This document shows, piece by piece, positions 1 to 64,000 of a stretch of 64,000 nucleotides of DNA; position 1 is the first letter of the stretch; each line of letters starts with the position of its first letter. The stretch is from positions 2,012-66,011 of the forward strand of contig CADBBJ010000019.1 of NCBI GenBank assembly GCA_902792865.1, given 5' to 3'. The notes below the pieces were generated by a model, which was not told the origin of the DNA, did no database searches, and saw only the letters and a list, made by a program, of their open reading frames with translations. Source of the DNA: Candidatus Ruminimicrobiellum tauri. Lineage in GTDB: Bacteria; Elusimicrobiota; Endomicrobiia; Endomicrobiales; Endomicrobiaceae. Both the position numbers and the translations under genes were made by a program.

Positions 1-2
1 TA

Positions 3-1247
3 AAATCTGATAGCAAAAAGGAACAATATTTTTTTAATTTGAATAACGAATTTAGAAAAATTAGAAAATACCGTTTAAACGGCAATTGGAAAGAGTTCAC
101 GAAAGGGGAAAAAAATATTATTAATCTTTTGAAAAATTTTTATGATAATTATGCAGACTATTTAACAAAACTTGGTTTTAGTGAACAACAACTGCAAAAT
201 GTAGAAAAAATAATAGAAATTGATATATCGCTTTATAATGAGGATAAATATAATAATAAAGGCAAATATGGAAATATTATAAAAAAAAAGGATACAACAG
301 AAATAAATGCTAAGATTTTATCGGGAAAAAAAGAAGATAGTATTTATCTTATGACAGGAATGACAATTAATAAATCAAATAAATTAGTGGAAGATAACAT
401 CTGGAAGTTTGTTGAAAAGAGAAAAAAAGGAGATAATTTTAATCCTATTAGTTGGTATTACGATTCAAAAAATAAGAGTATTAAAAGGGATTCAAATTTA
501 AGTGAATTTTTTATATATATCCAAAACAATGGAACCATTCTTCAAAAAATAGCGGATGAAATTATTCCGATTGATGATACCAATATGCTTCAAAGATTTA
601 TATTGGGAGCATTAATGCAACAATTTATTCAAAATGTCAAGAAAAATAATAAGAATATCAAAAAAGTAGAAGACCCGTCAAAAAACCTATATAATAACTT
701 GACAAAAGAAAATATTAAAAGTTATTTCGGTAAAAAAGCATTTAAAAAAGTTTTTATGCAAATAATTGAAGCTGATAAGACTTTATTAGATTCCTTTTTT
801 GATTTTACAAAAGAATGTGAATTAATACAAACGGACAATAACAAGTTCAGTTTAAAGTTTAAAGGTTCGGGATTAATACTTGATTTAGAAACTGACGAAA
901 TGAACAAGATAAAAAATATCTTTAAAATTGAGGATTATTTTACATTTAAAGATAATAAATTAAATTTTAATGAAATTAAAATAAAAGAAACAAAAGAAAC
1001 AGATTATATAAATGTTATCCGTTATAAAGATACTGAGGTATTATCATTAAAAGGGAAAAATATTAGTATTGAAGATAACGAAAAAATAAAAAATGTTTAT
1101 TTGGATTTAGATAAAGGATGTATGGGGTATGATGATAAAAATGTTATACAAAAATTTTATAAAGATAATTATGAAGAATTAGAAAACTTTAAAACAGAAA
1201 ATGATATAGATTTAAATGATTTCTTTATTCATGTTAAGAAAAGTTAA
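3..1247 (+). CDS. 5'-partial paralog of the giant-protein family (conserved module B plus linker module L); probably continues upstream of the window
   Basis: The ORF track starts at a TTG at 39, but the frame is open back to nt 3. The residues before 39 (..QYFFNLNNEFRKIRKY) align with INYFNKFKKFRKNHTNYF in the 1268-4771 protein. Module B (SIYLMTGMTINKSNKLV...GTILQKIADEIIPIDD...FGKKAFKKVFMQIIEADKTLLDSFFDF) also occurs in the two larger ORFs. The C-terminus (KIKNVYLDLD...ENDIDLNDFFIHV) matches 10396-10550 of the giant ORF. Confidence 0.6.
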   Translation, partial: KSDSKKEQYFFNLNNEFRKIRKYRLNGNWKEFTKGEKNIINLLKNFYDNYADYLTKLGFSEQQLQNVEKIIEIDISLYNEDKYNNKGKYGNIIKKKDTTEINAKILSGKKEDSIYLMTGMTINKSNKLVEDNIWKFVEKRKKGDNFNPISWYYDSKNKSIKRDSNLSEFFIYIQNNGTILQKIADEIIPIDDTNMLQRFILGALMQQFIQNVKKNNKNIKKVEDPSKNLYNNLTKENIKSYFGKKAFKKVFMQIIEADKTLLDSFFDFTKECELIQTDNNKFSLKFKGSGLILDLETDEMNKIKNIFKIEDYFTFKDNKLNFNEIKIKETKETDYINVIRYKDTEVLSLKGKNISIEDNEKIKNVYLDLDKGCMGYDDKNVIQKFYKDNYEELENFKTENDIDLNDFFIHVKKS

Positions 1248-1267
1248 AGAAATATTTCTTTTCTAAT

Positions 1268-4200
1268 TTGGTTTCAATTCTTGCTGAAAGAAATTTGTAT
1301 GGTTTAAAAAAATTTCTTGATAGTAATGTTGTACATGCAGACTCCGGAAAGAGTGAGTTTTACTTCTATAAAAATTATTTTTTTAAACTTGAAAAAAATT
1401 TTTCTAAATTTCGTTTTACGGCACATGAATATGATGTTTATAATAAAATAAAAGAGAATGCAAATTTAAAGAATAATATCAACAAATATTATGGTTATTT
1501 TGATAAAGAAATTAATGGTGTAAAAAATAGAATTATTGTTAGCAAAAATTTACAAGAAGGCAAATTTATAGATTTATATGATTTTTTTTACAAGAAAAAC
1601 AAAAAGTTGTCAAAGGAAAAATGTGCCGATATCATAAAAAAAATAATTGCCATACAATCTGTTTTAAAAAACGAAAAAGGATTGTATAATTTTGATTTAA
1701 AACTACGAAACATAATGATAGATGAAGATCTTAATATAAAACTTATAGATTATGAGGGTATAGCACCTAAAGATAGTACCGTTTTTATGATCTCAGCTGA
1801 ATTACTTTTTAGCGAGATTTTCTTGGTGAATGAAGAGCTAAAATCTGATCTTTTAGATTATATACAATTTGATTTTATAATAAAATTGTTGAGTATGAAT
1901 GCTGGTACAAATATGAAAGAAGATGCTCGTAATTTATTATTGAGTCAGGGACAAAAGTTAGAAAGTCAAATAAACTACTTTAATAAATTTAAAAAATTTC
2001 GTAAAAATCATACTAACTATTTTAAACAAAACTTAGGTTTGAATGAAGCCTGGTTTGACAAAATAGAAAATATAATAAATACCGGTATAGAGCTTTCACA
2101 AAAAAGAAAATTTAATAACATTGTTTTAGTGGATGACAAAGAAAATAAAGAACTAAATAGTAAACTTTTACGAGAAAAATCTAATAGTATTTATATTATG
2201 AAAGATATTTTTATTAATGAACAAAATAAACTTGTGGAACGGGCTAATTATAAGTTTATTGAAAAGAGAAAAGAAGGAGATTATTTTAGATCAACAAGTT
2301 GGTATTATAATAGTGGTAGCTTTGCACTTAAATATGAGAGTAGTTTAGCAAACTTTATGTCAGAAATGCAGAAAAAAGGAACCGTTCTTCAAAAAATAGT
2401 AGATGAAGTTATTCCGATTGATGAGTCTAGTATATTTCAAAAAATTATATTGGGAACATTAATAGTAAAATTTATTAACACCGAAATAACAAAAGAAGGT
2501 TCATCTGTAAAATTTGAATCGTTATACAGTATATTGATTAAAGAGTCTAATATTGAACAATATTTCGGTAAAAAAGCATTTAAACAAGTTTTTATGCAAA
2601 TAATTGAAGCTGATAAGACTTTATTAGATTCCTTTTTTGATTTCAAAGAAGAATGTGAATTAATACAATTGGACAATGACAAATTTAAGTTAAAGTTTAA
2701 AGGTTCAAACTTAGAGCTTGATTTAGAAAAAGCAGAGGCAGACAATCTAATAAAGAAATTTCATCTTACCGAAGCAGATATACAAAAAAAATATACCAAC
2801 CCTGAAAGTGAAAACCAAAAGCCAAAGATTAATTCTAAAAACCCGATTGAAACAATAGCATTTAAACAAATAGGGGGAAATTATGAAAACTTCTTTGCAA
2901 TACAAATACCTGTTATAAGAGGTAAAGATAAAAAAATTCTAACGGATAAGAAAGGTAACAATATAAAACTTAAGTTAAATGTTGTTTATACAAAAGATAG
3001 TGGTGTTAGTTATCAGTTTATAGGGCAAAGTGAACAGATAGTAGAAACCTTGAAAAAAGAAGGTAAATTAACAGAAGATTTAAGCGAACTGAAATCGTTA
3101 GCAGATCTTTTATTTATAGACAGATATTGTACGGATAATATTGTAAGAGCAAAAATAGAAGGCGGAACAATTTTAACACAAGAACAAAAAAAGGCACTAT
3201 CCGATTATGTAAAAAGAGATAAAGACAATGAGTATTCTTATTTTAATGATAAGTTGATGGAAAAGGGAAGATATACATTTGCGGAAATAGAAGAGCTCTT
3301 GGCAGACACACCGAGCAGAACAAATACTTATGTGGGAGTAAAAGATGTAGAATTAAAGGTTACAAAAAATTTAGTGGAAGAGAATAAGATAGAACAAGAG
3401 ATACAAAGACTTAAAAGAGCGGGAATACACAAAGTGGTATTGTTAAAAGATAATATTTCTGATGAAGCATTGTGTTCAACGGTAATAAAAATAAGAAAAT
3501 TAGGATTACAACCGATAATAGGAATAACGGGAAATATGTTATCCGAAGAAAAGTCAACAGTTTATGATTTCATAGAAATAAGTAGCCGATTAAAGTCATT
3601 AGCAGGCTTTAGATTTATGGTTGATATAAATGATAATGTAAAAAATTTATTACAAGGAAAAGCCGACGATAAAGAGAGTATATTAGAATTAATTAAGAAA
3701 AGCGGAAAAGAAATATCCTATAAACCAAGTAATTTTGACAACCAGCAGGAGATGGAAAAAGCAGATAAATTATTTGAAGGAAAAGTTATATTTGTGGTAG
3801 AAGGGAAACAAATTATCAAAGACGAAACCGGAAAAGGAATAGAGTTCAAAAATGAAGATGTTTCCAATATTATTTCAAAGTTAGCGGGAGAAGGAAGATT
3901 TAGCTTATATTTTGATATGGATAAAGAAGATAATTTAAAGATGGCAAAGGAACTGGTAGAGAAAATATTCGGGAAAGGAGCGGAAGCAACTAAAACGATG
4001 ATATCGTTGGGAACAACATTTACGGCAAATATGTTTGCAGAATTATTTAAAAAGGATGCACCGACAAAATGTTTCAGTAATGCTTATGAACTGGGATATG
4101 GAACGGTATTTGGGGAAGTTTCACCGGAGAAAGTGGCAGGAGCATTCAAGGAATTGTTAACCGGTAGTATGACATATAGTAAGTTTAAGGAGTATATGGA

Positions 4201-4771
4201 CAAAAATAAAAATGAAGCTTTTACGGAGAACTTTAAAAATTTTGCTATAGGAGAAATAGAAGCCGAAATAAAAAAAGACGATAAACTTAAAGATGATGAC
4301 AAAACAGCAATGTTAAGACAGTATGTGATGGGATTTTTGATATCGTATATTGAAGATAAATTTAATGATTTTTATGAAACAAAAGGAGATATAAGACAAA
4401 TAGATATAAATGTAAAAAAACAAATAATGTATAGAATAATATGTTTATTACTGTCAGGTATTAATCCTACAACAATAAAGGTAAAGCTAAAGGAAGCTTT
4501 AAAGAAAAATACAAATAATCAATCACTGAAAGAATCAGTTAATAATACTAAAAAGAGTGATTTATTCGGCAAGATTTCAACAATGACGGCAAAATCGGAT
4601 AGTGTATTTGAGAGTGAGATGATTTATGCTAATGCAGATGCGGTTCCTGTAGATGTATACGACGATATAAATATATTGCTTGAAGACAGTTTAGTACCGA
4701 TAGCAGATATAGGTGAAACTGAAGAAGTTGATATGTTACAAGTTGTAAGGAGTATAGCTAAAAAGGCATAG
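1268..4771 (+). CDS. 1,167-aa giant-family paralog: protein-kinase-like domain plus conserved modules B, C and D of unknown function
   Basis: Long ORF collinear with the C-terminal ~1,300 aa of the 6267-14315 protein. Kinase-like motifs are FFKLEK, HEYDVYNKI, FDLKLRNIMID (D-x-K-x-x-N) and KLIDYEG. The frame is open from 1238, and the homologous sequence KKYFFSNLVSIL begins before the listed TTG, so the real start is uncertain. Confidence 0.8.
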   Translation: MVSILAERNLYGLKKFLDSNVVHADSGKSEFYFYKNYFFKLEKNFSKFRFTAHEYDVYNKIKENANLKNNINKYYGYFDKEINGVKNRIIVSKNLQEGKFIDLYDFFYKKNKKLSKEKCADIIKKIIAIQSVLKNEKGLYNFDLKLRNIMIDEDLNIKLIDYEGIAPKDSTVFMISAELLFSEIFLVNEELKSDLLDYIQFDFIIKLLSMNAGTNMKEDARNLLLSQGQKLESQINYFNKFKKFRKNHTNYFKQNLGLNEAWFDKIENIINTGIELSQKRKFNNIVLVDDKENKELNSKLLREKSNSIYIMKDIFINEQNKLVERANYKFIEKRKEGDYFRSTSWYYNSGSFALKYESSLANFMSEMQKKGTVLQKIVDEVIPIDESSIFQKIILGTLIVKFINTEITKEGSSVKFESLYSILIKESNIEQYFGKKAFKQVFMQIIEADKTLLDSFFDFKEECELIQLDNDKFKLKFKGSNLELDLEKAEADNLIKKFHLTEADIQKKYTNPESENQKPKINSKNPIETIAFKQIGGNYENFFAIQIPVIRGKDKKILTDKKGNNIKLKLNVVYTKDSGVSYQFIGQSEQIVETLKKEGKLTEDLSELKSLADLLFIDRYCTDNIVRAKIEGGTILTQEQKKALSDYVKRDKDNEYSYFNDKLMEKGRYTFAEIEELLADTPSRTNTYVGVKDVELKVTKNLVEENKIEQEIQRLKRAGIHKVVLLKDNISDEALCSTVIKIRKLGLQPIIGITGNMLSEEKSTVYDFIEISSRLKSLAGFRFMVDINDNVKNLLQGKADDKESILELIKKSGKEISYKPSNFDNQQEMEKADKLFEGKVIFVVEGKQIIKDETGKGIEFKNEDVSNIISKLAGEGRFSLYFDMDKEDNLKMAKELVEKIFGKGAEATKTMISLGTTFTANMFAELFKKDAPTKCFSNAYELGYGTVFGEVSPEKVAGAFKELLTGSMTYSKFKEYMDKNKNEAFTENFKNFAIGEIEAEIKKDDKLKDDDKTAMLRQYVMGFLISYIEDKFNDFYETKGDIRQIDINVKKQIMYRIICLLLSGINPTTIKVKLKEALKKNTNNQSLKESVNNTKKSDLFGKISTMTAKSDSVFESEMIYANADAVPVDVYDDINILLEDSLVPIADIGETEEVDMLQVVRSIAKKA

Positions 4772-4808
4772 TTTACATAAACGAAGCAAGGAACAAAAGA
4801 AATATGGC

Positions 4809-4846
4809 GGAGTGGGTACAACCAAACCCCTCCCCATATTTTTTTG
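4809..4846 (+). terminator. candidate rho-independent terminator after the 1,167-aa gene
   Basis: ggagtggg (4809-4816) pairs with cccctcc (4827-4833), with one bulged T and loop tacaaccaaa. A run of seven T (4839-4845) follows. Confidence 0.45.
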
Positions 4847-5177
4847 TCGTTTGTCATTGCCTTTGCCGTTCGTCATTCCGTGAAAATACGGAGTATTTTC
4901 GTGGCAATCCATCCGTTTTTGCCGTTGCCGTTGCCGTCTTTCCGTGGCAACTTGTTGCCGTGGCAATCCATAGCAAAATAAATCCGTTTTTCCTCTTTGT
5001 CGTTAAAGAACCCGGGCTTTTTCTTTTGAAGTGCGGTTTAGAGACGGCTTATGAGTGAACAATTTTTTAAACAAAAAACTACAAGAGCAAGTTTTTTCCT
5101 TATAGTAGTGATAAATAGTCTAAAAAACAAATAATTTGCTGTTCTGTCTTTTGTTTTTATTGTTGTTTTTTTATTTT

Positions 5178-5213
5178 CCATAGACTGCCACACCCTAACG
5201 GGTTCGCAGTGAC
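5178..5213 (+). repeat. P element copy 1 (ccatagactgccacaccctaacgggttcgcagtgac)
   Basis: Identical 36-mer found five times in the window, all in the same orientation. Confidence 0.95.
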
Positions 5214-5424
5214 AGCATTTATGTTACATAATTTTTTGTCATTCCCGAAAGCAGTAATCGGGAATCTATAGAAAAAACAAAAAATCCTATTTGTCATTCC
5301 CGCGGAGCAGTTGGGCGGCAATCCATAAAAAAAATAAATCCGTTTTCCTCTTTTTCGTCATTGCGAAAAAACACGAAGTGTTTTTGTGGCAATCCAGTCG
5401 TTGCCTTTGTTGTTGTTTATTATT

Positions 5425-5460
5425 CCATAGACTGCCACACCCTAACGGGTTCGCAGTGAC
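5425..5460 (+). repeat. P element copy 2
   Basis: Identical 36-mer. Confidence 0.95.
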
Positions 5461-5570
5461 ATCACATAGGAATGTTTTTTATCCGTTTTGTCTTTGTTGT
5501 TGTCGTTGTCGTTTGCCTTTGCCGTTTACCACTATATATTTAAAATTGTTTTTTGTATAATAATAGTATT

Positions 5571-6239
5571 ATGGGCAAAGGGTGTTTTTCTATAATTTCT
5601 GCAGTTTCCATAAAGCACAAGATACTGTCTTGTGTGTTGGCTTTTTTTGTTCTGATAAGTTCAACGAACTTGTTGAATTTTGAAGAATATAAAAAAACCA
5701 TTATGAAATCCGTAGAAGTATCAACAGAGTTAGTAGTAAGTCAGCTTTTTAATATATCTGCACTTCCTGTAAGTGCAATTTCAAAAATGTTTTTAGGTAC
5801 CCCTAAAATTACCGTAAAAAAAGAATGTACCCCGATACAGTTATCAAAAGAAACAACAACCGTAGAACAACAGACCGACAAAGCAAACGAAACGGTAGCA
5901 CCCGCAAATGAAACCGCAAACAATAAAGGAACCGATGCAAAAGATAATAATGTTATAAAAGCAACAATAGGATATTCAATGGTAGTCGATATATCGGACA
6001 TGAGAAAAGTTATAAAAAGTGAAGGAATAAAAGATTTGTTTGTTGCAGACAAACTGTTGGAAATAAATTTTTCTTTATGTAAAAAAGTAATAAGTGTTAT
6101 GTTTATAATGATGTTATTATTAGCAATATTACTTGCAAGAAAGAATGTAGGCAACAATAATATTATAAATAACAATAAAATAAAATATAAAAGATTAACT
6201 CAGCTTATTTTATGTAAGTTGGGTTATTTTTGTGTATAA
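5571..6239 (+). CDS. hypothetical small membrane protein directly upstream of the giant gene
   Basis: ORF track 5553..6239; the first ATG is at 5571. It has an N-terminal hydrophobic segment (ILSCVLAFFVLISS) and a C-terminal one (VISVMFIMMLLLAILLA), with a T/N/A-rich low-complexity middle. I recognise no family. Confidence 0.45.
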   Translation: MGKGCFSIISAVSIKHKILSCVLAFFVLISSTNLLNFEEYKKTIMKSVEVSTELVVSQLFNISALPVSAISKMFLGTPKITVKKECTPIQLSKETTTVEQQTDKANETVAPANETANNKGTDAKDNNVIKATIGYSMVVDISDMRKVIKSEGIKDLFVADKLLEINFSLCKKVISVMFIMMLLLAILLARKNVGNNNIINNNKIKYKRLTQLILCKLGYFCV

Positions 6240-6266
6240 AAGCACAAAATCAAGGGGAATGAATGC

Positions 6267-9200
6267 ATGAATATGTGTAAAAACATATTTAACATGTTAG
6301 TGAAAAAAGAAACACTAAATCAATCATATTTAAAATTAAAAGATTGGCTGTTATCATTTAATTTGGTAAAGATAACAGCGGTAATAGTATTGAATTGTTT
6401 CTTGCTGACGGCAGTATACGGACAAGCGGTGGTAGGAGTATTGGAGAACCAAAGAGCAACGGAACAATTCAAACAAATATTTGAGGATTTTGATGTTCTG
6501 TACAATTACGGAAAAATATCATCAGCCAAATATAAGGGAAGTGATAAGGTAGTTATAAACATACAGGATTTGCATAACAATGCGGAAGTACAAAAGAATA
6601 TAAACAACATAATATCATTGTTTGACGAAAAGTACGGGGTAAATAACATATATTTGGTAGGAGCTTACGGACAGGTAAGTACAAAGTGGTTAACGGCACC
6701 CAAAGATAAAAAAATAAGAGAAAAAGTAATAGAAACATTATTGGAATCCGGGAAATTAACCGGAGCGGAATATTATTCTGCAGTGAAGAATAAAACGGAG
6801 ATAATAAAAGGGTTAGAAAAGAAAGAAGAATATTTTGACAACTTAAAAAGGTTTGAAAGTATAATAGAAAATTCGCCCGTAATAACAATGCATATAGAAG
6901 CAATAAAAGAAACGGTAAAGAAATTGCAGTCAAAATATTATAATAAGCAACAAAAAGAAATAGAAAAATTATCCCAAAAATATGAATTAGAGCAAATATC
7001 GGCAGACGAATATTTTGAAAAGATGGAAAAATATGCAAAAAATTATGCAATGAATATAGACAAATATAAAAATCTGTCCGGGTATATGGATTTAATGGAC
7101 AGAAAGAAAAATCTTGATTATGAAAAGATAAACAAAGAATTGCAGACTTTTGTAGCGACATTAAAAGAAAGAATACCGTACAATGTATATAAAGCATTGA
7201 CAGATGCGACAAAAAACTTTTTGGAGATAGACAAATTGTACGGCTATATAATAAGGTTATCCAAACAATACAATTTGGAGTTATCGGGTAATTTCAAAGA
7301 GTTAGAAAGATTTTTTGAATATATAGAGTTAAGCCAGACAATAAATCCGTTTGAATTAATGAAAGAAAAACAAAATTTTAAAGACGAACTAAACGACAAA
7401 TTTTCGGTAAACAAGGTAGAACAGGAAGTAATATTTTTAAGTAATTTTGTGGGATATTATGAAGATTATTTAACAGGGAAAATAACAGCCCCGAATTACG
7501 AATATTATAAATCCAACATAGAAAAATTTAAATATATATGGATAAAATACATAGATAACAGAGAAATAGTAGCATTAGAGAAGTACGAAAAGATATCGGA
7601 TGAATTCTATAAAATAAACATAGCGAGAAACAAGTATTTTATAGAAAATATGAAAGAAGTAATGGATGCAAAGAAACTGGGAGTGGAAGTAAAAGGAAAA
7701 GATGAAATACAAAAGAGCATGAACTCGTTAAAGAAATCCAAAGAGATATACATAACGGTAACGGGAGGCTTTCATACCCAAGAGATGTCTAAAATGTTAT
7801 CCAAAGCAGGGATAACAAACATAATAATAACCCCTAGTGTAACAACGGATACAAAAGAATCGGACGAGATACATTATAATTTAGCCAAAGAGCAGGCAAA
7901 AATAGCATTTCAGACATTGGCAACATTGCCACCATCACAGCAGGAAGTTCAAGAAAGAGTAAAAGAATTTTTGAGTGCTATACAAACAGCGGGATTACAA
8001 GATATAAAAGCAGAAGATTTGCAAGAAATCATTGATGAAGTTCTTGACCGAATAAATGTTGATCGTCGGAAAAATAATGAGGCTAATGTATCGGTAACCA
8101 TAAATTCCGTTACCGGTGCAGAAGTAACGGTAGGTGATAAAACTTATGAAGTTAAAGCTGATAACAACCAACAGAAAGTTAATAAAGAAAACAACTTATA
8201 CAAATCAAAAAGTGTATTAGGTTTAATGAAAGTGTCAATAGCAATGTCAATACTAACTTTGATGCTTATACCGATATCAGGTGTAACAGGAAGTTTTCCT
8301 ATAGTACCGATAATATTATTTGGTCTGTCATTTGGAAAAGACGGATTTGAATGGAAACAGTATTCTTTATTGAACGAAGGTGCACAAAAGATAAGTTCTG
8401 ATGCAGAAATAAAAAGTAACATAGCAGAATCTCAAAGTGCATTCTCTGACGATAACGATTCAAAAGAACTAAAAAACAGGATAAATAAAAAATTTGCGGA
8501 TTTAGGATTTGAAGAGAGCAATATAAAAAATATAGAGATAGGTGATTTTACCGAAAAAAATGAAATGAAAAAGGATGAATTTGCCAATGTTGATGTTCGT
8601 AAGCAAAGATTAAAAACAGGTTTTTTACATATCAATTACAGATTAATACAAAAAATATTTATGGACGGGACAAACTTTAAAAATGATATTTGGAACGATG
8701 TATATTTTTCAATGTTTATAGCCCATGAATTAAGACATAGAAATCATCCGAGATGGCATGAAGTTGCAGTAAGTTTTTTTGATATATTTTATTTTATAAC
8801 GGTATTTGTAAGAGAGTTAAAAAAAAGGATAAGAGAGTTAATAAAAAGAATGTTTGTTAAAAAAGAAGAAAAAGAAGTAGAAGAAATAATCGCAAAAGAA
8901 TTAAAGGAATGGCAGTCTTCACTAAAGAACTTAAAACAAAAATATAACTCAAAATCAATAAATGATAACGGAGAAATAAAAGACAATGACTTGAAAGTAG
9001 CAACGGAAAGAAAAACAGTCCGTTCCAATGCAATGCAAGCCGGCAGTTTACAAAATACATTAGCAGTTAGTAATGCTCAATCTGCAAACAAGACTAACAA
9101 CAATGAAAAAGAAGTAAAACCTGTAATAATTGAAACTAATCCTTTGACTGAAACAATAATAGATGAATTTGATAATAAAAAGATAGTAAGTTCCAAATAT

Positions 9201-12200
9201 GAACAGAACGAAAATGGGATGAGAAATATTATAATTTATTTTAAAGACGGTGATGTAGAGAAGAGTGTTAAACTTTTAACCAAAGACCAAAATCTAATAA
9301 AACCTGAAGATAATACGAATATATCGGTGGCTGATTGGATAATTAGTAAAACAGCATATTTAGAAACAAAAATTAATTTTAATTCCGACCGAACAGATAT
9401 AATAAATTATAAAAAAGAATTGACTTCACTTAACGGTGCAAAAATATCGGGTATTGAATATGATAAAAATAATAATAGAATTATAATTTATCATAGAAAA
9501 GAAAAGTCTCATATCAAAATGGCTTACTTCTCTCTTTTTAAAGCTCTTACATCCGAACAAAAATCAAATTTGGAAAGTCTTAATAACAGTGATAATATAA
9601 TCGGAAATAATTTGGTTGATTGGATACATAAAAATAAAGATATTTATGGAATAAGGATAGAAGAGAACGGTATACGAAGTTTAACGGAATTGGCAGAACT
9701 TGTCGGAGATGCAAAAATAAAAAATATTGAATGTTATAGAGAAGACAAAACCAAGAAAATTAAGATTGAGATTTCTTATGTTAAAGAACAAGACGGACTG
9801 CCACAAGTTGTTATTTTTTACGGTCCCACGGATAAAGAAGGCAAGGAATTTGAAAAATTGAAAAAATATAATGTAGATTTACCTAAAAAGCCTGATATAG
9901 GCAGACCGATAGTTTCTTGGATACTCGGTAACCGAAAATCTTTAAAAATAGATATAGAAAAGATAGATGAAATTCGGATAACAGGTAAAAATAAACTTGA
10001 TAGTTTTATTAATCTTAGCGGAAAGTCAAATATAGAAGGTATAGAATATTATCAGGATAATAATGAGAAAAAGATTATAGCTTATTACAAAGAAAAAAAT
10101 ACTGCAACCGGAAATAAACGGATAAAAGGTGTTGTTTTTTCTGTTTCCAAAGATCTTACGGCAGAACAAAAAGCAAAATTGTATACGGAAACAAAAAATA
10201 TAAATTCGTTAAGTGATTTGATAACAAATATCATGATAAATTATGGAATAAAATTAAAAAAACAATTGAAAATAAACCGACATGGACAAATTTTTACATT
10301 TAAAAACAATAAGGTAAACAAAACAAATTATGATATTTCTTATCAAAATATTAAGTTGTTATCAATAAAAGATAACAAAATTACTATTGAAAATCCCGAT
10401 AAAATAAAAAATGTTTATTTAAATTTAGAAACCGAAGATATGGCATATTATTATGATGATAGAATACAGGATTTTTATAACAAGAATTCAAAATCTTTAA
10501 AAAATTTTATAACAGAGAACGATATTGATACAACCGATTTTTTCATTAGAGTTGCATTAAATAAGGCGATTTTAGATTTTGTAAATGAGGATATAGAAAA
10601 TGTGATTGTATTATCTGACAAAAATAAAGGAAAACTAAAGGAATATTTCTTTTCTAATTTGATTTCTATACTTGATAAAGGAAATACAAATAATTTTATA
10701 AAGAATTTTAGTAAGATTGATTATAAACAACAAAAGTTAAGAAATCCGTTTTATACCTACAATAATTATTTTTTTAAATTCAGCAATAATATAAAAGAAT
10801 TCAGGCTTTTAAAAAATGAATATGATTTTTATAATAAAATAAAAGGAGATAAAGAATTAAATAAAAAAACAGGAAAAAATATTAATGAATATTATGGTTG
10901 TTTTGATAAAGAAATTAATAATAAAAAATATAAATTTGTTGTTAGTAAAAATTTAACAAAAGATAACAGATTTGAGAGTTTAGATAAATCTGTTAAGAAT
11001 AATAATTTTACAAAGAAACAATGTACTGAAATTATAAAACAAGTATTAAAAATACACTCTGATTTAGAAGAAAAGGGATTGTACAATTATGATTTAAACC
11101 CGCAAAGCATAATGATAGATAAAGATCTTAACATAAAACTTATAGATTGTGATGGTATTGTACCCAAAGACTGTACCGGTTTTGTATCTTCATATATATT
11201 ACCTTATGATTATTTCTTGGCGGATGAAAATCTTCGTTCCTATTGGTATGATTATGTAAAATTTACTTTTGTGGTAAATGTTTTTTTTGATATAAAAAAT
11301 CTTGATAAACAGATGGCAACAGACTTCAAAAGACTGCAATACATAATTGACTATATGGAAAAAAATAAAAATAAATTTGCAAGACGAAAAAACAGAAGAA
11401 CATTGGCTCGGTATGGTCGGTATCTTAGAATATTTAGTGAAATTTCCGATAAATATGCTAACTTTTTTGAACAATTTAAGCTTGATAAAACCCGTTTAGA
11501 TAAAATAAAAGATATAGTAAAAACAAGTGTAACTCTTTTTCTGCATCCGGATGAGAGTTATAACAAAATTTCTATATTGGAACTACAAGAAATAGACAGT
11601 AATCTTTTAATGGAAAAAGAAAAAGATTCTGTTTATGTAATCAAAAATATTGTTATTGATAAATCAAATAAATTAGTGAGAGTATATAACGATAAATTTA
11701 TTAAAAAAAGAGAAAAAGGAGATTGGGTTAAACCGGATAGTTGGTATTATAATTTAGATTCAAAAAAGATTGTATTCTATCCGATTTTATATAAATTTAC
11801 GGAATATGTACAGAAGTATGGAACCATTCTTCAAAAAATAGTAGACGAATCTATTCCGATTGATGATACTGATATATTTCAAAAATTAGTATTGGGAACA
11901 TTAATAAAAAATTTTATTGATGAAAATACGGATAGCAATATTAAAGATGACAACAAACAAAATGAATTTTTATACAAAAAATTGAAGACCGCCGGTAATA
12001 TTAAAAAATATTTCGGTAAAGATGCATTTAAAAAAGTTTTTATGCAAATAATAGAAGCAGATTCGGAATTATTAAAATCCTTTTTTAATTTCAACGAAGA
12101 ATGTAAGTTAATAAAAGACAAAAAGGATGATAAAAAATTTTATCTGAATTTTAGTTCAGGATTAAAACTTGAGTTAAGTAACAAAGATTTGAATAAAATA

Positions 12201-14315
12201 ACAGATAAATTTCCTAAAGTTAAAGTAGATGAAATTCCCAAAGAAAAAGAAAATATACCGCCATCTCCGCCGAAATCAGTAAAAACAGAGAAACAAATTA
12301 AAACAGATTCTCATAAAGTTGAAGATAAATACATGAAAGTATATCAAAAGATAAAATTCGTTAGTCCTATTGAAAATATTAAGTTTAGTCAGATAAGCGA
12401 AAATTATCAAAAACTGTTTGCAATACAAATACCTGTTGTAAGAGATAAATACGGTAAAATTCTTACGGATGATAAAAACAACAAGATAAAACTTAAATTA
12501 AATGTTGTTTATACAAAGGAAAACGGTATTAGCTATTATTTTACAGGGCAAAGTGAAGGAACGGTAAAACAATTAATAAGGAACGGTAAACTATCGGAAG
12601 ATTTAAAAGAACTGAAACCGTTAGTTGATCTTTTGTTTATAGACAGATATTCTGCGGATAAGAATTTAAGAGAAGAAATAGAAAACAAAAATCTTTTATG
12701 GAAAGAACAGATAAAAGCACTGTCTGATTATGCAAAAAAAGATGAAGATATGAATTATTATGAGTTTAAATGTAAGTTGATAGGACAGGGTTACACATTT
12801 ACCGAAATAGAACAAATATTGTCAGATATTCCCGGCAGAACAAATACTTATGTCGGATTAAAGGATGTAGAATTAAAACTCACAAATCAGTTATTGGATG
12901 AGAGTAAGATAATAAGAGAGATACAAAGACTTAAAAGAGCAGGAATACACAAAGTGGTATTGCTGAAAGATAAAGATGTTTCAAATAAAGAGTTGTATAT
13001 AATAATAGAAATAATAAGAAAATCAGGTTTACAGCCGATAATAGGATTGACAAGAGAAATGTTGTCCGTTAGTGCGGATGAAAAGTCAAAAGTCTATGAC
13101 TTTATAGAAGAAAGTATAAAAATTAAAGCATTATCAGGATTTAGATTTATGTTTGATATTGACGAAAAAGTGGGTAAACTTTTAAATTATAAAAAAGATA
13201 TTTATGAAATGATTAGCATATTGGATTTAATAATGAATATCGGGAAAGAAATATCTTATAAGCCAAGTAATTTTAATAATGAAAAAATAGATATTGCAGA
13301 TGAATTATTTAAAGGAAAAGTTATATATGTAGTAGCCGGAAAACAGTTTACAAGAAATAACGAAGAAGATTTGGTTATCAATAGAACTGAAGAAAATTCT
13401 CTTAAGAAATTAGCGGGAGAAGGAAGACTTAGTTTATATTTTGATATTGATAAAGATAATTTAAAGGTAGCGAAAGCACTGATAGAGAGAATATTTGGAA
13501 AAGGAACGGATGCAATCAAAACGATGATATCGTTGGGAACAACATTTACGGCAAATATGTTTGCAGGATTATTTAAAAAAGATTCTGCATCAAAGGGTTT
13601 TAGTAATGCTTATGAAATCGGATATGAACCGATATTTGGGGATATTTCCCCGGATATAGTTGCAGTAGTATTCAAGGATGTATTAACCGATAATATGAAC
13701 TTTAATGAGTTTTTAGAGTATGAACAAAGAGAGAAAGAACAAAAATCTAAAAAAACTATAGCTTTTACAAAAGAATTTGATAAACTTGTTATTGAAGATA
13801 TAAAAGAAGTAAGCAAATATAATATTTCAGAGAAAGAACAAACAGCAATGTTAAAGCAATATGTAATAGGATTTTTAATGTCATATATTGAAACTCATTT
13901 TGATGAGTTGTATGAAGTAAAACGATCGGATAAAATGATAGATATAAAACAAATGGATATAAATGTAAGGAATCAAATAATGTATAGGATATTACTTTTA
14001 TTACTGAAAGAGATGATTTTTAACAATATAAAACAATATGTAAGTATTAAAGATAGTCAAAAAGAAGGTTCAATGAAACAATCGGTTAATAATATCAAAA
14101 ATAACGAGTTATCCGTAAATATTTCAAAAATGTTAATGAAAACAAATATAAATATTAATAGTGTGCTTAAAAACAATATAGATACGATAGCTATATGTAA
14201 TGATATAAATGTGTTACTTGAATACAGTTTATTACCGGTAACTACAAACGAATTATCAAAAACAGGAAATTTAATAAAAGATATTAAAAATATAGTAAGA
14301 AAAGCATCTTATTAA
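6267..14315 (+). CDS. 2,682-aa giant multidomain membrane-anchored protein (possible ChaN/Tiki-like domain, TM pair, HExxH, ~105-aa repeats, degenerate kinase-like domain, modules B/C/D)
   Basis: Uninterrupted 8,049-nt ORF preceded by aagggga. It has an N-terminal hydrophobic anchor (ITAVIVLNCFLLTAVYG) and an HELRH motif at 8724-8738. The kinase-like motif is YDLNPQSIMID...KLIDCDG at 11088-11156. The C-terminal half is collinear with ORFs 3-1247 plus 1268-4771. Confidence 0.9.
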   Translation: MNMCKNIFNMLVKKETLNQSYLKLKDWLLSFNLVKITAVIVLNCFLLTAVYGQAVVGVLENQRATEQFKQIFEDFDVLYNYGKISSAKYKGSDKVVINIQDLHNNAEVQKNINNIISLFDEKYGVNNIYLVGAYGQVSTKWLTAPKDKKIREKVIETLLESGKLTGAEYYSAVKNKTEIIKGLEKKEEYFDNLKRFESIIENSPVITMHIEAIKETVKKLQSKYYNKQQKEIEKLSQKYELEQISADEYFEKMEKYAKNYAMNIDKYKNLSGYMDLMDRKKNLDYEKINKELQTFVATLKERIPYNVYKALTDATKNFLEIDKLYGYIIRLSKQYNLELSGNFKELERFFEYIELSQTINPFELMKEKQNFKDELNDKFSVNKVEQEVIFLSNFVGYYEDYLTGKITAPNYEYYKSNIEKFKYIWIKYIDNREIVALEKYEKISDEFYKINIARNKYFIENMKEVMDAKKLGVEVKGKDEIQKSMNSLKKSKEIYITVTGGFHTQEMSKMLSKAGITNIIITPSVTTDTKESDEIHYNLAKEQAKIAFQTLATLPPSQQEVQERVKEFLSAIQTAGLQDIKAEDLQEIIDEVLDRINVDRRKNNEANVSVTINSVTGAEVTVGDKTYEVKADNNQQKVNKENNLYKSKSVLGLMKVSIAMSILTLMLIPISGVTGSFPIVPIILFGLSFGKDGFEWKQYSLLNEGAQKISSDAEIKSNIAESQSAFSDDNDSKELKNRINKKFADLGFEESNIKNIEIGDFTEKNEMKKDEFANVDVRKQRLKTGFLHINYRLIQKIFMDGTNFKNDIWNDVYFSMFIAHELRHRNHPRWHEVAVSFFDIFYFITVFVRELKKRIRELIKRMFVKKEEKEVEEIIAKELKEWQSSLKNLKQKYNSKSINDNGEIKDNDLKVATERKTVRSNAMQAGSLQNTLAVSNAQSANKTNNNEKEVKPVIIETNPLTETIIDEFDNKKIVSSKYEQNENGMRNIIIYFKDGDVEKSVKLLTKDQNLIKPEDNTNISVADWIISKTAYLETKINFNSDRTDIINYKKELTSLNGAKISGIEYDKNNNRIIIYHRKEKSHIKMAYFSLFKALTSEQKSNLESLNNSDNIIGNNLVDWIHKNKDIYGIRIEENGIRSLTELAELVGDAKIKNIECYREDKTKKIKIEISYVKEQDGLPQVVIFYGPTDKEGKEFEKLKKYNVDLPKKPDIGRPIVSWILGNRKSLKIDIEKIDEIRITGKNKLDSFINLSGKSNIEGIEYYQDNNEKKIIAYYKEKNTATGNKRIKGVVFSVSKDLTAEQKAKLYTETKNINSLSDLITNIMINYGIKLKKQLKINRHGQIFTFKNNKVNKTNYDISYQNIKLLSIKDNKITIENPDKIKNVYLNLETEDMAYYYDDRIQDFYNKNSKSLKNFITENDIDTTDFFIRVALNKAILDFVNEDIENVIVLSDKNKGKLKEYFFSNLISILDKGNTNNFIKNFSKIDYKQQKLRNPFYTYNNYFFKFSNNIKEFRLLKNEYDFYNKIKGDKELNKKTGKNINEYYGCFDKEINNKKYKFVVSKNLTKDNRFESLDKSVKNNNFTKKQCTEIIKQVLKIHSDLEEKGLYNYDLNPQSIMIDKDLNIKLIDCDGIVPKDCTGFVSSYILPYDYFLADENLRSYWYDYVKFTFVVNVFFDIKNLDKQMATDFKRLQYIIDYMEKNKNKFARRKNRRTLARYGRYLRIFSEISDKYANFFEQFKLDKTRLDKIKDIVKTSVTLFLHPDESYNKISILELQEIDSNLLMEKEKDSVYVIKNIVIDKSNKLVRVYNDKFIKKREKGDWVKPDSWYYNLDSKKIVFYPILYKFTEYVQKYGTILQKIVDESIPIDDTDIFQKLVLGTLIKNFIDENTDSNIKDDNKQNEFLYKKLKTAGNIKKYFGKDAFKKVFMQIIEADSELLKSFFNFNEECKLIKDKKDDKKFYLNFSSGLKLELSNKDLNKITDKFPKVKVDEIPKEKENIPPSPPKSVKTEKQIKTDSHKVEDKYMKVYQKIKFVSPIENIKFSQISENYQKLFAIQIPVVRDKYGKILTDDKNNKIKLKLNVVYTKENGISYYFTGQSEGTVKQLIRNGKLSEDLKELKPLVDLLFIDRYSADKNLREEIENKNLLWKEQIKALSDYAKKDEDMNYYEFKCKLIGQGYTFTEIEQILSDIPGRTNTYVGLKDVELKLTNQLLDESKIIREIQRLKRAGIHKVVLLKDKDVSNKELYIIIEIIRKSGLQPIIGLTREMLSVSADEKSKVYDFIEESIKIKALSGFRFMFDIDEKVGKLLNYKKDIYEMISILDLIMNIGKEISYKPSNFNNEKIDIADELFKGKVIYVVAGKQFTRNNEEDLVINRTEENSLKKLAGEGRLSLYFDIDKDNLKVAKALIERIFGKGTDAIKTMISLGTTFTANMFAGLFKKDSASKGFSNAYEIGYEPIFGDISPDIVAVVFKDVLTDNMNFNEFLEYEQREKEQKSKKTIAFTKEFDKLVIEDIKEVSKYNISEKEQTAMLKQYVIGFLMSYIETHFDELYEVKRSDKMIDIKQMDINVRNQIMYRILLLLLKEMIFNNIKQYVSIKDSQKEGSMKQSVNNIKNNELSVNISKMLMKTNININSVLKNNIDTIAICNDINVLLEYSLLPVTTNELSKTGNLIKDIKNIVRKASY

Positions 14316-14830
14316 CAGATTAAAGTCTATCATATTCGCCATTCGCCATCTGCCGTTTGCCGTTGCCGTTGCCGTCTTTCCGTGGCAACTTGTTGCCGTG
14401 GCAATCCATCCGCTTTTTGTCATTGCGAAAAAACACGAAGTGTTTTTGTGGCAATCCAGCCGTTTTTGCCGTTGCCTTTTGCCTTTGCCGTTCGTCATTC
14501 CGTGAAAATACGGAGTATTTTCGTGGCAATCCATAAAAAAAATCCGTTTTCCACTTTTTTGTCATTGCGAGACCGAAGGTCGTGGCAATCCAGCCGTTTT
14601 TGTCGTTTAGTTGTTGTTTTTGTCGTTGCCTTTTGCCGTTGTCGTTTTTTATTTTCCATAGACTGCCACACCCTAACGGGTTCGCAGTGACGGCACATAG
14701 GATTGTTTTTCATCCGTTTTGTCTTTTGCCGTTGCCGTTCATTACCCTAATGTTCTTCCTAAAAGTCCAATATGTATTGAACCTCTACATCTTCTTGACA
14801 AAAAAAGTATAATGTTATACAATCATAAGG
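14316..14830 (+). repeat. mosaic intergenic repeat island B (4 hairpin units, 1 P element, GCCGTT spacers)
   Basis: Hairpin units lie at 14374-14408, 14419-14458, 14494-14533 and 14561-14592, and the P element at 14656-14691. Three hairpin units are identical in sequence to units of island A. Confidence 0.9.
14656..14691 (+). repeat. P element copy 3
   Basis: Identical 36-mer. Confidence 0.95.
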
Positions 14831-14839
14831 GTAGTTTTT

Positions 14840-14918
14840 GGGAATGTGGTGTAGCCTGGTTCAACACACTGCCCTGTCAAGGCAGAGACCGCGGGTTCAA
14901 ATCCCGTCGTTCCCGCCA
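14840..14918 (+). tRNA. tRNA-Asp (anticodon GTC), CCA encoded
   Basis: Cloverleaf by hand. The acceptor gggaatg pairs with cgttccc. The anticodon stem is ctgcc/ggcag with loop ctGTCaa. The T arm is gcggg-ttcaaat-cccgt, followed by discriminator g and cca. Confidence 0.9.
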
Positions 14919-15094
14919 CTAAAATTTTCGTTAAAATATTTTAAATCTTTTATTATTAAAAAATGAATAAATTATAAAAAATTCATTTTTTTTATTTTGT
15001 TTAAATATATATATCTTTACAACATACACTTAATAATTATAAAATGACGGGTATATCTTTAATCTATATTAATATGTTAGACTTGTAAAATAAA

Positions 15095-15760
15095 ATGTAT
15101 TACAACATAAAGGCATTAATATTAAATACAAAATTATCACAAGAAGCAGATAAAGTCATTACTGCTTATACTACTAAGTGGGGAAAAATTTATGCAACGG
15201 TGCCGGGTGCAAAAAAAATTGTTGCAAAATTAAATTCTGCTACCGAACCTATAACAGAGAGTGAACTTATAGTTTACCAAAATTCTCAGTATAGTCGGCC
15301 TACGGTTACGGGGGCACGAATATTAAATAACAATACGGAAGTTAAACAAGATTTTTATAGAAATTTATTAGCATTTTATGTTTGTGAAATTAGTGATAAG
15401 TTTGCACCTATGCATTTGCCCGGCATAAAAAAATATGAGCTTATTTCAAGAACATGGTGTTTGCTTGCCGTATCAAAAACTCCGTTAAGAGTATTAACGG
15501 CATTCTCTTTAAGATTACTTAAAATGTCAGGTTATAGTATGATAGATTATTTAAAAAGAAATTGCTCAAATATAAAAAAAGAAGATATTTTATACTTAAA
15601 AAAAATTGCAAATTGTTGTGGTGACAGTTTGGATACTATTGAAGAGTTTGTAAACAATGATGATAAAGTTATGTGGAATTATGTTGAAAGTTATATCAAA
15701 ACATATATTGCACAACCGTCAGTAGGGTTATTTTTAAAAAAAATAAATTATATCAATTAA
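15095..15760 (+). CDS. recO: DNA repair protein RecO
   Basis: 221 aa. The N-terminal OB-fold-like pattern (ALILNTKLSQEADKVITAYTTKWGKIYATVPGAKK..SKLNSATEP) and the length are typical of RecO. Confidence 0.65.
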   Translation: MYYNIKALILNTKLSQEADKVITAYTTKWGKIYATVPGAKKIVAKLNSATEPITESELIVYQNSQYSRPTVTGARILNNNTEVKQDFYRNLLAFYVCEISDKFAPMHLPGIKKYELISRTWCLLAVSKTPLRVLTAFSLRLLKMSGYSMIDYLKRNCSNIKKEDILYLKKIANCCGDSLDTIEEFVNNDDKVMWNYVESYIKTYIAQPSVGLFLKKINYIN

Positions 15761-15798
15761 ACAGTTGCTGTTATAAATTGAAAGACAGTTTAGTAGTA

Positions 15799-15827
15799 TT
15801 GACATTTAAACATAATTAAAATATAAT
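15799..15827 (+). promoter_or_regulatory. consensus sigma70-type promoter (TTGACA-17 nt-TATAAT) for the infC operon
   Basis: ttgaca at 15799-15804, an exact 17-nt spacer, then tataat at 15822-15827. This lies about 165 nt upstream of the infC start. Confidence 0.55.
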
Positions 15828-15992
15828 TAACAAGTTGATTTGATTAAAGAAGTCGTCCCGACTCACCTTCACCTTATTTTTAGGGAAAAGGTTTTTGTAA
15901 TTTTAAATAGATTGTATTTTTATAGGGACGGGTATCTTTATCCGTTCTATTTTTTTATTTTTTGTAGGTGAAAATCCTACGAGGGGGATTGT

Positions 15993-16547
15993 ATAGATAT
16001 TAAAAGATATCGTACTAATCAGTACATAAGAGTTTCGGAAGTCAGACTTATTGATGAAAAAGGTGAGCAGGCAGGAATAGTTCCTACCATAGATGCACTT
16101 AGGAGAGCACAATCGGTAGGATTGGATTTGATAGAGATAGCTCCTCAGGCTAAACCGTCTGTGTGCAGAATAATGGATTTTGCAAAATTTAAGTATGATT
16201 TGGCAAAAAAAGAAAAAGAATCAAAGAAGAAGCAAAAGAATATACAGTTGAAAGAAGTAAGACTTAGGACAAGAATAGCAGATCACGATTTTGAGGTAAA
16301 ACTTAAAAAGATAAGAGATTTTTTGGAAGGCGGAAATAAGGTTCAAATAACCGTAATGTTTTCCGGAAGAGAAATGCAACATAAGGATTTAGGACTTGCA
16401 GTTCTTGAAAGAGTCAAAATTGCAGTTGAAGATATAGCATTAGTTGAAGGAAAGTTGTCTTCTATGGGTACGAGGTCTTTTGCGACTTTATCACCTAAAA
16501 AGAAAGATGCTAAAACTAAAAAAGAAAATATTAAAAAGGAGTGCTAA
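15993..16547 (+). CDS. infC: translation initiation factor IF-3 with a non-AUG start (ATA 15993 or ATT 15999)
   Basis: The ORF track begins at 16122, but the frame is open from 15972. It encodes the conserved IF-3 N-domain (YIRVSEVRLIDEKGEQAGIVPTIDALRRAQSVGLDLIEIAPQAKPSVCRIMDF). There is no in-frame ATG/GTG/TTG there. The SD gaggggg at 15981-15987 precedes ATA/ATT. Confidence 0.85.
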   Translation: MDIKRYRTNQYIRVSEVRLIDEKGEQAGIVPTIDALRRAQSVGLDLIEIAPQAKPSVCRIMDFAKFKYDLAKKEKESKKKQKNIQLKEVRLRTRIADHDFEVKLKKIRDFLEGGNKVQITVMFSGREMQHKDLGLAVLERVKIAVEDIALVEGKLSSMGTRSFATLSPKKKDAKTKKENIKKEC

Positions 16548-16549
16548 TT

Positions 16550-16750
16550 ATGCCTAAAATGAAAACACATAGCGGTGCAAAAAAAAGATTTAGATCTACC
16601 GGAACAGGTAAGTTAAAGTATAAAAAGTCAGGTAACAGACATTTACTTACCGGAAATCCTGGCGGAACAACAAGAAAGTTAAGAAAATCACAAATAGTTG
16701 ATTCTACAGATATGAAGAGAATGGAAAAGTTCATGCCGTATTCAAAGTAG
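16550..16750 (+). CDS. rpmI: 50S ribosomal protein L35
   Basis: MPKMKTHSGAKKRF... is the canonical L35 N-terminus. The ATG at 16550 lies 8 nt after ggag; the track's GTG at 16541 is probably too early. Confidence 0.9.
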   Translation: MPKMKTHSGAKKRFRSTGTGKLKYKKSGNRHLLTGNPGGTTRKLRKSQIVDSTDMKRMEKFMPYSK

Positions 16751-16785
16751 TTTTTAGTTGTTGAAAAAATTAAGGAGAAAATATA

Positions 16786-17136
16786 ATGAGAGTAAAAAAT
16801 GTAGTTCAAACAAGACAAAGAAAGAAAAAATATTTTAGACTTTCTAAAGGCTATTATTCAGATAAAAACCATCGTTGGAGAATGGTTGTTCAACAAGTAG
16901 AAAAATCTTTGGTATATGCATATAATGACAGAAAAGATAGGAAAGGTAATTTTAGAAGAATGTGGATAGTAAGACTTAATGCTGCAGTAAGAGAAGAAGG
17001 TTTATCTTACAACAGATTTATTTCAGGTCTTAAAAAAGCAAATGTTATTCTTGACAGAAAAATGCTTGCTGAAATTGCAGTTACGGACAATACATCATTT
17101 AAACAATTGGTAGAAATTGCAAAATCCGCAAAATAA
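16786..17136 (+). CDS. rplT: 50S ribosomal protein L20
   Basis: MRVKNVVQTRQRKKKYFRLSKGYY...; sits in infC-rpmI-rplT order. Confidence 0.92.
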   Translation: MRVKNVVQTRQRKKKYFRLSKGYYSDKNHRWRMVVQQVEKSLVYAYNDRKDRKGNFRRMWIVRLNAAVREEGLSYNRFISGLKKANVILDRKMLAEIAVTDNTSFKQLVEIAKSAK

Positions 17137-17148
17137 GAAACTTAAGAA

Positions 17149-18465
17149 ATGAATGTTTCTCCTGTCAAGACTATAATAATATTTTTTATAGCATTGATAC
17201 TGTTAGGGACAGTTTTATTGTGTTTGCCTTTTGCAAAACATGAATATGCCGATTTTTCGTTATTAACTTGTTTGTTTACTGCGACATCGGCAGTTTGTGT
17301 GACGGGTTTATCGGTTGTAAATGTAGGGGAATATTTTACCGCTTTTGGACAAATAGTAATATTACTTTTGTTTCAAATCGGCGGACTTGGATATATGTTA
17401 GTTTCAACAGGGTTAGGTCTTTTACTTGGAAAGCTGGCTTTAAAAGACAGAAAAATAATGCAAGAACTTTTTGACATAAGTTCTTTTAACAAATTATTTA
17501 AATTATTAAAAAAAGCGGTTTTAATTGTTTTGTGTATAGAATTTGTAGGTGCAATAGTGCTTACAATAGGATTTTTGAAAGATTTTAGTTTTAAACAAGC
17601 TGTATATTATGGAATATTTCATTCCGTATCGGCATTTTGTAATGCGGGTTTTGGTCTTTTTAGAAACAGTTTAGAAAATTTTTCTAATAATCCGACTATA
17701 CTTTATACAATAGTTATACTTATAGTTTTGGGTGGACTTGGCTTTTTCGTGTTGGTAGATATTATAGATAAAATTAGAGGAAAAAATATAAAACTTACTT
17801 TTCATTCTAAAATTATCTTATATATGACATTAGGTTTAACGGTATTTGGTTTTGTAGCTTTTTATATAGGGCAAATCAGTTCTTATATAAATCAAGGTTC
17901 TTTATTTTGGATTATAAATAATTCAATTTTTCAATCAATAAGTTCAAGAACGGCCGGGTTTAATACCGTATCTTTGGATTCAATTAGTTCTTTTACTGTA
18001 ATATTTTTTATGATATTGATGTTTATAGGCGGTGGTCCGGGTAGTACGGTCGGTGGCATAAAAATTACAACTTTGGCTTTGGTCTTTGTTTTTATAAGAG
18101 CAGTTATAAAAGGGCAAGATTCTTATGTTCTTGCTAAACAAAATATAGACAGTGATTTGGTGAAAAAGGCTTTATTGGTGTTCATACTGATGACAGTGTT
18201 AGTAAGTTTTTTTATTTCTTTAATGTTGCTGGTAGAGCCAAGTTTAGATACGATTAAAGTTATATTTGAAGCAATTTCTGGATTTTGTACGGTAGGACTT
18301 TCGTTTGGAATTACTTCTGAGTTATCCGTGACGGGTAAAGTGTTGTTAATTTTAGCAATGTTTGTAGGTAGGATAGGTGCTGTAACAATACTTGTATATT
18401 TAGTGAACAGAAAACCGGTTGTAAACAATATAAAATATCCTGAAGGTAAAATACTTATAGGATAA
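17149..18465 (+). CDS. ktrB: Ktr/Trk-type K+ uptake membrane subunit
   Basis: 438-aa polytopic protein with repeated pore-loop-like segments (SAVCVTGLS, SAFCNAGFG, SSRTAGFN, SGFCTVGLS). Confidence 0.8.
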   Translation: MNVSPVKTIIIFFIALILLGTVLLCLPFAKHEYADFSLLTCLFTATSAVCVTGLSVVNVGEYFTAFGQIVILLLFQIGGLGYMLVSTGLGLLLGKLALKDRKIMQELFDISSFNKLFKLLKKAVLIVLCIEFVGAIVLTIGFLKDFSFKQAVYYGIFHSVSAFCNAGFGLFRNSLENFSNNPTILYTIVILIVLGGLGFFVLVDIIDKIRGKNIKLTFHSKIILYMTLGLTVFGFVAFYIGQISSYINQGSLFWIINNSIFQSISSRTAGFNTVSLDSISSFTVIFFMILMFIGGGPGSTVGGIKITTLALVFVFIRAVIKGQDSYVLAKQNIDSDLVKKALLVFILMTVLVSFFISLMLLVEPSLDTIKVIFEAISGFCTVGLSFGITSELSVTGKVLLILAMFVGRIGAVTILVYLVNRKPVVNNIKYPEGKILIG

Positions 18466-18478
18466 TTGTGGAGCTGGG

Positions 18479-19171
18479 ATGGGAAAGAAACAATTTGGAG
18501 TAATAGGTTTAGGAACTTTTGGTTCAAATGTTGCAAAAGAGTTAGCGGCAAAAGAGTTTCCTGTACTTGCGATAGACAACAAAGAAACAGTCGTAAACAG
18601 AATAAGTCCTTTTGTTACACAGGCAATAGTAGCAGATGCTACGGATGATATTGCTTTAAAAGATGCAGGAATTGCAGATTGCGATACTGTTATTATTTCT
18701 ATGGGTGAAGATATAGAAACAAGTATTCTTGCTACTCTTATAGCAAAAGATTTAGGTGTGAAAAATGTTATTGTAAAATGTGTAAGTCCGTGGCATTCAA
18801 AAATAGCAGTGAAAATCGGTGCGGATAAAGTTGTGTATCCAGAACTTGAAATGGCAAAAAAACTTGCAGATAGTATGGCTTCACCGAACATACTTGAGCA
18901 AATAGAATTTTCTAAAGATTATAATCTTGTAGAAATAATTGCTCCGGAATTTCTTTTTGGAAAAAACATAAAAGATTCAGGGATAAGAAATAAATACGGA
19001 ATAAATGTTATAGCAATAAAAAGGCAAGTTCCGTTTATAAACGATGATGGACAGACTGATATTAAAGAAGAAACAAATGTTGCACCCGGTCCCGATGATG
19101 AAATATTGGAAAACGATATTTTGGTTGTTGTGGGAAAACAGGAGCAAATTGATAAATTAAAAAAATTATAG
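18479..19171 (+). CDS. ktrA: Ktr/Trk K+ uptake peripheral subunit (RCK: TrkA-N plus TrkA-C)
   Basis: Rossmann motif FGVIGLGTFGSNVAKEL, length 230 aa, and position immediately after ktrB. Confidence 0.8.
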   Translation: MGKKQFGVIGLGTFGSNVAKELAAKEFPVLAIDNKETVVNRISPFVTQAIVADATDDIALKDAGIADCDTVIISMGEDIETSILATLIAKDLGVKNVIVKCVSPWHSKIAVKIGADKVVYPELEMAKKLADSMASPNILEQIEFSKDYNLVEIIAPEFLFGKNIKDSGIRNKYGINVIAIKRQVPFINDDGQTDIKEETNVAPGPDDEILENDILVVVGKQEQIDKLKKL

Positions 19172-19179
19172 GTTTTTAT

Positions 19180-19476
19180 ATGATAACGGATAAAAAAGAA
19201 AAAGAAGAACATGAAAAAACAGAACAAGATTTTTTAGAGTCGGGAAAGTTTTATTTTATAAACAGTAAATTTGATGAAGCAGCAAAAGAGTTTGAAAAAG
19301 TTCTTATAAAAAATATAAACAATTCTGAGGCTTATTGTAATCTCGGATTGATATATGAAAATAAGAAAGATTTTATAAAAGCTAAACAAATGTATAATAA
19401 AACTCTTGAATTAGATAAAGAAAATAAGGTCGCAAAAGAGCATATTAGTAAAATTACGGGAATGGAAAATGAATAA
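19180..19476 (+). CDS. small TPR-repeat protein
   Basis: TPR signature AEAYCNLGLIYENKKDFIKAKQMYNKTLELD. It overlaps the pheS start by 8 nt. Confidence 0.6.
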   Translation: MITDKKEKEEHEKTEQDFLESGKFYFINSKFDEAAKEFEKVLIKNINNSEAYCNLGLIYENKKDFIKAKQMYNKTLELDKENKVAKEHISKITGMENE

Positions 19477-20491
19477 TAACATCAACGAAATACTTAATGA
19501 AGCATTAAATAAACTTCAAACGGCAGAACTTGTGGATATAGAAAATATTAAAGTTGAGTATTTAGGCAAGAAAGGTAAAATTACCGAAATTTTAAAAACA
19601 CTTTCTTCTTTAACTATAGAAGAAAAGAAAGAAATCGGTTCCAAAGTTAATATTGCAAAAATGCAATTAACACAGGCAATGGAATCAAAGAAAAAAGAAA
19701 TTACAAACAAACTTTTAGAAGATAAGATGAAAAGTGAAAAGATAGATATATCTCAATCTTTTGCTTTTAATTTTCCTAAAGGTCATTACCATATAATCAG
19801 CAAAGTAATAGAAGAAATGAGTGATATATTTATTTCTTTGGGTTTTGATGTTTCCGGCGGGCAGGAAATAGAGACGGATTGGTATAATTTTGAAGCTTTA
19901 AATATTCCAAAAGATCATCCGGCAAGAGATACACAAGATACATTTTACCTTGAAAATTCACAAAATCTTTTAAGAACACAGACATCTGCAGCACAAATAC
20001 ATATTATGGAAGAACAAAAACCTCCGATAAAAGTTATAGTTCCGGGCAGAGTTTACAGAAATGAAGCTACGGATGCTTCTCATTCGGCAATATTTCATCA
20101 AATAGAGGGATTAGTTGTTGGTGAGAATATTACATTTGCACAACTTAAAGGAACATTACAATTATTTATAAACAGATTGTTTAATCAGGAGTTACCCATA
20201 AGGTTTAGACCGTCACATTTTCAATTCACGGAACCTTCGGCAGAAGTTGATATGAAGTGTGTTTTTTGTGGAGGAAAAGGATGTAGAATTTGTAAAAATA
20301 GCGGTTGGATAGAAGTGTTAGGGTGCGGAATGGTGCATCCTAATGTATTTAAAGCAGTAAAATATGATTCGGAAAAATATACGGGTTATGCTTTTGGATT
20401 AGGGGTAGAAAGATTTGCTATGCTTAAGTATGGTATTGACGATATGAGAGTTCTTTATGAAAATGATTTAAGAGTTTTAAGACAGTTTTAA
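19469..20491 (+). CDS. pheS: phenylalanine--tRNA ligase alpha subunit
   Basis: Class II motifs (HPARDTQDTFY, LLRTQTSAAQ, GRVYRNE, GFGLGVERFAML). Confidence 0.95.
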   Translation: MNNNINEILNEALNKLQTAELVDIENIKVEYLGKKGKITEILKTLSSLTIEEKKEIGSKVNIAKMQLTQAMESKKKEITNKLLEDKMKSEKIDISQSFAFNFPKGHYHIISKVIEEMSDIFISLGFDVSGGQEIETDWYNFEALNIPKDHPARDTQDTFYLENSQNLLRTQTSAAQIHIMEEQKPPIKVIVPGRVYRNEATDASHSAIFHQIEGLVVGENITFAQLKGTLQLFINRLFNQELPIRFRPSHFQFTEPSAEVDMKCVFCGGKGCRICKNSGWIEVLGCGMVHPNVFKAVKYDSEKYTGYAFGLGVERFAMLKYGIDDMRVLYENDLRVLRQF

Positions 20492-20572
20492 AAAAGACAG
20501 CTTATAAGCTAATCAGCTAAGAAAAATAAAATTTTTCGTTCTCAGCTTATCAGCTAAATTTAAGGGGAAAAA

Positions 20573-22930
20573 ATGAAGATTTCATATAATTGGTTGAAAG
20601 AATTAGTAGATTTTGATATGCAACCGCAAGACCTTTGCAAGATGCTCACATTTTTGGGTGTAGAGACTTCTATAGTCGGTGGCGGTATAAATTGGACAGG
20701 TGTTATCACTGCAAAAGTTTTAGATAAACAAAAACATCCTAATTCAGATCATCTTTCAATATGTAAAGTAAATGACGGTACAAAAGATTATCAAATAGTT
20801 TGCGGAGCTCCGAATGTTGATGCGGGGCAGATAGTCCCTCTTGCAACCATAGGTGCGGTTTTACCGGGAAACTTTGTGATAAAGTCATCAAAAATCAGAG
20901 GTGTAGCTTCCGAGGGTATGATTTGTTCCGAAGAAGAACTGGGACTTAAAGAAAGTTCGGACGGAATAATGGTTTTACCGGAAGGGACACCGTTAGGAAA
21001 AAATGTAGAAGAAGTTTTAGGTGAATCAGATACTCTTTTAGAAATAGAAATTACCACAAACAGAGGTGATTGTTTAAGTCATTGGGGTGTTGCAAGAGAA
21101 ATAGCGGCAAAATTACAAAAGATACCCTCATTGCCGGTTATTAAAAATCTAAAGTATGCAGAAAAAAATTTAGTAGATGTAAAAGATAAAGAGTTATGCA
21201 CGAGATATATAGGTTGTCATATAACGGATGTAAAAGTCGGACCATCTCCGAAATGGATGAGTGATAAACTTGAAAGTTGTGGAGTAAAATCAATTAACAA
21301 TGTGGTAGATATTACAAATTATGTTATGTTGGAGTTAGGGCAACCTTTACATGCTTTTGATGCTACAACTGTTTCAGGCGGGAAAGTTATAGTTAGAAGG
21401 GCAAACAAAGGTGAAAAGTTGGCAACACTTGATGGAAAAACTCACGAACTTGATGAAAATAATTTGGTTATTGCAGATAGTTCAAAAGCACTTGCTATTG
21501 CCGGGGTAATAGGTGGGCAAAGTTCATCAATAACCGATGCAACTACGGAAGTGTTTTTAGAAGCGGCAGTATTTAATCCGGGTAGTATCAGAAGAACTGC
21601 AAGAAAATTGAATATTTCAACGGATGCTTCTTACAGATATGAAAGAGGAACTTCTTGGGAAGTTGCTGAAATGGCAAGTTGGAGAGCATTAAACTTAATA
21701 ATGGAACTTGCCGGCGGAAGACTTAACACAAGAGAAGATTATAATAGTCCTAATAATGAAAAAGCGGTTATAAAACTTAGAGTAGAAAGAGTGGAAAAAT
21801 TGTTGGGATATGCAATAGATGAAACGGATATAGCAAATGTTTTAAGATTTTTAGGTATAGAAATAACTTTAAGTAGTCAAAGTGTTTTTATGGTAGAGGT
21901 TCCTTCTTATAGAAATGATATAAAGGAAGAAGTGGATTTAATAGAAGAAATAGCAAGAGTTCACGGATATGAAAATATTCCTACATCCGTAGATTTCGCA
22001 ATAACTTCGTCTGAGAAAAAAACTTCTGATAAACTTAAAAAAACAATTACAAACTCTTTAGTAGGGCTTGGTTTTTGTGAAGCAATGAACTATAGTTTTG
22101 CGGAAATAAAAGATTTAGATAAGTTGTATTTAGGTTATACATATAAAATTGCAAATCCTATATCAAAAGAAAACGAAGTTTTAAGACCGTCATTGTTGCC
22201 GGGTCTTATAAAAAACTATTTCTTTAATATTGGTCAGGCAACAACGGATATAAAGTTGTTTGAAATAGGGAAAATATTTGATGATAAGGGTGAAAGAAAA
22301 GTTTTAGGAATTCTTATGTCCGGTCCGGTATGGCAACCTTGGTGGAACTGGGAATCAACAAAGCAAAATCCTGTTTTTGACTTCTATTTTGCAAGCGGTA
22401 TAATTTCAAATATATTGCCGTCAAAAGAATTTACGATAGCAGAAAATAAAACTCCGGCGAAATATTATCATCCCGGAAAAGTAGCGGCAATAGTTTATCA
22501 TGGAAAAGTTGTAGGTCAATTTGGAGTATTAAGACCGGATATCACGGATAGCGGTGATGAAGTTATATATGCAGAAATTGAAATAGAAAATATAGAAAAA
22601 AATTATAAAAATAAAATTCAAACTTATGAGTATGTAGCAAAATTCCCTGCACTAAAGAGAGATATATCAGTGGTAGCAGATAAATCCGTTAAGTTTGAAA
22701 AAATAGAAAAAATTATAAAACATGTAATGAAAGACGGTGGCATATTAAAAGATTGGTCATTGTTTTCGGTATATGAAAATGAAAAGTTAGGTTCCGGTAA
22801 AATAAGTTATTCGTTTAGGTTGACTTACAGACATAACGATAAAACTTTAAAAGATGAAGAAGTAAATAAAGATATTGCAATTCTTTTGGAAAAATGGAAT
22901 AAAGATTTAGGAATATCATTAAGAAATTGA
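20573..22930 (+). CDS. pheT: phenylalanine--tRNA ligase beta subunit
   Basis: MKISYNWLKELVD start, tRNA-binding domain (HPNSDHLSICKVNDG), and B3/4 and B5 regions; 785 aa. Confidence 0.95.
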   Translation: MKISYNWLKELVDFDMQPQDLCKMLTFLGVETSIVGGGINWTGVITAKVLDKQKHPNSDHLSICKVNDGTKDYQIVCGAPNVDAGQIVPLATIGAVLPGNFVIKSSKIRGVASEGMICSEEELGLKESSDGIMVLPEGTPLGKNVEEVLGESDTLLEIEITTNRGDCLSHWGVAREIAAKLQKIPSLPVIKNLKYAEKNLVDVKDKELCTRYIGCHITDVKVGPSPKWMSDKLESCGVKSINNVVDITNYVMLELGQPLHAFDATTVSGGKVIVRRANKGEKLATLDGKTHELDENNLVIADSSKALAIAGVIGGQSSSITDATTEVFLEAAVFNPGSIRRTARKLNISTDASYRYERGTSWEVAEMASWRALNLIMELAGGRLNTREDYNSPNNEKAVIKLRVERVEKLLGYAIDETDIANVLRFLGIEITLSSQSVFMVEVPSYRNDIKEEVDLIEEIARVHGYENIPTSVDFAITSSEKKTSDKLKKTITNSLVGLGFCEAMNYSFAEIKDLDKLYLGYTYKIANPISKENEVLRPSLLPGLIKNYFFNIGQATTDIKLFEIGKIFDDKGERKVLGILMSGPVWQPWWNWESTKQNPVFDFYFASGIISNILPSKEFTIAENKTPAKYYHPGKVAAIVYHGKVVGQFGVLRPDITDSGDEVIYAEIEIENIEKNYKNKIQTYEYVAKFPALKRDISVVADKSVKFEKIEKIIKHVMKDGGILKDWSLFSVYENEKLGSGKISYSFRLTYRHNDKTLKDEEVNKDIAILLEKWNKDLGISLRN

Positions 22931-22988
22931 TAGTAGTGTAAAATGGTATTTTTATAATTCTATAGTTAAAGAAAGAGTGGACTTTCTG

Positions 22989-23017
22989 TTGACTATGAGC
23001 CCAAAATTATATAAAAT
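22989..23017 (+). promoter_or_regulatory. candidate promoter TTGACT-17 nt-TAAAAT upstream of rplM
   Basis: ttgact at 22989-22994, a 17-nt spacer, then taaaat at 23012-23017. Confidence 0.4.
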
Positions 23018-23057
23018 ACAATTTTAATATAATAAATAGATAGGTGGTTTTGTTAAA

Positions 23058-23489
23058 ATGAAAAATGGAAAGACTTATCTTCCTAAAGAGGGAGAAATAA
23101 AAAGAAAGTGGCATTTTATAGATGCTGAAGGTAAAGTGTTAGGAAGATTGGCAGTAGAAGTAGCTGCTTTATTAAGAGGAAAAGAAAAAACAATTTATAC
23201 ATCACATATAGATTGTGGAGATTTCGTTGTTTTGACAAATATTTCAAAAATAGTTCTTACAGGTAAAAAACTTGAACAAAAAACAGCTTTTTCGTTTTCA
23301 GGTTATGTTGGCGGTGGAAAATTAACCCCTTATTCAAAATTGATGGTAGATGATCCGGAAAGAGCAGTTAGAATTGCTGTGAAAGGAATGTTACCTCAAA
23401 ATAAATTGGCAGACAGACAAATGAAAAGATTGAAACTTTTTAGAGGTGCGGAGCATACTCATCAAGCACAAGCAGCAATTGAAAAATAA
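23058..23489 (+). CDS. rplM: 50S ribosomal protein L13
   Basis: KWHFIDAEGKVLGRLAVEVAALLRGK is a typical L13 sequence. Confidence 0.93.
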   Translation: MKNGKTYLPKEGEIKRKWHFIDAEGKVLGRLAVEVAALLRGKEKTIYTSHIDCGDFVVLTNISKIVLTGKKLEQKTAFSFSGYVGGGKLTPYSKLMVDDPERAVRIAVKGMLPQNKLADRQMKRLKLFRGAEHTHQAQAAIEK

Positions 23490-23505
23490 GGAGAAATAAA
23501 AAAAT

Positions 23506-23898
23506 ATGAATACAGGATATTTAAGTGTAGGAAGAAGAAAAAATGCAGTTGCCAGAGTTAGAATGTCGGAAGGAACAGGTAAGATAGTTATAAACGATAA
23601 AACTGTTGATGAATATTTTGCAGGTTTGCCAAGACATAAAAAAATAGCTTTAAAATCTGTTGAAGTTTGGGCAGGTTCAAAAAAGTATGATATTTATGTA
23701 AATGTTTATGGCGGTGGAATTTCCGGTCAGGCAGGAGCAATGAGCCATAGCATAGCAAGAGCAATTTTGAAACAAGATGAATCAATGAAAGATACATTGA
23801 GAAAAGAAGGTCTTTTAACAAGAGATCCGAGAATGGTAGAAAGAAAGAAACCGGGAAGACCAAAAGCAAGAAAGAGATTCCAATTCTCAAAGAGATAA
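23506..23898 (+). CDS. rpsI: 30S ribosomal protein S9
   Basis: GRRKNAVARVRM...GGGISGQAGAMSHSIARAL...KKPGRPKARKRFQFSKR. Confidence 0.93.
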   Translation: MNTGYLSVGRRKNAVARVRMSEGTGKIVINDKTVDEYFAGLPRHKKIALKSVEVWAGSKKYDIYVNVYGGGISGQAGAMSHSIARAILKQDESMKDTLRKEGLLTRDPRMVERKKPGRPKARKRFQFSKR

Positions 23899-23920
23899 TA
23901 CCGTTTATATGTTATACACA

Positions 23921-23954
23921 AAAAGCAAGGAGATTGTTCTTCTTGCTTTTTTTT
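23921..23954 (+). terminator. rho-independent terminator after rpsI
   Basis: aaaagcaag (23921-23929) pairs with cttgctttt (23942-23950), and the T-run continues to 23954. Confidence 0.7.
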
Positions 23955-24158
23955 CTATAATAAGGATTGTTGTTTTGTCGTTGCAAGACGGAGGTTAAGT
24001 AATCCGATTGTTGTATTTTTTTGAAATTAGTCTTAAAATAATATAAGAAGAAGTATTTTGTAAGCAAGAAAACTATAAATATATTTTATTAAAATAAAAG
24101 ATGTTAATTGTAGAATACTAAAGTTGATTCTACATTAAAAAAGGGTGGAGAAGAAAAA

Positions 24159-25388
24159 ATGGCATTAATTGTGATGAAGTTTGGAGGGTCATCTGTAGCA
24201 GATAGTGATAAAATGAAACATGTTGCAAATAAAATTATTGCTAGAAAGAAAGGTGGCAATAAAATTGTTGCAGTTGTTTCTGCACCGGGAGATACTACGG
24301 ATGATTTAATTACAAAGTGTGAAGAAATTACAACAGATCCGAACCCCAGAGAAATGGATATGTTGCTTGCAACAGGTGAACAGATGTCTATATCATTACT
24401 TGCAATGGCAATTCAATCTATGGGACATAAAGCTATTTCTTTAACAGGATTTCAGGCAGGTATTACTACAAGTGATGATTATACAAGAGCAAGAGTAAAG
24501 AAAATTGAACCTAAAAAGATATTTTCTTTTTTAGATGAAGGCAATATTGTTATTGTTGCAGGTTTTCAGGGAATGAACAAATGTGGCGATATTACAACAT
24601 TAGGCAGAGGCGGTTCGGATTTAACCGCAGTGGCACTTGCTGCAGCAATGAAAGCAAATATATGTGAGATTTATAGTGATGTTGACGGTATTTTTACAAC
24701 AGATCCCAGAGTTGTAAAGGATGCAAGGAAAATAGATTTAATATCTTATGAAGAAATGTTGGAAATGGCAGGTTCCGGTGCACAGGTTATGCAAACAAGA
24801 AGTATAGAAGTTGCAAAAAATTACGGAATAGAAATCCATGCAAGAAGTACATTTTCAGACAAAGAAGGTACATATATAGTCAGTGAAGAAAAAATAGGGA
24901 GAAAAAAAATGGAAGACCTTATGGTATCAGCAGTAACTTTTGATAAAAATCAGGTAAAATTTTCTTTAATAGATTTGCCGGATATTCCGGGAATGGCAGC
25001 AAAAATATTTAGCAGTATTGCAAAGTTAGGTATCAATGTAGATATGATTATTCAGTCTGCGGCTTTGGATAAAAAAAATGATATTTCTTTTACGGTAAGT
25101 AAAGTAGATATGAAAAAAACTCAACAAAAAGTTGATGAACTTGCTAAACAATTGGGAGCACAAACCGTAACTTGTGATGAACATGTTGCAAAAGTTTCCG
25201 TAGTTGGTGTCGGAATGAAAACACATGCGGGTGTTGCTTCAAAAATGTTTGATATTTTAGCTAAAAATAAAATAAACATTGAAATGATTTCTACAAGTGA
25301 AATAAAGGTATCTTGTGTTATAGATGCGGTTGATTTAAATAAAGCAGTAAATGAATTACATAAAGGTTTTAAATTAAGCAAGAAATAA
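24159..25388 (+). CDS. lysC: aspartate kinase (two C-terminal ACT domains)
   Basis: MALIVMKFGGSSVAD, GRGGSDLTAVALAAA and YSDVDGIFTTDPR motifs; 409 aa. Confidence 0.92.
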   Translation: MALIVMKFGGSSVADSDKMKHVANKIIARKKGGNKIVAVVSAPGDTTDDLITKCEEITTDPNPREMDMLLATGEQMSISLLAMAIQSMGHKAISLTGFQAGITTSDDYTRARVKKIEPKKIFSFLDEGNIVIVAGFQGMNKCGDITTLGRGGSDLTAVALAAAMKANICEIYSDVDGIFTTDPRVVKDARKIDLISYEEMLEMAGSGAQVMQTRSIEVAKNYGIEIHARSTFSDKEGTYIVSEEKIGRKKMEDLMVSAVTFDKNQVKFSLIDLPDIPGMAAKIFSSIAKLGINVDMIIQSAALDKKNDISFTVSKVDMKKTQQKVDELAKQLGAQTVTCDEHVAKVSVVGVGMKTHAGVASKMFDILAKNKINIEMISTSEIKVSCVIDAVDLNKAVNELHKGFKLSKK

Positions 25389-25434
25389 TTTTTTGCTTTT
25401 AAAATCTTGTCCATAAAAAATCCTTAGTGTTTTT

Positions 25435-26985
25435 ATGAAACAGATTAAAATATTTGATACGACTTTAAGAGATGGCAGTCAGGGGGCAGGTATATCGTTT
25501 TCGGTTGAAGATAAATTGAAAATAGCATCTGCCCTTGATACCTTTGGTATAGCATATATTGAAGGCGGTTGGCCAGGTTCTAATCCGAAAGATGAAGAAT
25601 TTTTTAAACTTGCAAAAAATAAATTTAAAAATTCTAAACTTGTGGCATTTAGTTCAACAAGAAAACCGAACACAAAAATTCAAGATGATAATCAAATAAA
25701 AAAAATAATTTCTTCAGATACAAAAGTTGCAACAATTTTTGGGAAATCTTGGGATTTACATGTACAGGTTGCACTTAAAACAACTCTTAAAGAAAATCTT
25801 AAAATGATATTTGAAACAATAGCATATTTGAAAACAAAAAAATTTGAAGTTATATATGATGCGGAACACTATTTTGACGGATACATTCATAATAAAATTT
25901 ATACTTTTGAAACAATAAAATCGGCAGTAGATGCCGGTGCGGATTATATTTGTTTGTGTGAGACTAACGGTGGAGTTTTACCGTCATATATAGAAAAAAC
26001 AGTTAAAGAAACAATTAAAGAGTTTCCTAATGTAAAGTTTGGTATTCATGCACATAACGATTGTGATTGTGCCGTGGCAAATTCAATAATTGCGGTTCAA
26101 TCAGGGTGTCAACTTGTTCAGGGTACAATAAACGGTATAGGTGAAAGGTGCGGAAATGCAAATTTGTGTTCTATTATCCCGTCACTGCAACTAAAAGGGA
26201 AATATCATTGTGTTCCCGTACAAAATTTAAAAAATATCACAAATCTTTCCAGATATATTGATGAAATAGCAAATTTGACTTCCAATGACAGTATGCCTTA
26301 TGTCGGTAAAAATGCTTTTTCGCATAAAGCGGGAGTGCATGTTTCGGCAATAAAAAAAGATTCTAAGACTTATGAACATATAAATCCTAAACATGTCGGA
26401 AACAAAAGAAATATTTTAGTAAGCGATTTGTCGGGAAAAAGCAACATAGTTTCAAAAGCAGATGAACTTGCAATAGATTTAGAAAAAGATGTACAAGGTA
26501 TAATTAATATAGTTAAAGAAAAAGAAAATAACGGTTATCAATACGAAAATGCAGACGGTTCGTTTTATATTCTTACAAAAAAGCTGGAAAAAACATATAA
26601 AAATTTTTTTACATTGAAAAATTATAGAGTTAGTGTAGAAAAAAACAAAGACGGTTCTATTGTATCGGAAGCAACCGTTAAACTTGATGTTAACGGAAAA
26701 GAAGAACATACCGTTGCAGAAGGCGGTGGTCCTGTTGATGCATTAGATAAATGTTTAAGAAAAGCACTAATAAAATTCTATCCGGAGATAAAATCCGTTA
26801 TACTTACGGATTTTAAAGTAAGAGTTATTAATTCAGATGCGAATACGGCAGCAAAAGTTAGGGTTCTAATAGAATCTAAAGATAAAAAATATAGTTGGGG
26901 TACAATAGGGGTTAGTGATAATATTATAGATGCCTGTTGGCAAGCTCTTTCGGATTCTGTTGAGTATAAACTTTTAAAAAAATAA
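25435..26985 (+). CDS. cimA: (R)-citramalate synthase / 2-isopropylmalate synthase family enzyme
   Basis: IFDTTLRDGSQGAGISFSVEDKLKIASALDTFGIAYIEGGWPGSNPKDEEFF is the CimA-type N-terminus. The protein is 516 aa with a LeuA-dimer-like C-terminus. Confidence 0.75.
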   Translation: MKQIKIFDTTLRDGSQGAGISFSVEDKLKIASALDTFGIAYIEGGWPGSNPKDEEFFKLAKNKFKNSKLVAFSSTRKPNTKIQDDNQIKKIISSDTKVATIFGKSWDLHVQVALKTTLKENLKMIFETIAYLKTKKFEVIYDAEHYFDGYIHNKIYTFETIKSAVDAGADYICLCETNGGVLPSYIEKTVKETIKEFPNVKFGIHAHNDCDCAVANSIIAVQSGCQLVQGTINGIGERCGNANLCSIIPSLQLKGKYHCVPVQNLKNITNLSRYIDEIANLTSNDSMPYVGKNAFSHKAGVHVSAIKKDSKTYEHINPKHVGNKRNILVSDLSGKSNIVSKADELAIDLEKDVQGIINIVKEKENNGYQYENADGSFYILTKKLEKTYKNFFTLKNYRVSVEKNKDGSIVSEATVKLDVNGKEEHTVAEGGGPVDALDKCLRKALIKFYPEIKSVILTDFKVRVINSDANTAAKVRVLIESKDKKYSWGTIGVSDNIIDACWQALSDSVEYKLLKK

Positions 26986-27022
26986 CAGGTGTTGAGTATA
27001 AACTTTTAAAAAAATAACAGGT
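26959..27022 (+). repeat. perfect 32-bp tandem duplication spanning the cimA stop codon
   Basis: gttgagtataaacttttaaaaaaataacaggt occurs at 26959-26990 and again at 26991-27022. Confidence 0.95.
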
Positions 27023-27073
27023 ATGGAATATTATGCAAAATTCTTGTGAAATTTACTAAAACAACAAAACAAC

Positions 27074-27102
27074 TTGACTTTAGATAAAAGATAAAGTATA
27101 AT
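27074..27102 (+). promoter_or_regulatory. near-consensus promoter TTGACT-17 nt-TATAAT directly abutting the OmpA-like gene start
   Basis: ttgact at 27074-27079, a 17-nt spacer, then tataat at 27097-27102. The ATG is at 27112 and no SD lies in between. Confidence 0.5.
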
Positions 27103-27111
27103 CTAGCAATT

Positions 27112-30051
27112 ATGAGTTTAAAAAAGTATTTCTTTGTTACTGCTTTTTTGTTAGGAATGCAAACATTTGCATTTGCAGACGGTTCTGCAGTTGAACCCAG
27201 AGGTGATTTTAGACCAACTCCGGGGTTTGTTGATGCAGAAAAGTTAAATGTTCGTGATATGGCCGTTAGGTTAGAACTTTTACTTGAAGGTATTTTTAAC
27301 AAAAAAGGTGACGGTTGGTATACGGCTCCTAACGAATTAAGCAATTATTTCAGATATAATTCCTCAGATAAGTCACTAAAAAATCAACCTTGGAAAGATC
27401 GTTGGGGTCAAACTTTATTTTTAGATGTAGCTTTTAAACCTACAAGTTGGGCAAGTGCACAATTCGGTTTGAGTTTTATCGGGGATTATGCTTCCAGATA
27501 TTGGGCTACGGTAAATCATCCTCATAGAATGTTTGATGAAGGTCAAATTTTTCCTCAGTTTTCTTGGAATACTGCAAAGATAGAAGTTCATAACGATTGG
27601 GCAAGATTACAATACAATAGAAATCAGTTTCATTATAATTGGGGATATGAAGGTGATTTGTTTAACATTTATCAGGCAGAAACAGATCCGTATAATGTAC
27701 TTATGGTAACCGGAAGAAAAGTACCTGAATGGTATCAATTAAATATGGAAGGAAATTTCGGAAATCTTGAGTTGCAATACGGTGAACCGATAACTGACTA
27801 TAAGGAAGGTTTTTATGTAAAATATAGAAATATTTTTGGCAGTAATGTAAATTTCTTTTATGTAGACCATGTTATTCCTTACGGTGAGAAAAGTGAAAGA
27901 ATGAGAACAGCTGAAGTTAGTACGGATTTTAAGTTGGGTAGCAGTACATTGGAAGTTGGTGGAAAGTATAGACCTTTTAGATTGAACAGGTCTTATGATT
28001 ATGTTGATTCTCATGTACCAATAGGTGAAGGTACACAAGGAACTGACTTGATTATCAAACAGGATAAAACAACTTTCTCTGATGCTTTCGGTGGTGCCGT
28101 AAAATTATCTGTACCGAAGACTTTTTTTGTTGATGTTGTTACGGCAAAATATTTGTATGAAGGACTTGTTGCAGGAAATAAGCAACAGTTAGATTTATCG
28201 GCACAACAATCAATAACAAATACTATCACGGGACATCTTTCTTATATGAGAAGGAAACCTCTCTTACAGGCAATTCCTGCAAGAGGTAATGAGTATGGAG
28301 TAGATTTAGTTTCTACCAGAGGAGAATCTCAACCTTTTTGGGTATGGTGGAGAAATCCTCAAACAGGATTTGATAATAGGGATACGGATGAATTTGCTCT
28401 TACATTTACTTATGATCCTACACCCAGTACATGGTTTTATAAATATGAACCGAATACACTGGAAGCATGGAATATAAATTCAAAAAAAGATGCAGTTTTT
28501 TCTTTTGCTACACAGTTTAAGTTAACCAGATATTTAGGTGGAACGGATAAACAGGTATATAGAAACGAAAAGGGTGAAATAGTTTGGGAAAATTATCCGG
28601 GTTCTACAATATGTGGTGCTATGCCTTCAAAAAGATATTTGGGCTCTTTTAAGTTTTTAACAAGAATGTTTCTTCTTGATGAGTATGAATTTATTTATGA
28701 TTTTGAAGTCGGAGAAGAACCGTCAACATTATCAGCGGCATATACACCGCAGAAAGAAGCTTTCTTAAAAGAAATAACAGGTTATTTTAAGACAAATTTA
28801 GCTTTTCATACCGGTCCGTATAAAATTAAGGTTGGTTATGGAAAGAATACTTGGGGTCCTAATGATTGGCATAGAGCTTTTGGTTCTACTTATGATGATG
28901 TGTATTATGCACAGGTTTCCAGGAATTTTTCAAAATCCTTAATTATCGGAGTAGATTATGTTGGTGGAAGAAAAACAGATTTGAATATATTGAAAAAAAT
29001 AGAAAAAGAAGGTAAATCCTCAAGAAATGAGTTAGGATCTTTTGATGAAATAAGAACTTATGTCAGACTTATATTTGATAGTTTATTTAAGTTAGGAAGT
29101 AAGCCTAGAGTGAAAGGCGATATAATACCTCCATCTTGTTCTTTAGCTTTAGAATCTGATATAATAATACATTCTAACGGACAAAGATTGGACATTTATC
29201 CGATAGCTTACGATGAAAGCGGTATAGCAAGCTGGAGAGTAACTATAGTTGATGATAAATCTAAGATAGTTAAGTCTTTTGATGGGTTTGGTGATTGTCC
29301 TCAGTCTATAAAATGGGATGGAAAGAGTTTTGAAAACAAATATGTAACAGATGGAACTTATTATATAGAGTTGACAGTTAGTGATACATTTGGTAATATG
29401 GCAAAATCAGAAGTTTGTAAGGTAAGTTTGATAACACCCGAAGCACAGGTAGCAGTAGAGAAAGTAGATAAGGGTATAAAATTCTCTTTCGCTTCCGAGG
29501 TTCTTTTTGATTTTGATAAAGTAAAAATAAAAGAAAGTGCAGAAAAGAAACTTAAAGAAACTATAAGAATATTAGATGCTTATGAATATAAATTCTTAAG
29601 CATAGAAGGACATACGGATGATGTAGGAACAGATGAATACAATTTGAATTTGTCTGAAAGAAGAGCAGAAGCTGTTGCTGAATATTTAGTAAAATTAGGA
29701 GTAGATAAAGATAAAATTTCAGTTGTAGGTTATGGAGAAAGTGTTCCTGTTGCAACTAATGAAACTAAATCCGGTAGAGCATTAAACAGAAGAGTTGAAA
29801 TTATTGCTACACAGGATGACCATCATCATAATAATAGCAGTAGCAACAGCAACAGCAATAGCAATAGCAATAGCAATAGCAATAGCAATAGCAATAGCAA
29901 CAGTAATAGTAATATTAATATTAATATTAATATTAATAATAGTAATAATAATAGTAATAATATTAACGATAATAGTAATAAGAATAGTAGTAAGAAGAGT
30001 AATAAGAGTAAGAAGAGTAATAAGAATAATAACCGTAATAAGAAAAAATAA
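27112..30051 (+). CDS. large outer-membrane protein: N-terminal beta-rich domain, FlgD-Ig-like domain, OmpA C-terminal peptidoglycan-binding domain, and an N/S/K low-complexity tail
   Basis: Signal peptide MSLKKYFFVTAFLLGMQTFAFA. FlgD-Ig-like segment WDGKSFENKYVTDGTYYIELTVSDTFGN. OmpA motif SIEGHTDDVGTDEYNLNLSERRAEAVAEYL...NRRVEII. Confidence 0.85.
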   Translation: MSLKKYFFVTAFLLGMQTFAFADGSAVEPRGDFRPTPGFVDAEKLNVRDMAVRLELLLEGIFNKKGDGWYTAPNELSNYFRYNSSDKSLKNQPWKDRWGQTLFLDVAFKPTSWASAQFGLSFIGDYASRYWATVNHPHRMFDEGQIFPQFSWNTAKIEVHNDWARLQYNRNQFHYNWGYEGDLFNIYQAETDPYNVLMVTGRKVPEWYQLNMEGNFGNLELQYGEPITDYKEGFYVKYRNIFGSNVNFFYVDHVIPYGEKSERMRTAEVSTDFKLGSSTLEVGGKYRPFRLNRSYDYVDSHVPIGEGTQGTDLIIKQDKTTFSDAFGGAVKLSVPKTFFVDVVTAKYLYEGLVAGNKQQLDLSAQQSITNTITGHLSYMRRKPLLQAIPARGNEYGVDLVSTRGESQPFWVWWRNPQTGFDNRDTDEFALTFTYDPTPSTWFYKYEPNTLEAWNINSKKDAVFSFATQFKLTRYLGGTDKQVYRNEKGEIVWENYPGSTICGAMPSKRYLGSFKFLTRMFLLDEYEFIYDFEVGEEPSTLSAAYTPQKEAFLKEITGYFKTNLAFHTGPYKIKVGYGKNTWGPNDWHRAFGSTYDDVYYAQVSRNFSKSLIIGVDYVGGRKTDLNILKKIEKEGKSSRNELGSFDEIRTYVRLIFDSLFKLGSKPRVKGDIIPPSCSLALESDIIIHSNGQRLDIYPIAYDESGIASWRVTIVDDKSKIVKSFDGFGDCPQSIKWDGKSFENKYVTDGTYYIELTVSDTFGNMAKSEVCKVSLITPEAQVAVEKVDKGIKFSFASEVLFDFDKVKIKESAEKKLKETIRILDAYEYKFLSIEGHTDDVGTDEYNLNLSERRAEAVAEYLVKLGVDKDKISVVGYGESVPVATNETKSGRALNRRVEIIATQDDHHHNNSSSNSNSNSNSNSNSNSNSNSNSNSNININININNSNNNSNNINDNSNKNSSKKSNKSKKSNKNNNRNKKK
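29836..29940 (+). repeat. coding hexanucleotide microsatellites: (AGCAAY)n followed by (ATTAAT)n
   Basis: Seven perfect agcaat units lie at 29854-29895, flanked by agcaac/agcagt variants. They are followed by aatattaatattaatattaatattaataat at 29911-29940. Confidence 0.9.
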
Positions 30052-30083
30052 ATGTTGTTAAAATAGATATGGAGGGTTTCGTT

Positions 30084-30707
30084 ATGAAAAAGTTAGTAAG
30101 TTTGTTGGTATTAGGTTTGATAGTAGTATCGGCAGGAGCTTCTTTTGCAGCACCAAAGTCGGCAAGAGAAGGGAAAAAAGATTCTTCAGCTTTTAAGGAT
30201 TTTGTAGTTTATTTTCAAAATGGTTCAAAAGATAATCATTTTGTACCATCGGGTTATATGGGTGATACCGCCGATTTAAAATGTGATCTAAAATGTTCAG
30301 AAAAGCCAAAGGTAGGAAATACTTGCATAAAAGTAACATATAGTGCAGAAAAAACACAAGGTCAAGGATGGGCAGGTATATTTTGGCAAAATCCGGCAAA
30401 CAATTGGGGAGATAAAGCCGGCGGATTTGATTTGACAGGTGCAAAAAAATTGACATTCTGGGCTAAAGGTGCAAAAGGTGGCGAGACTATTGCTGAATTT
30501 AAAGTTGGTGGTATTAGCGGTGAATATCCTGATTCTGATTCAGTAGCAATTGAATCTGTTGTTCTTACAAAAGACTGGAAAGAATATACTATAGATTTGA
30601 AAGGTAAAGATTTAAGCCATATTATAGGTGGTTTTTGTTTCGCATTGTCTGCAAAAGATAATGAAAAAGGATGTGTATTCTATTTAGATAATATCGTTTT
30701 TAAATAA
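30084..30707 (+). CDS. secreted beta-sandwich (carbohydrate-binding-module-like) protein
   Basis: The ATG at 30084 lies 7 nt after ggaggg. Signal peptide MKKLVSLLVLGLIVVSAGASFA. The C-terminal motif GCVFYLDNIVFK is shared with the next CDS. Confidence 0.6.
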   Translation: MKKLVSLLVLGLIVVSAGASFAAPKSAREGKKDSSAFKDFVVYFQNGSKDNHFVPSGYMGDTADLKCDLKCSEKPKVGNTCIKVTYSAEKTQGQGWAGIFWQNPANNWGDKAGGFDLTGAKKLTFWAKGAKGGETIAEFKVGGISGEYPDSDSVAIESVVLTKDWKEYTIDLKGKDLSHIIGGFCFALSAKDNEKGCVFYLDNIVFK

Positions 30708-30720
30708 TCTGTTAGATTTT

Positions 30721-30762
30721 TTGTTGGGGTAGAATTCTTGTTTCTTAATTCTGCCTCAACAA
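30721..30762 (+). terminator. 16-bp stem-loop downstream of the CDS (possible terminator, no U-tract)
   Basis: ttgttggggtagaatt (30721-30736) pairs with aattctgcctcaacaa (30747-30762), including two G-T pairs. Confidence 0.35.
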
Positions 30763-30972
30763 ATTAAAGTTAAGATGTTTGTTTGTAGTATAAAGTCGTT
30801 ATCTTATTTTTGTTAGTGTTATTTAATTAATATAAGTAGAAAAGAATTAGTTGTAAAAATTATTAGTATAATTATTATGTAGTAAATTGAAGGTTATTAA
30901 AATTTTTATTTTATTTTTTTTGTAATAAAAAATTGGTTTCATTAGAAATTAATATCTGTTTTTTATAAAGTT

Positions 30973-31671
30973 ATGAATAAAGTGTTTATTAAATTATTAT
31001 CTTGTTGTTTTATCTGTATGATATTGTTACTTTCATGTGATAAATATCCTATAAATTCATTATTGAATCCCCATGATCCTATCGGAAATTGGCCGAATCC
31101 TTGGTATTTGTATGATGACCAATGGAACACAAAAGGTACATTGGAACCATATATATTTAAAGATTATCCTGACGGTTCTCCAAATCCGTATTGTGATACT
31201 TGGGATCATGTAAAACTAAATTTTTCATGTACTGATTTTCCTCAGTCAGGAATAAGCTGTATAATGTTTTATTGGAAAGGAAATTCTCAGGATGTAAGTG
31301 TTCCGAGAAAGACATTTATCAGTTTTGGAATGCAATCCAGAATAAAACTTGGTGAAACAATAGATATATCAGTTAGCGGATACAGATATTTGAAATTTTA
31401 TTTGAGAGGGGATTTATACGAAAATTGTGTTTTTGAACTATCTATCCCTAATAAGGATGTACCGGATACTCCATGGGTTAAGTATCAGGCAAGAAATACA
31501 GATATTACTCCTTATTGGAAAGAAATTACAATTGAACTTCCTGAAGAAAAAGTTTCTCAGATGACAAATTTAGAGTATTGTATTGCTATGGCTTTAAAAA
31601 TAGGTGATTTTAGTGGTATAACCAATGGTGGAACAGTTTATTTAGATAATATAAGGCTTACAAAAGATTAA
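30973..31671 (+). CDS. lipoprotein with a beta-sandwich (CBM-like) domain, a distant paralog of 30084-30707
   Basis: Lipobox LLLSC. The C-terminus GGTVYLDNIRLTKD resembles GCVFYLDNIVFK. W-rich segments WKGNSQ / WKEITIEL parallel WAKGAKG / WKEYTIDL. Confidence 0.55.
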   Translation: MNKVFIKLLSCCFICMILLLSCDKYPINSLLNPHDPIGNWPNPWYLYDDQWNTKGTLEPYIFKDYPDGSPNPYCDTWDHVKLNFSCTDFPQSGISCIMFYWKGNSQDVSVPRKTFISFGMQSRIKLGETIDISVSGYRYLKFYLRGDLYENCVFELSIPNKDVPDTPWVKYQARNTDITPYWKEITIELPEEKVSQMTNLEYCIAMALKIGDFSGITNGGTVYLDNIRLTKD

Positions 31672-31672
31672 T

Positions 31673-32152
31673 ATGATTAAAAAGTTTATTGTTACTATTA
31701 TTTCTGTAATTTTATTAAGTTCTACAAATGCAGGTGCATTTACTTGTGATTTTTCGGAATATACTCCGACAAATGCACTTATTCGTTCTGCTTTGATTCC
31801 GGGTTGGGGGCAAGGTTGGAATGAACAGAAAACAAAAGGATGGATTGTGTTTGGTGTTTTTGCAGTTTCTGTGTTTGGAGCATTTTATTATTTAAATAAA
31901 TCGGAAAGTGATTATGATAAATATAAGAAATTAGGAGCCAAAGATTCTTCTTATTATGATGATTATGAAAAAAGTTTAAATACATCCAGAATATTAGGTT
32001 GTGTTGCAGTTGCCGGTTGGTTGTATGCTGTTGTTGATGCTTATATTTTTGCAAATAAAAATATAGAAAAATACGGATATAAAAAATTTAATTTTTATGC
32101 TTACGGAAAAGACGGATTTATGTTAAGTTATAAAACTAAGTTTTCTATTTAG
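31673..32152 (+). CDS. small membrane protein with a PGWGQ motif (DUF5683-like)
   Basis: Signal-like N-terminus, then IRSALIPGWGQGWNEQKTKGWIVFGVFAVSVFGAFYY and a second hydrophobic segment. Confidence 0.5.
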   Translation: MIKKFIVTIISVILLSSTNAGAFTCDFSEYTPTNALIRSALIPGWGQGWNEQKTKGWIVFGVFAVSVFGAFYYLNKSESDYDKYKKLGAKDSSYYDDYEKSLNTSRILGCVAVAGWLYAVVDAYIFANKNIEKYGYKKFNFYAYGKDGFMLSYKTKFSI

Positions 32153-32166
32153 GTGAAAAAGATTGT

Positions 32167-32520
32167 ATGAATTATAAAAAAATTTTATTTTTATCATTAT
32201 TTATTTGTGTAATGTCTTTCTTTTGCGGATGCGATAAGAGAAACAAGTTAACAAGTAACACAATGATTTTGCAAATAGATCCGCCGGTTGCTATTTCTTG
32301 TAATATAGGTGATGCAAAACAATTAAAGGCTATTGTAAGGGATAGTACAAAAGAAGAAGTAGGTGAGCCTGTTAAGTGGTCTGTATCTCCTGCAGGATTG
32401 GTAGAATTTGTTTCCTCTACTTCCAAAACGGTTGATTTTATTGCAAAACAAGTTGGTGAGGGAAAGATATATTTATCTTGCCAAGGAGTAGTAACTTCTG
32501 TAGATGTTAAAGTTAGTTAA
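32167..32520 (+). CDS. small lipoprotein with a bacterial Ig-like (Big_2-like) domain
   Basis: Lipobox-like FFCGC. Pattern GDAKQLKAIV...VKWSVSP...VDFIAKQVGEGKIYLSCQG. Confidence 0.5.
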   Translation: MNYKKILFLSLFICVMSFFCGCDKRNKLTSNTMILQIDPPVAISCNIGDAKQLKAIVRDSTKEEVGEPVKWSVSPAGLVEFVSSTSKTVDFIAKQVGEGKIYLSCQGVVTSVDVKVS

Positions 32521-32546
32521 ACAGTGTTGTTTTAATTTTATATTAT

Positions 32547-32586
32547 AGACATCAGTCTCGGGAAATCGGGGGATGTCTTTTTTTTA
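32547..32586 (+). terminator. rho-independent terminator
   Basis: agacatc (32547-32553) pairs with gatgtct (32572-32578), followed by a T-run to about 32585. Confidence 0.65.
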
Positions 32587-32686
32587 AATTATATTAAGAA
32601 AAATATGAATAGAAATAAATAAAATTACGGTTATTAAGTACATAGTTAAAATTAATAGTTAATAAAACTTTATAGGAAACAATGAA

Positions 32687-33478
32687 ATGTTAGAAAAAGT
32701 TTTGCAGATGAAAAAAAATAAAGAAAAAATTGTTATGGTAACTTGTTATGATGCTACTATGGCAAAAATATTGTCAAAATCAAATACGGATATGCTTCTT
32801 GTCGGCGATTCCGTAGGTATGACAAAGTTAGGTTATGAAAATACATTATCGGTAACTATGGCAGATATGATACATCATACATCGGCAGTAGTTAGAGGGA
32901 CAGATAAAGAAAAAGTTGTAGTTGTTGCCGATATGCCATATAAATCTTATGAAGATAATCCGAAATTAGCATTAGAAAATGCAAAAAAACTTATAGATTG
33001 CGGTGCAGATATGGTTAAGCTGGAAGGAGGTATTGAAATTATAGAGTCTATAAAATCAATAATATCTGCAGGTATAAAAATTGTTGGCCATTTAGGGCTT
33101 ATGCCACAATCAATAGATAAGATTGGAGGATTTAAAGTTCAATGTAGAGATGATAAATCTCAAAAGAAGTTGCTGGAAGATTCTTTGTTATTACAATCTG
33201 TCGGTGTATCTATGATAGTTCTTGAAGGTATTCCCGAACAAGTAGCAAAGTTTGTTACACAACATTTAGAAATTGCGACCATAGGTATAGGTGCAGGCAG
33301 ATATTGTGACGGACAAGTTTTGGTTAGTGACGATTTTCTTGGAATGTTTCAGGATTTTACACCGAAATTTGTAAAAAAATATGCAAATTTGGCACAAATT
33401 ATTCAAGATGCTACAAAAGAGTACAGTAAAGAAGTTAAAGAAGGAAATTTTCCACAAGAGGAGAATATATACAAATGA
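32687..33478 (+). CDS. panB: 3-methyl-2-oxobutanoate hydroxymethyltransferase
   Basis: VMVTCYDATMAKIL...LLVGDSVGM...ADMPY...VKLEGG motifs. Confidence 0.92.
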   Translation: MLEKVLQMKKNKEKIVMVTCYDATMAKILSKSNTDMLLVGDSVGMTKLGYENTLSVTMADMIHHTSAVVRGTDKEKVVVVADMPYKSYEDNPKLALENAKKLIDCGADMVKLEGGIEIIESIKSIISAGIKIVGHLGLMPQSIDKIGGFKVQCRDDKSQKKLLEDSLLLQSVGVSMIVLEGIPEQVAKFVTQHLEIATIGIGAGRYCDGQVLVSDDFLGMFQDFTPKFVKKYANLAQIIQDATKEYSKEVKEGNFPQEENIYK

Positions 33479-34317
33479 AAATTATAAATAATCCGGAAGA
33501 ATTACGGAAAAATATAGAAATATTAAAAAAAGAAGGAAAGACTGTAGGGCTTGTTCCTACAATGGGGGCATTACATTATGGGCATATTTCTTTAATGAAA
33601 CAATCCGTTTTACAAAATGATATTACGGTAGTTTCCGTATATGTAAATCCCATACAATTTGGTCCGAATGAAGATTATGAAAGGTATCCCAGACCGATAG
33701 AAAAAGATATACAAGTTTGTCAGGATAACAAAGTAGATTTTTTATTTATGCCTACGAACGAAACTTTGTATAATAAAAATTTTTCAACATATATTTACAA
33801 TAATAACATATCAAAAATAATGTGTGGTGTTACAAGACCGACACATTTTCAAGGTGTGTGTACTGTAGTTGCAAAACTTTTTAATATAGCTATGCCTCAA
33901 AGAGCATATTTCGGTTTAAAGGATTATCAACAGTACACAATTATCAGACAGATGGTTGAAGATTTAAATTTTAATATTGAAATTGTAGGATGTCCGATAG
34001 TTAGAGAAGAGTCCGGACTTGCAATGTCCAGCAGAAATACATATTTATCACAAGAAGAAAAAGTTCAAGCAACGGGAATATATAAATCTTTATGTTTGGC
34101 CAAACAGTTGTTTGCCGAAGGTAAAAGTATTAAAGATATAAAGTCGGCCGTGGAAGAAAATATTTTAAAAATTCCTAACGGTAAAATAGATTATATTGAA
34201 TTAAGAAATTCTCAAAATTTACGGGAAGTTACGGATTCGGATAAAAATATTGTAATTGCTGTTGCGGTTAAAGTTGGAAATGTTCGTCTTATAGATAATA
34301 TGGTTTGCGAAAAATAG
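33475..34317 (+). CDS. panC: pantoate--beta-alanine ligase
   Basis: VGLVPTMGALHYGHISLM...IQFGPNEDYERYPR...HFQGVCTVVAKLFNI. Confidence 0.92.
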   Translation: MKIINNPEELRKNIEILKKEGKTVGLVPTMGALHYGHISLMKQSVLQNDITVVSVYVNPIQFGPNEDYERYPRPIEKDIQVCQDNKVDFLFMPTNETLYNKNFSTYIYNNNISKIMCGVTRPTHFQGVCTVVAKLFNIAMPQRAYFGLKDYQQYTIIRQMVEDLNFNIEIVGCPIVREESGLAMSSRNTYLSQEEKVQATGIYKSLCLAKQLFAEGKSIKDIKSAVEENILKIPNGKIDYIELRNSQNLREVTDSDKNIVIAVAVKVGNVRLIDNMVCEK

Positions 34318-34409
34318 AATAGCTATAAATATTTGTAAATTAACGGTTGATAACCGTAAATAGATATGTGTTTAATTTATTTGATGGTTTAATATAGAGT
34401 AAAAATAAA

Positions 34410-35978
34410 ATGATAAAAGCTGATTATTTAGTTATAGGAAGCGGAATAGCAGGTCTTAGTTTTGCTTTAAAAGCATGCAAAACCGGAACTGTTTCGCTTA
34501 TAACTAAAAAGAAATTGTTTGATTCTGCTACAGGTAAAGCACAAGGCGGTATTGCTTGTGTGACTGATAAAAATGATACTTTCAAAGAGCATATACAAGA
34601 TACACTTATTGCAGGTGACGGACTGTGTAATAAACAAATAGTAGATATTGCCGTTAAATCTGCTCCTGACAGAATAAAAGAATTGATGGATATGGGAATG
34701 GTATTTGCAAAAAAAGATTGCAACAATTCGGAATTTGAACTCGGTTTGGAAGGCGGACACAGTAAAAGACGAATTCTTCATTGTGGAGATATTACGGGTG
34801 AAGAAATAGAAAAAGTTTTGGTAGACAATATTAGAAAAGCTCAAAATGTAAATATATATGAAGATAATATGGCAATAGATTTGATTGTTGATGAAAACAA
34901 AAAATGTTGCGGAGCTTATGTATATGATACAAACAAATCCATAGTTGAAACTTTTTTAGCTAAAGTTACGGTTCTTGCTTGTGGCGGAATAGGGAAAGTG
35001 TTTTTGTATACATCAAATCCCGATATAGCAACGGGAGACGGAATTGCTATGGCATATAGAGCCGGAGCAGATATATCCGATATGGAATTTGTTCAATTTC
35101 ATCCTACATGTTTATATCATCCTGCAGCAAAATCTTTTTTGATTTCGGAAGCAGTCAGAGGTGAAGGTGCGATACTTAAAAATCAGAAAGGTGAACCGTT
35201 TATGCATAAATACCATAAATTAAAAGATTTAGCACCGAGAGATATAGTTTCAAGAGCAATAGATATTGAACTTAAAAAAAACGGAGATAAATTTGTATAT
35301 TTGGATATAAGGCATAGGGGAAAAGATTTTATAGTTAAAAGGTTTCCTAACATATATAAGAAGTGTTTATTTTATTCTATAGATATGGCAAAAGATATGA
35401 TACCGGTTGTTCCTGCCGCACATTATTGTTGTGGCGGAATAAAAGCGGATAAGTATGGGCAAACATCTGTATCAAACTTGTTTGCTATCGGTGAAAATGC
35501 CTGTAACGGATTACAGGGAGCAAACAGGCTTGCATCTAATTCTTTGTTGGACGGTTTGGTCTTTGCTCACTTTGCATATCAAAAAAGTAAAGAAATGTTG
35601 CCCAATATTACAATAAATGAAAAGATAAAAAAATTTGTTAATAAAAGTACCGGCAACGGCGATCCTACCATAATGTTGCACAATTGGGAAGAAATCAGAA
35701 GGCTTATGTCCAACTATGTCGGTATTGTCAGAACGGATGAACGGCTTTTGATGGCACAAAAAAGGCTAAAACTTATTAAAGAAGAAGTTAAAAAACATTT
35801 TAGAGATTTCAAGGTTAGTATGGAACTTTTGGAAATAAAAAATATAGTAGATGTTGCCGAAATAATAATAAAATCCGCAATGGCAAGAAAAGAAAGCAGA
35901 GGTGCACATTATACTGCAAATTATCCGACAAAATCGGCAGATAAAAAGGATACGATTATAAATAAAAATAATCAATGA
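34410..35978 (+). CDS. nadB: L-aspartate oxidase
   Basis: FAD motif DYLVIGSGIAGLSFAL, then GGIA..., EFVQFHPT and RGEGAILKN; 522 aa. Confidence 0.9.
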   Translation: MIKADYLVIGSGIAGLSFALKACKTGTVSLITKKKLFDSATGKAQGGIACVTDKNDTFKEHIQDTLIAGDGLCNKQIVDIAVKSAPDRIKELMDMGMVFAKKDCNNSEFELGLEGGHSKRRILHCGDITGEEIEKVLVDNIRKAQNVNIYEDNMAIDLIVDENKKCCGAYVYDTNKSIVETFLAKVTVLACGGIGKVFLYTSNPDIATGDGIAMAYRAGADISDMEFVQFHPTCLYHPAAKSFLISEAVRGEGAILKNQKGEPFMHKYHKLKDLAPRDIVSRAIDIELKKNGDKFVYLDIRHRGKDFIVKRFPNIYKKCLFYSIDMAKDMIPVVPAAHYCCGGIKADKYGQTSVSNLFAIGENACNGLQGANRLASNSLLDGLVFAHFAYQKSKEMLPNITINEKIKKFVNKSTGNGDPTIMLHNWEEIRRLMSNYVGIVRTDERLLMAQKRLKLIKEEVKKHFRDFKVSMELLEIKNIVDVAEIIIKSAMARKESRGAHYTANYPTKSADKKDTIINKNNQ

Positions 35979-36082
35979 TAAAATAACGAAAATTTGTTAT
36001 TTGTCTGTTTATTTGTTTCTTTGACAACATACCGAATTATTATGTAAAATTAATAATATTTTAAATTTAAGGAGTAAATAAA

Positions 36083-37303
36083 ATGGCTATTATAAAAGCA
36101 TTTAACGGTGTCAGATATTCAAAAGAAAATATTACAAACGAGATATGTCCTCCTTATGATGTAATAAGTCCCGAGCAAAAAGAAGAATTAAAGAAAAAAT
36201 CTCAATATAATATGGTAAAACTTGAATTGTCGGATGCACAGGGAACAAAAAATAAATATGAACAGGCAAGTGTTTTGTTTAAAGAATGGTTATCTGAAGG
36301 TGTCTTGATAAAAGAGGATAAACCTGCACTTTATTTTTATGAGCAGGAATTTATAGACCATGGTGTAAAAATGGTGAGAAGAGGTTTTTTTGCCGCATTA
36401 AAAATTGAAAATCCTCACGGTGGTGCGGTAAAAGCTCACGAAAAAACTCTTTCTGCTCCGAAAGAAGACAGGTTAAATCTTTTAAAGGCTGTAGAAGCAA
36501 ATTTAAGCCCGATATTTTTATTATTTAACGATGACAACGGTAAGATTGTTAATTTGTGTAAAGATATTTCTGCAAAAAAGCCGACATCCGTTGCATCGGA
36601 TGATGAAAAAACTAATCATAAAGTTTGGGTTGTAAGTTCTGAAGAAATAGTTAAAGAAGTTGAAAATTGTTTGAAAGATAAAAAAACATTCATTGCCGAT
36701 GGTCATCACAGATACGAAACTTCATGGAATTATTTACAATACATAAAAGGTAAAGATTCAAATTTCTCCGATACAAAAGAGTACGGATATGTTCTTGCTT
36801 TTTTATGTCCGATGGAAGATGAGGGTATTTCAATTTGGCCTACACACAGAGTTATTGAAGAACCAAAAAATCTTGAAGAAAATATTGAAAAATATTTTAA
36901 TGTTTTACCTAAAGAAGAATTTTTAAAGTTGCAAAAAGAAACGGTTCAACCTATTATGGTGTATAAAGACGGAAAGTATAGAACATTAGTTGTAAAAGAT
37001 TCGGAATTATTAAAGAAAGCTATGCCGGAAAATTGTGATGCTTTTAGAAATTTAGGTGTAAGTATATTGCATAACATATTGATACCGAAAGAACAGGTTT
37101 CTGCCGATAAATATGTTTATGTGAAAGATGAAAATGAAGCGGTAGAATTGGCTAAAAAAACAAATAAAATTGCAATTATGGTTCCTGCAACACCGGTAGA
37201 ATCTATAAAAGAAATTGCATTAAATAATGAAAATATGCCACAAAAGTCAACTTACTTTTTTCCAAAATTGGCTAGTGGAATAATTATTCATACCGTATGC
37301 TAA
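36083..37303 (+). CDS. DUF1015 family protein
   Basis: N-terminus IKAFNGVRYS...ICPPYDVIS and FIADGHHRYETS are characteristic of DUF1015. Confidence 0.75.
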   Translation: MAIIKAFNGVRYSKENITNEICPPYDVISPEQKEELKKKSQYNMVKLELSDAQGTKNKYEQASVLFKEWLSEGVLIKEDKPALYFYEQEFIDHGVKMVRRGFFAALKIENPHGGAVKAHEKTLSAPKEDRLNLLKAVEANLSPIFLLFNDDNGKIVNLCKDISAKKPTSVASDDEKTNHKVWVVSSEEIVKEVENCLKDKKTFIADGHHRYETSWNYLQYIKGKDSNFSDTKEYGYVLAFLCPMEDEGISIWPTHRVIEEPKNLEENIEKYFNVLPKEEFLKLQKETVQPIMVYKDGKYRTLVVKDSELLKKAMPENCDAFRNLGVSILHNILIPKEQVSADKYVYVKDENEAVELAKKTNKIAIMVPATPVESIKEIALNNENMPQKSTYFFPKLASGIIIHTVC

Positions 37304-37743
37304 GTTTTTTAACGGATGTTAGTATAATTGTACTGCTATTGTTTTTGCTGTACATCGGGTATTATACCGGAATTATTAAAAGTTTTTTTGCCGTAGTTGC
37401 CGGATTTTTTGCACTAATATTAGCACAAAGTTATCCGTACCAAGTCGGCATAAATTATTATTTTGTTTTTGTTGCAGTTGCCGTAATAATATTTTTAGTT
37501 GGTATTTTTGTTTTCAAAATAGCTAAGTTTTTATATTTATCCTTATTTGATAAATTAGCCGGGGCATGTTTGGGGATATTTTTGTGGTTTATACTATCTG
37601 CGAATGTTATAATTCCCAGTATAGATGCTTGTGTAAATAAAATAGAAACTAAAGTTAAAAATGTTTCTGTAGTTTCAAATTTATCTAAAATATCTTGTCC
37701 GGCATTTGGAAAATATATTCCAAGTTTTATTGCAGACAAATAA
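37297..37743 (+). CDS. CvpA-like membrane protein
   Basis: 148 aa with four hydrophobic segments. The N-terminus (DVSIIVLLLFLLYIGYYTGIIKSFFAVVAGFFALILA) resembles CvpA. It overlaps the previous CDS by 7 nt. Confidence 0.5.
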   Translation: MLSFLTDVSIIVLLLFLLYIGYYTGIIKSFFAVVAGFFALILAQSYPYQVGINYYFVFVAVAVIIFLVGIFVFKIAKFLYLSLFDKLAGACLGIFLWFILSANVIIPSIDACVNKIETKVKNVSVVSNLSKISCPAFGKYIPSFIADK

Positions 37744-37790
37744 TTAAAAATATGAAATATTGTATATCATTTTAAAGGAGAAAAATTAAA

Positions 37791-38663
37791 ATGAAAAAAT
37801 TAAGATTAGGTTTTCCAAAAGGTAGCTTACAAGAATCAACCGTTGAATTATTTAAAAAAGCAGGTATACGAATAAATGTTTCTTCCAGATCGTACTTTCC
37901 TACTTGTAGCGATGACGAGATAGAAGTTATGTTGGTAAGATCGCAAGAAATGGCAAAATATGTTCAAGATGGAGTATTCGATGCAGGGCTTACGGGGTTT
38001 GATTGGATATGTGAAACAGGTGCAAAAGTTAAAGAAGTTTGTGAACTCAGGTATGCAAAGTCAGGTTTTAGACCTGTAAGATGGGTTTTAGCGGTTCCTA
38101 ACGATTCTAAAGTTAAAAGTATAAAAGATTTACAGGGTAAAAGGATTGCTACGGAACTTTTAAACTATACAAAAAAATATTTTGCAAAAAATAAAGTTAA
38201 AGCAAATATAGAATTTTCTTGGGGTGCAACCGAAGCTAAAGCCGGAAAATTAGTTGATGCTATTGTTGAACTTACGGAAACAGGTTCTTCTCTTAGAGCA
38301 AACAATTTAAGAATAGTTGAAGAACTCCTGTCCTCTACAACAAGGCTTATTGCAAATGCTAATGCCTGGAAAGATTCTTGGAAAAGAGAAAAAATAGAAA
38401 ATCTTTCCATACTTTTGCAAGGAGCATTGAATGCAGAAGGTATGGTTGGTTTAAAAATGAATGTACCTTCTAAAAAGTTGCCTGAAGTTGAAAAAATATT
38501 GCCTGCTTTGAAAAAGCCTACTATTTCAAATTTAAGTGATAAAAATTGGATAGCATTGGAAGTTATAGTTGAAGAAAATATAGTAAAAAAAGTTATTCCT
38601 GCACTTAAAAGAGCCGGGGCTGAGGGACTTATAGAATATCCTTTAAATAAAATAATTTATTAG
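37791..38663 (+). CDS. hisG: ATP phosphoribosyltransferase (long form)
   Basis: [22 protein letters not shown]-like region, [14 protein letters not shown]; 290 aa with a C-terminal regulatory domain. Confidence 0.88.
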
Positions 38664-38754
38664 TATAAATTTATTTTTTTATAGCCGGATATCGGATGTT
38701 TTTAAAATGGATATTAAAGAATGAACTGCTAAGTCGTTAAATATCCGGGAGAAA

Positions 38755-39171
38755 ATGATGAAAAAAGATAACTTTTTAAAACTTGCAAAAGTTGTTGTAA
38801 AAATAGCAGAGGATAAAAAGGGCGAAAATATTGTTTTATTAGATGTTAAAGAACTTACTGAAATTACAAATTATTTTGTTATAGTTACGGCAAATTCAAT
38901 GCCACAAATAAATGCCATAGCAAACGAAATAGAAAAAACTTTAAAGTATGATTATGAAACAGAAGTTTTAAGAAGAGATGGTGGTTCTACTGTTAATTGG
39001 AAAGTTTTAGATTTCGGAGGTATTATTGTCCATATCATGAGTCAAGATTTAAGGACTTTATATAATCTTGAAAATATTTGGGCAAAAACCAAACAAAAAA
39101 ATATATCTGACAAAACAAAATCTGCAAAGGCGAAAAAAGTTGTTAGAAAAACCAAAAAAACTGCAGAATAA
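38755..39171 (+). CDS. rsfS: ribosome silencing factor RsfS (iojap family)
   Basis: KKGENIVLLDVKELTEITNYFVIVTANSMPQINAIANEI...WKVLDFGGIIVHIM; basic C-terminal tail. Confidence 0.85.
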   Translation: MMKKDNFLKLAKVVVKIAEDKKGENIVLLDVKELTEITNYFVIVTANSMPQINAIANEIEKTLKYDYETEVLRRDGGSTVNWKVLDFGGIIVHIMSQDLRTLYNLENIWAKTKQKNISDKTKSAKAKKVVRKTKKTAE

Positions 39172-39329
39172 ATATTAAAATATATAAAAAATCAATTTTG
39201 CCGTTCGCCGTTGCCGTTTGTTGTTTCCTTTGCCGTCATTGAGAAAATACGGAGTATTTTTGTGGTAATCCGGTCGTTGCCTTTTCTGTTGTTGCCGTTT
39301 CGTCTTTGTAGTTGTTGTTTTTTATTTTT

Positions 39330-39365
39330 CCATAGACTGCCACACCCTAACGGGTTCGCAGTGAC
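39330..39365 (+). repeat. P element copy 4
   Basis: Identical 36-mer. Confidence 0.95.
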
Positions 39366-39562
39366 AGCACCCCTGATTGTTTTTCATCCGTTTTGTCTTT
39401 GTCTTTTGCCGTTGTCGTTCCGCCGTTCGTCGTCTTTCCGTGAAAAAATTTTGATTTTTTCGTGGCAATCCATAAAAAAATAAATCCGTTTTCCACTTTT
39501 TTGTCATTCCGTGACCGAAGGTCGTGGCAATCCAGTCGTTGCCTTTGTTGTTGTTTATTATT

Positions 39563-39598
39563 CCATAGACTGCCACACCCTAACGGGTTCGCAGTGAC
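39563..39598 (+). repeat. P element copy 5
   Basis: Identical 36-mer. Confidence 0.95.
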
Positions 39599-40152
39599 AG
39601 CATCCTGATTGTTTTTCATCCGTTTTGTCTTTGTTGTTGCCGTTGCCGTTATCGTTGCTGTCTTTCCGTGAAATTTCTGCGAATTTTCACGGAAAGACAT
39701 AAAAAATAAATCCGTTTTCCTATTTGTCGTTAGAGAACCCGGGCTTTTTCTTTTGAAGTGCGATTTAGAGACGGCTTATGAGTGAACAATTTTTTAAACA
39801 AAAAACTACAAGAACAAGCTTTTTCCGAAGGGCAATGTGTCTTTGTTTGAGCTTTTTTCGTTACAATATGTCGTTAGAAAAAAGCGAGTTGGCCTTTGGT
39901 TTAAAAAATTGGAACGAAAATAGAATGTACTTATAGTAGTGATAAATGGTCTAAAAAACAAATAATTCGCCGTTTTGTCTTTGCCGTTGCCGTTGTCTTT
40001 TGCCGTCTTTGCGAGGCAACTTGTTGCCGTGGCAATCCATAAAAAAATAAATCCGTTTTCCTGTTTGTCGTTAGAGAACCCGGGAAATTTTCTTTGAAGT
40101 GAGTTTTAGAGACAGTATATGAACGAAGTATTTTTTAGAGTACAAATATAAA

Positions 40153-41754
40153 TTAAAAATTGATAAGCAAATTTTTATATTTTGTTTCCAAATCTTTATC
40201 TTTTAATTCTTTTGCAATTAAAATAAGTTTTTCACAAATCTCTTTTGATTTAAATTCTTTATCAAATGAATTTATAAAACATTCTTTTGCTTTTTGATAG
40301 TTTTTATCATAGAAATAATATTCACCTAACAGAAACCATTTATCAGGCTTTATTGCAGTTATTCCTGATGTTTCAGGATATTTTAATTTTAATGCTAATT
40401 GGCAAAATTTCTCGTACCTGTCAAATCTTTTATCATAATCATTATTAACCGATTTCCAATATAAATGATGATCCGATTTTGTTATTGAAAATTTTTCCGG
40501 ATTGTTTCTTACATAAGTACACTTCTCCAATGTAAAGAAAGATTGACTTGCCAGAATAGAGTTTACATAAGGTCTTGCCTTAACTAAAAATTTCAATGTT
40601 TCATGAAAATCTTCATCTGTTTCTGTCGGAAAGCCACACATCATATTTATTTGAAATGAAATTCCTGCTTCTTTTGTATTTTTAAACAGTTCAATTGCTT
40701 TTGGAATTTTAAACTTTTTATTCATGGAATCTAAAACTTTTTGTGAACTGGACTCTACTCCATAACCAACCAAACCGCAACCGGCTTGTTTCATTTTTTT
40801 TAGTAGTTTTAGTGTCATATCATCTCTGACAACCGCTTGCCCTGCCCAAGAAATTCTAATGTCGTTTGATATTATTAAATCACAAAATTCTTCAAGATTT
40901 TTTAAATTTCCGTTTAACAATAATCCGTTAAAGTAAAAATAATTTATTTGTGCAAAATCAGTAATGTGTTTCTTTATCTGTTCAAATAATCTTCCGGCAG
41001 ACATTGTTCTGTATTTTGGCCAAAATAATCTTTCATAACAGAAATGACAAGCATTGATACAACCTCTTGAATCCAGTAAATCAAGCCTGTTAGTTTGTTC
41101 GTATTTGTTATTTAAAATATCATCTTTAAAATCCATATAATCGGGAATTGGTAAAGAGTCTAAATCTTTTACCGTTTCACTTTGTCCGCAATCAATAACT
41201 TCACCGTCTTTTTCCATTAAAAAGCCTTCGCATTTCGGCAGGTTATTTATATCAAAGTTTTCTTTTAATTTTTCTAAAAGATTTTTTAGGGGAATATCCG
41301 CTTCACCGTAACAAACATAATCTATAAAATTTTGTTTTGCAAAATCATAAGCCATTTGAGTTTTTGCAGCTTTATGACCTAAGAAAATTATTATGGAATT
41401 TTTTTTTGATTCTTTTATTTTTTGTGCTATGGCATAACTTATGTTTACGGACGGAGTATGTGTATCAAATATAAAAACATTTGCATCGGTAGCTAAAATG
41501 GCGGTTATGGATTTTTGTGCATTTGAAACTTTTAATATTGTATCCGTAAAAGTATTGTTTTCCCAAACAGAATAAAAGTCTCTGTTTGTCCAATACTTTT
41601 TGTTTTCTTCGTTTGCCTGATGATAAAAAATATTATTTAAATCAAAACAAAAAGTTTCATGCCCTAAACTTTTTAAATATGTTGAAAAATAGGCAAGTAT
41701 ATAAGGAGGACAATATCTTACCCACCAGGGACATTTTATTAAGGCAACTTTCAT
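40153..41754 (-). CDS. B12-binding-domain radical SAM protein (class B-like) with a TPR-like C-terminal tail
   Basis: N-terminal Rossmann-like B12-binding region. The CxxxCxxC motif is in SRGCINACHFCYE. Later motifs GLVGYGVESSSQKVL and FPTETDEDF; 533 aa. Confidence 0.8.
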   Translation of the reverse strand: MKVALIKCPWWVRYCPPYILAYFSTYLKSLGHETFCFDLNNIFYHQANEENKKYWTNRDFYSVWENNTFTDTILKVSNAQKSITAILATDANVFIFDTHTPSVNISYAIAQKIKESKKNSIIIFLGHKAAKTQMAYDFAKQNFIDYVCYGEADIPLKNLLEKLKENFDINNLPKCEGFLMEKDGEVIDCGQSETVKDLDSLPIPDYMDFKDDILNNKYEQTNRLDLLDSRGCINACHFCYERLFWPKYRTMSAGRLFEQIKKHITDFAQINYFYFNGLLLNGNLKNLEEFCDLIISNDIRISWAGQAVVRDDMTLKLLKKMKQAGCGLVGYGVESSSQKVLDSMNKKFKIPKAIELFKNTKEAGISFQINMMCGFPTETDEDFHETLKFLVKARPYVNSILASQSFFTLEKCTYVRNNPEKFSITKSDHHLYWKSVNNDYDKRFDRYEKFCQLALKLKYPETSGITAIKPDKWFLLGEYYFYDKNYQKAKECFINSFDKEFKSKEICEKLILIAKELKDKDLETKYKNLLINF

Positions 41755-41756
41755 TG

Positions 41757-42598
41757 TTACCTTTCCTCATCCACTATCCACTTATATTCATCGCAGGGAC
41801 AAGTTTCCGCTTCGCAAGGCATTGGTTTATCATGTAATCTGAAATTTTTGTCCGTAAATATGTTTCCGATAGGTTTATGGCTTAAAGGTCCGCATCTTGT
41901 AACCGTTCCGTCTGCTTTAATTGAAGCATATATATGACCCGCTCTACACAACAATTTACCTTTGGTTTTTTGACCTTCAAGATGATATTTTAATCTGTCA
42001 ACATCTCCCATATAAGGTTTCATCATTTCTCTTTCTTCATCCGTATATGCCTGAGGATAAGTTTTTCCGCAATATTCACCATGAAAAGCAGCTAATGCCA
42101 TAACAATACCATGGCTTTTAAATATATCGTCATAATATTTTATTTATCCATGTTTGGCGGATAAGCTAAATAGCAAACTCCGCCTTTGAAACCGTATTTA
42201 TATAAATATAAAACTTTTCTGATAAAAGGTTCTATTTTTGTTTCCAACGGATGAAAATTCATATCAAGTCTTACTCTTTCGGGGTTTAGTTGCTTTGCAA
42301 AGGTAAACATATCTCCCGATAATTGACAGGTAACTTTTACCGTATGCTTTTTTGAAATAACTTCTACCAAATCTGTAAATCTCGGATATAAAGTCGGTTC
42401 TCCGCCGGTAATCATTAAATCGCATTCACCATATAAGTCGTACATCCTGTCCCAAATTTCTACCATTTTTTCAAAAGGCGGATATACATTATGTTTATCC
42501 ATTTCGTCCCAAACTTTATCAAACCAGCAATAAGGACATCTGAAATTACATCTGTAATGAGAATCCCATACAAAACTAACTTTTTGTTTTTGTTGCAT
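41757..42598 (-). pseudogene. radical SAM protein with a Cys-rich (SPASM/twitch-like) C-terminus, split into 152-aa and 114-aa ORFs by a 1-nt frameshift
   Basis: The N-terminal ORF (42140-42598) carries CNFRCPYCW and GGEPTLYP. The C-terminal ORF frame is open from 42143 and reads IKYYDDIFKSHGIVMALAAFHGEYCG...CRAGH...RCG...CEAETCPC. The two frames abut at gataaataaaat (minus strand, 42137-42148). Restoring one A would fuse them into about 279 aa. Confidence 0.6.
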
Positions 42599-42758
42599 AA
42601 CACATTCCTTTTAACTTTTTAATGTGTATCATTATATAAAAATTTTATATAATAAAGAAGATAAATTTTATTCCATACAACAAAAATATGAAATTCAATT
42701 TGTCTTTTGAATTTATACAATAAAATGATAAAATATAAAAAAATATGTGAGAAAAAAT

Positions 42759-44933
42759 ATGAAAAAAATAGTGGCTTTCATTGTTGTTTTATTATTTTCT
42801 TTTGGTAGTATAACATTTGCAAATTATAACGGATATAGGGCATATTTAAAAGGATTAAATGCTTCAAAAAAAGGTAAGATAGATACTGCAATTTCTGAAT
42901 TTGAAAGAACTTTAGCTTATGATGCCGAAGCTACTACCGTTTATAAAGATTTGGCAATTCTTTATTTACAAAAAGGTAATACGGAAAAAGCTTTAGATTC
43001 GGCGAAAAAACTTCAGGAATTAGAAAAGGATAATTTAAAAACTCAGTTGTTTTTGGCATCTTTTTATCAATCCTTAAATGATTGGGCTTCGGCAAAACAG
43101 TGTTGGAAAAAAGCATTGGAACTGGATCCGAAAAATGAAGTTGCTACTGTATACTTGGCATCATATTACTATACGGATAATAAACTTAAAGAGTCTATTG
43201 ATTATTGGACAAAATTTTTAGAGCAACGACCTGAATCGTCAGAAGGATTTTTTCAGCTTGCCTTGGCTCAGGAAAAACTCGGACTGCTTGACGAAGCTTT
43301 AAAATCTTATAAAAAAGTAAGCGAACTGAAACCTGACTCCAGAGAGAGCTTTTTGGCAAAGGCACGAATTTATGAAAATAAAAAAGAATTTAAACTTGCC
43401 ATAAAAGAATATGAAGAGTATGCAAAGCTGTTTCCTGCCAAACCTGAAATATTGTTGTATTTGGGGAAATGTTATTTTGAAGAAAAAAAATATGAAAAAG
43501 CAGAGGAAACTATTTTAAAAGCAAAAGAAAGTTCCCCGGATAATGTAATGATAAATTACTTATTAGGATTAGTATATGAAAAACAGGGAAAAACGGATGA
43601 AGCCATAGATATTTTTGAATATGTAGTGAAGTTAGAGCCTACAGCTTCAAACTATGCCAGATTGGGTTATTATTATGCATTAAAACAAAAATATAAAGAA
43701 GCTGAACAGCTGTTTAATAAGGCTTTAAAGTTAGAACCCGCAAATGCGGAAATATTATATTTGTCGGGATTGAATTATGTTGACTATAAAAAATATGATA
43801 AAGCAAAAAAAGTATTAGAAAAAAGTTTGTATTTCAAACCTAATTTCGTAGATGCAAAATTTTATTTGGCACTTTGTGTTGATAAATTAGGTTCTTTTGA
43901 ACAAGCGGAAAAACTTTTAAAAGAAATTCTGGAAGTTGCTCCAAACGATGTAAAAACATTGAATTATTTAGCATATTCTTATGCGGACAGAAATATAAAT
44001 TTGGATGAAGCGGAAAAAATGCTTGGTAAAGTTATAGAACTTCAACCGAGAGTTTCTGCATATATTGATTCTTTGGGATGGTTGTATTACAGAAAACAAA
44101 ATTACGAATTGGCAGAAAAATATACTTTTGCGGCAATAACTAATATCCCCAGAGTTTTTGATAAAGATGTGTATGAGCATTTGGGAGATATAAGTATTGA
44201 ACTAAAAAAATATCCTCAGGCTTATTTAGCTTATGCCATATCCAATGATATTGGTTCAATAACCGCAAAAAATAAAATGAAAACATTAGAAAATAAAATT
44301 GAACAAAAAGAAAAATTTAAAATTTATGCCGAAAGAGCAGTATTAAATTTCCAAAGGATAGCTTCTTTAAAAGCCGGATATAAATTGAAAATAAAAAGTA
44401 ATGCTACAAATATAAATTCTTATGTATCCGTTTTATTTGCAAGAGGGGTAGGTTTACAAATTGATTTTGCTCCGCAACTGTCTTTTAAAGGCGGAACGGT
44501 AACAATAAAAGACAATGATATCAGCTTTGAACCTCAAGCATTGAAAGAAAATTTGGCAGGAGAGTTTTCGTCAATTTTTGATTTTGCAAAACAAATACTG
44601 TCAAAAGATTTTTTAAATATGCTTCTAAATTCCAATATATCTCAAAAAGGGAATACGGTAACTTATGAAAATGAAAATTATATTGTAAAAATAAATATAA
44701 AAAAAGGTTTTTTCAGTGAATTCTCAAAGAAGAATCTTTTTACGATAAAAATAAATTCGTATAAAGATTTTAATACCATTTCCAAAATTCCGTCAAAATT
44801 TTTAGTTACCGTAAAAAATTACAATTTTAAATGTGAAGCAAATTTAAATAATTCACAAATAATAACAATAACGGATTTTAATAAAATATCAGGGCAAAAA
44901 AAAGATGATAGTAAAAGCTCCGGCAAAAATTAA
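42759..44933 (+). CDS. TPR-repeat protein with a C-terminal LolB/DUF4292-like region
   Basis: The track starts at a GTG at 42747; an in-frame ATG at 42759 gives the signal-like MKKIVAFIVVLLFSFG. There are more than 10 TPR units. The last ~200 aa are beta-rich. It overlaps ispE by 29 nt. Confidence 0.7.
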   Translation: MKKIVAFIVVLLFSFGSITFANYNGYRAYLKGLNASKKGKIDTAISEFERTLAYDAEATTVYKDLAILYLQKGNTEKALDSAKKLQELEKDNLKTQLFLASFYQSLNDWASAKQCWKKALELDPKNEVATVYLASYYYTDNKLKESIDYWTKFLEQRPESSEGFFQLALAQEKLGLLDEALKSYKKVSELKPDSRESFLAKARIYENKKEFKLAIKEYEEYAKLFPAKPEILLYLGKCYFEEKKYEKAEETILKAKESSPDNVMINYLLGLVYEKQGKTDEAIDIFEYVVKLEPTASNYARLGYYYALKQKYKEAEQLFNKALKLEPANAEILYLSGLNYVDYKKYDKAKKVLEKSLYFKPNFVDAKFYLALCVDKLGSFEQAEKLLKEILEVAPNDVKTLNYLAYSYADRNINLDEAEKMLGKVIELQPRVSAYIDSLGWLYYRKQNYELAEKYTFAAITNIPRVFDKDVYEHLGDISIELKKYPQAYLAYAISNDIGSITAKNKMKTLENKIEQKEKFKIYAERAVLNFQRIASLKAGYKLKIKSNATNINSYVSVLFARGVGLQIDFAPQLSFKGGTVTIKDNDISFEPQALKENLAGEFSSIFDFAKQILSKDFLNMLLNSNISQKGNTVTYENENYIVKINIKKGFFSEFSKKNLFTIKINSYKDFNTISKIPSKFLVTVKNYNFKCEANLNNSQIITITDFNKISGQKKDDSKSSGKN

Positions 44934-45762
44934 TTTATATTTAGAAATTTTAAATAAAAGACAAGACGGATACCATAATATAGAATCTGTTATGCATACG
45001 GTATCTTTGTTTGATATTTTGGAATTTGAACCGATGGAAGAAAACAAAATAGAATTGATTTGTTTAGGAAATGCCGATTTGTCAAATGATAAAAATAATC
45101 TTGTTTATAAAGCAGTAATGAAGTTTAGAGAACAATATAATATAAATAAAGGAATAAAAATAAAACTTACAAAAAATATTCCTACCGGTGCAGGTTTAGG
45201 CGGAGGTTCTTCGGATGCTGCAGCAACATTAGTGGCTTTAAATAAAATTTGGAATGTAAATACCGATATAAAACAATTGGAATTATTAGGTGCGAAATTA
45301 GGTGCGGATGTTCCTTTTTTTATAACAGGAGGAACCGCAAAAATTTCTCAAATAGGAAATGTTGTTGAAAAATTAAAATCAAATTTAAATCTTTCTTTTA
45401 TATTGGTTAACCCTAATTTTGGAGTTTCTACCGCTTATGCTTATTCAAAAATAAAATTTCCATTGACAAATGCTCAAAAAATTAATACAATCACAGAAGT
45501 TATAACTAAAGGTAAATTTAATGTAAAAGATGCCGGCGGACTTTTTTTTAACAGGTTTGAGGAAGTTGTTTTTGATGAGTATCCTCAAATAAAGCAAATA
45601 AAAGAAACTCTTGACGGATTGGGATGTGTCAGTTTGATGTCGGGTTCCGGAGCTACGGTGTTCGGATTAGTTAAAGATGTTAATAAAGTAAGTTATATAT
45701 TAGATGAATTAAAAAAGTATAATTGGAGTGTTTGGCTTGCAAACTCGGTTGAAAGTTTGTGA
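44905..45762 (+). CDS. ispE: 4-diphosphocytidyl-2-C-methyl-D-erythritol kinase
   Basis: APAKINLYLEILNKRQDGYHNIESV and the GHMP motif PTGAGLGGGSSDAAA. Confidence 0.92.
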   Translation: MIVKAPAKINLYLEILNKRQDGYHNIESVMHTVSLFDILEFEPMEENKIELICLGNADLSNDKNNLVYKAVMKFREQYNINKGIKIKLTKNIPTGAGLGGGSSDAAATLVALNKIWNVNTDIKQLELLGAKLGADVPFFITGGTAKISQIGNVVEKLKSNLNLSFILVNPNFGVSTAYAYSKIKFPLTNAQKINTITEVITKGKFNVKDAGGLFFNRFEEVVFDEYPQIKQIKETLDGLGCVSLMSGSGATVFGLVKDVNKVSYILDELKKYNWSVWLANSVESL

Positions 45763-45794
45763 TAACAGCTAGGCGGAGAGCGGAGGAAGGTATT

Positions 45795-46070
45795 ATGAAT
45801 ATAACAGAAGTTAGGATTTTTCTTAAAGAAGAAGAAAAGTTGAAAGCCTATGCAGCAATTACATTAGACGGTGTTTTTGTAGTTCATAATTTAAGAATAG
45901 TGAAGGGTGAGAAAGGTTTGATGGTTTGTATGCCTTCAAGAAAAAAGAATGACGGAACTTTCAAAGATATCGCACATCCTATAGCAAATGAATTTAGAAG
46001 TGAGCTTGAGAAAGTTGTTTTAGAAGCTTATGAAAAGAAGTTAGCAGAAACTCCTAAAACAGAAGCATAG
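45795..46070 (+). CDS. spoVG: SpoVG family protein
   Basis: MNITEVRIFLKEEEKLKAYAAITLDGVFVVHNLRIVKGEKGLMVCMPSRK. The ATG at 45795 follows ggagg; the track's GTG at 45759 is probably too early. Confidence 0.88.
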   Translation: MNITEVRIFLKEEEKLKAYAAITLDGVFVVHNLRIVKGEKGLMVCMPSRKKNDGTFKDIAHPIANEFRSELEKVVLEAYEKKLAETPKTEA

Positions 46071-46084
46071 TATAAAAAATTGAT

Positions 46085-46155
46085 TCCGAGATAGTGTAAT
46101 GGTAGCACAAGGGAATTTGGATCCCTTCGTCTAGGTTCGAGTCCTGGTCTCGGAG
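46085..46155 (+). tRNA. tRNA-Gln (anticodon TTG), no encoded CCA
   Basis: The acceptor tccgaga pairs with tctcgga (U1:A72). The anticodon stem is aggga/tccct with loop atTTGga. The T arm is ctagg-ttcgagt-cctgg. Confidence 0.85.
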
Positions 46156-46187
46156 TTTCAAATATAAAATAAAGATTTTAGAAATAT

Positions 46188-46226
46188 CACCGACTAAAGA
46201 TAAAAAATTTTTAGTCGGTGTTTTTT
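46188..46226 (+). terminator. rho-independent terminator after tRNA-Gln
   Basis: caccgactaaa (46188-46198) pairs with tttagtcggtg (46210-46220), followed by tttttt. Confidence 0.75.
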
Positions 46227-46681
46227 ATTTAACATTTTACCGTAATTATTATAATTGATTTTGTAATTTTGCGATTGAACCGTGACAAAATTAACAGACT
46301 AAGAGATTTAATAGTATCAATATTATGGTATATTTATAAAACTAACCAAACAGGATAAATGTTTATCTCTTTTGTGTATGTTTTCGGTAATAAATCTAAA
46401 ATTATAGTTATTTAATATTTAATAGACGAAATAAAACTTTAGTAAAATATAACCGTAAGAATAAACTACATATAAAAACAAAATTAACCTGACAATAAAG
46501 ACAGGATATAAATTAAACAGTATCTATAAGCAAAAAATGCAAATTTCCGAAGTTTGCCTGTTAGCAAGCCCCAAATTGATTATTTTTTTAAGAAACAGAG
46601 TAGAAAGGACTATGTTTTATTAAATAAAACTTGATATAATATAAGGATAATAAAAAATTATTTTATAAGGAAGATAGAAAA

Positions 46682-47971
46682 ATGTTTTGGCAAAAAGAAA
46701 TTGAAACACAGAATAAAGAAAACTTGAGAAAGTTTCAGCTTGAGTGTATAAACAAACAAATTGCTTTGGCAAGAAATTCTCAGTTCTATAAAGATAAACT
46801 TGCTAATATAGACAAATTAAATTCTTTAGAGGAAGTAAGAAAACTTCCGTTTACAACAAAACAGGATTTAAGAGATTCGTTTCCGTACGGATGTTTAGCA
46901 ACGGATTTAAAAAATGTTGTAAGAATGCATTCTTCGTCAGGAACGACAGGAAATCCGACGGTTATATTTCATACTAAAGACGATATTGCTAATTGGGCAA
47001 ATATATCCGCAAGAAGTATGTATATGGCCGGAGCAAGAAATACCGATATATTTCAAAATACAATGGGATACGGATTGTTTTCCGGAGGACTCGGGTTTCA
47101 TTACGGAGGGGAAAGATTAGGAATGCTGACTATTCCTATAGGACCGGGAAACAGTAAACGGCAACTTTGGTTTATGCAACATTTCAAAACAACGGTTGTT
47201 CATATTTTGCCAAGTTATGCTTTGAGATTATCCGGCACCATAAAAGAGTTGGGAATAGATGTAAAAAAAGATTTAAATCTAAAAATATTTTTTATCGGAG
47301 CAGAACCTCACAGTGAAGCAATGAGAAAAAAAATAGAAGAATTGTATGATGTAAAAGCATTTAACTCTTACGGACTTTCCGAAATTTCCGGACCGGGAAT
47401 AGCTTTTGAATGTCCTTATCAGGACGGTTTACATATTTGGGAAGATTATGTATATCCTGAAATTGTTGACCCTAAAACATTTGAACCTTTATCTGACGGA
47501 CAAGAAGGCGAACTTGTATTAACTACATTACAAAGGCAGGCTATGCCTCTTATGAGATACAGGACAAAAGATTTAACAAAAATTATTTCAGAACCTTGCA
47601 AATGCGGAAGAACACATAGAAGAATAGCAAGAATTACCGCAAGAACCGATGATATGATGATTATTAACGGAGTAAATATATTCCCTATACAAATAGAAAA
47701 AACAATATTGTCTGTTCCTGAAGCCGGTAAGAATTATATCATAGAGTTGTTTGACAACAATTGTATGGATAAGTTAAGAGTGAAAATAGAGATAAATAAT
47801 GAAACTTTTAAAGGAACATTAAAAGATTTGGAAATATTACAAAATAAATTGGTTAACGAACTAAAACAAGAATTGGATGTTACCCCCGTTGTTCAATTTG
47901 TTGAATCGGGGAGTTTACCTGTTACGGAAGGTAAAGCAAAAAGAGTAATTGATTTGAGAACAAAAAAATAA
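46682..47971 (+). CDS. paaK: phenylacetate--CoA ligase family adenylate-forming enzyme
   Basis: PFTTKQDLRD, the HSSSGTTGNPTV AMP-binding motif, and the PaaK-like length of 429 aa. Confidence 0.8.
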   Translation: MFWQKEIETQNKENLRKFQLECINKQIALARNSQFYKDKLANIDKLNSLEEVRKLPFTTKQDLRDSFPYGCLATDLKNVVRMHSSSGTTGNPTVIFHTKDDIANWANISARSMYMAGARNTDIFQNTMGYGLFSGGLGFHYGGERLGMLTIPIGPGNSKRQLWFMQHFKTTVVHILPSYALRLSGTIKELGIDVKKDLNLKIFFIGAEPHSEAMRKKIEELYDVKAFNSYGLSEISGPGIAFECPYQDGLHIWEDYVYPEIVDPKTFEPLSDGQEGELVLTTLQRQAMPLMRYRTKDLTKIISEPCKCGRTHRRIARITARTDDMMIINGVNIFPIQIEKTILSVPEAGKNYIIELFDNNCMDKLRVKIEINNETFKGTLKDLEILQNKLVNELKQELDVTPVVQFVESGSLPVTEGKAKRVIDLRTKK

Positions 47972-47988
47972 TTAAAGGAGAATAATCT

Positions 47989-48417
47989 ATGGCATATCAT
48001 ATATCAGTGTTTTTGGAAAATAATCCGGGAAAATTAGAAAAGATAACAACTGTTTTGGCAGTAAATAATATAAATTTAAGAGCTATGTCTCTTGCAAGTT
48101 CCGAAACTTTTGGAGTAATGAAACTTTTGGTTGATAATCCGGAAAAAGCTTATGAAGTTTTGAAGAAAAATAATATAGCTGTTTCTAAAAGGCAAATTAT
48201 TGCTGTTGTAGTAGATAATGTTTGCGGAAGTTTTAATAAATTATTAATAACTTTAGCTTCTAATAAAATAAATATTGAAGATTGCTACGGTTTTTTATTA
48301 AGTGACGGAAAAACAGCAGCAATTGTTTTGGAAACAGAAGATTATCCCAATACGGAAAAATTTTTATCCGATAAAGGTTTTGAAGTTTTAAACTCTGAAA
48401 AAATTTATAACTACTAA
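47989..48417 (+). CDS. ACT domain protein
   Basis: HISVFLENNPGKLEKITTVLAVNNINLRAMSLA plus a second ACT-like half. It is a common neighbour of paaK-like genes. Confidence 0.7.
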   Translation: MAYHISVFLENNPGKLEKITTVLAVNNINLRAMSLASSETFGVMKLLVDNPEKAYEVLKKNNIAVSKRQIIAVVVDNVCGSFNKLLITLASNKINIEDCYGFLLSDGKTAAIVLETEDYPNTEKFLSDKGFEVLNSEKIYNY

Positions 48418-48448
48418 ATCAATTAAATCAATAGCTTTACTTTATTGT

Positions 48449-50233
48449 ATGATTAAATTTTTAAAAAGTAATTTGTTTTTTTTAAGCATTCTTGTTGTTA
48501 TTGTTTTTTTTGTTTATGGAAAATCCGTTAACTTTGGCTTAACGAAAATAGATGATGATGTTTTAACAATTAAAAATATTAACTACATATCCGATTATAA
48601 AAATATTCCAAAGTTTTTTTTAACTGATTGTTATTTTGGAAAACAAACACAGTATTACAGACCTGTTTTAAATATTTCTTTTGCCGTTGAAGCTATTATT
48701 TTTAAAGACAATTGTAAAGTTTTTCATACAACTAATATTTTATTATTTATTTTTTCCTTATATCTTATTTTCCTTTTTCTGTCAAAACTTAATTTTGATA
48801 ATACCGTTTTAAAATTTTTAATTCTGTTGTTTGCCGTTCACCCTGTTTGCTCTTCTGTTCCTGTTTGGATTCCTTCAAGAAACGATACTTTACTAACTAT
48901 ATTTTTTATGTTATCTTTAATTAATTTTATAAATTATTTAAAAACCGATAAAAATATATTTTTGTTTAGTCATTTAATATTTTTTGCAATATCATTATTT
49001 ACTAAAGAAACCGCTGTTTTATTACTGCTTATTTATCCGCTAATAATTTATAGCTTTAATTTAAAAATATCTAAAAAACAAATATTCAATAATGTTATCT
49101 GTGTTTTACCTTTACTTATTACTTATTTTATATTAAGACATTTTTCTGTCAGATCCGTAAATATATCTGTTTATTTTACCAACTTTGTTTACTATATAAA
49201 AAATATTGTTATTGGAATTATGCTGTATATTGAAAAGATTTTCTATCCTTCATATATGCCGATAATGTTGTACAATATAAAACCTACCATACAAACCTAT
49301 ATCATTAACATTATTGTGTTTATATCTTTAATATATGTTTACCATAAAAAATTTATCAATGGAAAAATTATTATTTTTTCGCTGATATTTTCTTTCTTAG
49401 CAATATTTCCTACTTTTTTACAGGAAGAATATGCTTTTCTTACTCATAGATTAATAATTAGTTTATCCGGAATAATTATACTTTTATCAACCATATTAAA
49501 AAAAATATTTTTAATTTTTCCCAAAACAAAAAACTGTTTAATGGTTATATTTGTTTTCTTGGTTATACTTTTTTCATTTTGTTCTTTTATGCAAAGTGAC
49601 AAATATAAAGATTCTTTTACTTATTGGACTAATGCTTATATAGATGCTTCCACATATCATATAGTTTGTAACGGTTTGGCAAAAGAATATTATCATAAAA
49701 ATCTTTTTGATAAAGCTGTTGAATTATCTTTAAAATCTATAGAGATAAATAAAAAAATTGACTATTATTTAACTTATGCAACAATATTACTTAAGAAAGG
49801 TGATATAGTTTTGTCTAAACAAATATTTGAACAAATACTAGAATTGGACAAAGATAATATTTTAGCTTATATACATCTTGGTGAAATTTATCTGATTAAA
49901 AATGATTATGACAATGCAATAAAATATTCAAAAATTGCACTTGAAAAAGCAAAAGTAAAAAGTATAGATAAAGAAATAACAGCATTAGAAAACCTTTCAA
50001 GAACTTATGCCGTTTGCCAAAAATATAAAGAATCAATAAATATTCTGCTACAAATACTAAAGTATAACACAAACAAATCAAATATATATTATTTGTTAAG
50101 TATGCTTTATGAAGATGTAAATGATTTGCAAAATGCCATAAAGTATATTGAAGAAGCTTTAAAAATAGAACCTGACAAAAAAGAATATAAAGAAAGATTA
50201 GAAATACTGCAAAAAAAGTTTAATAAAGCATAG
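48449..50233 (+). CDS. polytopic membrane protein with C-terminal TPR repeats (PMT_2/TMTC-like glycosyltransferase architecture)
   Basis: About 10 hydrophobic segments, a YYRPVLNISFAVE motif, and C-terminal TPR units (AYIHLGEIYLIKNDYDNAIKY...). Confidence 0.6.
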   Translation: MIKFLKSNLFFLSILVVIVFFVYGKSVNFGLTKIDDDVLTIKNINYISDYKNIPKFFLTDCYFGKQTQYYRPVLNISFAVEAIIFKDNCKVFHTTNILLFIFSLYLIFLFLSKLNFDNTVLKFLILLFAVHPVCSSVPVWIPSRNDTLLTIFFMLSLINFINYLKTDKNIFLFSHLIFFAISLFTKETAVLLLLIYPLIIYSFNLKISKKQIFNNVICVLPLLITYFILRHFSVRSVNISVYFTNFVYYIKNIVIGIMLYIEKIFYPSYMPIMLYNIKPTIQTYIINIIVFISLIYVYHKKFINGKIIIFSLIFSFLAIFPTFLQEEYAFLTHRLIISLSGIIILLSTILKKIFLIFPKTKNCLMVIFVFLVILFSFCSFMQSDKYKDSFTYWTNAYIDASTYHIVCNGLAKEYYHKNLFDKAVELSLKSIEINKKIDYYLTYATILLKKGDIVLSKQIFEQILELDKDNILAYIHLGEIYLIKNDYDNAIKYSKIALEKAKVKSIDKEITALENLSRTYAVCQKYKESINILLQILKYNTNKSNIYYLLSMLYEDVNDLQNAIKYIEEALKIEPDKKEYKERLEILQKKFNKA

Positions 50234-50669
50234 ATAACATATATTCTTCATATTCGGCATAATCGTCAATATCTTCATCATAAGATTCATAATACTCTAT
50301 TGCATGTTCATAGGTTTGAAAGGTTTGTTTGTTAATTGATATTTTATTTGTGTCAATAAATATAACGGACGATGCAAATACAAACAAAAATCCCGCTGCT
50401 ATAATAATTTTTTTCTTCATAGAACCAAAGGATATAATGTTATTGCTAAATTTTTCTTTTTTTATTTTACACATAAGCGAAGATGTAAAATCCAAACCGA
50501 CTTCTTTCCTGTTAAAAGATAAAACAGCTTTTATGTTTTTTAGTGCAATATAATCTTGTTTGCATTTGTTACAAACATCAAAATGTTTTTCTAATTCCAT
50601 AACTTCTTGAGAAGATAATTCATTATCTAAATATAGTGAAATTAATTCTTGTATTTTATTGCAATCCAT
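50220..50669 (-). CDS. anti-sigma factor (zf-HC2 type) with one TM segment
   Basis: N-terminal CNKIQELISLYLDNELS...HFDVCNKCKQDY and TM IIIAAGFLFVFASSVIF. Its start overlaps the sigma-factor stop (TAATG). Confidence 0.75.
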   Translation of the reverse strand: MDCNKIQELISLYLDNELSSQEVMELEKHFDVCNKCKQDYIALKNIKAVLSFNRKEVGLDFTSSLMCKIKKEKFSNNIISFGSMKKKIIIAAGFLFVFASSVIFIDTNKISINKQTFQTYEHAIEYYESYDEDIDDYAEYEEYMLSMLY

Positions 50670-51241
50670 TATAAATTATCTCCTTTTATTAATATTTCTT
50701 TTAATCTGTTTCTTGCTCTAAAAATTAAAATCTTGATATTTCCTGTTGAAACATTCATTATTTGTGCAATCTCTTCATAAGAAAAATCTTCAATATCCCT
50801 AAGAGTTAAAACCGTTTTATATTTATCGTTTAACTGTTTAATAGCTGTTTGTACTATTTGCTGAGTTTCTTGTTGTATTAACTGTTTTTCTATATTATCT
50901 TTAGATTTTAACAAATTTATTAAATTGTTTTTGCTTTCATCAGCATTTTCACTGTTTACATTTAGCGGAATAATATATTGTTTATTTTTTTTAGATATTG
51001 TTATGGATTCGTTTATAACTATTCTATACATCCATGTAGAAAATTCCGATTCAAATTTAAACTTTGGTAATGCTTTAAAGATTTTAATAAAAACATTTTG
51101 AGCAATATCTTCGCTGTCACCGGTTTGTCCGCAAAAAGAATATATTATACTAAAGACCTTGTTTTTATATTTGTCTACTATATAACTGTATAAATCTTGT
51201 TGCCCTTCAAGAATTTTCTCAATAATCTCTTTATCTTGCAT
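50669..51241 (-). CDS. ECF-type RNA polymerase sigma factor
   Basis: Region 2 (EDIAQNVFIKIFKAL...FSTWMYRIVINE) and region 4 (VLTLRDIEDFSYEEIAQIMNVSTGNIKILIFRARNRL). Confidence 0.85.
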   Translation of the reverse strand: MQDKEIIEKILEGQQDLYSYIVDKYKNKVFSIIYSFCGQTGDSEDIAQNVFIKIFKALPKFKFESEFSTWMYRIVINESITISKKNKQYIIPLNVNSENADESKNNLINLLKSKDNIEKQLIQQETQQIVQTAIKQLNDKYKTVLTLRDIEDFSYEEIAQIMNVSTGNIKILIFRARNRLKEILIKGDNL

Positions 51242-51291
51242 CTATGTATTAGACTCCGTATATTTTAAAAAGTTACATCTGCTTTTTTATT

Positions 51292-52620
51292 TTAATTTTT
51301 TTGAACCGGTTGATTTTTTCCCTTTACCGTAGAAGCAGATTTTTTAACTGAAGAAACAGAATTTCTTACCGTAGCGGTAGATGTAGATTTTTTGACCGAG
51401 TTTGTTCTTTTTACGGTTTTAGCTCTTTTTTGTATAGAATCATTTACATCTTGATACTTTAATAATTCTTTTATTTTTTCATCAGGAGTTTGTGTATAAG
51501 AATATTGGTCAGCTTTTGATTTTAATCCGCCTTTAGTATATTTGCAAGAGGCATTCCATAACAACCATGTTTTAACTCCACAATCATAACAAGCTTGTAT
51601 TTGGGCTTGAATTTCTGCCGGTCCGTATTTTACACCTTTTAAAGAAAAATCCTGCAACCATGGTCTGAGTTTTTCTGCAGGTAGTCTTTTTTTTGCCCCT
51701 TGTAATGCAATATAAACCGTTCTGTAAGGTTCTTTGTTCGGATTTCCTATCCCGTACTCTCCGTTATTGTAATGTGAAGGATATATCATAGGGGAAACAT
51801 AATCAACATATTTCGTCATTTCCACGATTTTTTGTCCAATACCCATATCTGATTTTTCTGTGGTTGTTAAGCCAAACACATCTATTGATATTTTTTTTCC
51901 TTTCGGAGATAATCTTTGTTTTGCTTGTTTTAGGAAGTTTGTTATGGCATTAGAAGCTGTTGTTGAAGAATGTTCCACTCCGTATCTGCAATCACTGAGT
52001 TTTCCGTCAGAAGGAAATCTTATATAGTCAAACTGAATTTCATCAAACCCCATATCTGCGGTTTTTTCTGCAAGCTCTAAAATATAATCAATTGCTTCCT
52101 GTTTATAAGGATTTAACCATGTTATTTTATTTCTATCCTGCCAAAGAGAACCGTCAGGATTTTTTACTGCAAGCTCCGGTTTTTTTCTTGGCATAACATT
52201 ATCTCTAAAAACAACGATTCTTGCTATCGTATATATTCCTTTATCTTTAACTTCTTTTAAATATGGTTCAATACTCGGAATATATTTTGAATAAGTGATA
52301 TTTCCTGAAATATTTTTTATGGAAATAGCACCATCAATTTCTTTTATATCTATAACAACCGCATTCATTTCCGTATTGTCCAATAAATCGTTTATTCTTT
52401 TTTTATGAATTTGTGAAGCGGATGCAAAAGTAGTTAAATGCATACCTTTAGCCAGAGAAGCTGATATTTGCTCTTTTTGGTTGAAGTTTTGTTCTTGTAC
52501 TTGTTGCTCTTGTTCTATATCCTGATCAACGAGAATATCCGTTTGTCCTTCTTTGGCAAAACAAAAGTTTGATATTAATAATGTCATACATAAAATTAAA
52601 AATAATAAATTCTTTTTCAT
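51292..52620 (-). CDS. secreted glycoside-hydrolase-like TIM-barrel protein (DUF4015-like)
   Basis: Signal peptide, then MNAVVIDIKEIDG...GFDEIQFDYIRFPSDG. The C-terminal tail is S/T/K-rich. Confidence 0.6.
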   Translation of the reverse strand: MKKNLLFLILCMTLLISNFCFAKEGQTDILVDQDIEQEQQVQEQNFNQKEQISASLAKGMHLTTFASASQIHKKRINDLLDNTEMNAVVIDIKEIDGAISIKNISGNITYSKYIPSIEPYLKEVKDKGIYTIARIVVFRDNVMPRKKPELAVKNPDGSLWQDRNKITWLNPYKQEAIDYILELAEKTADMGFDEIQFDYIRFPSDGKLSDCRYGVEHSSTTASNAITNFLKQAKQRLSPKGKKISIDVFGLTTTEKSDMGIGQKIVEMTKYVDYVSPMIYPSHYNNGEYGIGNPNKEPYRTVYIALQGAKKRLPAEKLRPWLQDFSLKGVKYGPAEIQAQIQACYDCGVKTWLLWNASCKYTKGGLKSKADQYSYTQTPDEKIKELLKYQDVNDSIQKRAKTVKRTNSVKKSTSTATVRNSVSSVKKSASTVKGKNQPVQKN

Positions 52621-52632
52621 TGAATAATCCTT

Positions 52633-53793
52633 TTAAATTAAATTTTTTATAACAATTTCTGCTTGTTGCCTTGCCCATAAATCCGATTCAATATATTTTG
52701 AAATATTTTTTGATTTTATTACTTTATGCTGTTTTACAACGGTTTCTATAATTTTAGGTATCATATCAAATCCGATTTTTTGTGCAAGAAAATATTTTAC
52801 GGCTACTTCATTTACGGCACTCATAACAGCCGGCATAGTACCACCGATTTTTGCACAATTGTATGCTATTTGTAAACATTTGAACTTTTTAAAATTCGGA
52901 TTAAAAAATTCTAATTTTGATACTTCCGCCAAATCTAATCTTTTTATATAACAATTTTTTCTATTCGGATAAGATAAAGCATATTGTATGGGTAATGTCA
53001 TATCGGGGTTAGACAATTGAGCCATAACACATCCGTCATTAAATTCAACCATGGAATGAACTACAGATTGAGGGTGTATTAAAATATCAATCTTATCTAT
53101 AGGAATATCAAATAAAACAGAGGCTTCTATTGCTTCAAGTCCTTTATTCATTAATGTAGCAGAGTCTATTGTGATTTTTTTTCCCATTTTCCATGTAGGA
53201 TGAGCAAGTGCATCTTTTACCGTAATATCTTTAAAATCTTTTGTTGATTTATAAAATGGTCCGCCTGAAGCCGTAAGCAATATTCTTTTTATTGACTTTT
53301 TGTTTTCTTTTCCTATACATTGAAATATTGCCGAATGTTCACTGTCTACCGGAAGAACCGATACACCGTTTTCTTTTGCCGTTTGCATTATTAACGAACC
53401 GGCCATAACTAATGCTTCTTTATTTGCTATTGCGATATTTTTTTTAGCTTTTATTGCACAAAGTAAAGGTTCCAGCCCTATTGCACCGACTACAGAACTT
53501 AACACCATGTCAACAGACTTTATTGTGGCAACTCTGTTTAATCCTTCTTTACCGAAATATACTTTCGTTTTGTATTTTTTGCTAATACACCATTTCTTTA
53601 ACAATTCAGCATTTTTTTCTGAATCCAACGAAACAGTTAACGGTTTAAATTTTGAGATTTGTTCTTTTAAAAGTTCTATGTTTGAACCGGCTGAAAGTCC
53701 GCAAACTTTAAATTCTTTTTTAGCTTTAGCAATAAATTCTAAAGTTTGAACTCCGATTGAACCTGTTGAACCGAGTATAGAAATATTTTTCAT
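52633..53793 (-). CDS. dxr: 1-deoxy-D-xylulose 5-phosphate reductoisomerase
   Basis: ISILGSTGSIGVQTLEF, IANKEALV, LPVDSEHSAIFQC and LTASGGPF motifs. Confidence 0.93.
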   Translation of the reverse strand: MKNISILGSTGSIGVQTLEFIAKAKKEFKVCGLSAGSNIELLKEQISKFKPLTVSLDSEKNAELLKKWCISKKYKTKVYFGKEGLNRVATIKSVDMVLSSVVGAIGLEPLLCAIKAKKNIAIANKEALVMAGSLIMQTAKENGVSVLPVDSEHSAIFQCIGKENKKSIKRILLTASGGPFYKSTKDFKDITVKDALAHPTWKMGKKITIDSATLMNKGLEAIEASVLFDIPIDKIDILIHPQSVVHSMVEFNDGCVMAQLSNPDMTLPIQYALSYPNRKNCYIKRLDLAEVSKLEFFNPNFKKFKCLQIAYNCAKIGGTMPAVMSAVNEVAVKYFLAQKIGFDMIPKIIETVVKQHKVIKSKNISKYIESDLWARQQAEIVIKNLI

Positions 53794-53926
53794 CGTTTCT
53801 CCCTAAAAAACAAATATTATTTAAAGAAATTTAATTAAGTATATATTACAATGTTTATTATAGAATTTTATTGTATTATATAAAAGAATGTATAATTTAT
53901 TTATATACTTTATATTATATAAAAAA

Positions 53927-55762
53927 TTATTCTTTAATTCGTTTTAAAGCATTTATTGCTTTTTTATGTGTCGGATCCAATCTTAATGTAAGCTCAAACA
54001 TTTTTTCTGCTTCAAAATATTTTCCTTTTGCATATAAAAGTAATCCTTCATTGTACTTAAATTCTGCCAGTTCCTTATCTGTTGCTCCTTCTTGTTTTTC
54101 TTCTGCCTGTTCTTTGTCTTTATTTGCTTCCAGTAATTTTGATAACTCTTTTACGGATTTGTCTATATAATCCTTGGCTAAAGAATAATAATTGAATGAC
54201 AGATTAACATACTTTGAATTTTTTATAAATGTTTGTAATTTTTCCATTTGTTTTATACATTTAATCCATTGCTTATTTTTATAAAGCATAATTCCGTTTC
54301 TTAACATTGTATTCGCTTCAAATTCAAAGTCTTTTTTATTTTTTTCTTCTATTGAATCCGTAATGATTTTATTAACTTTATCATAATATTGTTTTATTTC
54401 CGTATTTTTATTATTAAATTGTAAATATTTTGTCCACTCTGTTAAACATTGATTGTAATTACCTTCATAATAATTCTTGTATCCGGACCAGTATGCATAA
54501 TCAGAAAAATTGCTGTCGTATTTTGATTTGGAATGTTTAGTCATTAATTTTTTTATTTTATTGTAGTAAAATTTTGGCGAATCGTAAGACGGATAATTTA
54601 TTATAATTTTTTGCAATATATCCGTAGAATATAAATATTGTTTTTTATTATAATATTCTTTTGCTTCGTTAAATAATTTTTCTGCTTCCTGTTGAGATAA
54701 TTTTTCTATATTTAATGCCGTTTGTGCCTCTTTAGTTAAATCCGGTTTACTTTCATTTATCTGCTTTTGAGATGTCTTTTCTACACTTAATGCAGGTTGT
54801 TCTATTTTTGCAAAATTTGATTTGTTTTTATGTCTGTTGCCCCATCTGTAAGCCAAAGAAAATCTGTTTATCAAATCTATTTCATTAAAATCCATGGAAT
54901 AATTTACCGTAAAAGCCGAAATGTTTACTCCAAAACCGGCTGTAATATGGTCAGGATAGTATCCGACTCTGGCTGCATATTTTTCCATAAGTTTATATTC
55001 CAGTCCTGCAAAAAGTTCATTATATGTATCTTCGTTTTTTATGTCTATTGATAATGTGATTGTATCTTTAGTATTAAATCTGTAAATCACGGGAACTTCC
55101 ATTAATGTAGAAAGTCTAAATATATTTTGAAATTTTTCATTATATTCATCAAGTTTTATTCCGGTTTGTAAAAAATTTTGCATAGAAAAGCCTACACCGA
55201 ATTTTGCTTGGGTATATTTTATATCCACATTGTTAAAATATTTTGAAAGACCTAAATCTAATGCAAAACCACCGTTTTTCTTAACATATAAATCCTGATA
55301 AATATATTTTAAATTGACACCTACTGCAGTTTCTATCGGTTTTATCATTGTAGCTAATGCAAAAATATATGCCCACTGATTTGTTGTTACTTTTTTAGGT
55401 GCATCAAAAGGATCTTTCCTTAACTCTATATCACCGCTGGCTAAATTTATTGCAGAAAATCCAAAAGATAAATTATTAAACATTCTGTAATTTAACGATG
55501 CCGAATTATATGAAGTTCCGTCAAAAAGGTTATATCTTGATAATATAATATTGTTGTAATCAAAATAACTTAACAATGAACTGTTATGATAAATTATAGA
55601 CGGATCATTTAAATTGTTTAATGCGGTTTCTCCCTGTGCAAATGACGATACGGACGGACCGTGTGAAAGAAAATTCTTTCTTTTTCCTGTAGCATATATA
55701 TTTGAAACTATACATATTGATATTATTAAAATTAAAATTATTTTATTACTAATAGTCTGCAT
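53927..55762 (-). CDS. outer-membrane beta-barrel-like protein fused to a C-terminal TPR/helical-repeat region
   Basis: Signal peptide. The N-terminal ~330 aa has alternating beta-strand patterns ending in an aromatic residue (FSLAYRW). The C-terminal part has TPR-like repeats. Confidence 0.55.
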   Translation of the reverse strand: MQTISNKIILILIISICIVSNIYATGKRKNFLSHGPSVSSFAQGETALNNLNDPSIIYHNSSLLSYFDYNNIILSRYNLFDGTSYNSASLNYRMFNNLSFGFSAINLASGDIELRKDPFDAPKKVTTNQWAYIFALATMIKPIETAVGVNLKYIYQDLYVKKNGGFALDLGLSKYFNNVDIKYTQAKFGVGFSMQNFLQTGIKLDEYNEKFQNIFRLSTLMEVPVIYRFNTKDTITLSIDIKNEDTYNELFAGLEYKLMEKYAARVGYYPDHITAGFGVNISAFTVNYSMDFNEIDLINRFSLAYRWGNRHKNKSNFAKIEQPALSVEKTSQKQINESKPDLTKEAQTALNIEKLSQQEAEKLFNEAKEYYNKKQYLYSTDILQKIIINYPSYDSPKFYYNKIKKLMTKHSKSKYDSNFSDYAYWSGYKNYYEGNYNQCLTEWTKYLQFNNKNTEIKQYYDKVNKIITDSIEEKNKKDFEFEANTMLRNGIMLYKNKQWIKCIKQMEKLQTFIKNSKYVNLSFNYYSLAKDYIDKSVKELSKLLEANKDKEQAEEKQEGATDKELAEFKYNEGLLLYAKGKYFEAEKMFELTLRLDPTHKKAINALKRIKE

Positions 55763-56916
55763 CTTTCCGTTTTTGTTGTCCCCGAATACTTTTTCTTAAC
55801 TATACACAAATATGTTCCGTTGTATAAAGTATTACCGTAATCATCTTTACCGTCGTAAACAATTTCATTATTACCTTTAGATAAATTATTTTTTGAAGTA
55901 TGATAAATTTTGTCACCATACTCGGAGTAAACATCAAAATCTATATTGCCGTCTTCGTGCATTTCAAAAAAAATTCTTGTTTTTTCTTTTAGAGGATTAA
56001 ACGGGTTTGGAGCATTATACATTTTTTTGATTTCACCCAATGTAACAAAATTAAATGTTTTAGGGTTCAACAATTTTGCACCATACTGATTTTCAACTTC
56101 AACTCTCCAATAATATCTTGTTCTTGGTGATAAATTGTATGCAATATAAGAATTTTGTGTTTCTAAATTGTAACTTTGCATAGAATCTTCCGATGTTCCT
56201 AAAAACAAAGTGTATTTTAATATGTCATCTTCTACACCTTTTGTTGCATTCCAACTGAAATTTAAAACAGTATTTGAATTTCCTATGCCATCTTGTAAAT
56301 TAGGATTTAAATTTACAAATGAGTGCGGTCTTTCCGTAACAATAAATGTTTTTATCGGGGAAATATATTCGTTAGGATAATTTTCGTTATCTGCAACGAT
56401 ATAATATTTATATGTTCCGTAATCCAATGCCAAATTTATGGAATAATCGTTATTTCCCGCATAAGCTAAATTTGCCTGTTTCCAACTTTCGGATGAATTT
56501 TGTTTTATGTAATATATTTTAGGATAATTGTTTGATATGGGAAGATTGTAGAAATCGGTGTATGTTACTTTTATATTTACATTACTTTCGCTTTTTATAC
56601 TAATAACATCTTTTAAACTTTTGGAAGTTATTAATGTTATTTCCGTATTTGGAACATAATCAAAAATACTAAAAAATGATTGAGATACGGCTAGGCTATT
56701 ATTGCCATCGTTACATGTCAATTCCGAAACTTCCCGATGACCTTGAGTCACTCCGATATAATCAATATAAGAATCTACGGTTATCCAATCAGCTTGTTGA
56801 GAAAAAACTGCAACCTTTTGTTCTATTTTTAGTTCTGTTTCATCAACAGACATAGATATTGCATATATATTTGATACTATCAACGATAATATAATTATCA
56901 AAGAAATTTTTTTCAT
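55738..56916 (-). CDS. secreted protein with FN3-like and C-terminal FlgD-Ig/T9SS-sorting-like domains
   Basis: Signal peptide. The C-terminus reads APNPFNP...IFFEM...DVYSEYGDKIY...VYDGKDDYGNTLYNGTYLCIV. Confidence 0.6.
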   Translation of the reverse strand: MKKISLIIILSLIVSNIYAISMSVDETELKIEQKVAVFSQQADWITVDSYIDYIGVTQGHREVSELTCNDGNNSLAVSQSFFSIFDYVPNTEITLITSKSLKDVISIKSESNVNIKVTYTDFYNLPISNNYPKIYYIKQNSSESWKQANLAYAGNNDYSINLALDYGTYKYYIVADNENYPNEYISPIKTFIVTERPHSFVNLNPNLQDGIGNSNTVLNFSWNATKGVEDDILKYTLFLGTSEDSMQSYNLETQNSYIAYNLSPRTRYYWRVEVENQYGAKLLNPKTFNFVTLGEIKKMYNAPNPFNPLKEKTRIFFEMHEDGNIDFDVYSEYGDKIYHTSKNNLSKGNNEIVYDGKDDYGNTLYNGTYLCIVKKKYSGTTKTERCRLLVIK

Positions 56917-56928
56917 ACATATAAAAAA

Positions 56929-57002
56929 TCGGGGTGACTGGACTTGAACCAGCGGCCTCTCCCTCCCGAAGGGAGCGCACTAGCCAACTGTGCTACACCC
57001 CG
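56929..57002 (-). tRNA. tRNA-Pro (anticodon CGG), no encoded CCA
   Basis: The reverse complement reads cggggtg-ta-gcac-agttggcta-gtgc-g-ctccc-ttCGGga-gggag-aggcc-gctgg-ttcaagt-ccagt-caccccg-a. Confidence 0.9.
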
Positions 57003-57010
57003 ACAATAAC

Positions 57011-57364
57011 CTATTGTTCCAAAACTTTAAGAATATCTTCTAATTCTTGTTTAATCTCATCAAAAACCTTTGTATCTATACAGTTTTCTTTATTAAAAAG
57101 AGTATCGTTTTGTACTTTTTTCCTTTTATCTTTTGTAAGGAATTTTTTTACTCCTTGTATCGTAAGTTTTTTATTATATAATAAATCTTTTATTTGATTT
57201 ATTATTTCAACATCTGCATTAGAATATTTTCTAATACCGGAATATCTTTCCGGCTTTATTTGTCTAAATTCTTTTTCCCAATATCTCAATGTATAATCGG
57301 GAACTCCCGTCCTTTGAGAAACATCTTTTATATTCAAATATTTTTTATCTGCATTATCAGTCAT
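57011..57364 (-). CDS. MerR family transcriptional regulator
   Basis: HTH YLNIKDVSQRTGVPDYTLRYWEKEF...GIRKYSNADVEII. Confidence 0.8.
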   Translation of the reverse strand: MTDNADKKYLNIKDVSQRTGVPDYTLRYWEKEFRQIKPERYSGIRKYSNADVEIINQIKDLLYNKKLTIQGVKKFLTKDKRKKVQNDTLFNKENCIDTKVFDEIKQELEDILKVLEQ

Positions 57365-57620
57365 TGAATATCTCTTTTGATTGTTTAAACCTTATTTTCT
57401 TTTTCGGTTCTATCAAAATTGTTTCCCCTGTTTTAGGATTTCTCCCTTTTTTTACTTCAGTTGTAATCAAATTAAAACTTCCAAAACCCGTAATAACAAC
57501 TTTTTGCCCGTTAACTATAGAAGTCAACATCTCTTCAAAAATTGTATTTACTACAATCACTGCATCTTTTTTTGAAGGCATCATTTGAGATATTTTTTCT
57601 ATCAAATCATGTTTAGTCAT
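57357..57620 (-). CDS. HU/IHF family DNA-binding protein
   Basis: MTKHDLIEKIS...ITGFGSFNLITTEVKKGRNPKTGETILIEPKKKIRFKQS. Confidence 0.88.
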   Translation of the reverse strand: MTKHDLIEKISQMMPSKKDAVIVVNTIFEEMLTSIVNGQKVVITGFGSFNLITTEVKKGRNPKTGETILIEPKKKIRFKQSKEIFND

Positions 57621-57634
57621 CTTATTAAATATCC

Positions 57635-58627
57635 TTACTCTGCTTTTGGAGTTCTTGTCATCAAATCATAGACTGCTTTTTTTGCATCTTTATTGTTAAA
57701 TAAAATCTCATATATTTCATTAATTATCGGTAACTCAATATTTAATTTTTTCCCTAAACGGTAAGCACTCATACAAGTTTTCACCCCTTCAGCAACCATC
57801 TTTAATTCTTGTTCTGCTTGTTTTAATGTTTTACCTTTAGCTAACATTTCTCCCAGATTTCTGTTTCTGGAATGTTTTGAAAAACATGTTACCATTAAAT
57901 CACCTACACCCGAAAGACCATAAAAAGTTTTTTCTTTTCCGCCAAGTGCAACTCCAAGTTTTATAATTTCTTTCAACCCTCTTGAAATTATTGCTGCTTT
58001 TGTATTATCACCAAAATTAAGACCGTCTATCATTCCGCCTGCAACAGCAAAAACATTTTTCAATGAAGCACCCAGTTCTACTCCTATTATATCATTTTGT
58101 GTATATACTCTAAAATAATCGTTCATAAACAAATCTCTAACCGTTTGAGCCAATTCCGTATCTTTAGAGGCTGATGTCACAACCGTAGGAATTTTTCTTG
58201 ACACTTCTTCCGCATGGCTGGGACCTGACACAGCAACAATTTTGTCTTTAGTATTAGGATAAATTTCTTCTATTATCTGTGATACTCTTAATAAGGTTTC
58301 GGTTTCTATACCTTTTGTAGCACTTATTATAATTTTATTTTCTAAATCTATACCTAAACTTTTTATAGACATTACCGTAGATCTTAAAAAATGAGAAGGA
58401 ACTACAAACAGTACTGCTTCTGTTTCTTTTATAATATTTAAATCACTTGAAATTGTTACAGTATTTGGAATAGTCGCTCCGCCAATAAAAGGAATAACTC
58501 TTTGTTTATCTAACTTTTCAGCTAACTCTTTATTTATTTCCCATAACCAAATTTTATGACCGTTATTCGCTAATAAACATGCAAGAGTTGTTCCCCAAGA
58601 ACCGGCACCCAAAACTGAAATTTTCAT
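57635..58627 (-). CDS. gpsA: NAD(P)H-dependent glycerol-3-phosphate dehydrogenase
   Basis: MKISVLGAGSWGTTLACLL, GPSHAEEV and LKNVFAVAGG motifs. Confidence 0.92.
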   Translation of the reverse strand: MKISVLGAGSWGTTLACLLANNGHKIWLWEINKELAEKLDKQRVIPFIGGATIPNTVTISSDLNIIKETEAVLFVVPSHFLRSTVMSIKSLGIDLENKIIISATKGIETETLLRVSQIIEEIYPNTKDKIVAVSGPSHAEEVSRKIPTVVTSASKDTELAQTVRDLFMNDYFRVYTQNDIIGVELGASLKNVFAVAGGMIDGLNFGDNTKAAIISRGLKEIIKLGVALGGKEKTFYGLSGVGDLMVTCFSKHSRNRNLGEMLAKGKTLKQAEQELKMVAEGVKTCMSAYRLGKKLNIELPIINEIYEILFNNKDAKKAVYDLMTRTPKAE

Positions 58628-58640
58628 TTATGCCTCTTAT

Positions 58641-59294
58641 TTATTTAGAACTTTTTGAACCGGAAATTTTATTCTCTGTTCCATTTAAAAGTCTTTTTAT
58701 GTTGCTAATATGTCTTATTATAACTAACAGTACAACAATTACGGAAAAAATTAAAAGTTCATAAGAACTTGACTTAATTATATTATGGTTACTAAAAAAA
58801 TACATTCCTATCGGTAATGTTATTGAAGCAAATATTGATGATAATGAAACATATTTAGTTAATACAACAACAACCATAAATACTGTCAGTGAACATAAAG
58901 TTGCAATAGGATTTATTGCTAAAAAAACTCCTAACCCGACCGCAACACCTTTCCCGCCTTTGAATTTCAAAAATATACTGAAAACATGTCCTAATATAAC
59001 TAATAACGAAACAATTATAATATAATAAACAACAGAATTTACAAATACAGATTCTTTAGCCGTATTTAAATTCCAAAAATACGGAACCAAATATACCGGA
59101 ATAAACCCTTTTAATACATCTAAAATCAAAGTCAAAACACCTAAAGGCTTACTGATTGTTCTATAAACATTTGTTGCTCCGGGATTTCCGGAACCGTATT
59201 TCCTTATATCAACATTTTTAAACACTTTTGCTATAATCCAAGCAAAAGGAATTGAACCTAAAACATATACAAATATTAAATAAACAATATACAT
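58641..59294 (-). CDS. plsY: glycerol-3-phosphate acyltransferase PlsY
   Basis: GSIPFAWIIAKVF...DIRKYGSGNPGATNVYR...FKGGKGVA. Confidence 0.92.
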   Translation of the reverse strand: MYIVYLIFVYVLGSIPFAWIIAKVFKNVDIRKYGSGNPGATNVYRTISKPLGVLTLILDVLKGFIPVYLVPYFWNLNTAKESVFVNSVVYYIIIVSLLVILGHVFSIFLKFKGGKGVAVGLGVFLAINPIATLCSLTVFMVVVVLTKYVSLSSIFASITLPIGMYFFSNHNIIKSSSYELLIFSVIVVLLVIIRHISNIKRLLNGTENKISGSKSSK

Positions 59295-59310
59295 ATTTTC
59301 TCGAAAAAAA

Positions 59311-60633
59311 TTAATCTTTAAATTTTTCTTTTGATATTTCCCTAAACTTTAGTATTATTGGAGTCCCTTTAAAAGAAAATTTTTCTCTTAATATATTTTC
59401 TAAATATCTTTTATACGAAAAATGTACCAATTCTAAATCGTTTACCGCAATTCTAAAAGTCGGCGGTTTTGTAACCGGTTGCTCAATATCTTTTATTTTT
59501 AAAACTTTACCTTTTCTTGCAAAAGGTGTTTTATCCGTAGCATATCTTATTGCTTCTCTAAGGTCTTCCGGTGGCACCATTTTAGAATATTCTCTATATA
59601 TTATAGGTGCTAATCTAAAAATTCTATCTACTCTTTGTCTCGTTTTAGCAGAAATAAATATTATATCCGCCCAAGTCAAAAACTTTAATTTTTCTTCCAA
59701 TTGTTGTTGAAAGAGTTTTATTCTATCTTCCTTATCTTCTATTAAATCCCACTTATTAACTGCTATAATACAAGGTTTCTTCTTTTCTATTATCATCCCT
59801 AAAATTTTTGCTTCAGTTTCACCTATGCCTTGTTCGGCATCCGCAACTAAAACTGCAATATCCGCATCGTCAAGAGCATAGTTTGTACTAAGTGTAGATA
59901 AATATTCTAAATCATCTTTTTGTTTGTTGCCTCTGTGAAGCCCTGCCGTATCTATCAACAAATAGTCTGTTTCATTATATGTAGCATGAACGGATAAAGA
60001 ATCTCTTGTAGTTCCCGGCACATTATGAACTATACATCTGTTTTGTTGTGTAATTGAATTTACCAACGAAGATTTACCGACATTCGGTTTTCCTACAAAT
60101 ATTATTTTCAATAAATCTTCTTTGTTTTCTACAGTATCCGTATCACCAATCATATCACAAATCGCTTCTAAAAGTTCCACCATATTTCTGCCATGAGTAG
60201 AAGATACCGATATTACCGTTTCAAACCCTAATTGATAAAATTCGTAACTTTTAACTTCTTCTCTAATCGTATCTATTTTATTTACAACCAATATTACCGG
60301 TTTTTTACTGGCTCTTACGGATTTTGCAATTACAGGTTCATAAGGATGTATTCCTCTTTTACCATCAACTACAAATAAAATTATATCCGAACTTTCTATT
60401 GCTAAATTTAATTGTTGACTCATAGATTCGGAAAATTCAGAAACATCGCTACTCCACCCGGCAGTATCCGTAACAATAAAATGTTTATCTTTCCATACTA
60501 CCTCATAATCATTTCTGTCTCTTGTTGTTCCTGCTATACTATGAACAATAGCTTTTTTTCTACCTATAAATCTGTTAAATAATGTTGATTTACCTACATT
60601 TGGTCTACCAACAATTGCAACTTTTTTATACAT
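59311..60633 (-). CDS. der: ribosome-associated GTPase Der/EngA (tandem GTPase domains plus KH-like domain)
   Basis: MYKKVAIVGRPNVGKSTLFN and a second P-loop GKPNVGKSSLVN. The start is set at the ATG at 60633, 5 nt after ggaga; the track's 60696 start adds 21 hydrophobic residues. Confidence 0.9.
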   Translation of the reverse strand: MYKKVAIVGRPNVGKSTLFNRFIGRKKAIVHSIAGTTRDRNDYEVVWKDKHFIVTDTAGWSSDVSEFSESMSQQLNLAIESSDIILFVVDGKRGIHPYEPVIAKSVRASKKPVILVVNKIDTIREEVKSYEFYQLGFETVISVSSTHGRNMVELLEAICDMIGDTDTVENKEDLLKIIFVGKPNVGKSSLVNSITQQNRCIVHNVPGTTRDSLSVHATYNETDYLLIDTAGLHRGNKQKDDLEYLSTLSTNYALDDADIAVLVADAEQGIGETEAKILGMIIEKKKPCIIAVNKWDLIEDKEDRIKLFQQQLEEKLKFLTWADIIFISAKTRQRVDRIFRLAPIIYREYSKMVPPEDLREAIRYATDKTPFARKGKVLKIKDIEQPVTKPPTFRIAVNDLELVHFSYKRYLENILREKFSFKGTPIILKFREISKEKFKD

Positions 60634-61034
60634 CTGTTCTCCGATATTTACCACAGAGGAAATATTAACAAATATCAAAATAAAATTTATAAACAAATTT
60701 TATAAATCAATTTTACATTAACAGATTTTATAATATTTATGAGTTTTTATCAATGAACTTTAGAAGTTTAATATTTTAATATATAAAAAACTTCTCTTAA
60801 TTTTATATAAAACTTATATATTTTTTTTCTTTTGAACTGTTTTTTATCTTCAAAATCTTATTATTGTTATCGCTTTAGCATTGTTTTATAAAGAAGAAAA
60901 CAAAAAAACAGTTTACTGTTTTTATATTTGTAAACAGCCTACATTATGAAATAATGTAATTATTTTAAATATTTATGTCTGAGAACTAAAAATGTAAGTT
61001 CTCGGCTGTTGCCATGATTTTATATTACTTAAAA

Positions 61035-61107
61035 CTGCCCGACCTGGGCTCGAACCAGGACTATTCTGTTCCAGAGACAGATGTGTTACCAATTACACCA
61101 TCGGGCA
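61035..61107 (-). tRNA. tRNA-Gln (anticodon CTG), no encoded CCA
   Basis: The reverse complement reads tgcccga-tg-gtgt-aattggta-acac-a-tctgt-ctCTGga-acaga-atagt-cctgg-ttcgagc-ccagg-tcgggca-g (U1:A72). Confidence 0.88.
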
Positions 61108-61250
61108 ATTCAAACAGCATTTCAATCAATACTGAGATTTTACAAAAACTTTATATATTTATCAATATCAATCAGCCAAAAAACATATGTTTTTGATAAA
61201 AATTTTTATATATTGTAAATTATACTGGTAAAAAATATTGGAGAATTGTA

Positions 61251-64000
61251 ATGTCAGCGGAATTTGTACATTTACACAATCATACGGAATATTCGTTACT
61301 TGACGGTTTGACCAAATTAACAAAAAAAGGTAAACCGTTAGAACTTTTTAATATCATAGGAAAACAGTATCAAATGCCTGCACTTGCAATTACCGATCAC
61401 GGTAACATGTACGGTGCAATGGAGTTTTATTGGGCATGTTTGGATAGCGGTATAAAACCTATTATAGGTTGTGAAGTATATGTTGCCAAGAAAAGCAGGT
61501 TGGATAAAGATAAAGAAAATGTCGGTAATCATCATTTAATATTACTTGCGAAAGATAATGAAGGTTACAGAAACTTATGTTATCTTGTAAGTGCCGGATT
61601 TACGGAAGGTTTTTATTATAAGCCGAGAATAGATAAAGAATTGTTACAACAATATTCTAAAGGTCTTATATGTTCTTCTGCCTGTTTAGCCGGAGAAATA
61701 GCAACACTTCTTTCTGCAGGTAATAAAGAAAAAGCAAAAGAAGTTGCCGGGTGGTATCAGGATGTTTTCGGTAAAGGTAACTACTATCTTGAAATTATGG
61801 ATAACGGTCTTGAAGAACAAAAAAAAATAATTGCACCTCTAATGGAACTTTCAAAAGAAACGGGGATCCCTCTTGTTGCTACAAACGACTGTCACTATTT
61901 AAAACAGGAAGATGCATACTATCACGATATTTTATTATGTGTTAATACACAAAAAATGGTAAACGATCCCAACAGAATGAGAATGGGTTCAAATTTGTTT
62001 TATTACCGTTCACCGGAAGATATGATAAAAACTTTTTCTTATGTTCCCGAAGCAATAAAAAACACACTTGTTATTGCAGATATGGTAGATGTTAAAATAA
62101 GAAAAGGTAACGGTGATTTGTTGCCCAATTTTGAAGTTCCCGAAGGTTATACGGCACAAACATATCTTGAACATCTTTGCAGAGAAGGTCTTAAAAGAAG
62201 GTATCCTGTTATAGAAAAAAAACATACCGACAGATTGGAATACGAACTTTCCGTTATTAAAAAAATGGGTTTTGCTTCTTACTTTTTAATTGTTTGGGAC
62301 TTTATAAAATATTCAAAAGATCATGGAATACCAGTAGGTCCGGGTAGAGGTTCCGGTGCAGGTTCTATTGTAACATATACACTTGGAATTACGGATATTT
62401 GCCCGTTAAAATATGATTTGCTTTTTGAAAGATTTTTAAATCCGGAAAGAGTTTCTATGCCGGATCTTGATATTGATTTTGCGGATTTTGGCAGAGAACA
62501 GGTTATAGACTATGTTAGAAACAAATATGGTAAAGATAATTGTGCTCAAATTATAACTTTCGGTGCTATGGAAGCAAAAATGGTAGTAAAAGATGTCGGC
62601 AGAGTTATGGGTTTTCTTCCGGCAGATACACAAAAAATAGCAAATGCTATTCCTGCAAACTATTCAATTCAGCAAGCATTGACAGAATCTAAAGAGTTAC
62701 AGGAAATTATAAAAAAAGATAATAGAGTTGCAGAACTTATAAAAATATCTTCAAAACTTGAAGGAACGAAAAGACATACCGGTGTTCATGCAGCAGGTCT
62801 AATTGTTGCTCCGGAAGATGTAAGACACTTTTCTCCTCTTGCAATAGGTAAAAAAAATGTAATAACTACACAATATGACGGTAGAATTTTGCCGGACTTA
62901 GGTCTTTTAAAAGTTGACTTTTTAGGGCTTCAAAACTTAACGGTTATAAACGAGGCAGTAAAACTTATAAAGAAAAAAGAACCTGATTTTGATTTGGAAA
63001 AAATTTCTCTTGAGGATAAAAAAACATTTAAACTTTTGCAGGAAGCAAAAACATTCGGTATATTTCAGCTTGAATCCGAAGGTATGCAGAATTTGGTTAG
63101 AAGAATGAAACCTACCAGTATAGAAGATATAACGGCATTGAATGCTCTTTACAGACCGGGACCTATCGGTGCGGGCATGCTTGACATTTTTGTGGATTGC
63201 AAGCATGGCAGAAGAAAAGTTACTTACGATCATCCGTTACAAGAACCTATATTAAAGAACACTTATGGAGTTATTTTGTATCAGGAACAAGTTATGCAAA
63301 TGGCTATGGCTATAGGTGGTTTTACGGCAGGACAAGCGGATGGTTTAAGAAAAGCCATGGGTAAAAAACTTATAGATAAAATGCAGGCCGCAAGAGAAAA
63401 ATTTGTTGACGGCGGTAGAGCTAAAGGAATAGATCCTGCAATAACAAACAAAATTTATGATAACATGGTAACATTCGCGGGATACGGTTTTAATAAATCT
63501 CACTCTGCTGCTTATGCTTATGTTACATATAGAACAGCTTACTTAAAAGCTCATTATACACTTGAATATATGACGGCATGTATGAACAACGAAATAGGTA
63601 AATCTGCGGACAGTAAAGTAATAGAATATATGGAAGATGTTAAACAATTCGGTATAAAAACTTTACCGCCTGATATAAGATATTCAAAAAGTGAATTTTC
63701 GGTTGAGGGGAAAAATATAAGGTTTGGTCTTCTTGCCATAAAAAATGTGGGTGAAGGTGCAGCGGAAAATATAGTTAAAACCGGAGAAAAGTTTGGCAAG
63801 TTTGAATCTTTTGAAGATTTTTTGTCAAAGATAGATTTATCCGCTGTAAACAAAAGAGCAATAGAATGTCTTTGTAAAGCAGGAGTATTTGACTGTTTCG
63901 GTAAAAATAAGTTGGAAGTCAGAGCAAAAATACTGGATAATATAGAAGAAACAATTCAACGGGCAATTAAGACAAAAGAAGAACAAAATGATAGTCAGGG
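61251..64000 (+). CDS. dnaE: DNA polymerase III alpha subunit, 3'-truncated by the window end (absent from the ORF track because there is no stop)
   Basis: The ATG at 61251 lies 8 nt after ggag. The hand translation is MSAEFVHLHNHTEYSLLDG (PHP domain)...GPGRGSGAGSIV...MPDLDIDF...FQLESEGM...YRPGP...GYGFNKSHSAAYA, open to nt 64000. Confidence 0.93.
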   Translation, partial: MSAEFVHLHNHTEYSLLDGLTKLTKKGKPLELFNIIGKQYQMPALAITDHGNMYGAMEFYWACLDSGIKPIIGCEVYVAKKSRLDKDKENVGNHHLILLAKDNEGYRNLCYLVSAGFTEGFYYKPRIDKELLQQYSKGLICSSACLAGEIATLLSAGNKEKAKEVAGWYQDVFGKGNYYLEIMDNGLEEQKKIIAPLMELSKETGIPLVATNDCHYLKQEDAYYHDILLCVNTQKMVNDPNRMRMGSNLFYYRSPEDMIKTFSYVPEAIKNTLVIADMVDVKIRKGNGDLLPNFEVPEGYTAQTYLEHLCREGLKRRYPVIEKKHTDRLEYELSVIKKMGFASYFLIVWDFIKYSKDHGIPVGPGRGSGAGSIVTYTLGITDICPLKYDLLFERFLNPERVSMPDLDIDFADFGREQVIDYVRNKYGKDNCAQIITFGAMEAKMVVKDVGRVMGFLPADTQKIANAIPANYSIQQALTESKELQEIIKKDNRVAELIKISSKLEGTKRHTGVHAAGLIVAPEDVRHFSPLAIGKKNVITTQYDGRILPDLGLLKVDFLGLQNLTVINEAVKLIKKKEPDFDLEKISLEDKKTFKLLQEAKTFGIFQLESEGMQNLVRRMKPTSIEDITALNALYRPGPIGAGMLDIFVDCKHGRRKVTYDHPLQEPILKNTYGVILYQEQVMQMAMAIGGFTAGQADGLRKAMGKKLIDKMQAAREKFVDGGRAKGIDPAITNKIYDNMVTFAGYGFNKSHSAAYAYVTYRTAYLKAHYTLEYMTACMNNEIGKSADSKVIEYMEDVKQFGIKTLPPDIRYSKSEFSVEGKNIRFGLLAIKNVGEGAAENIVKTGEKFGKFESFEDFLSKIDLSAVNKRAIECLCKAGVFDCFGKNKLEVRAKILDNIEETIQRAIKTKEEQNDSQ

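Follow-up and report, generated by a model that had tools for sequence, protein, structure and literature searches.

A spacer of close to one kilobase between two convergent genes in the genome of Candidatus Ruminimicrobiellum tauri raises the question of what kind of DNA it contains and how it came to separate genes that have other neighbors in related genomes. This spacer (island C) occupies positions 39172-40150 (about 980-988 bp) of the 64,000-nucleotide stretch of contig CADBBJ010000019.1 analyzed here, which is referred to in full as the window. It is delimited by the stop codons of rsfS (39169-39171) and of a minus-strand gene encoding a 533-aa radical-SAM protein (40153-40155), in agreement with the convergent arrangement described in the initial annotation. 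The left flank is a core gene (38755-39171, plus strand; Pfam RsfS, E=9e-29) with a reciprocal-best ortholog in the congener G004, and the right flank is a minus-strand cassette of three genes (40153-42598) encoding, according to Pfam, a 152-aa radical-SAM protein, a 114-aa protein and the 533-aa radical-SAM protein. Between them, the G+C content rises to 39%, against 29-31% in the flanks, and seven hairpins (five of type H and two of type P) are interspersed with recurring linkers. The spacer is non-coding and pieced together from short DNA hairpins belonging to a type of repeat already known, and every module that had been proposed for it was recovered in the proposed order and place.

The hairpins share a common plan, comprising a 5' (C/T)GTC tag, an outer stem ATT(C/G)C...G(C/G)AAT, a C directly after the stem and a CA tail. 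Their form is two-tiered, with a 5-bp outer stem, an internal loop and an inner stem of 4-11 bp, for a total of 32-43 nt. The sequence of the inner stem varies freely, with complementarity kept, and it is perfect and 5 bp or longer in 83% of distinct hairpins versus 7% of shuffles. Folded singly as DNA, the hairpins have little thermodynamic stability (-3.4 to -7 kcal/mol, z -0.7 to -2.2). The H-type frame, GTCWTTSCGWG...CGTGGCAATCCA, lies on the strand of the upstream gene, whereas the P-type frame, GTCACTGCGA...GTGGCAGTCTA, is always located on the strand opposite H. P had been listed as a distinct element, a distinction that does not survive closer comparison: its reverse complement fits the same frame pattern as H, and a hybrid combining the P frame with an H inner stem is present at C30:3189. 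Judged by its sequence, P is therefore an inverted hairpin of the H superfamily and not a separate element. Since P, which has 24-28 copies in the genome, is inverted with respect to H in 21/21 cases, hairpin polarity alternates, and the hairpins pair tail-to-tail or head-to-head, an arrangement known from REP dimers and from bacterial interspersed mosaic elements (BIMEs). The plus orientation initially attributed to all elements consequently applies to the H hairpins, which in 17/21 islands are oriented like the upstream gene (p=0.007), but not to P.

The left part of island C contains a linker rich in GCCGTT-type hexamers (39199-39234, plus strand; TRF period 6, unit TTGCCG), which ends in the GCCGTC tag of the first hairpin, and further linkers of this type are located at 39403-39431, 39635-39659 and 39968-40004; these GCCGTY hexamer runs are probably slippage products of the tag region. 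The first hairpin, H1 (39235-39273, plus strand), is a degenerate two-tier hairpin reading GTCATTGAG aaaatac gga gtatttt TGTGGTAATCCGG, with a weak DNA fold (-3.4 kcal/mol). It is followed by P1 (39330-39369, minus strand; TGTCACTGCGAACCCGTTAGGGTGTGGCAGTCTATGG), for which the SRM-like frame pattern was matched on the opposite strand, and by a conserved P flank (39372-39402, plus strand; CCTGATTGTTTTTCATCCGTTTTGTCTTTGT) that is found beside most P copies and has an exact duplicate at 39604-39634. H2 (39432-39473, plus strand; DNA fold -6.7 kcal/mol) presents the frame GTCTTTCCGTG...CGTGGCAATCCAT and precedes the first instance of an A-rich linker, AAAAAA(A)TAAATCCGTTTTCC, which occurs on the plus strand at 39475-39494, 39701-39720 and 40042-40061. 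H3 (39503-39535, plus strand; GTCATTCCGTGACCGAAGGTCGTGGCAATCCAG), with seven identical copies in the genome, forms a tail-to-tail pair with the second inverted hairpin, P2 (39563-39602, minus strand). H4 (39660-39698, no strand assigned) is a unique perfect palindrome with arms GTCTTTCCGTGAAA/TTTCACGGAAAGAC and a DNA fold of -16.8 kcal/mol (z -8.5). In place of the usual right frame it has an exact complement of the left one, and its BLAST matches elsewhere correspond to its own reverse strand only, a configuration that would fit hairpin-templated strand switching in DNA. The last hairpin, H5 (40005-40040, plus strand; GTCTTTGCGAGGCAACTTGTTGCCGTGGCAATCCAT), has an inner stem that is also present in the congeners G006, G010 and G012. 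Internal duplications were identified at spacings of 233 bp and 341 bp, the former encompassing P1 and P2 (39289-39402 and 39522-39635), and these duplications show that island C grew by segmental duplication.

Between H4 and H5 lies element X (39721-39967, plus strand; core 39777-39917), a decayed copy of a rod-folding element of about 215 nt that is unrelated to the hairpins and has lost its 3' closing strand. The covariance model match in island C (C19:41788-41928 in contig coordinates) spans model positions 41-186 only. Elements of this type are present in 1-17 copies per genome across the bacterial family, and their ends show terminal inverted complementarity. The additional 104 bp noted in this copy of X are not an insertion; they correspond to the conserved core of the longer element, the short copies being deletion derivatives. 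Rfam searches, including 15 loci from relatives, returned no family matching X. A small protein gene was considered and rejected, since the 52-aa open reading frame at 39778-39936 has a conserved ATG but its frame stops after 11-32 codons in relatives, as was a MITE with an autonomous parent, given that the complete G004 genome contains no long version and no paired ends around an open reading frame. The identification of X as an undescribed structured multi-copy element of about 215 nt in this bacterial family is well supported. A diverged 5' fragment, X' (40062 to c. 40152, plus strand), with 82% identity to 39701-39805, closes the island and extends into the stop codon of the radical-SAM gene, overlapping it.

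A genome-wide census outlined an extensive family of such repeats. A blastn search with island C returned 181 segments in 34 loci and, upon iteration, 52 loci amounting to 13.2 kb of the 2.1-Mb draft genome, with many copies at contig ends. This is consistent with the earlier proposal of a genome-wide intergenic family that is not part of the giant genes, and island C is, as had also been claimed, its largest assembled member among approximately 52 loci. The same module grammar was observed in at least 20 other islands of the genome. The hairpin frame pattern returned 73 matches in the genome and none with a control pattern read backwards; the frame is also present in 11 of 13 congeners, where inner stems co-vary and the control pattern again had no matches, and in many phyla, including Neisseriaceae and Rickettsiales.

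Several known repeat systems resemble this family. Enterobacterial BIMEs combine REP Y and Z units in alternating orientation with defined linkers; their REPs are tagged with GTAG and associated with RAYT transposases. Island C is likewise a mosaic of two hairpin types in alternating orientation with few linker motifs, but its tags are CGTC/TGTC, and both the GTAG tag and the RAYT of BIME REPs are absent. The CGTC-tagged REPs (Di Nocera, De Gregorio and Rocco 2013, PMC3733652) share the CGTC/TGTC tag, a stem starting with AT, inverted dimers, location downstream of genes and absence of a transposase, and the combination of tag and CCA tail is found here as CGTC/TGTC...AATCCA in H and TGTC...AGTCTA in P. 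They differ in having 8-9-bp stems with 4-5-nt loops instead of a two-tier stem and in rarely forming clusters, and the P type reads ACTGC rather than ATTGC, with a CTA tail. In the NIME arrays of Neisseria (Bentley et al. 2007, PMC1797815), dRS3 hairpins flank RS spacer families, and such arrays were stated in 2007 to be unseen outside that genus (PMC1797815). Features common to both systems are intergenic hairpin arrays with reusable 20-200-bp spacer families, growth by duplication, opportunistic insertions (Correia elements, a mobile repeat of Neisseria, there; X here), G+C peaks at the hairpins, and location beside variable genes, often encoding surface proteins, and recombination end-points. 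The arrays described here belong instead to an Elusimicrobiota genome of 28% G+C, with two strictly alternating frames and GCCGTY hexamer spacers. In place of the dRS3 consensus ATTCCC-N8-GGGAAT, island C presents ATTCC/ATTGC ... GGCAAT around a long variable inner stem; a minor hairpin subfamily elsewhere in the genome reads ATTCCCG...CGGGAAT, with a spacer longer than that of dRS3.

The closest enzymatic parallel is provided by the NTS/SRM repeats and the Ssn GIY-YIG single-strand DNA nucleases, characterized only in 2025 (Chenal et al. 2025, PMC11893778). The published NTS is CGTCATTCCCGCGMAVGCGGGAATCYRG, in which the upstream GTC and the C following the palindrome are critical for SsnA cleavage/binding (PMC11893778). 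H3 reads TGTCATTCCGTG..CGTGGCAATCCAG, near-NTS copies such as GTCATTCCCGAAAGYAGTAATCGGGAATCCA are present in the genome, the hairpin stem resembles ATTCC/GGAAT, and (C/T)GTC followed by a stem and a C is found in H2, H3, H5 and, on the minus strand, both P hairpins. Repeats are in both cases almost all extragenic and clustered, and flank GIY-YIG genes of c. 95 aa, but their number is about 80 hairpins here versus hundreds there. The degenerate SRM pattern HGTCWYN(0-2)YYVSBRHN(0-5)WNVSBRGN(0-2)RNCYNB returned 4 genome matches, whereas Markov-simulated genomes yielded 0-2; three of the four are authentic NTS-like copies, and the fourth (39994-40023) combines the GCCGTT linker with the left half of H5 without constituting a hairpin. 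The hairpins of island C all escape this pattern because the inner stem exceeds the allowed loop. The published search pattern therefore misses the extended hairpin form, and SRM censuses probably undercount.

The genome contains three GIY-YIG matches, two of which, C32:210-488 and C48:14055 to the contig end, are single-domain genes of 92-95 aa, each flanked by hairpins on either side. These two genes score 59.4 and 58.7 bits against the Pfam GIY-YIG model, display the motifs YVY, LYTG and EREKQ and retain the catalytic Tyr, Tyr and Glu expected of Ssn nucleases (cd10448), which are single-domain GIY-YIG proteins of about 94 aa. One copy carries a 61-nt tandem duplication that alters its C-terminus and the other is cut by the contig end. 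Searches of NCBIfam returned no specific model for the 95-aa protein, and the PDB yielded only a weak match to UPF0213. The hairpin-gene-hairpin layout recurs in the congeners G012, G010, G006 and G011, as well as at an unrelated locus (L153). Among 120 hairpin loci sampled across phyla, only one has an ssn-like gene, as expected where each such gene is matched by many hairpins. Within the genus, the correspondence between hairpin number and presence of the Ssn-like gene is loose, with 73, 24, 21, 14, 9, 3, 2, 2 and 0 hairpins in genomes that encode it and 7, 7, 2, 2 and 0 in those that lack it, the genomes being incomplete metagenome assemblies. ComEC and DprA are also present in the genome, but their presence is uninformative because both are nearly universal.

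The same data bear on the notion that the island consists of transposon remnants (MITEs or IS ends) mobilized by a transposase such as a RAYT or a REP-targeting IS. The repeats are indeed multi-copy and patchy, far more common here than in congeners (73 vs at most 24) and frequent at contig ends, and X shows terminal inverted complementarity. Yet a search of the genome with PF01797 identified no Y1/RAYT transposase, and the small GIY-YIG genes are the only genes regularly embedded in the hairpins. Furthermore, the complete congener genome G004 has no long autonomous X, and the closing helix of X differs in sequence between subfamilies with complementarity retained, unlike the terminal inverted repeats recognized by transposases. 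We therefore regard transposon debris as very unlikely.

The islands adjoin variable and giant genes, in the manner of NIME/NTS clusters, and their placement departs from randomness, as the initial annotation had anticipated. Reciprocal-best orthologs in G004, the one comparator genome used, were found for 14/41 island-flanking genes (34%) versus 1039/1608 other genes (65%; p=1e-4), a result robust to two controls, and the deficit holds in comparison with genes beside long island-free spacers (p=8e-4). The gene ends facing islands were more often 3' (28) than 5' (15; p=0.066).

This last tendency would also be expected if the modules acted as RNA, as 3'-UTR hairpins protecting mRNA ends or attenuating convergent read-through. 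Such a role would accommodate the shared sense of H and the upstream gene, and the conserved CGTG/CGTG stem base, which needs G-U (G-T) wobbles, is workable only on the plus strand; moreover, many REPs are located downstream of genes and may work as RNA (Di Nocera et al., PMC3733652). The P hairpins, however, lie without exception on the other strand, the hairpins are succeeded on both strands by A-runs and never by a U-run, and a terminator and promoter scan revealed no excess and only one weak terminator-like site. With Rfam covariance models at gathering and permissive thresholds, only tRNAs were identified in the window, the best match in the island being a microRNA model at E=0.14. In addition, SsnA does not bind RNA (PMC11893778), and arrays of 5-10 units exceed the needs of an mRNA end. 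A function at the RNA level consequently appears unlikely.

Comparison with relatives indicates that the two gene ends meeting at island C lie apart in those genomes. On its left side, rsfS and dnaE are adjacent in 8/13 congeners, and here they lie 22 kb apart on one contig, in the same orientation. On its right side, the three-gene cassette has no G004 homolog, with orthologs in 3/13 congeners and three other genera. It constitutes the first half of a four-gene radical-SAM operon that is intact in relatives, where the fourth gene follows directly, and is cut exactly at island C; the ortholog of the fourth gene is located here at C27:1329-2477. The suggestion that islands mark junctions of accessory segments is supported by this patchy cassette, but not by the remainder of the adjoining DNA. 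The 21 kb to the right of island C were evaluated and rejected as a genomic island, since, with the exception of the cassette, they are mostly core (dxr, der, plsY, gpsA, an ispE-like gene and an ECF sigma factor, with G004 orthologs). Islands were likewise rejected as a general cause of synteny breaks, as most breakpoints between this genome and G004 carry none.

Two gene adjacencies unique to this genome could also indicate that, within a genuine repeat family, island C is an assembly chimera of two islands joined via a shared X core. Exact repeats of 99, 85 and 76 nt are common to island C and other loci, the 99- and 85-nt repeats spanning 39734-39918, and the internal order of the island therefore hinges on how the short-read assembler resolved them; contigs C3 and C38 both terminate within that X sequence and are candidates for the genuine neighbors. 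A random chimera would nonetheless be unlikely to keep rsfS and its ancestral neighbor dnaE on a shared contig with like orientation and only 22 kb between them. The dnaE side of the break (61109-61250) has no repeat. Moreover, the 37-nt deletion junction in X and the junction between X' and the stop codon are sequences found only at island C. We deem a chimera distinctly unlikely.

Taken together, these observations make it likely that island C is a NIME-type mosaic, operating at the DNA level, of CGTC-tagged REP and NTS-SRM hairpins, with Ssn nicking as the putative mechanism. The hairpins would form in single-stranded DNA during replication, during repair or in incoming transforming DNA, and the 95-aa Ssn-type GIY-YIG nucleases of the genome may bind them and nick just upstream. 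Repair or recombination at nicked sites could then duplicate and shuffle modules, making the arrays preferred joints for rearrangement and for the exchange of neighboring genes. X landed in the array in the way Correia elements do in NIMEs. Both an operon and a conserved gene pair are disrupted where this array lies, so the putative causal link between repeats and gene reshuffling is testable at island C. A stronger version, in which the H/P pairs and the GIY-YIG genes form an active single-strand DNA-nicking system that builds arrays and serves as joints for gene blocks, with island C as the fossil of one such event, is possible but doubtful.

The mosaic reading implies that a NIME/Ssn-like logic, with oriented hairpins, a small GIY-YIG gene among them and arrays next to variable genes, either arose in a distant gut lineage that is uncultured and AT-rich or has been retained there. 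Should the stronger version hold, the H/P-nuclease system would parallel in function the REPIN/RAYT systems, in which a dedicated transposase moves REP doublets, but with a differently folded nuclease as its enzyme. Accessory cassettes, such as the giant surface-protein genes and the radical-SAM cassette, would be cut out, exchanged and re-joined at the arrays, and island C would be a fossil in which the 3' end of rsfS is fused to that of a truncated operon.

Island C, the repeat spacer at 39172-40150, lies between rsfS (38755-39171, + strand; Pfam E=9e-29) and a 533-aa radical-SAM gene (40153-41754, - strand) whose 3' end faces it, and presents a G+C content of 39%, compared with 29-31% in its flanks. 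All the modules listed in the initial annotation were found, in the order stated there. They encompass a first hairpin H1 (39235-39273), a copy of a second hairpin type, P (39330-39369), H2 (39432-39473), a linker (39475-39494), H3 (39503-39535), the second P copy (39563-39602), the palindromic H4 (39660-39698), a second linker (39701-39720), the longer element X (39721-39967), H5 (40005-40040), a third linker (40042-40061) and an X fragment, X', running from 40062 up to the stop codon of the radical-SAM gene. Searches with blastn against the same genome, a draft assembly of 2.12 Mb in 101 contigs (28% G+C), returned 34 loci, and iteration extended these to 52 loci totaling 13.2 kb, many of them at contig ends and the largest being island C itself (988 bp). 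The abundance of these repeats in the genome far exceeds chance.

All '+' hairpins (H) share a frame, (C/T)GTC-WTTSCGWG ... CGTGGCAATCCA(K), enclosing an inner stem that varies in sequence among copies while keeping its complementarity. Of 29 distinct hairpin sequences, 83% contained a perfectly paired inner stem of 5 bp or more, against 7% of shuffles. The frame pattern matched 73 times in this genome and 0-24 times per genome in 13 congeners, where the inner stems differ again and are again complementary, and the reversed pattern used as a control had no match. Single hairpins are weak as ssDNA (-3.4 to -7 kcal/mol); the grounds for regarding them as real are conservation and covariation in the sequences, not thermodynamics.

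The same frame characterizes the Neisseria NTS, CGTCATTCCCGCGMAVGCGGGAATCYRG, one of the hairpin repeats (NTS/SRM) recognized by Ssn GIY-YIG nucleases, in which the bases directly 5' of the stem govern cleavage by SsnA and the C directly 3' of the stem governs its binding (PMC11893778). Its tag, AT-initial stem and CCA tail also agree with the CGTC-tagged REPs described by Di Nocera et al. (PMC3733652). Hairpins with the frame occur across many phyla, in taxa including Neisseriaceae, Rickettsiales, Treponema, Helicobacter, Patescibacteria and Gastranaerophilales, and one of the many public hits is an Elusimicrobium metagenome-assembled genome. Near-canonical NTS copies, such as GTCATTCCCGAAAGYAGTAATCGGGAATCCA, are present elsewhere in the genome, and the published degenerate SRM pattern matched only 4 sites genome-wide. 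Inner stems in island C exceed the length that this pattern allows, so that no hairpin there was detected by it. In H4, alone among the hairpins of the genome, the right frame has been swapped for the exact complement of the left frame, yielding a perfect palindrome, the expected product that hairpin-templated strand switching in DNA synthesis would generate.

Read on the minus strand, P (TGTCACTGCGAACCCGTTAGGGTGTGGCAGTCTATGG) shares with H the tag, the outer stem, the inner stem and the C directly after the stem, with ACTGC/GCAGT replacing ATTGC/GCAAT in the outer stem as a compensated change, and the unadjusted frame pattern also detected it. A hybrid at C30:3189 combines the P frame with an H inner stem, and in the congener G012 the P frame was found around a further, different inner stem. 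In all 21 cases in which both types occupy one island, P lies on the strand opposite to H. The islands therefore alternate in polarity, like REP dimers and bacterial interspersed mosaic elements, and do not have the uniform '+' orientation initially ascribed to them.

No Y1 (RAYT) transposase was found in this genome. Three GIY-YIG matches were identified, two of which are single-domain genes of 92-95 aa, both embedded among hairpins; in the copy on contig C48, which is truncated by the contig end, a P fragment ends ~20 nt 5' of the start codon. Orthologs are present in 8 of the 13 congeners (56-77% identity), with frame hairpins 10-80 bp away on one or both sides in G012, G010, G006 and G011, and a cross-phylum scan provided one more case of a hairpin-flanked Ssn-like gene. 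This layout is the NTS-ssnA-NTS architecture reported for Ssn (PMC11893778); the encoded protein is putatively Ssn-like. Within the genus, hairpin number and presence of the GIY-YIG gene correspond only loosely. In the Ssn-like gene on C32, a perfect tandem duplication of 61 nt close to the 3' end (C32:398-520) causes a frameshift by which the last 12 residues are substituted; either a genuine mutation or a misassembly may account for it.

The interior of X (39777-39918) is multi-copy and 70-83% conserved in all 13 congeners, and the alignment of its copies defined an element of ~215 nt. Its closing helix of ~20 bp has quite different, still complementary, sequences among subfamilies, and co-varies between them together with a second long helix (CAATTTTTGAGAC/GTCTCAAAAATTG against GAAAATTGAAAAC/GTTTTCAATTTTC) and an apical hairpin (CTTTTTTC/GAAAAAAG against GCTTTCCC/GGGAAAGC). 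The RNAalifold consensus contains 27 pairs, 13 with compensatory changes, and single copies have predicted rod folds (z of -6.3 and -5.9). A covariance model detected mostly full-length copies in 25 of 104 genomes of the order, nearly all within the Endomicrobiaceae and with 1-17 per genome (e.g. G003:C125:12799-13022 and G011:C24:26503-26718), and only three hits, all core-only, in the genome under study. Nothing resembling X was found in Rfam. A protein gene was rejected, the ORF from a conserved ATG not being itself conserved. X is an undescribed ~215-nt rod-folding element, with the core of the window copy at 39777-39917.

In the X copy of island C, the 3' closing strand is missing through a deletion of 37 nt by comparison with the C38 copy, and X' is a 5' fragment only; the 104 bp initially read as an addition to X are therefore its conserved core, the shorter copies being deletion derivatives. 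In the congener G004, 12 of 14 X copies lie between co-directional genes, antisense in the orientation chosen here, with the element end 3-17 nt from the stop codon of the upstream gene, and no long autonomous version was found in this fully fetched genome. Two same-orientation copies flank a 265-aa gene at G004:C2:56913-58156, within a series of three genes similar in size (249, 265 and 242 aa). SRM hairpins often adjoin X copies in the congeners, and X is best read as a passenger within the array, by analogy with the Correia elements carried in Neisserial intergenic mosaic elements (NIMEs; PMC1797815). X-type elements were also observed directly downstream of rsfS in G009 (C59:63226-64003) and G010 (C19:16987-17400), on the strand opposite to the island C copy; the one in G010 contains an additional insert of ~170 nt, which forms a long hairpin in its own right. 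The spacer downstream of rsfS seems to be a repeated landing site.

The placement of islands was analyzed on ORF-based gene calls with G004 as the sole comparator, fetched whole (27 contigs, 1.83 Mb) and yielding 1085 reciprocal best hit pairs (median identity 81%). A G004 ortholog was present for 14 of the 41 genes next to islands of 100 bp or longer, versus 1039 of 1608 other genes (p=1e-4) and 315 of 511 genes beside island-free spacers of at least 250 bp (p=8e-4); when genes of at least 800 aa were left out of both sets in the latter comparison, the values were 13/33 and 297/483 (p=0.016). Genes of at least 2000 aa were found at 3 of the 41 flanking positions and among 8 of the 1608 others (p=0.002). 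The 2682-aa giant gene of the window has its best hit (48% identity over 937 aa) in G004, in a single uninterrupted reading frame of about 10,500 codons (G004:C11:79965-111638). Of the gene ends that face islands, 28 are 3' and 15 are 5' (p=0.066), and 17 of 21 islands have H in the same orientation as the gene upstream (p=0.007). This placement matches reports of NIME/NTS clusters adjoining variable surface-protein genes (PMC1797815, PMC11893778), and lends partial support to the proposal that islands mark junctions. Most synteny breaks between the two genomes contain no island, so that rearrangement cannot in general be attributed to the repeats.

Island C itself occupies a joint. Eight of 13 congeners have a 363-aa gene, rsfS and dnaE side by side, with 25-430 bp separating rsfS from dnaE. 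Here, the 363-aa gene is on contig C80, its 3' end against another island, and dnaE lies at 61251, 22 kb beyond island C and in the same orientation as rsfS. The intervening DNA (39172-61250) is mostly core (dxr, der, plsY, gpsA, an ispE-like gene and an ECF sigma factor), its core genes forming three blocks with orthologs on three G004 contigs; only the three genes touching island C (radical-SAM of 152 aa, a 114-aa protein and radical-SAM of 533 aa) have no G004 homolog. On the right, this segment is bordered by a tRNA-Gln gene (61034-61108), and no repeat is present there. Orthologs of the radical-SAM cassette occur in 3 of 13 congeners and three other genera. A fourth radical-SAM gene directly follows the 533-aa gene in four of five genomes with the cassette, the fifth (G006) having an unrelated convergent gene, and the cluster is an operon of at least four genes in G001, G003, G094 and G099. 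Here it is split, with the first three genes at island C (40153-42598) and the next two on C27 (337-2477), beside rimP-nusA and followed by an X-type remnant (C27:1-320), near which the ortholog of the fourth gene lies (C27:1329-2477). Island C therefore joins two 3' ends that are adjacent in no relative examined, and cuts an operon. This order may reflect a wrong assembly path through X, given that exact repeats as long as 99 nt recur in island C and at other loci and that two contigs end within the same X sequence, but a random chimera is disfavored by the persistence of rsfS and dnaE on one contig.

Overall, island C is a real, non-coding NIME-type array of Ssn-type hairpins, which differs from described systems in its host phylum, in hairpins built of two tiers, in two frame types that alternate strictly and in the X remnants embedded in the array. 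Analogy with those systems and gene linkage suggest a mechanism in which Ssn would bind and nick the hairpins when single-stranded, and the arrays would grow by recombination and form joints.

What the first reader, a model, noticed from the sequence alone, without database searches (positions are those of the whole stretch)
39330..39598. Invariant 36-nt 'P' element present five times, always with the same flanks
ccatagactgccacaccctaacgggttcgcagtgac is identical at 5178, 5425, 14656, 39330 and 39563, although the surrounding island sequence varies. It can fold as a nested stem: ACTGC/GCAGT enclosing ACCC-taac-GGGT.

It is always preceded by a T-rich tract (..tt(a)ttatt(tt)) and followed by a conserved tail (..ca(t/c)..gattgtttttcatccgttttgtcttt). 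Absolute conservation of 36 nt in a fast-evolving AT-rich intergenic context suggests a protein-binding site or a structured RNA core. It matches no riboswitch or ncRNA consensus that I can recall.
Basis: seen in the sequence. Interest (0 to 1): 0.6.

Follow-up and report, generated by a model that had tools for sequence, protein, structure and literature searches.

The report
Inverted hairpin repeat tied to Ssn nuclease
The invariant 36-base 'P' element is real, but it is the reverse-facing member of the same hairpin DNA repeat family that fills these intergenic islands, a family linked to small Ssn single-strand DNA nucleases, so it is a lineage-specific variant of a known kind of bacterial repeat.

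Summary
The 36-mer occurs five times exactly in the window. The 2.1-Mb draft genome has 13 exact copies, 9 with one mismatch and 4 degenerate. No copy was found in 400 other Elusimicrobia genomes or in the metagenome and viral collections.

P is not a separate element. Its reverse complement, tGTC-ACTGC-GA-[ACCC GTTA GGGT]-GTG-GCAGT-CTATGG-AAAATAAAAAA, aligns in register with the neighbouring hairpins, GTC-ATTGC-GA-[variable stem-loop]-GTG-GCAAT-CCAT-AAAAAAATAAA. One outer base pair is changed compensatorily (T-A to C-G). In every multi-hairpin island P faces the opposite way to the other hairpins.

The same outer frame occurs in many phyla with at least 96 different self-complementary inner stems.

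The genome has no RAYT transposase. It has two small GIY-YIG genes 54% identical to the NTS-flanked gonococcal ssnA. A degenerate P sits 22 nt upstream of one of them.

Best reading: P is the binding and cleavage hairpin for an Ssn-type single-strand DNA nuclease on the minus strand, and it was recently amplified. Cleavage, mobility and transcription are untested. It is a new variant of a known kind, of modest interest.

The parts
39330..39365 (-). P copy 1 of island C. Read head-first on the - strand it is GTC-ACTGC-GA-ACCC-GTTA-GGGT-GTG-GCAGT-CTATGG.
   Evidence: Exact match. Fits the two-tier frame GTCAYTGCGA..GTGGCARTC. Two-tier fold.
39563..39598 (-). P copy 2 of island C.
   Evidence: Exact match; frame match.
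14656..14691 (-). P copy of island B, the last module before tRNA-Asp. It is the only window copy with a CGTC rather than TGTC head.
5178..5213 (-). P copy 1 of island A. It is preceded by the end of the long ~250-nt module, and its tail is atypical.
5425..5460 (-). P copy 2 of island A, the last module before ORF 5553-6239.
39311..39329 (-). T-rich tract before P copy 1. It is the complement of the A-rich linker (AAAAATAAAAAACAAC) that follows the hairpin on the head-first strand. It is homologous to the CCATAAAAAAATAAAT linker after forward hairpins and to the leader upstream of ssn genes.
   Evidence: Alignment; ssn flanks.
39366..39400 (-). Conserved tail of P copy 1. It is the proximal part of the head-to-head spacer between the P head and the next forward hairpin head. 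An Ssn-type enzyme would be predicted to cut the - strand here, a few nt 5' of GTC.
   Evidence: Tail subtypes of 21 or 22 nt. The cut position is inferred from Chenal 2025.
39544..39562 (-). T-rich tract before P copy 2.
39599..39632 (-). Conserved tail of P copy 2 (the 21-nt agcatcctgattg.. subtype).
39235..39271 (+). Forward hairpin GTCATTGAGA-aaatacggagtattttt-GTGGTAATCC. It is the tail-to-tail partner of P copy 1.
39432..39471 (+). Forward hairpin GTCTTTCCGT-gaaaaaattttgattttttc-GTGGCAATCC. It is the head-to-head neighbour of P copy 1.
39503..39533 (+). Forward hairpin GTCATTCCGT-gaccgaaggtc-GTGGCAATCC. It is the tail-to-tail partner of P copy 2.

Best explanation
P is one subfamily of the GTC-headed, two-tier hairpin DNA repeats that make up these intergenic islands, placed in the opposite orientation to all the others.

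Read on the minus strand it has four features: an unpaired (T/C)GTC head; a 5-bp outer stem ACTGC/GCAGT, which is the ATTGC/GCAAT stem of its neighbours with one compensatory T-A to C-G change; the same GA/GTG internal loop; and its own 4-bp inner stem with a GTTA loop. Each forward hairpin followed by a P therefore forms a tail-to-tail heterodimer. The conserved tail after P is the head-to-head spacer to the next forward hairpin.

Shown: the homology in register, the inverted arrangement, the cosmopolitan frame with covarying inner stems, the presence of SsnA homologues and absence of RAYT, and a P-like copy directly upstream of one ssn gene.

Inferred: when the minus strand is single-stranded, P folds and is bound by the genome's Ssn-type GIY-YIG nuclease, which cuts a few nt 5' of the GTC head, inside the conserved tail. 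Also inferred: the near-identity of the copies reflects a recent lineage-specific burst, or homogenisation, of a unit that must stay recognisable to that enzyme.

What the system does for the cell is not known. Candidates are control of incoming or recombining ssDNA, as in Neisseria, or merely spread of the repeat.

Confidence that P belongs to this hairpin family is about 0.9. Confidence in the Ssn-target mechanism is about 0.55.
For: The reverse complement of P fits the frame GTCA[CT]TGCGA-core-GTGGCA[AG]TC used by the other island hairpins. There are 89 frame matches in the genome, and P-type is the largest family with 24. One hybrid carries the P frame with a forward hairpin's core, gaccgaaggtc.

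An alignment puts rc(P) units, forward hairpin units and the ssn-upstream copy in register through head, stems and A-rich linker.

In all multi-element islands P-type frames are inverted relative to forward hairpins, for example F> P< F> F> P<.

The P-type frame recurs in 2 other Elusimicrobia with different inner stems. It also recurs in at least 119 loci from many phyla: 133 matches, 96 distinct cores, mean terminal complementary stem 2.7 bp against 0.43 in shuffles (0 of 500 shuffles reach it). The base before GTC is C or T in 117 of 133.

Four of those 123 loci carry an Ssn-like ORF, each within about 300 nt of the frame.

The genome has no Y1/RAYT transposase. It has two small GIY-YIG genes. 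A degenerate rc(P), GTCTCTGCGAACATGTTAGGGTGTGGCAGTCTATGA, ends 22 nt before the ATG of one of them; chance expectation is about 0.0015.

Ssn-like genes in relatives are bracketed by a head-first hairpin upstream and an inverted two-tier hairpin downstream.

The G000 protein is 54% identical (E 2e-26, 95% coverage, gapless) to a N. gonorrhoeae gene surrounded by 7 exact NTS repeats, that is, ssnA.

Among 41 relatives, genomes with at least 9 frames have an Ssn gene in 9 of 10 cases, against 11 of 31 for the rest (Fisher p = 0.004).

Ssn binds its hairpin only as ssDNA, strand-specifically, and cuts upstream of it (Chenal 2025, PMC11893778).
Against: No enzymology exists for this organism. One ssn copy runs off a contig end, and the other carries a 61-nt tandem duplication that shifts the frame before the C-terminus. 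An active enzyme is therefore not demonstrated.

The ssn-adjacent P-like copy is degenerate: it has 4 mismatches and its inner stem is weakened.

The published SRM search pattern matches neither rc(P) nor the two-tier forward hairpins.

Single-base variants of P give no strand asymmetry: 3 keep a wobble pair on the head-first strand and 2 on the other. The folding strand is therefore not shown.

Islands lie mostly just downstream of a co-oriented gene, 15 of 19, which also fits an RNA-level role.
Confidence: 0.6

Rival explanations
1. RNA-level role. The islands are co-transcribed as 3' untranslated tails of the upstream gene. P, like the other hairpins, acts as an RNA stem-loop that blocks 3'-5' exonucleases or directs processing, as proposed for E. 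coli REPs.
For: Islands start right after stop codons, and the upstream gene is co-oriented with P in 15 of 19 scorable cases. Di Nocera et al. 2013 note that REPs lie mostly downstream of ORFs and are plausibly transcribed. A hairpin folds in either orientation.
Against: The conserved parts include non-palindromic, orientation-specific flanks (GTC head, CTATGG tail), which an RNA stabiliser would not need. No U-tract follows the stem on either strand, and the terminator scan did not pick P. There is no Rfam match. The specific link is to ssn genes, and Ssn does not act on RNA. GNA-type triloops and GCGAAGC cores in the wider family are classic DNA mini-hairpins (own knowledge).
Confidence: 0.2
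2. Inert recent repeat. P is a decaying remnant of a burst of a selfish mosaic repeat with no present protein partner. Its invariance reflects only youth or gene conversion, while the flanks look variable because they are slippage-prone (GCCGTT)n/(GTT)n tracts.
For: P is species-specific: 0 of 400 other Elusimicrobia have it and there are no metagenome hits. The mismatches are star-like singletons. A sister hairpin family is equally homogeneous, 1.8%. The flanks are simple-sequence. Both ssn copies look incomplete in the draft.
Against: The tail has at least three distinct non-slippage subtypes that differ by several substitutions, yet P has no fixed difference between them. This argues for constraint or homogenisation focused on P. 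The outer frame is conserved across phyla while inner stems covary.
Confidence: 0.15
3. P encodes part of a small minus-strand peptide. The ATG lies in ..catccg.., read as ATGAAAAACAATCC..; ORFs are listed at 39322-39576 and 39347-39700 on the - strand.
For: ATG-initiated minus-strand ORFs cover P.
Against: The 21-nt and 22-nt tail variants put P in different frames relative to that ATG, so no reading frame is conserved. The ORFs run through low-complexity (AACGGC)n.
Confidence: 0.02
4. P is a transcription terminator or a promoter element.
For: It is a stem-loop near gene ends with an adjacent T-rich tract.
Against: The T-tract precedes the stem on the + strand and an A-tract follows it on the - strand, which is the wrong order for an intrinsic terminator. 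The consensus scan found no terminator or promoter at P.
Confidence: 0.03

Closest known systems
NTS/SRM hairpin repeats and Ssn (SsnA) GIY-YIG single-strand DNA nucleases (Chenal et al. 2025, Nat Commun 16:2388, PMC11893778)
   Same: It is an oriented hairpin with an unpaired HGTC head followed by A and a pyrimidine. It occurs as multi-copy intergenic clusters with copies in both orientations. The genome encodes SsnA homologues (54% identity to the NTS-flanked gonococcal gene). A copy lies directly upstream of an ssn gene, and ssn genes in relatives are bracketed by such hairpins.
   Different: The stem has two tiers (5 bp, a GA/GTG internal loop, then a 4-bp inner stem) instead of one 8-9-bp stem. 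The published SRM search pattern does not match it. The outer stem is ACTGC/GCAGT rather than ATTCCC/GGGAAT. In this genome the reverse-facing position is filled by one dedicated subfamily (P), not by the same repeat flipped as in Neisseria. Cleavage is untested.
CGTC-tagged REPs (Di Nocera, De Gregorio and Rocco 2013, BMC Genomics 14:522, PMC3733652)
   Same: It has a terminal CGTC/TGTC tag, a 4-nt loop and a short unpaired tail. It lies downstream of ORFs and forms head-to-head and tail-to-tail dimers, with conserved head-to-head spacers and variable tail-to-tail spacers. There is no RAYT.
   Different: The stem is interrupted and starts A-C rather than A-T. The tail is CTA rather than CCA. 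Tail-to-tail pairing with forward hairpins dominates, whereas TT dimers are described as rare. The host phylum (Elusimicrobiota) is not in that survey.
Neisseria intergenic mosaic elements (NIME) built on dRS3 repeats
   Same: These are mosaic islands of reusable modules punctuated by inverted hairpin repeats next to genes. They are also found around ssnA.
   Different: The hairpin sequence and module set differ. The inverted partners are heterologous (F versus P) rather than identical.
REP/BIME elements with RAYT (IS200/IS605-like Y1) transposases
   Same: These are short extragenic palindromes clustered in mosaics and thought to be handled as ssDNA hairpins by a dedicated enzyme whose gene they flank.
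   Different: There is no GTAG tag and no Y1 transposase in the genome. The associated enzyme is a GIY-YIG nuclease.

Membership tests
CGTC-tagged REPs (Di Nocera 2013) | Unpaired CGTC (or TGTC/CCTC) motif at one end | tested here: met
   rc(P) is preceded by T or C: tGTCAC in most copies and cGTCAC at 14656.
CGTC-tagged REPs (Di Nocera 2013) | Continuous 8-9-bp stem with A and T in first and second positions | tested here: not met
   P has a 5-bp outer stem (ACTGC/GCAGT), an internal loop and a 4-bp inner stem. The second position is C-G.
CGTC-tagged REPs (Di Nocera 2013) | Loop of 4-5 nt and a short unpaired tail fitting CCA | tested here: inconclusive
   The GTTA loop has 4 nt, which meets the criterion. 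The tail is CTA(TGG) rather than CCA. The forward partners do end in CCA.
CGTC-tagged REPs (Di Nocera 2013) | Extragenic, mostly downstream of ORFs, organised as HH/TT dimers, no dedicated RAYT | tested here: met
   No copy lies inside a credible gene. The upstream gene is co-oriented in 15 of 19 cases. The F> P< arrangement is seen in all islands. There is no PF01797 hit.
Ssn-related motifs (SRM/NTS) of Chenal 2025 | Match to the SRM search pattern HGTCWYN(0-2)YYVSBRHN(0-5)WNVSBRGN(0-2)RNCYNB | tested here: not met
   The regex does not match rc(P) or the two-tier forward hairpins. It gives only 4 matches in the genome. The canonical NTS control matches.
Ssn-related motifs (SRM/NTS) of Chenal 2025 | Genome encodes an SsnA homologue (paper's criterion: tblastn E < 1e-10 to Neisseria SsnA) | tested here: met
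   There are two single-domain GIY-YIG genes (PF01541, 59 bits). The G000 protein hits one locus in N. gonorrhoeae at 54% identity, E 2e-26, and that locus is flanked by 7 exact NTS. The search was run from G000 to Neisseria rather than the reverse.
Ssn-related motifs (SRM/NTS) of Chenal 2025 | Motif flanks the ssn gene | tested here: met
   A degenerate rc(P) ends 22 nt upstream of the C48 ssn start. The same frame lies within 300 nt of Ssn-like ORFs in Marinospirillum, Yeosuana, a Methylophilaceae MAG and an Anaerolineaceae MAG. Hairpins bracket ssn in relatives.
Ssn-related motifs (SRM/NTS) of Chenal 2025 | Bound as ssDNA and cut upstream by the cognate Ssn, strand-specifically | not testable with these tools
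   This needs purified protein and oligonucleotides.
REP/BIME with RAYT | GTAG tag and a Y1 (IS200/IS605-like) transposase gene flanked by the repeats | tested here: not met
   There is no GTAG head, and PF01797 is absent from the genome at E <= 0.01.
Any curated RNA family (Rfam 15) | Covariance-model match at or near the gathering score | tested here: not met
   Only 4 tRNAs reach gathering score in the window. In island C the only match at E <= 1 is a chance miRNA hit at 23 bits against 88 required, and it is not on P.

The most novel reading that the evidence does not exclude
Forward hairpins and the inverted P would be the two non-identical ends of a non-autonomous unit copied or moved through ssDNA by the Ssn nuclease. 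That would make ssn cassettes a GIY-YIG-driven counterpart of the RAYT/REP system. The T-A to C-G switch in P's outer stem would give the two strands of each island separate specificities, possibly served by the two Ssn paralogues (the one on contig 48 has a P-like hairpin upstream; the one on contig 32 has a GTCATACCCG-type hairpin upstream).
Probability: 0.15. Interest if true: 0.75.

Novelty: new variant of a known kind. Interest (0 to 1): 0.33.

Why it matters
This removes an apparent mystery element: P is the reverse-facing partner in an Ssn-type hairpin repeat system.

It adds three points to a system characterised so far mainly in Neisseria. First, a two-tier hairpin class (GTCAYTGCGA-variable stem-GTGGCARTC) that the published SRM search pattern misses is widespread across phyla and lies next to ssn homologues. 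Second, the outer stem covaries (ATTGC/GCAAT and ACTGC/GCAGT, with the same inner core found in both frames in a sister species). Third, in this rumen Elusimicrobium one monomorphic subfamily fills the inverted position in every island.

If Ssn specificities are to be catalogued as ssDNA tools, P with its flank is a ready-made candidate substrate for a new enzyme-site pair.

Tried and rejected
- Rfam at gathering score on the window and at E <= 1 on island C found nothing on P.
- The promoter/terminator consensus scan found nothing at P.
- A minus-strand small ORF was rejected because 21-nt and 22-nt tail variants break the frame.
- RAYT/Y1 transposase is absent.
- An exact or loop-free P search found 0 hits in JGI metagenome contigs and in IMG/VR viral contigs, so no strain-level presence/absence comparison was possible.
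- NCBIfam gave no family for the Ssn-like proteins. The PDB sequence search gave only a weak UPF0213 hit. No supplementary files of Chenal 2025 were held.
- Wobble-pair asymmetry, used to infer the folding strand, was uninformative: 3 against 2 for P variants, and 11 G.T against 7 A.C in cross-phylum cores.
- A loose frame regex gave many singleton false positives, so only the multi-element islands were used.
- An empty-site comparison downstream of rsfS showed that relatives lack the island. It also showed that gene order differs there, so exact insertion boundaries and target duplications could not be defined.

Full report
**Observation**

The 36-mer CCATAGACTGCCACACCCTAACGGGTTCGCAGTGAC occurs exactly at 5178, 5425, 14656, 39330 and 39563, all on the + strand. 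No match appeared in 100 shuffles.

The window is part of contig 19 of a 2.12-Mb, 101-contig draft genome at about 30% G+C. Earlier notes of this scan call it an uncultured rumen Elusimicrobium. The genome holds 13 exact copies, 9 with one mismatch and 4 degenerate ones. Eleven of the 26 lie within 600 nt of a contig end, so the true number is probably higher.

At up to 3 mismatches P is absent from 40 relatives, 13 of them in the same genus. P, with its loop left free, is absent from the JGI metagenome contigs and the IMG/VR viral contigs.

As ssDNA the energy is -5.9 kcal/mol on the + strand and -7.0 on the - strand, z about -2.3.

The T-rich tract precedes every copy. The tail is present in most copies, in three or four subtypes of 21 or 22 nt, and is missing or different in a few, including the copy at 5178.

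The copies are not segmental duplicates. Pairs share a median of 52 nt of ungapped identity including P.

**What P is**

The reverse complement of P reads tGTC-ACTGC-GA-ACCC-GTTA-GGGT-GTG-GCAGT-CTATGG-AAAATAAAAAA. The hairpins that fill the same islands read (c/t)GTC-ATTGC-GA-[variable stem-loop-stem]-GTG-GCAAT-CCAT-AAAAAAATAAAT.

A frame search, GTCA[CT]T[GC]CG.-core-G.GGCA[AG]T., finds 89 elements in the genome. The P type is the largest core family with 24 members. There is also a hybrid with P's outer frame around the core gaccgaaggtc of a forward hairpin.

A multiple alignment puts rc(P) units, forward units, the copy upstream of an ssn gene and a copy between nifS and nifU in register from head to A-rich linker. 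This gives three conclusions:
- P is a member of the neighbouring hairpin family, with one compensatory change in the outer stem (T-A to C-G).
- The 'T-rich tract' is the complement of the A-rich linker that follows every hairpin.
- The 'tail' is the proximal part of the spacer between P's head and the head of the next forward hairpin.

In every island with several elements the P-type frame is inverted relative to the forward hairpins, for example F> P< F> F> P< in island A and F> F> F> P< in island B.

P's invariance is at the high end but is not unique. Per-site divergence to the modal sequence is 1.7% for P, 1.8% for the aaaaacacgaagtgttttt family and 3.3-5.3% for four others. P has no fixed difference between tail subtypes that differ from one another by several substitutions. 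This argues for constraint or homogenisation centred on the hairpin.

**The frame elsewhere**

GTCACTGCGA-N(6-24)-GTGGCAGTC occurs in two other Elusimicrobia with other inner stems. A same-genus species has GGGAC-AAA-GTCCC, and a species of another family has GGTCAC-TTTA-GTGACC three times.

They come from Proteobacteria, Bacteroidota, Chloroflexota, Spirochaetota, Nitrospirota, Caldisericota, Acidobacteriota, Gastranaerophilales and others. The 133 matches carry 96 distinct cores. Terminal complementarity of the cores averages 2.7 bp against 0.43 in shuffles (0 of 500 shuffles reach it). The base before GTC is C in 72 and T in 45.

In the same-genus genome G012 the core GGGACAAAGTCCC occurs in both the ATTGC and the ACTGC frame. 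G011 has an ATTGC/GCAGT intermediate, a T.G wobble on the head-first strand.

The outer frame is therefore a conserved, base-paired scaffold, and the inner stem varies freely as long as it pairs.

**Protein partner**

The genome has no Y1/RAYT transposase. It has two small single-domain GIY-YIG genes (PF01541, 59 bits).

On contig 48 a degenerate rc(P), GTCTCTGCGAACATGTTAGGGTGTGGCAGTCTATGA, ends 22 nt before the start codon. It is co-oriented with the gene and preceded by further hairpins. The gene runs off the contig end. The chance of a P-like copy falling in such a position is about 0.0015.

On contig 32 the second copy has a GTCATACCCG..CGGGTATCTATG hairpin upstream and, downstream, the same hairpin block that lies upstream of the contig-48 copy. 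It also carries a 61-nt tandem duplication that shifts the frame near the C-terminus. This could be real or an assembly artefact.

Homologues occur in 29 of 41 relatives. They are typically bracketed by a head-first hairpin plus A-rich leader upstream and an inverted two-tier hairpin downstream.

The G000 protein hits a single locus in N. gonorrhoeae at 54% identity, E 2e-26, gapless over 90 residues. The records are labelled plasmids but are 2.17 Mb long. That locus is surrounded by seven exact NTS repeats, so it is the gonococcal ssnA. This satisfies the homologue criterion of Chenal et al. 2025.

Of the 123 cross-phylum loci fetched for the P-type frame, four contain an Ssn-like ORF, each within about 300 nt of the frame.

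Among the 41 relatives, genomes with at least 9 two-tier frames have an ssn gene in 9 of 10 cases, against 11 of 31 for the others (p = 0.004).

**Mechanism**

Chenal et al. showed that SsnA binds its hairpin only as ssDNA, only on the strand carrying the CGTC head, and cuts a few nt upstream. It does not act on dsDNA or RNA. ssnA is typically flanked by its repeats. In N. meningitidis the system restricts transforming ssDNA.

By analogy, which is inference, P is the minus-strand site of such an enzyme in each island and the forward hairpins are the plus-strand sites. The predicted cut falls inside the conserved tail, in the complement of about 39366-39375 for the first copy in the finding.

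The arrangement matches the rule of Di Nocera et al. 2013 that head-to-head spacers are conserved and tail-to-tail spacers are variable. It also matches the alternating NTS orientation upstream of gonococcal ssnA. The difference is that here the reverse-facing slot is always filled by one dedicated subfamily.

Why that is so is unexplained. Using a different frame and core for the inverted partner would avoid long perfect palindromes, which Di Nocera et al. argue are unstable. This is speculation.

**Rivals**

An RNA-level 3'-tail function remains possible. Islands follow co-oriented genes in 15 of 19 cases. However, the conserved orientation-specific flanks, the lack of a U-tract after the stem, the lack of any Rfam match and the specific tie to ssn genes all favour the DNA reading.

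An inert recent burst cannot be excluded, since neither ssn copy is demonstrably intact.

A coding reading and a terminator reading are rejected.

**Classification and verdict**

P works like an Ssn-related motif and a CGTC-tagged REP, but it fails strict definitions of both. The published SRM pattern does not match it. Its stem is interrupted, starts A-C rather than A-T, and its tail is CTA rather than CCA.

I therefore call it a new variant of a known kind. It is lineage-specific in sequence and cosmopolitan in design.

The islands are lineage-specific as well. Twelve same-genus genomes have no island after rsfS.

Noticed in passing
window 39172-40150: In 12 same-genus genomes rsfS is followed within 20-300 nt by another gene, mostly a dnaE-like gene, with no hairpin island. 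Here a ~980-bp island and a convergent radical-SAM-like gene follow instead. The island therefore coincides with a break in gene order.
   Followed up: partly
window 4998-5140, 39724-39975 and from about 40060: A longer module (..tttgtcgttagagaacccgggc..gaagtgcgatttagagacggcttatgagtgaac..tagtgataaatagtctaaaaaacaaataatt..) recurs 6-8 times in the genome and often ends just before a P unit. Its nature (small RNA, MITE, remnant) was not examined.
   Followed up: no
genome contig C28:7315-7430 (outside the window): Between a nifS-like and a nifU-like gene lie three tandem GTCACT..GCAGT units, the last a 4-mismatch P. They are co-oriented with the genes, unlike island P copies.
   Followed up: partly
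genome contig C32:397-520 (outside the window): One ssn paralogue carries a 61-nt tandem duplication that shifts the frame before the conserved C-terminal NPxWxDL. The other paralogue (C48:14054-end) is cut by the contig end. This may be an assembly artefact at a repeat.
   Followed up: partly
relatives G012 and G011: The same inner core (GGGACAAAGTCCC) occurs in both ATTGC and ACTGC outer frames in one sister species. Another species has an ATTGC/GCAGT intermediate with a T.G wobble. This is direct evidence of compensatory change in the outer stem.
   Followed up: partly
loci L037-L155: Many cross-phylum copies have the core GCGAAGC or GCGCAGC. From my own knowledge this is the very stable d(GCGAAGC) DNA mini-hairpin with a GNA triloop. 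The forward hairpins in this genome also use GAA/GGA triloops. This hints at folding as DNA.
   Followed up: no
window 39657-39701: A near-perfect long palindrome, gtctttccgtgaaatttctgcgaattttcacggaaagac, has the hairpin head on both arms. It drew a chance-level Rfam miRNA hit (23 bits against 88 needed).
   Followed up: no
PLSDB records NZ_CP119142.1 and NZ_CP119140.1: These records are labelled N. gonorrhoeae plasmids but are 2.17 Mb long, so they are evidently chromosomes. That is why a gonococcal ssnA locus could be found in the plasmid collection.
   Followed up: no
genome-wide: Eleven of 26 P or P-like copies lie within 600 nt of a contig end. The islands break the assembly, so copy numbers are lower bounds.
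   Followed up: yes
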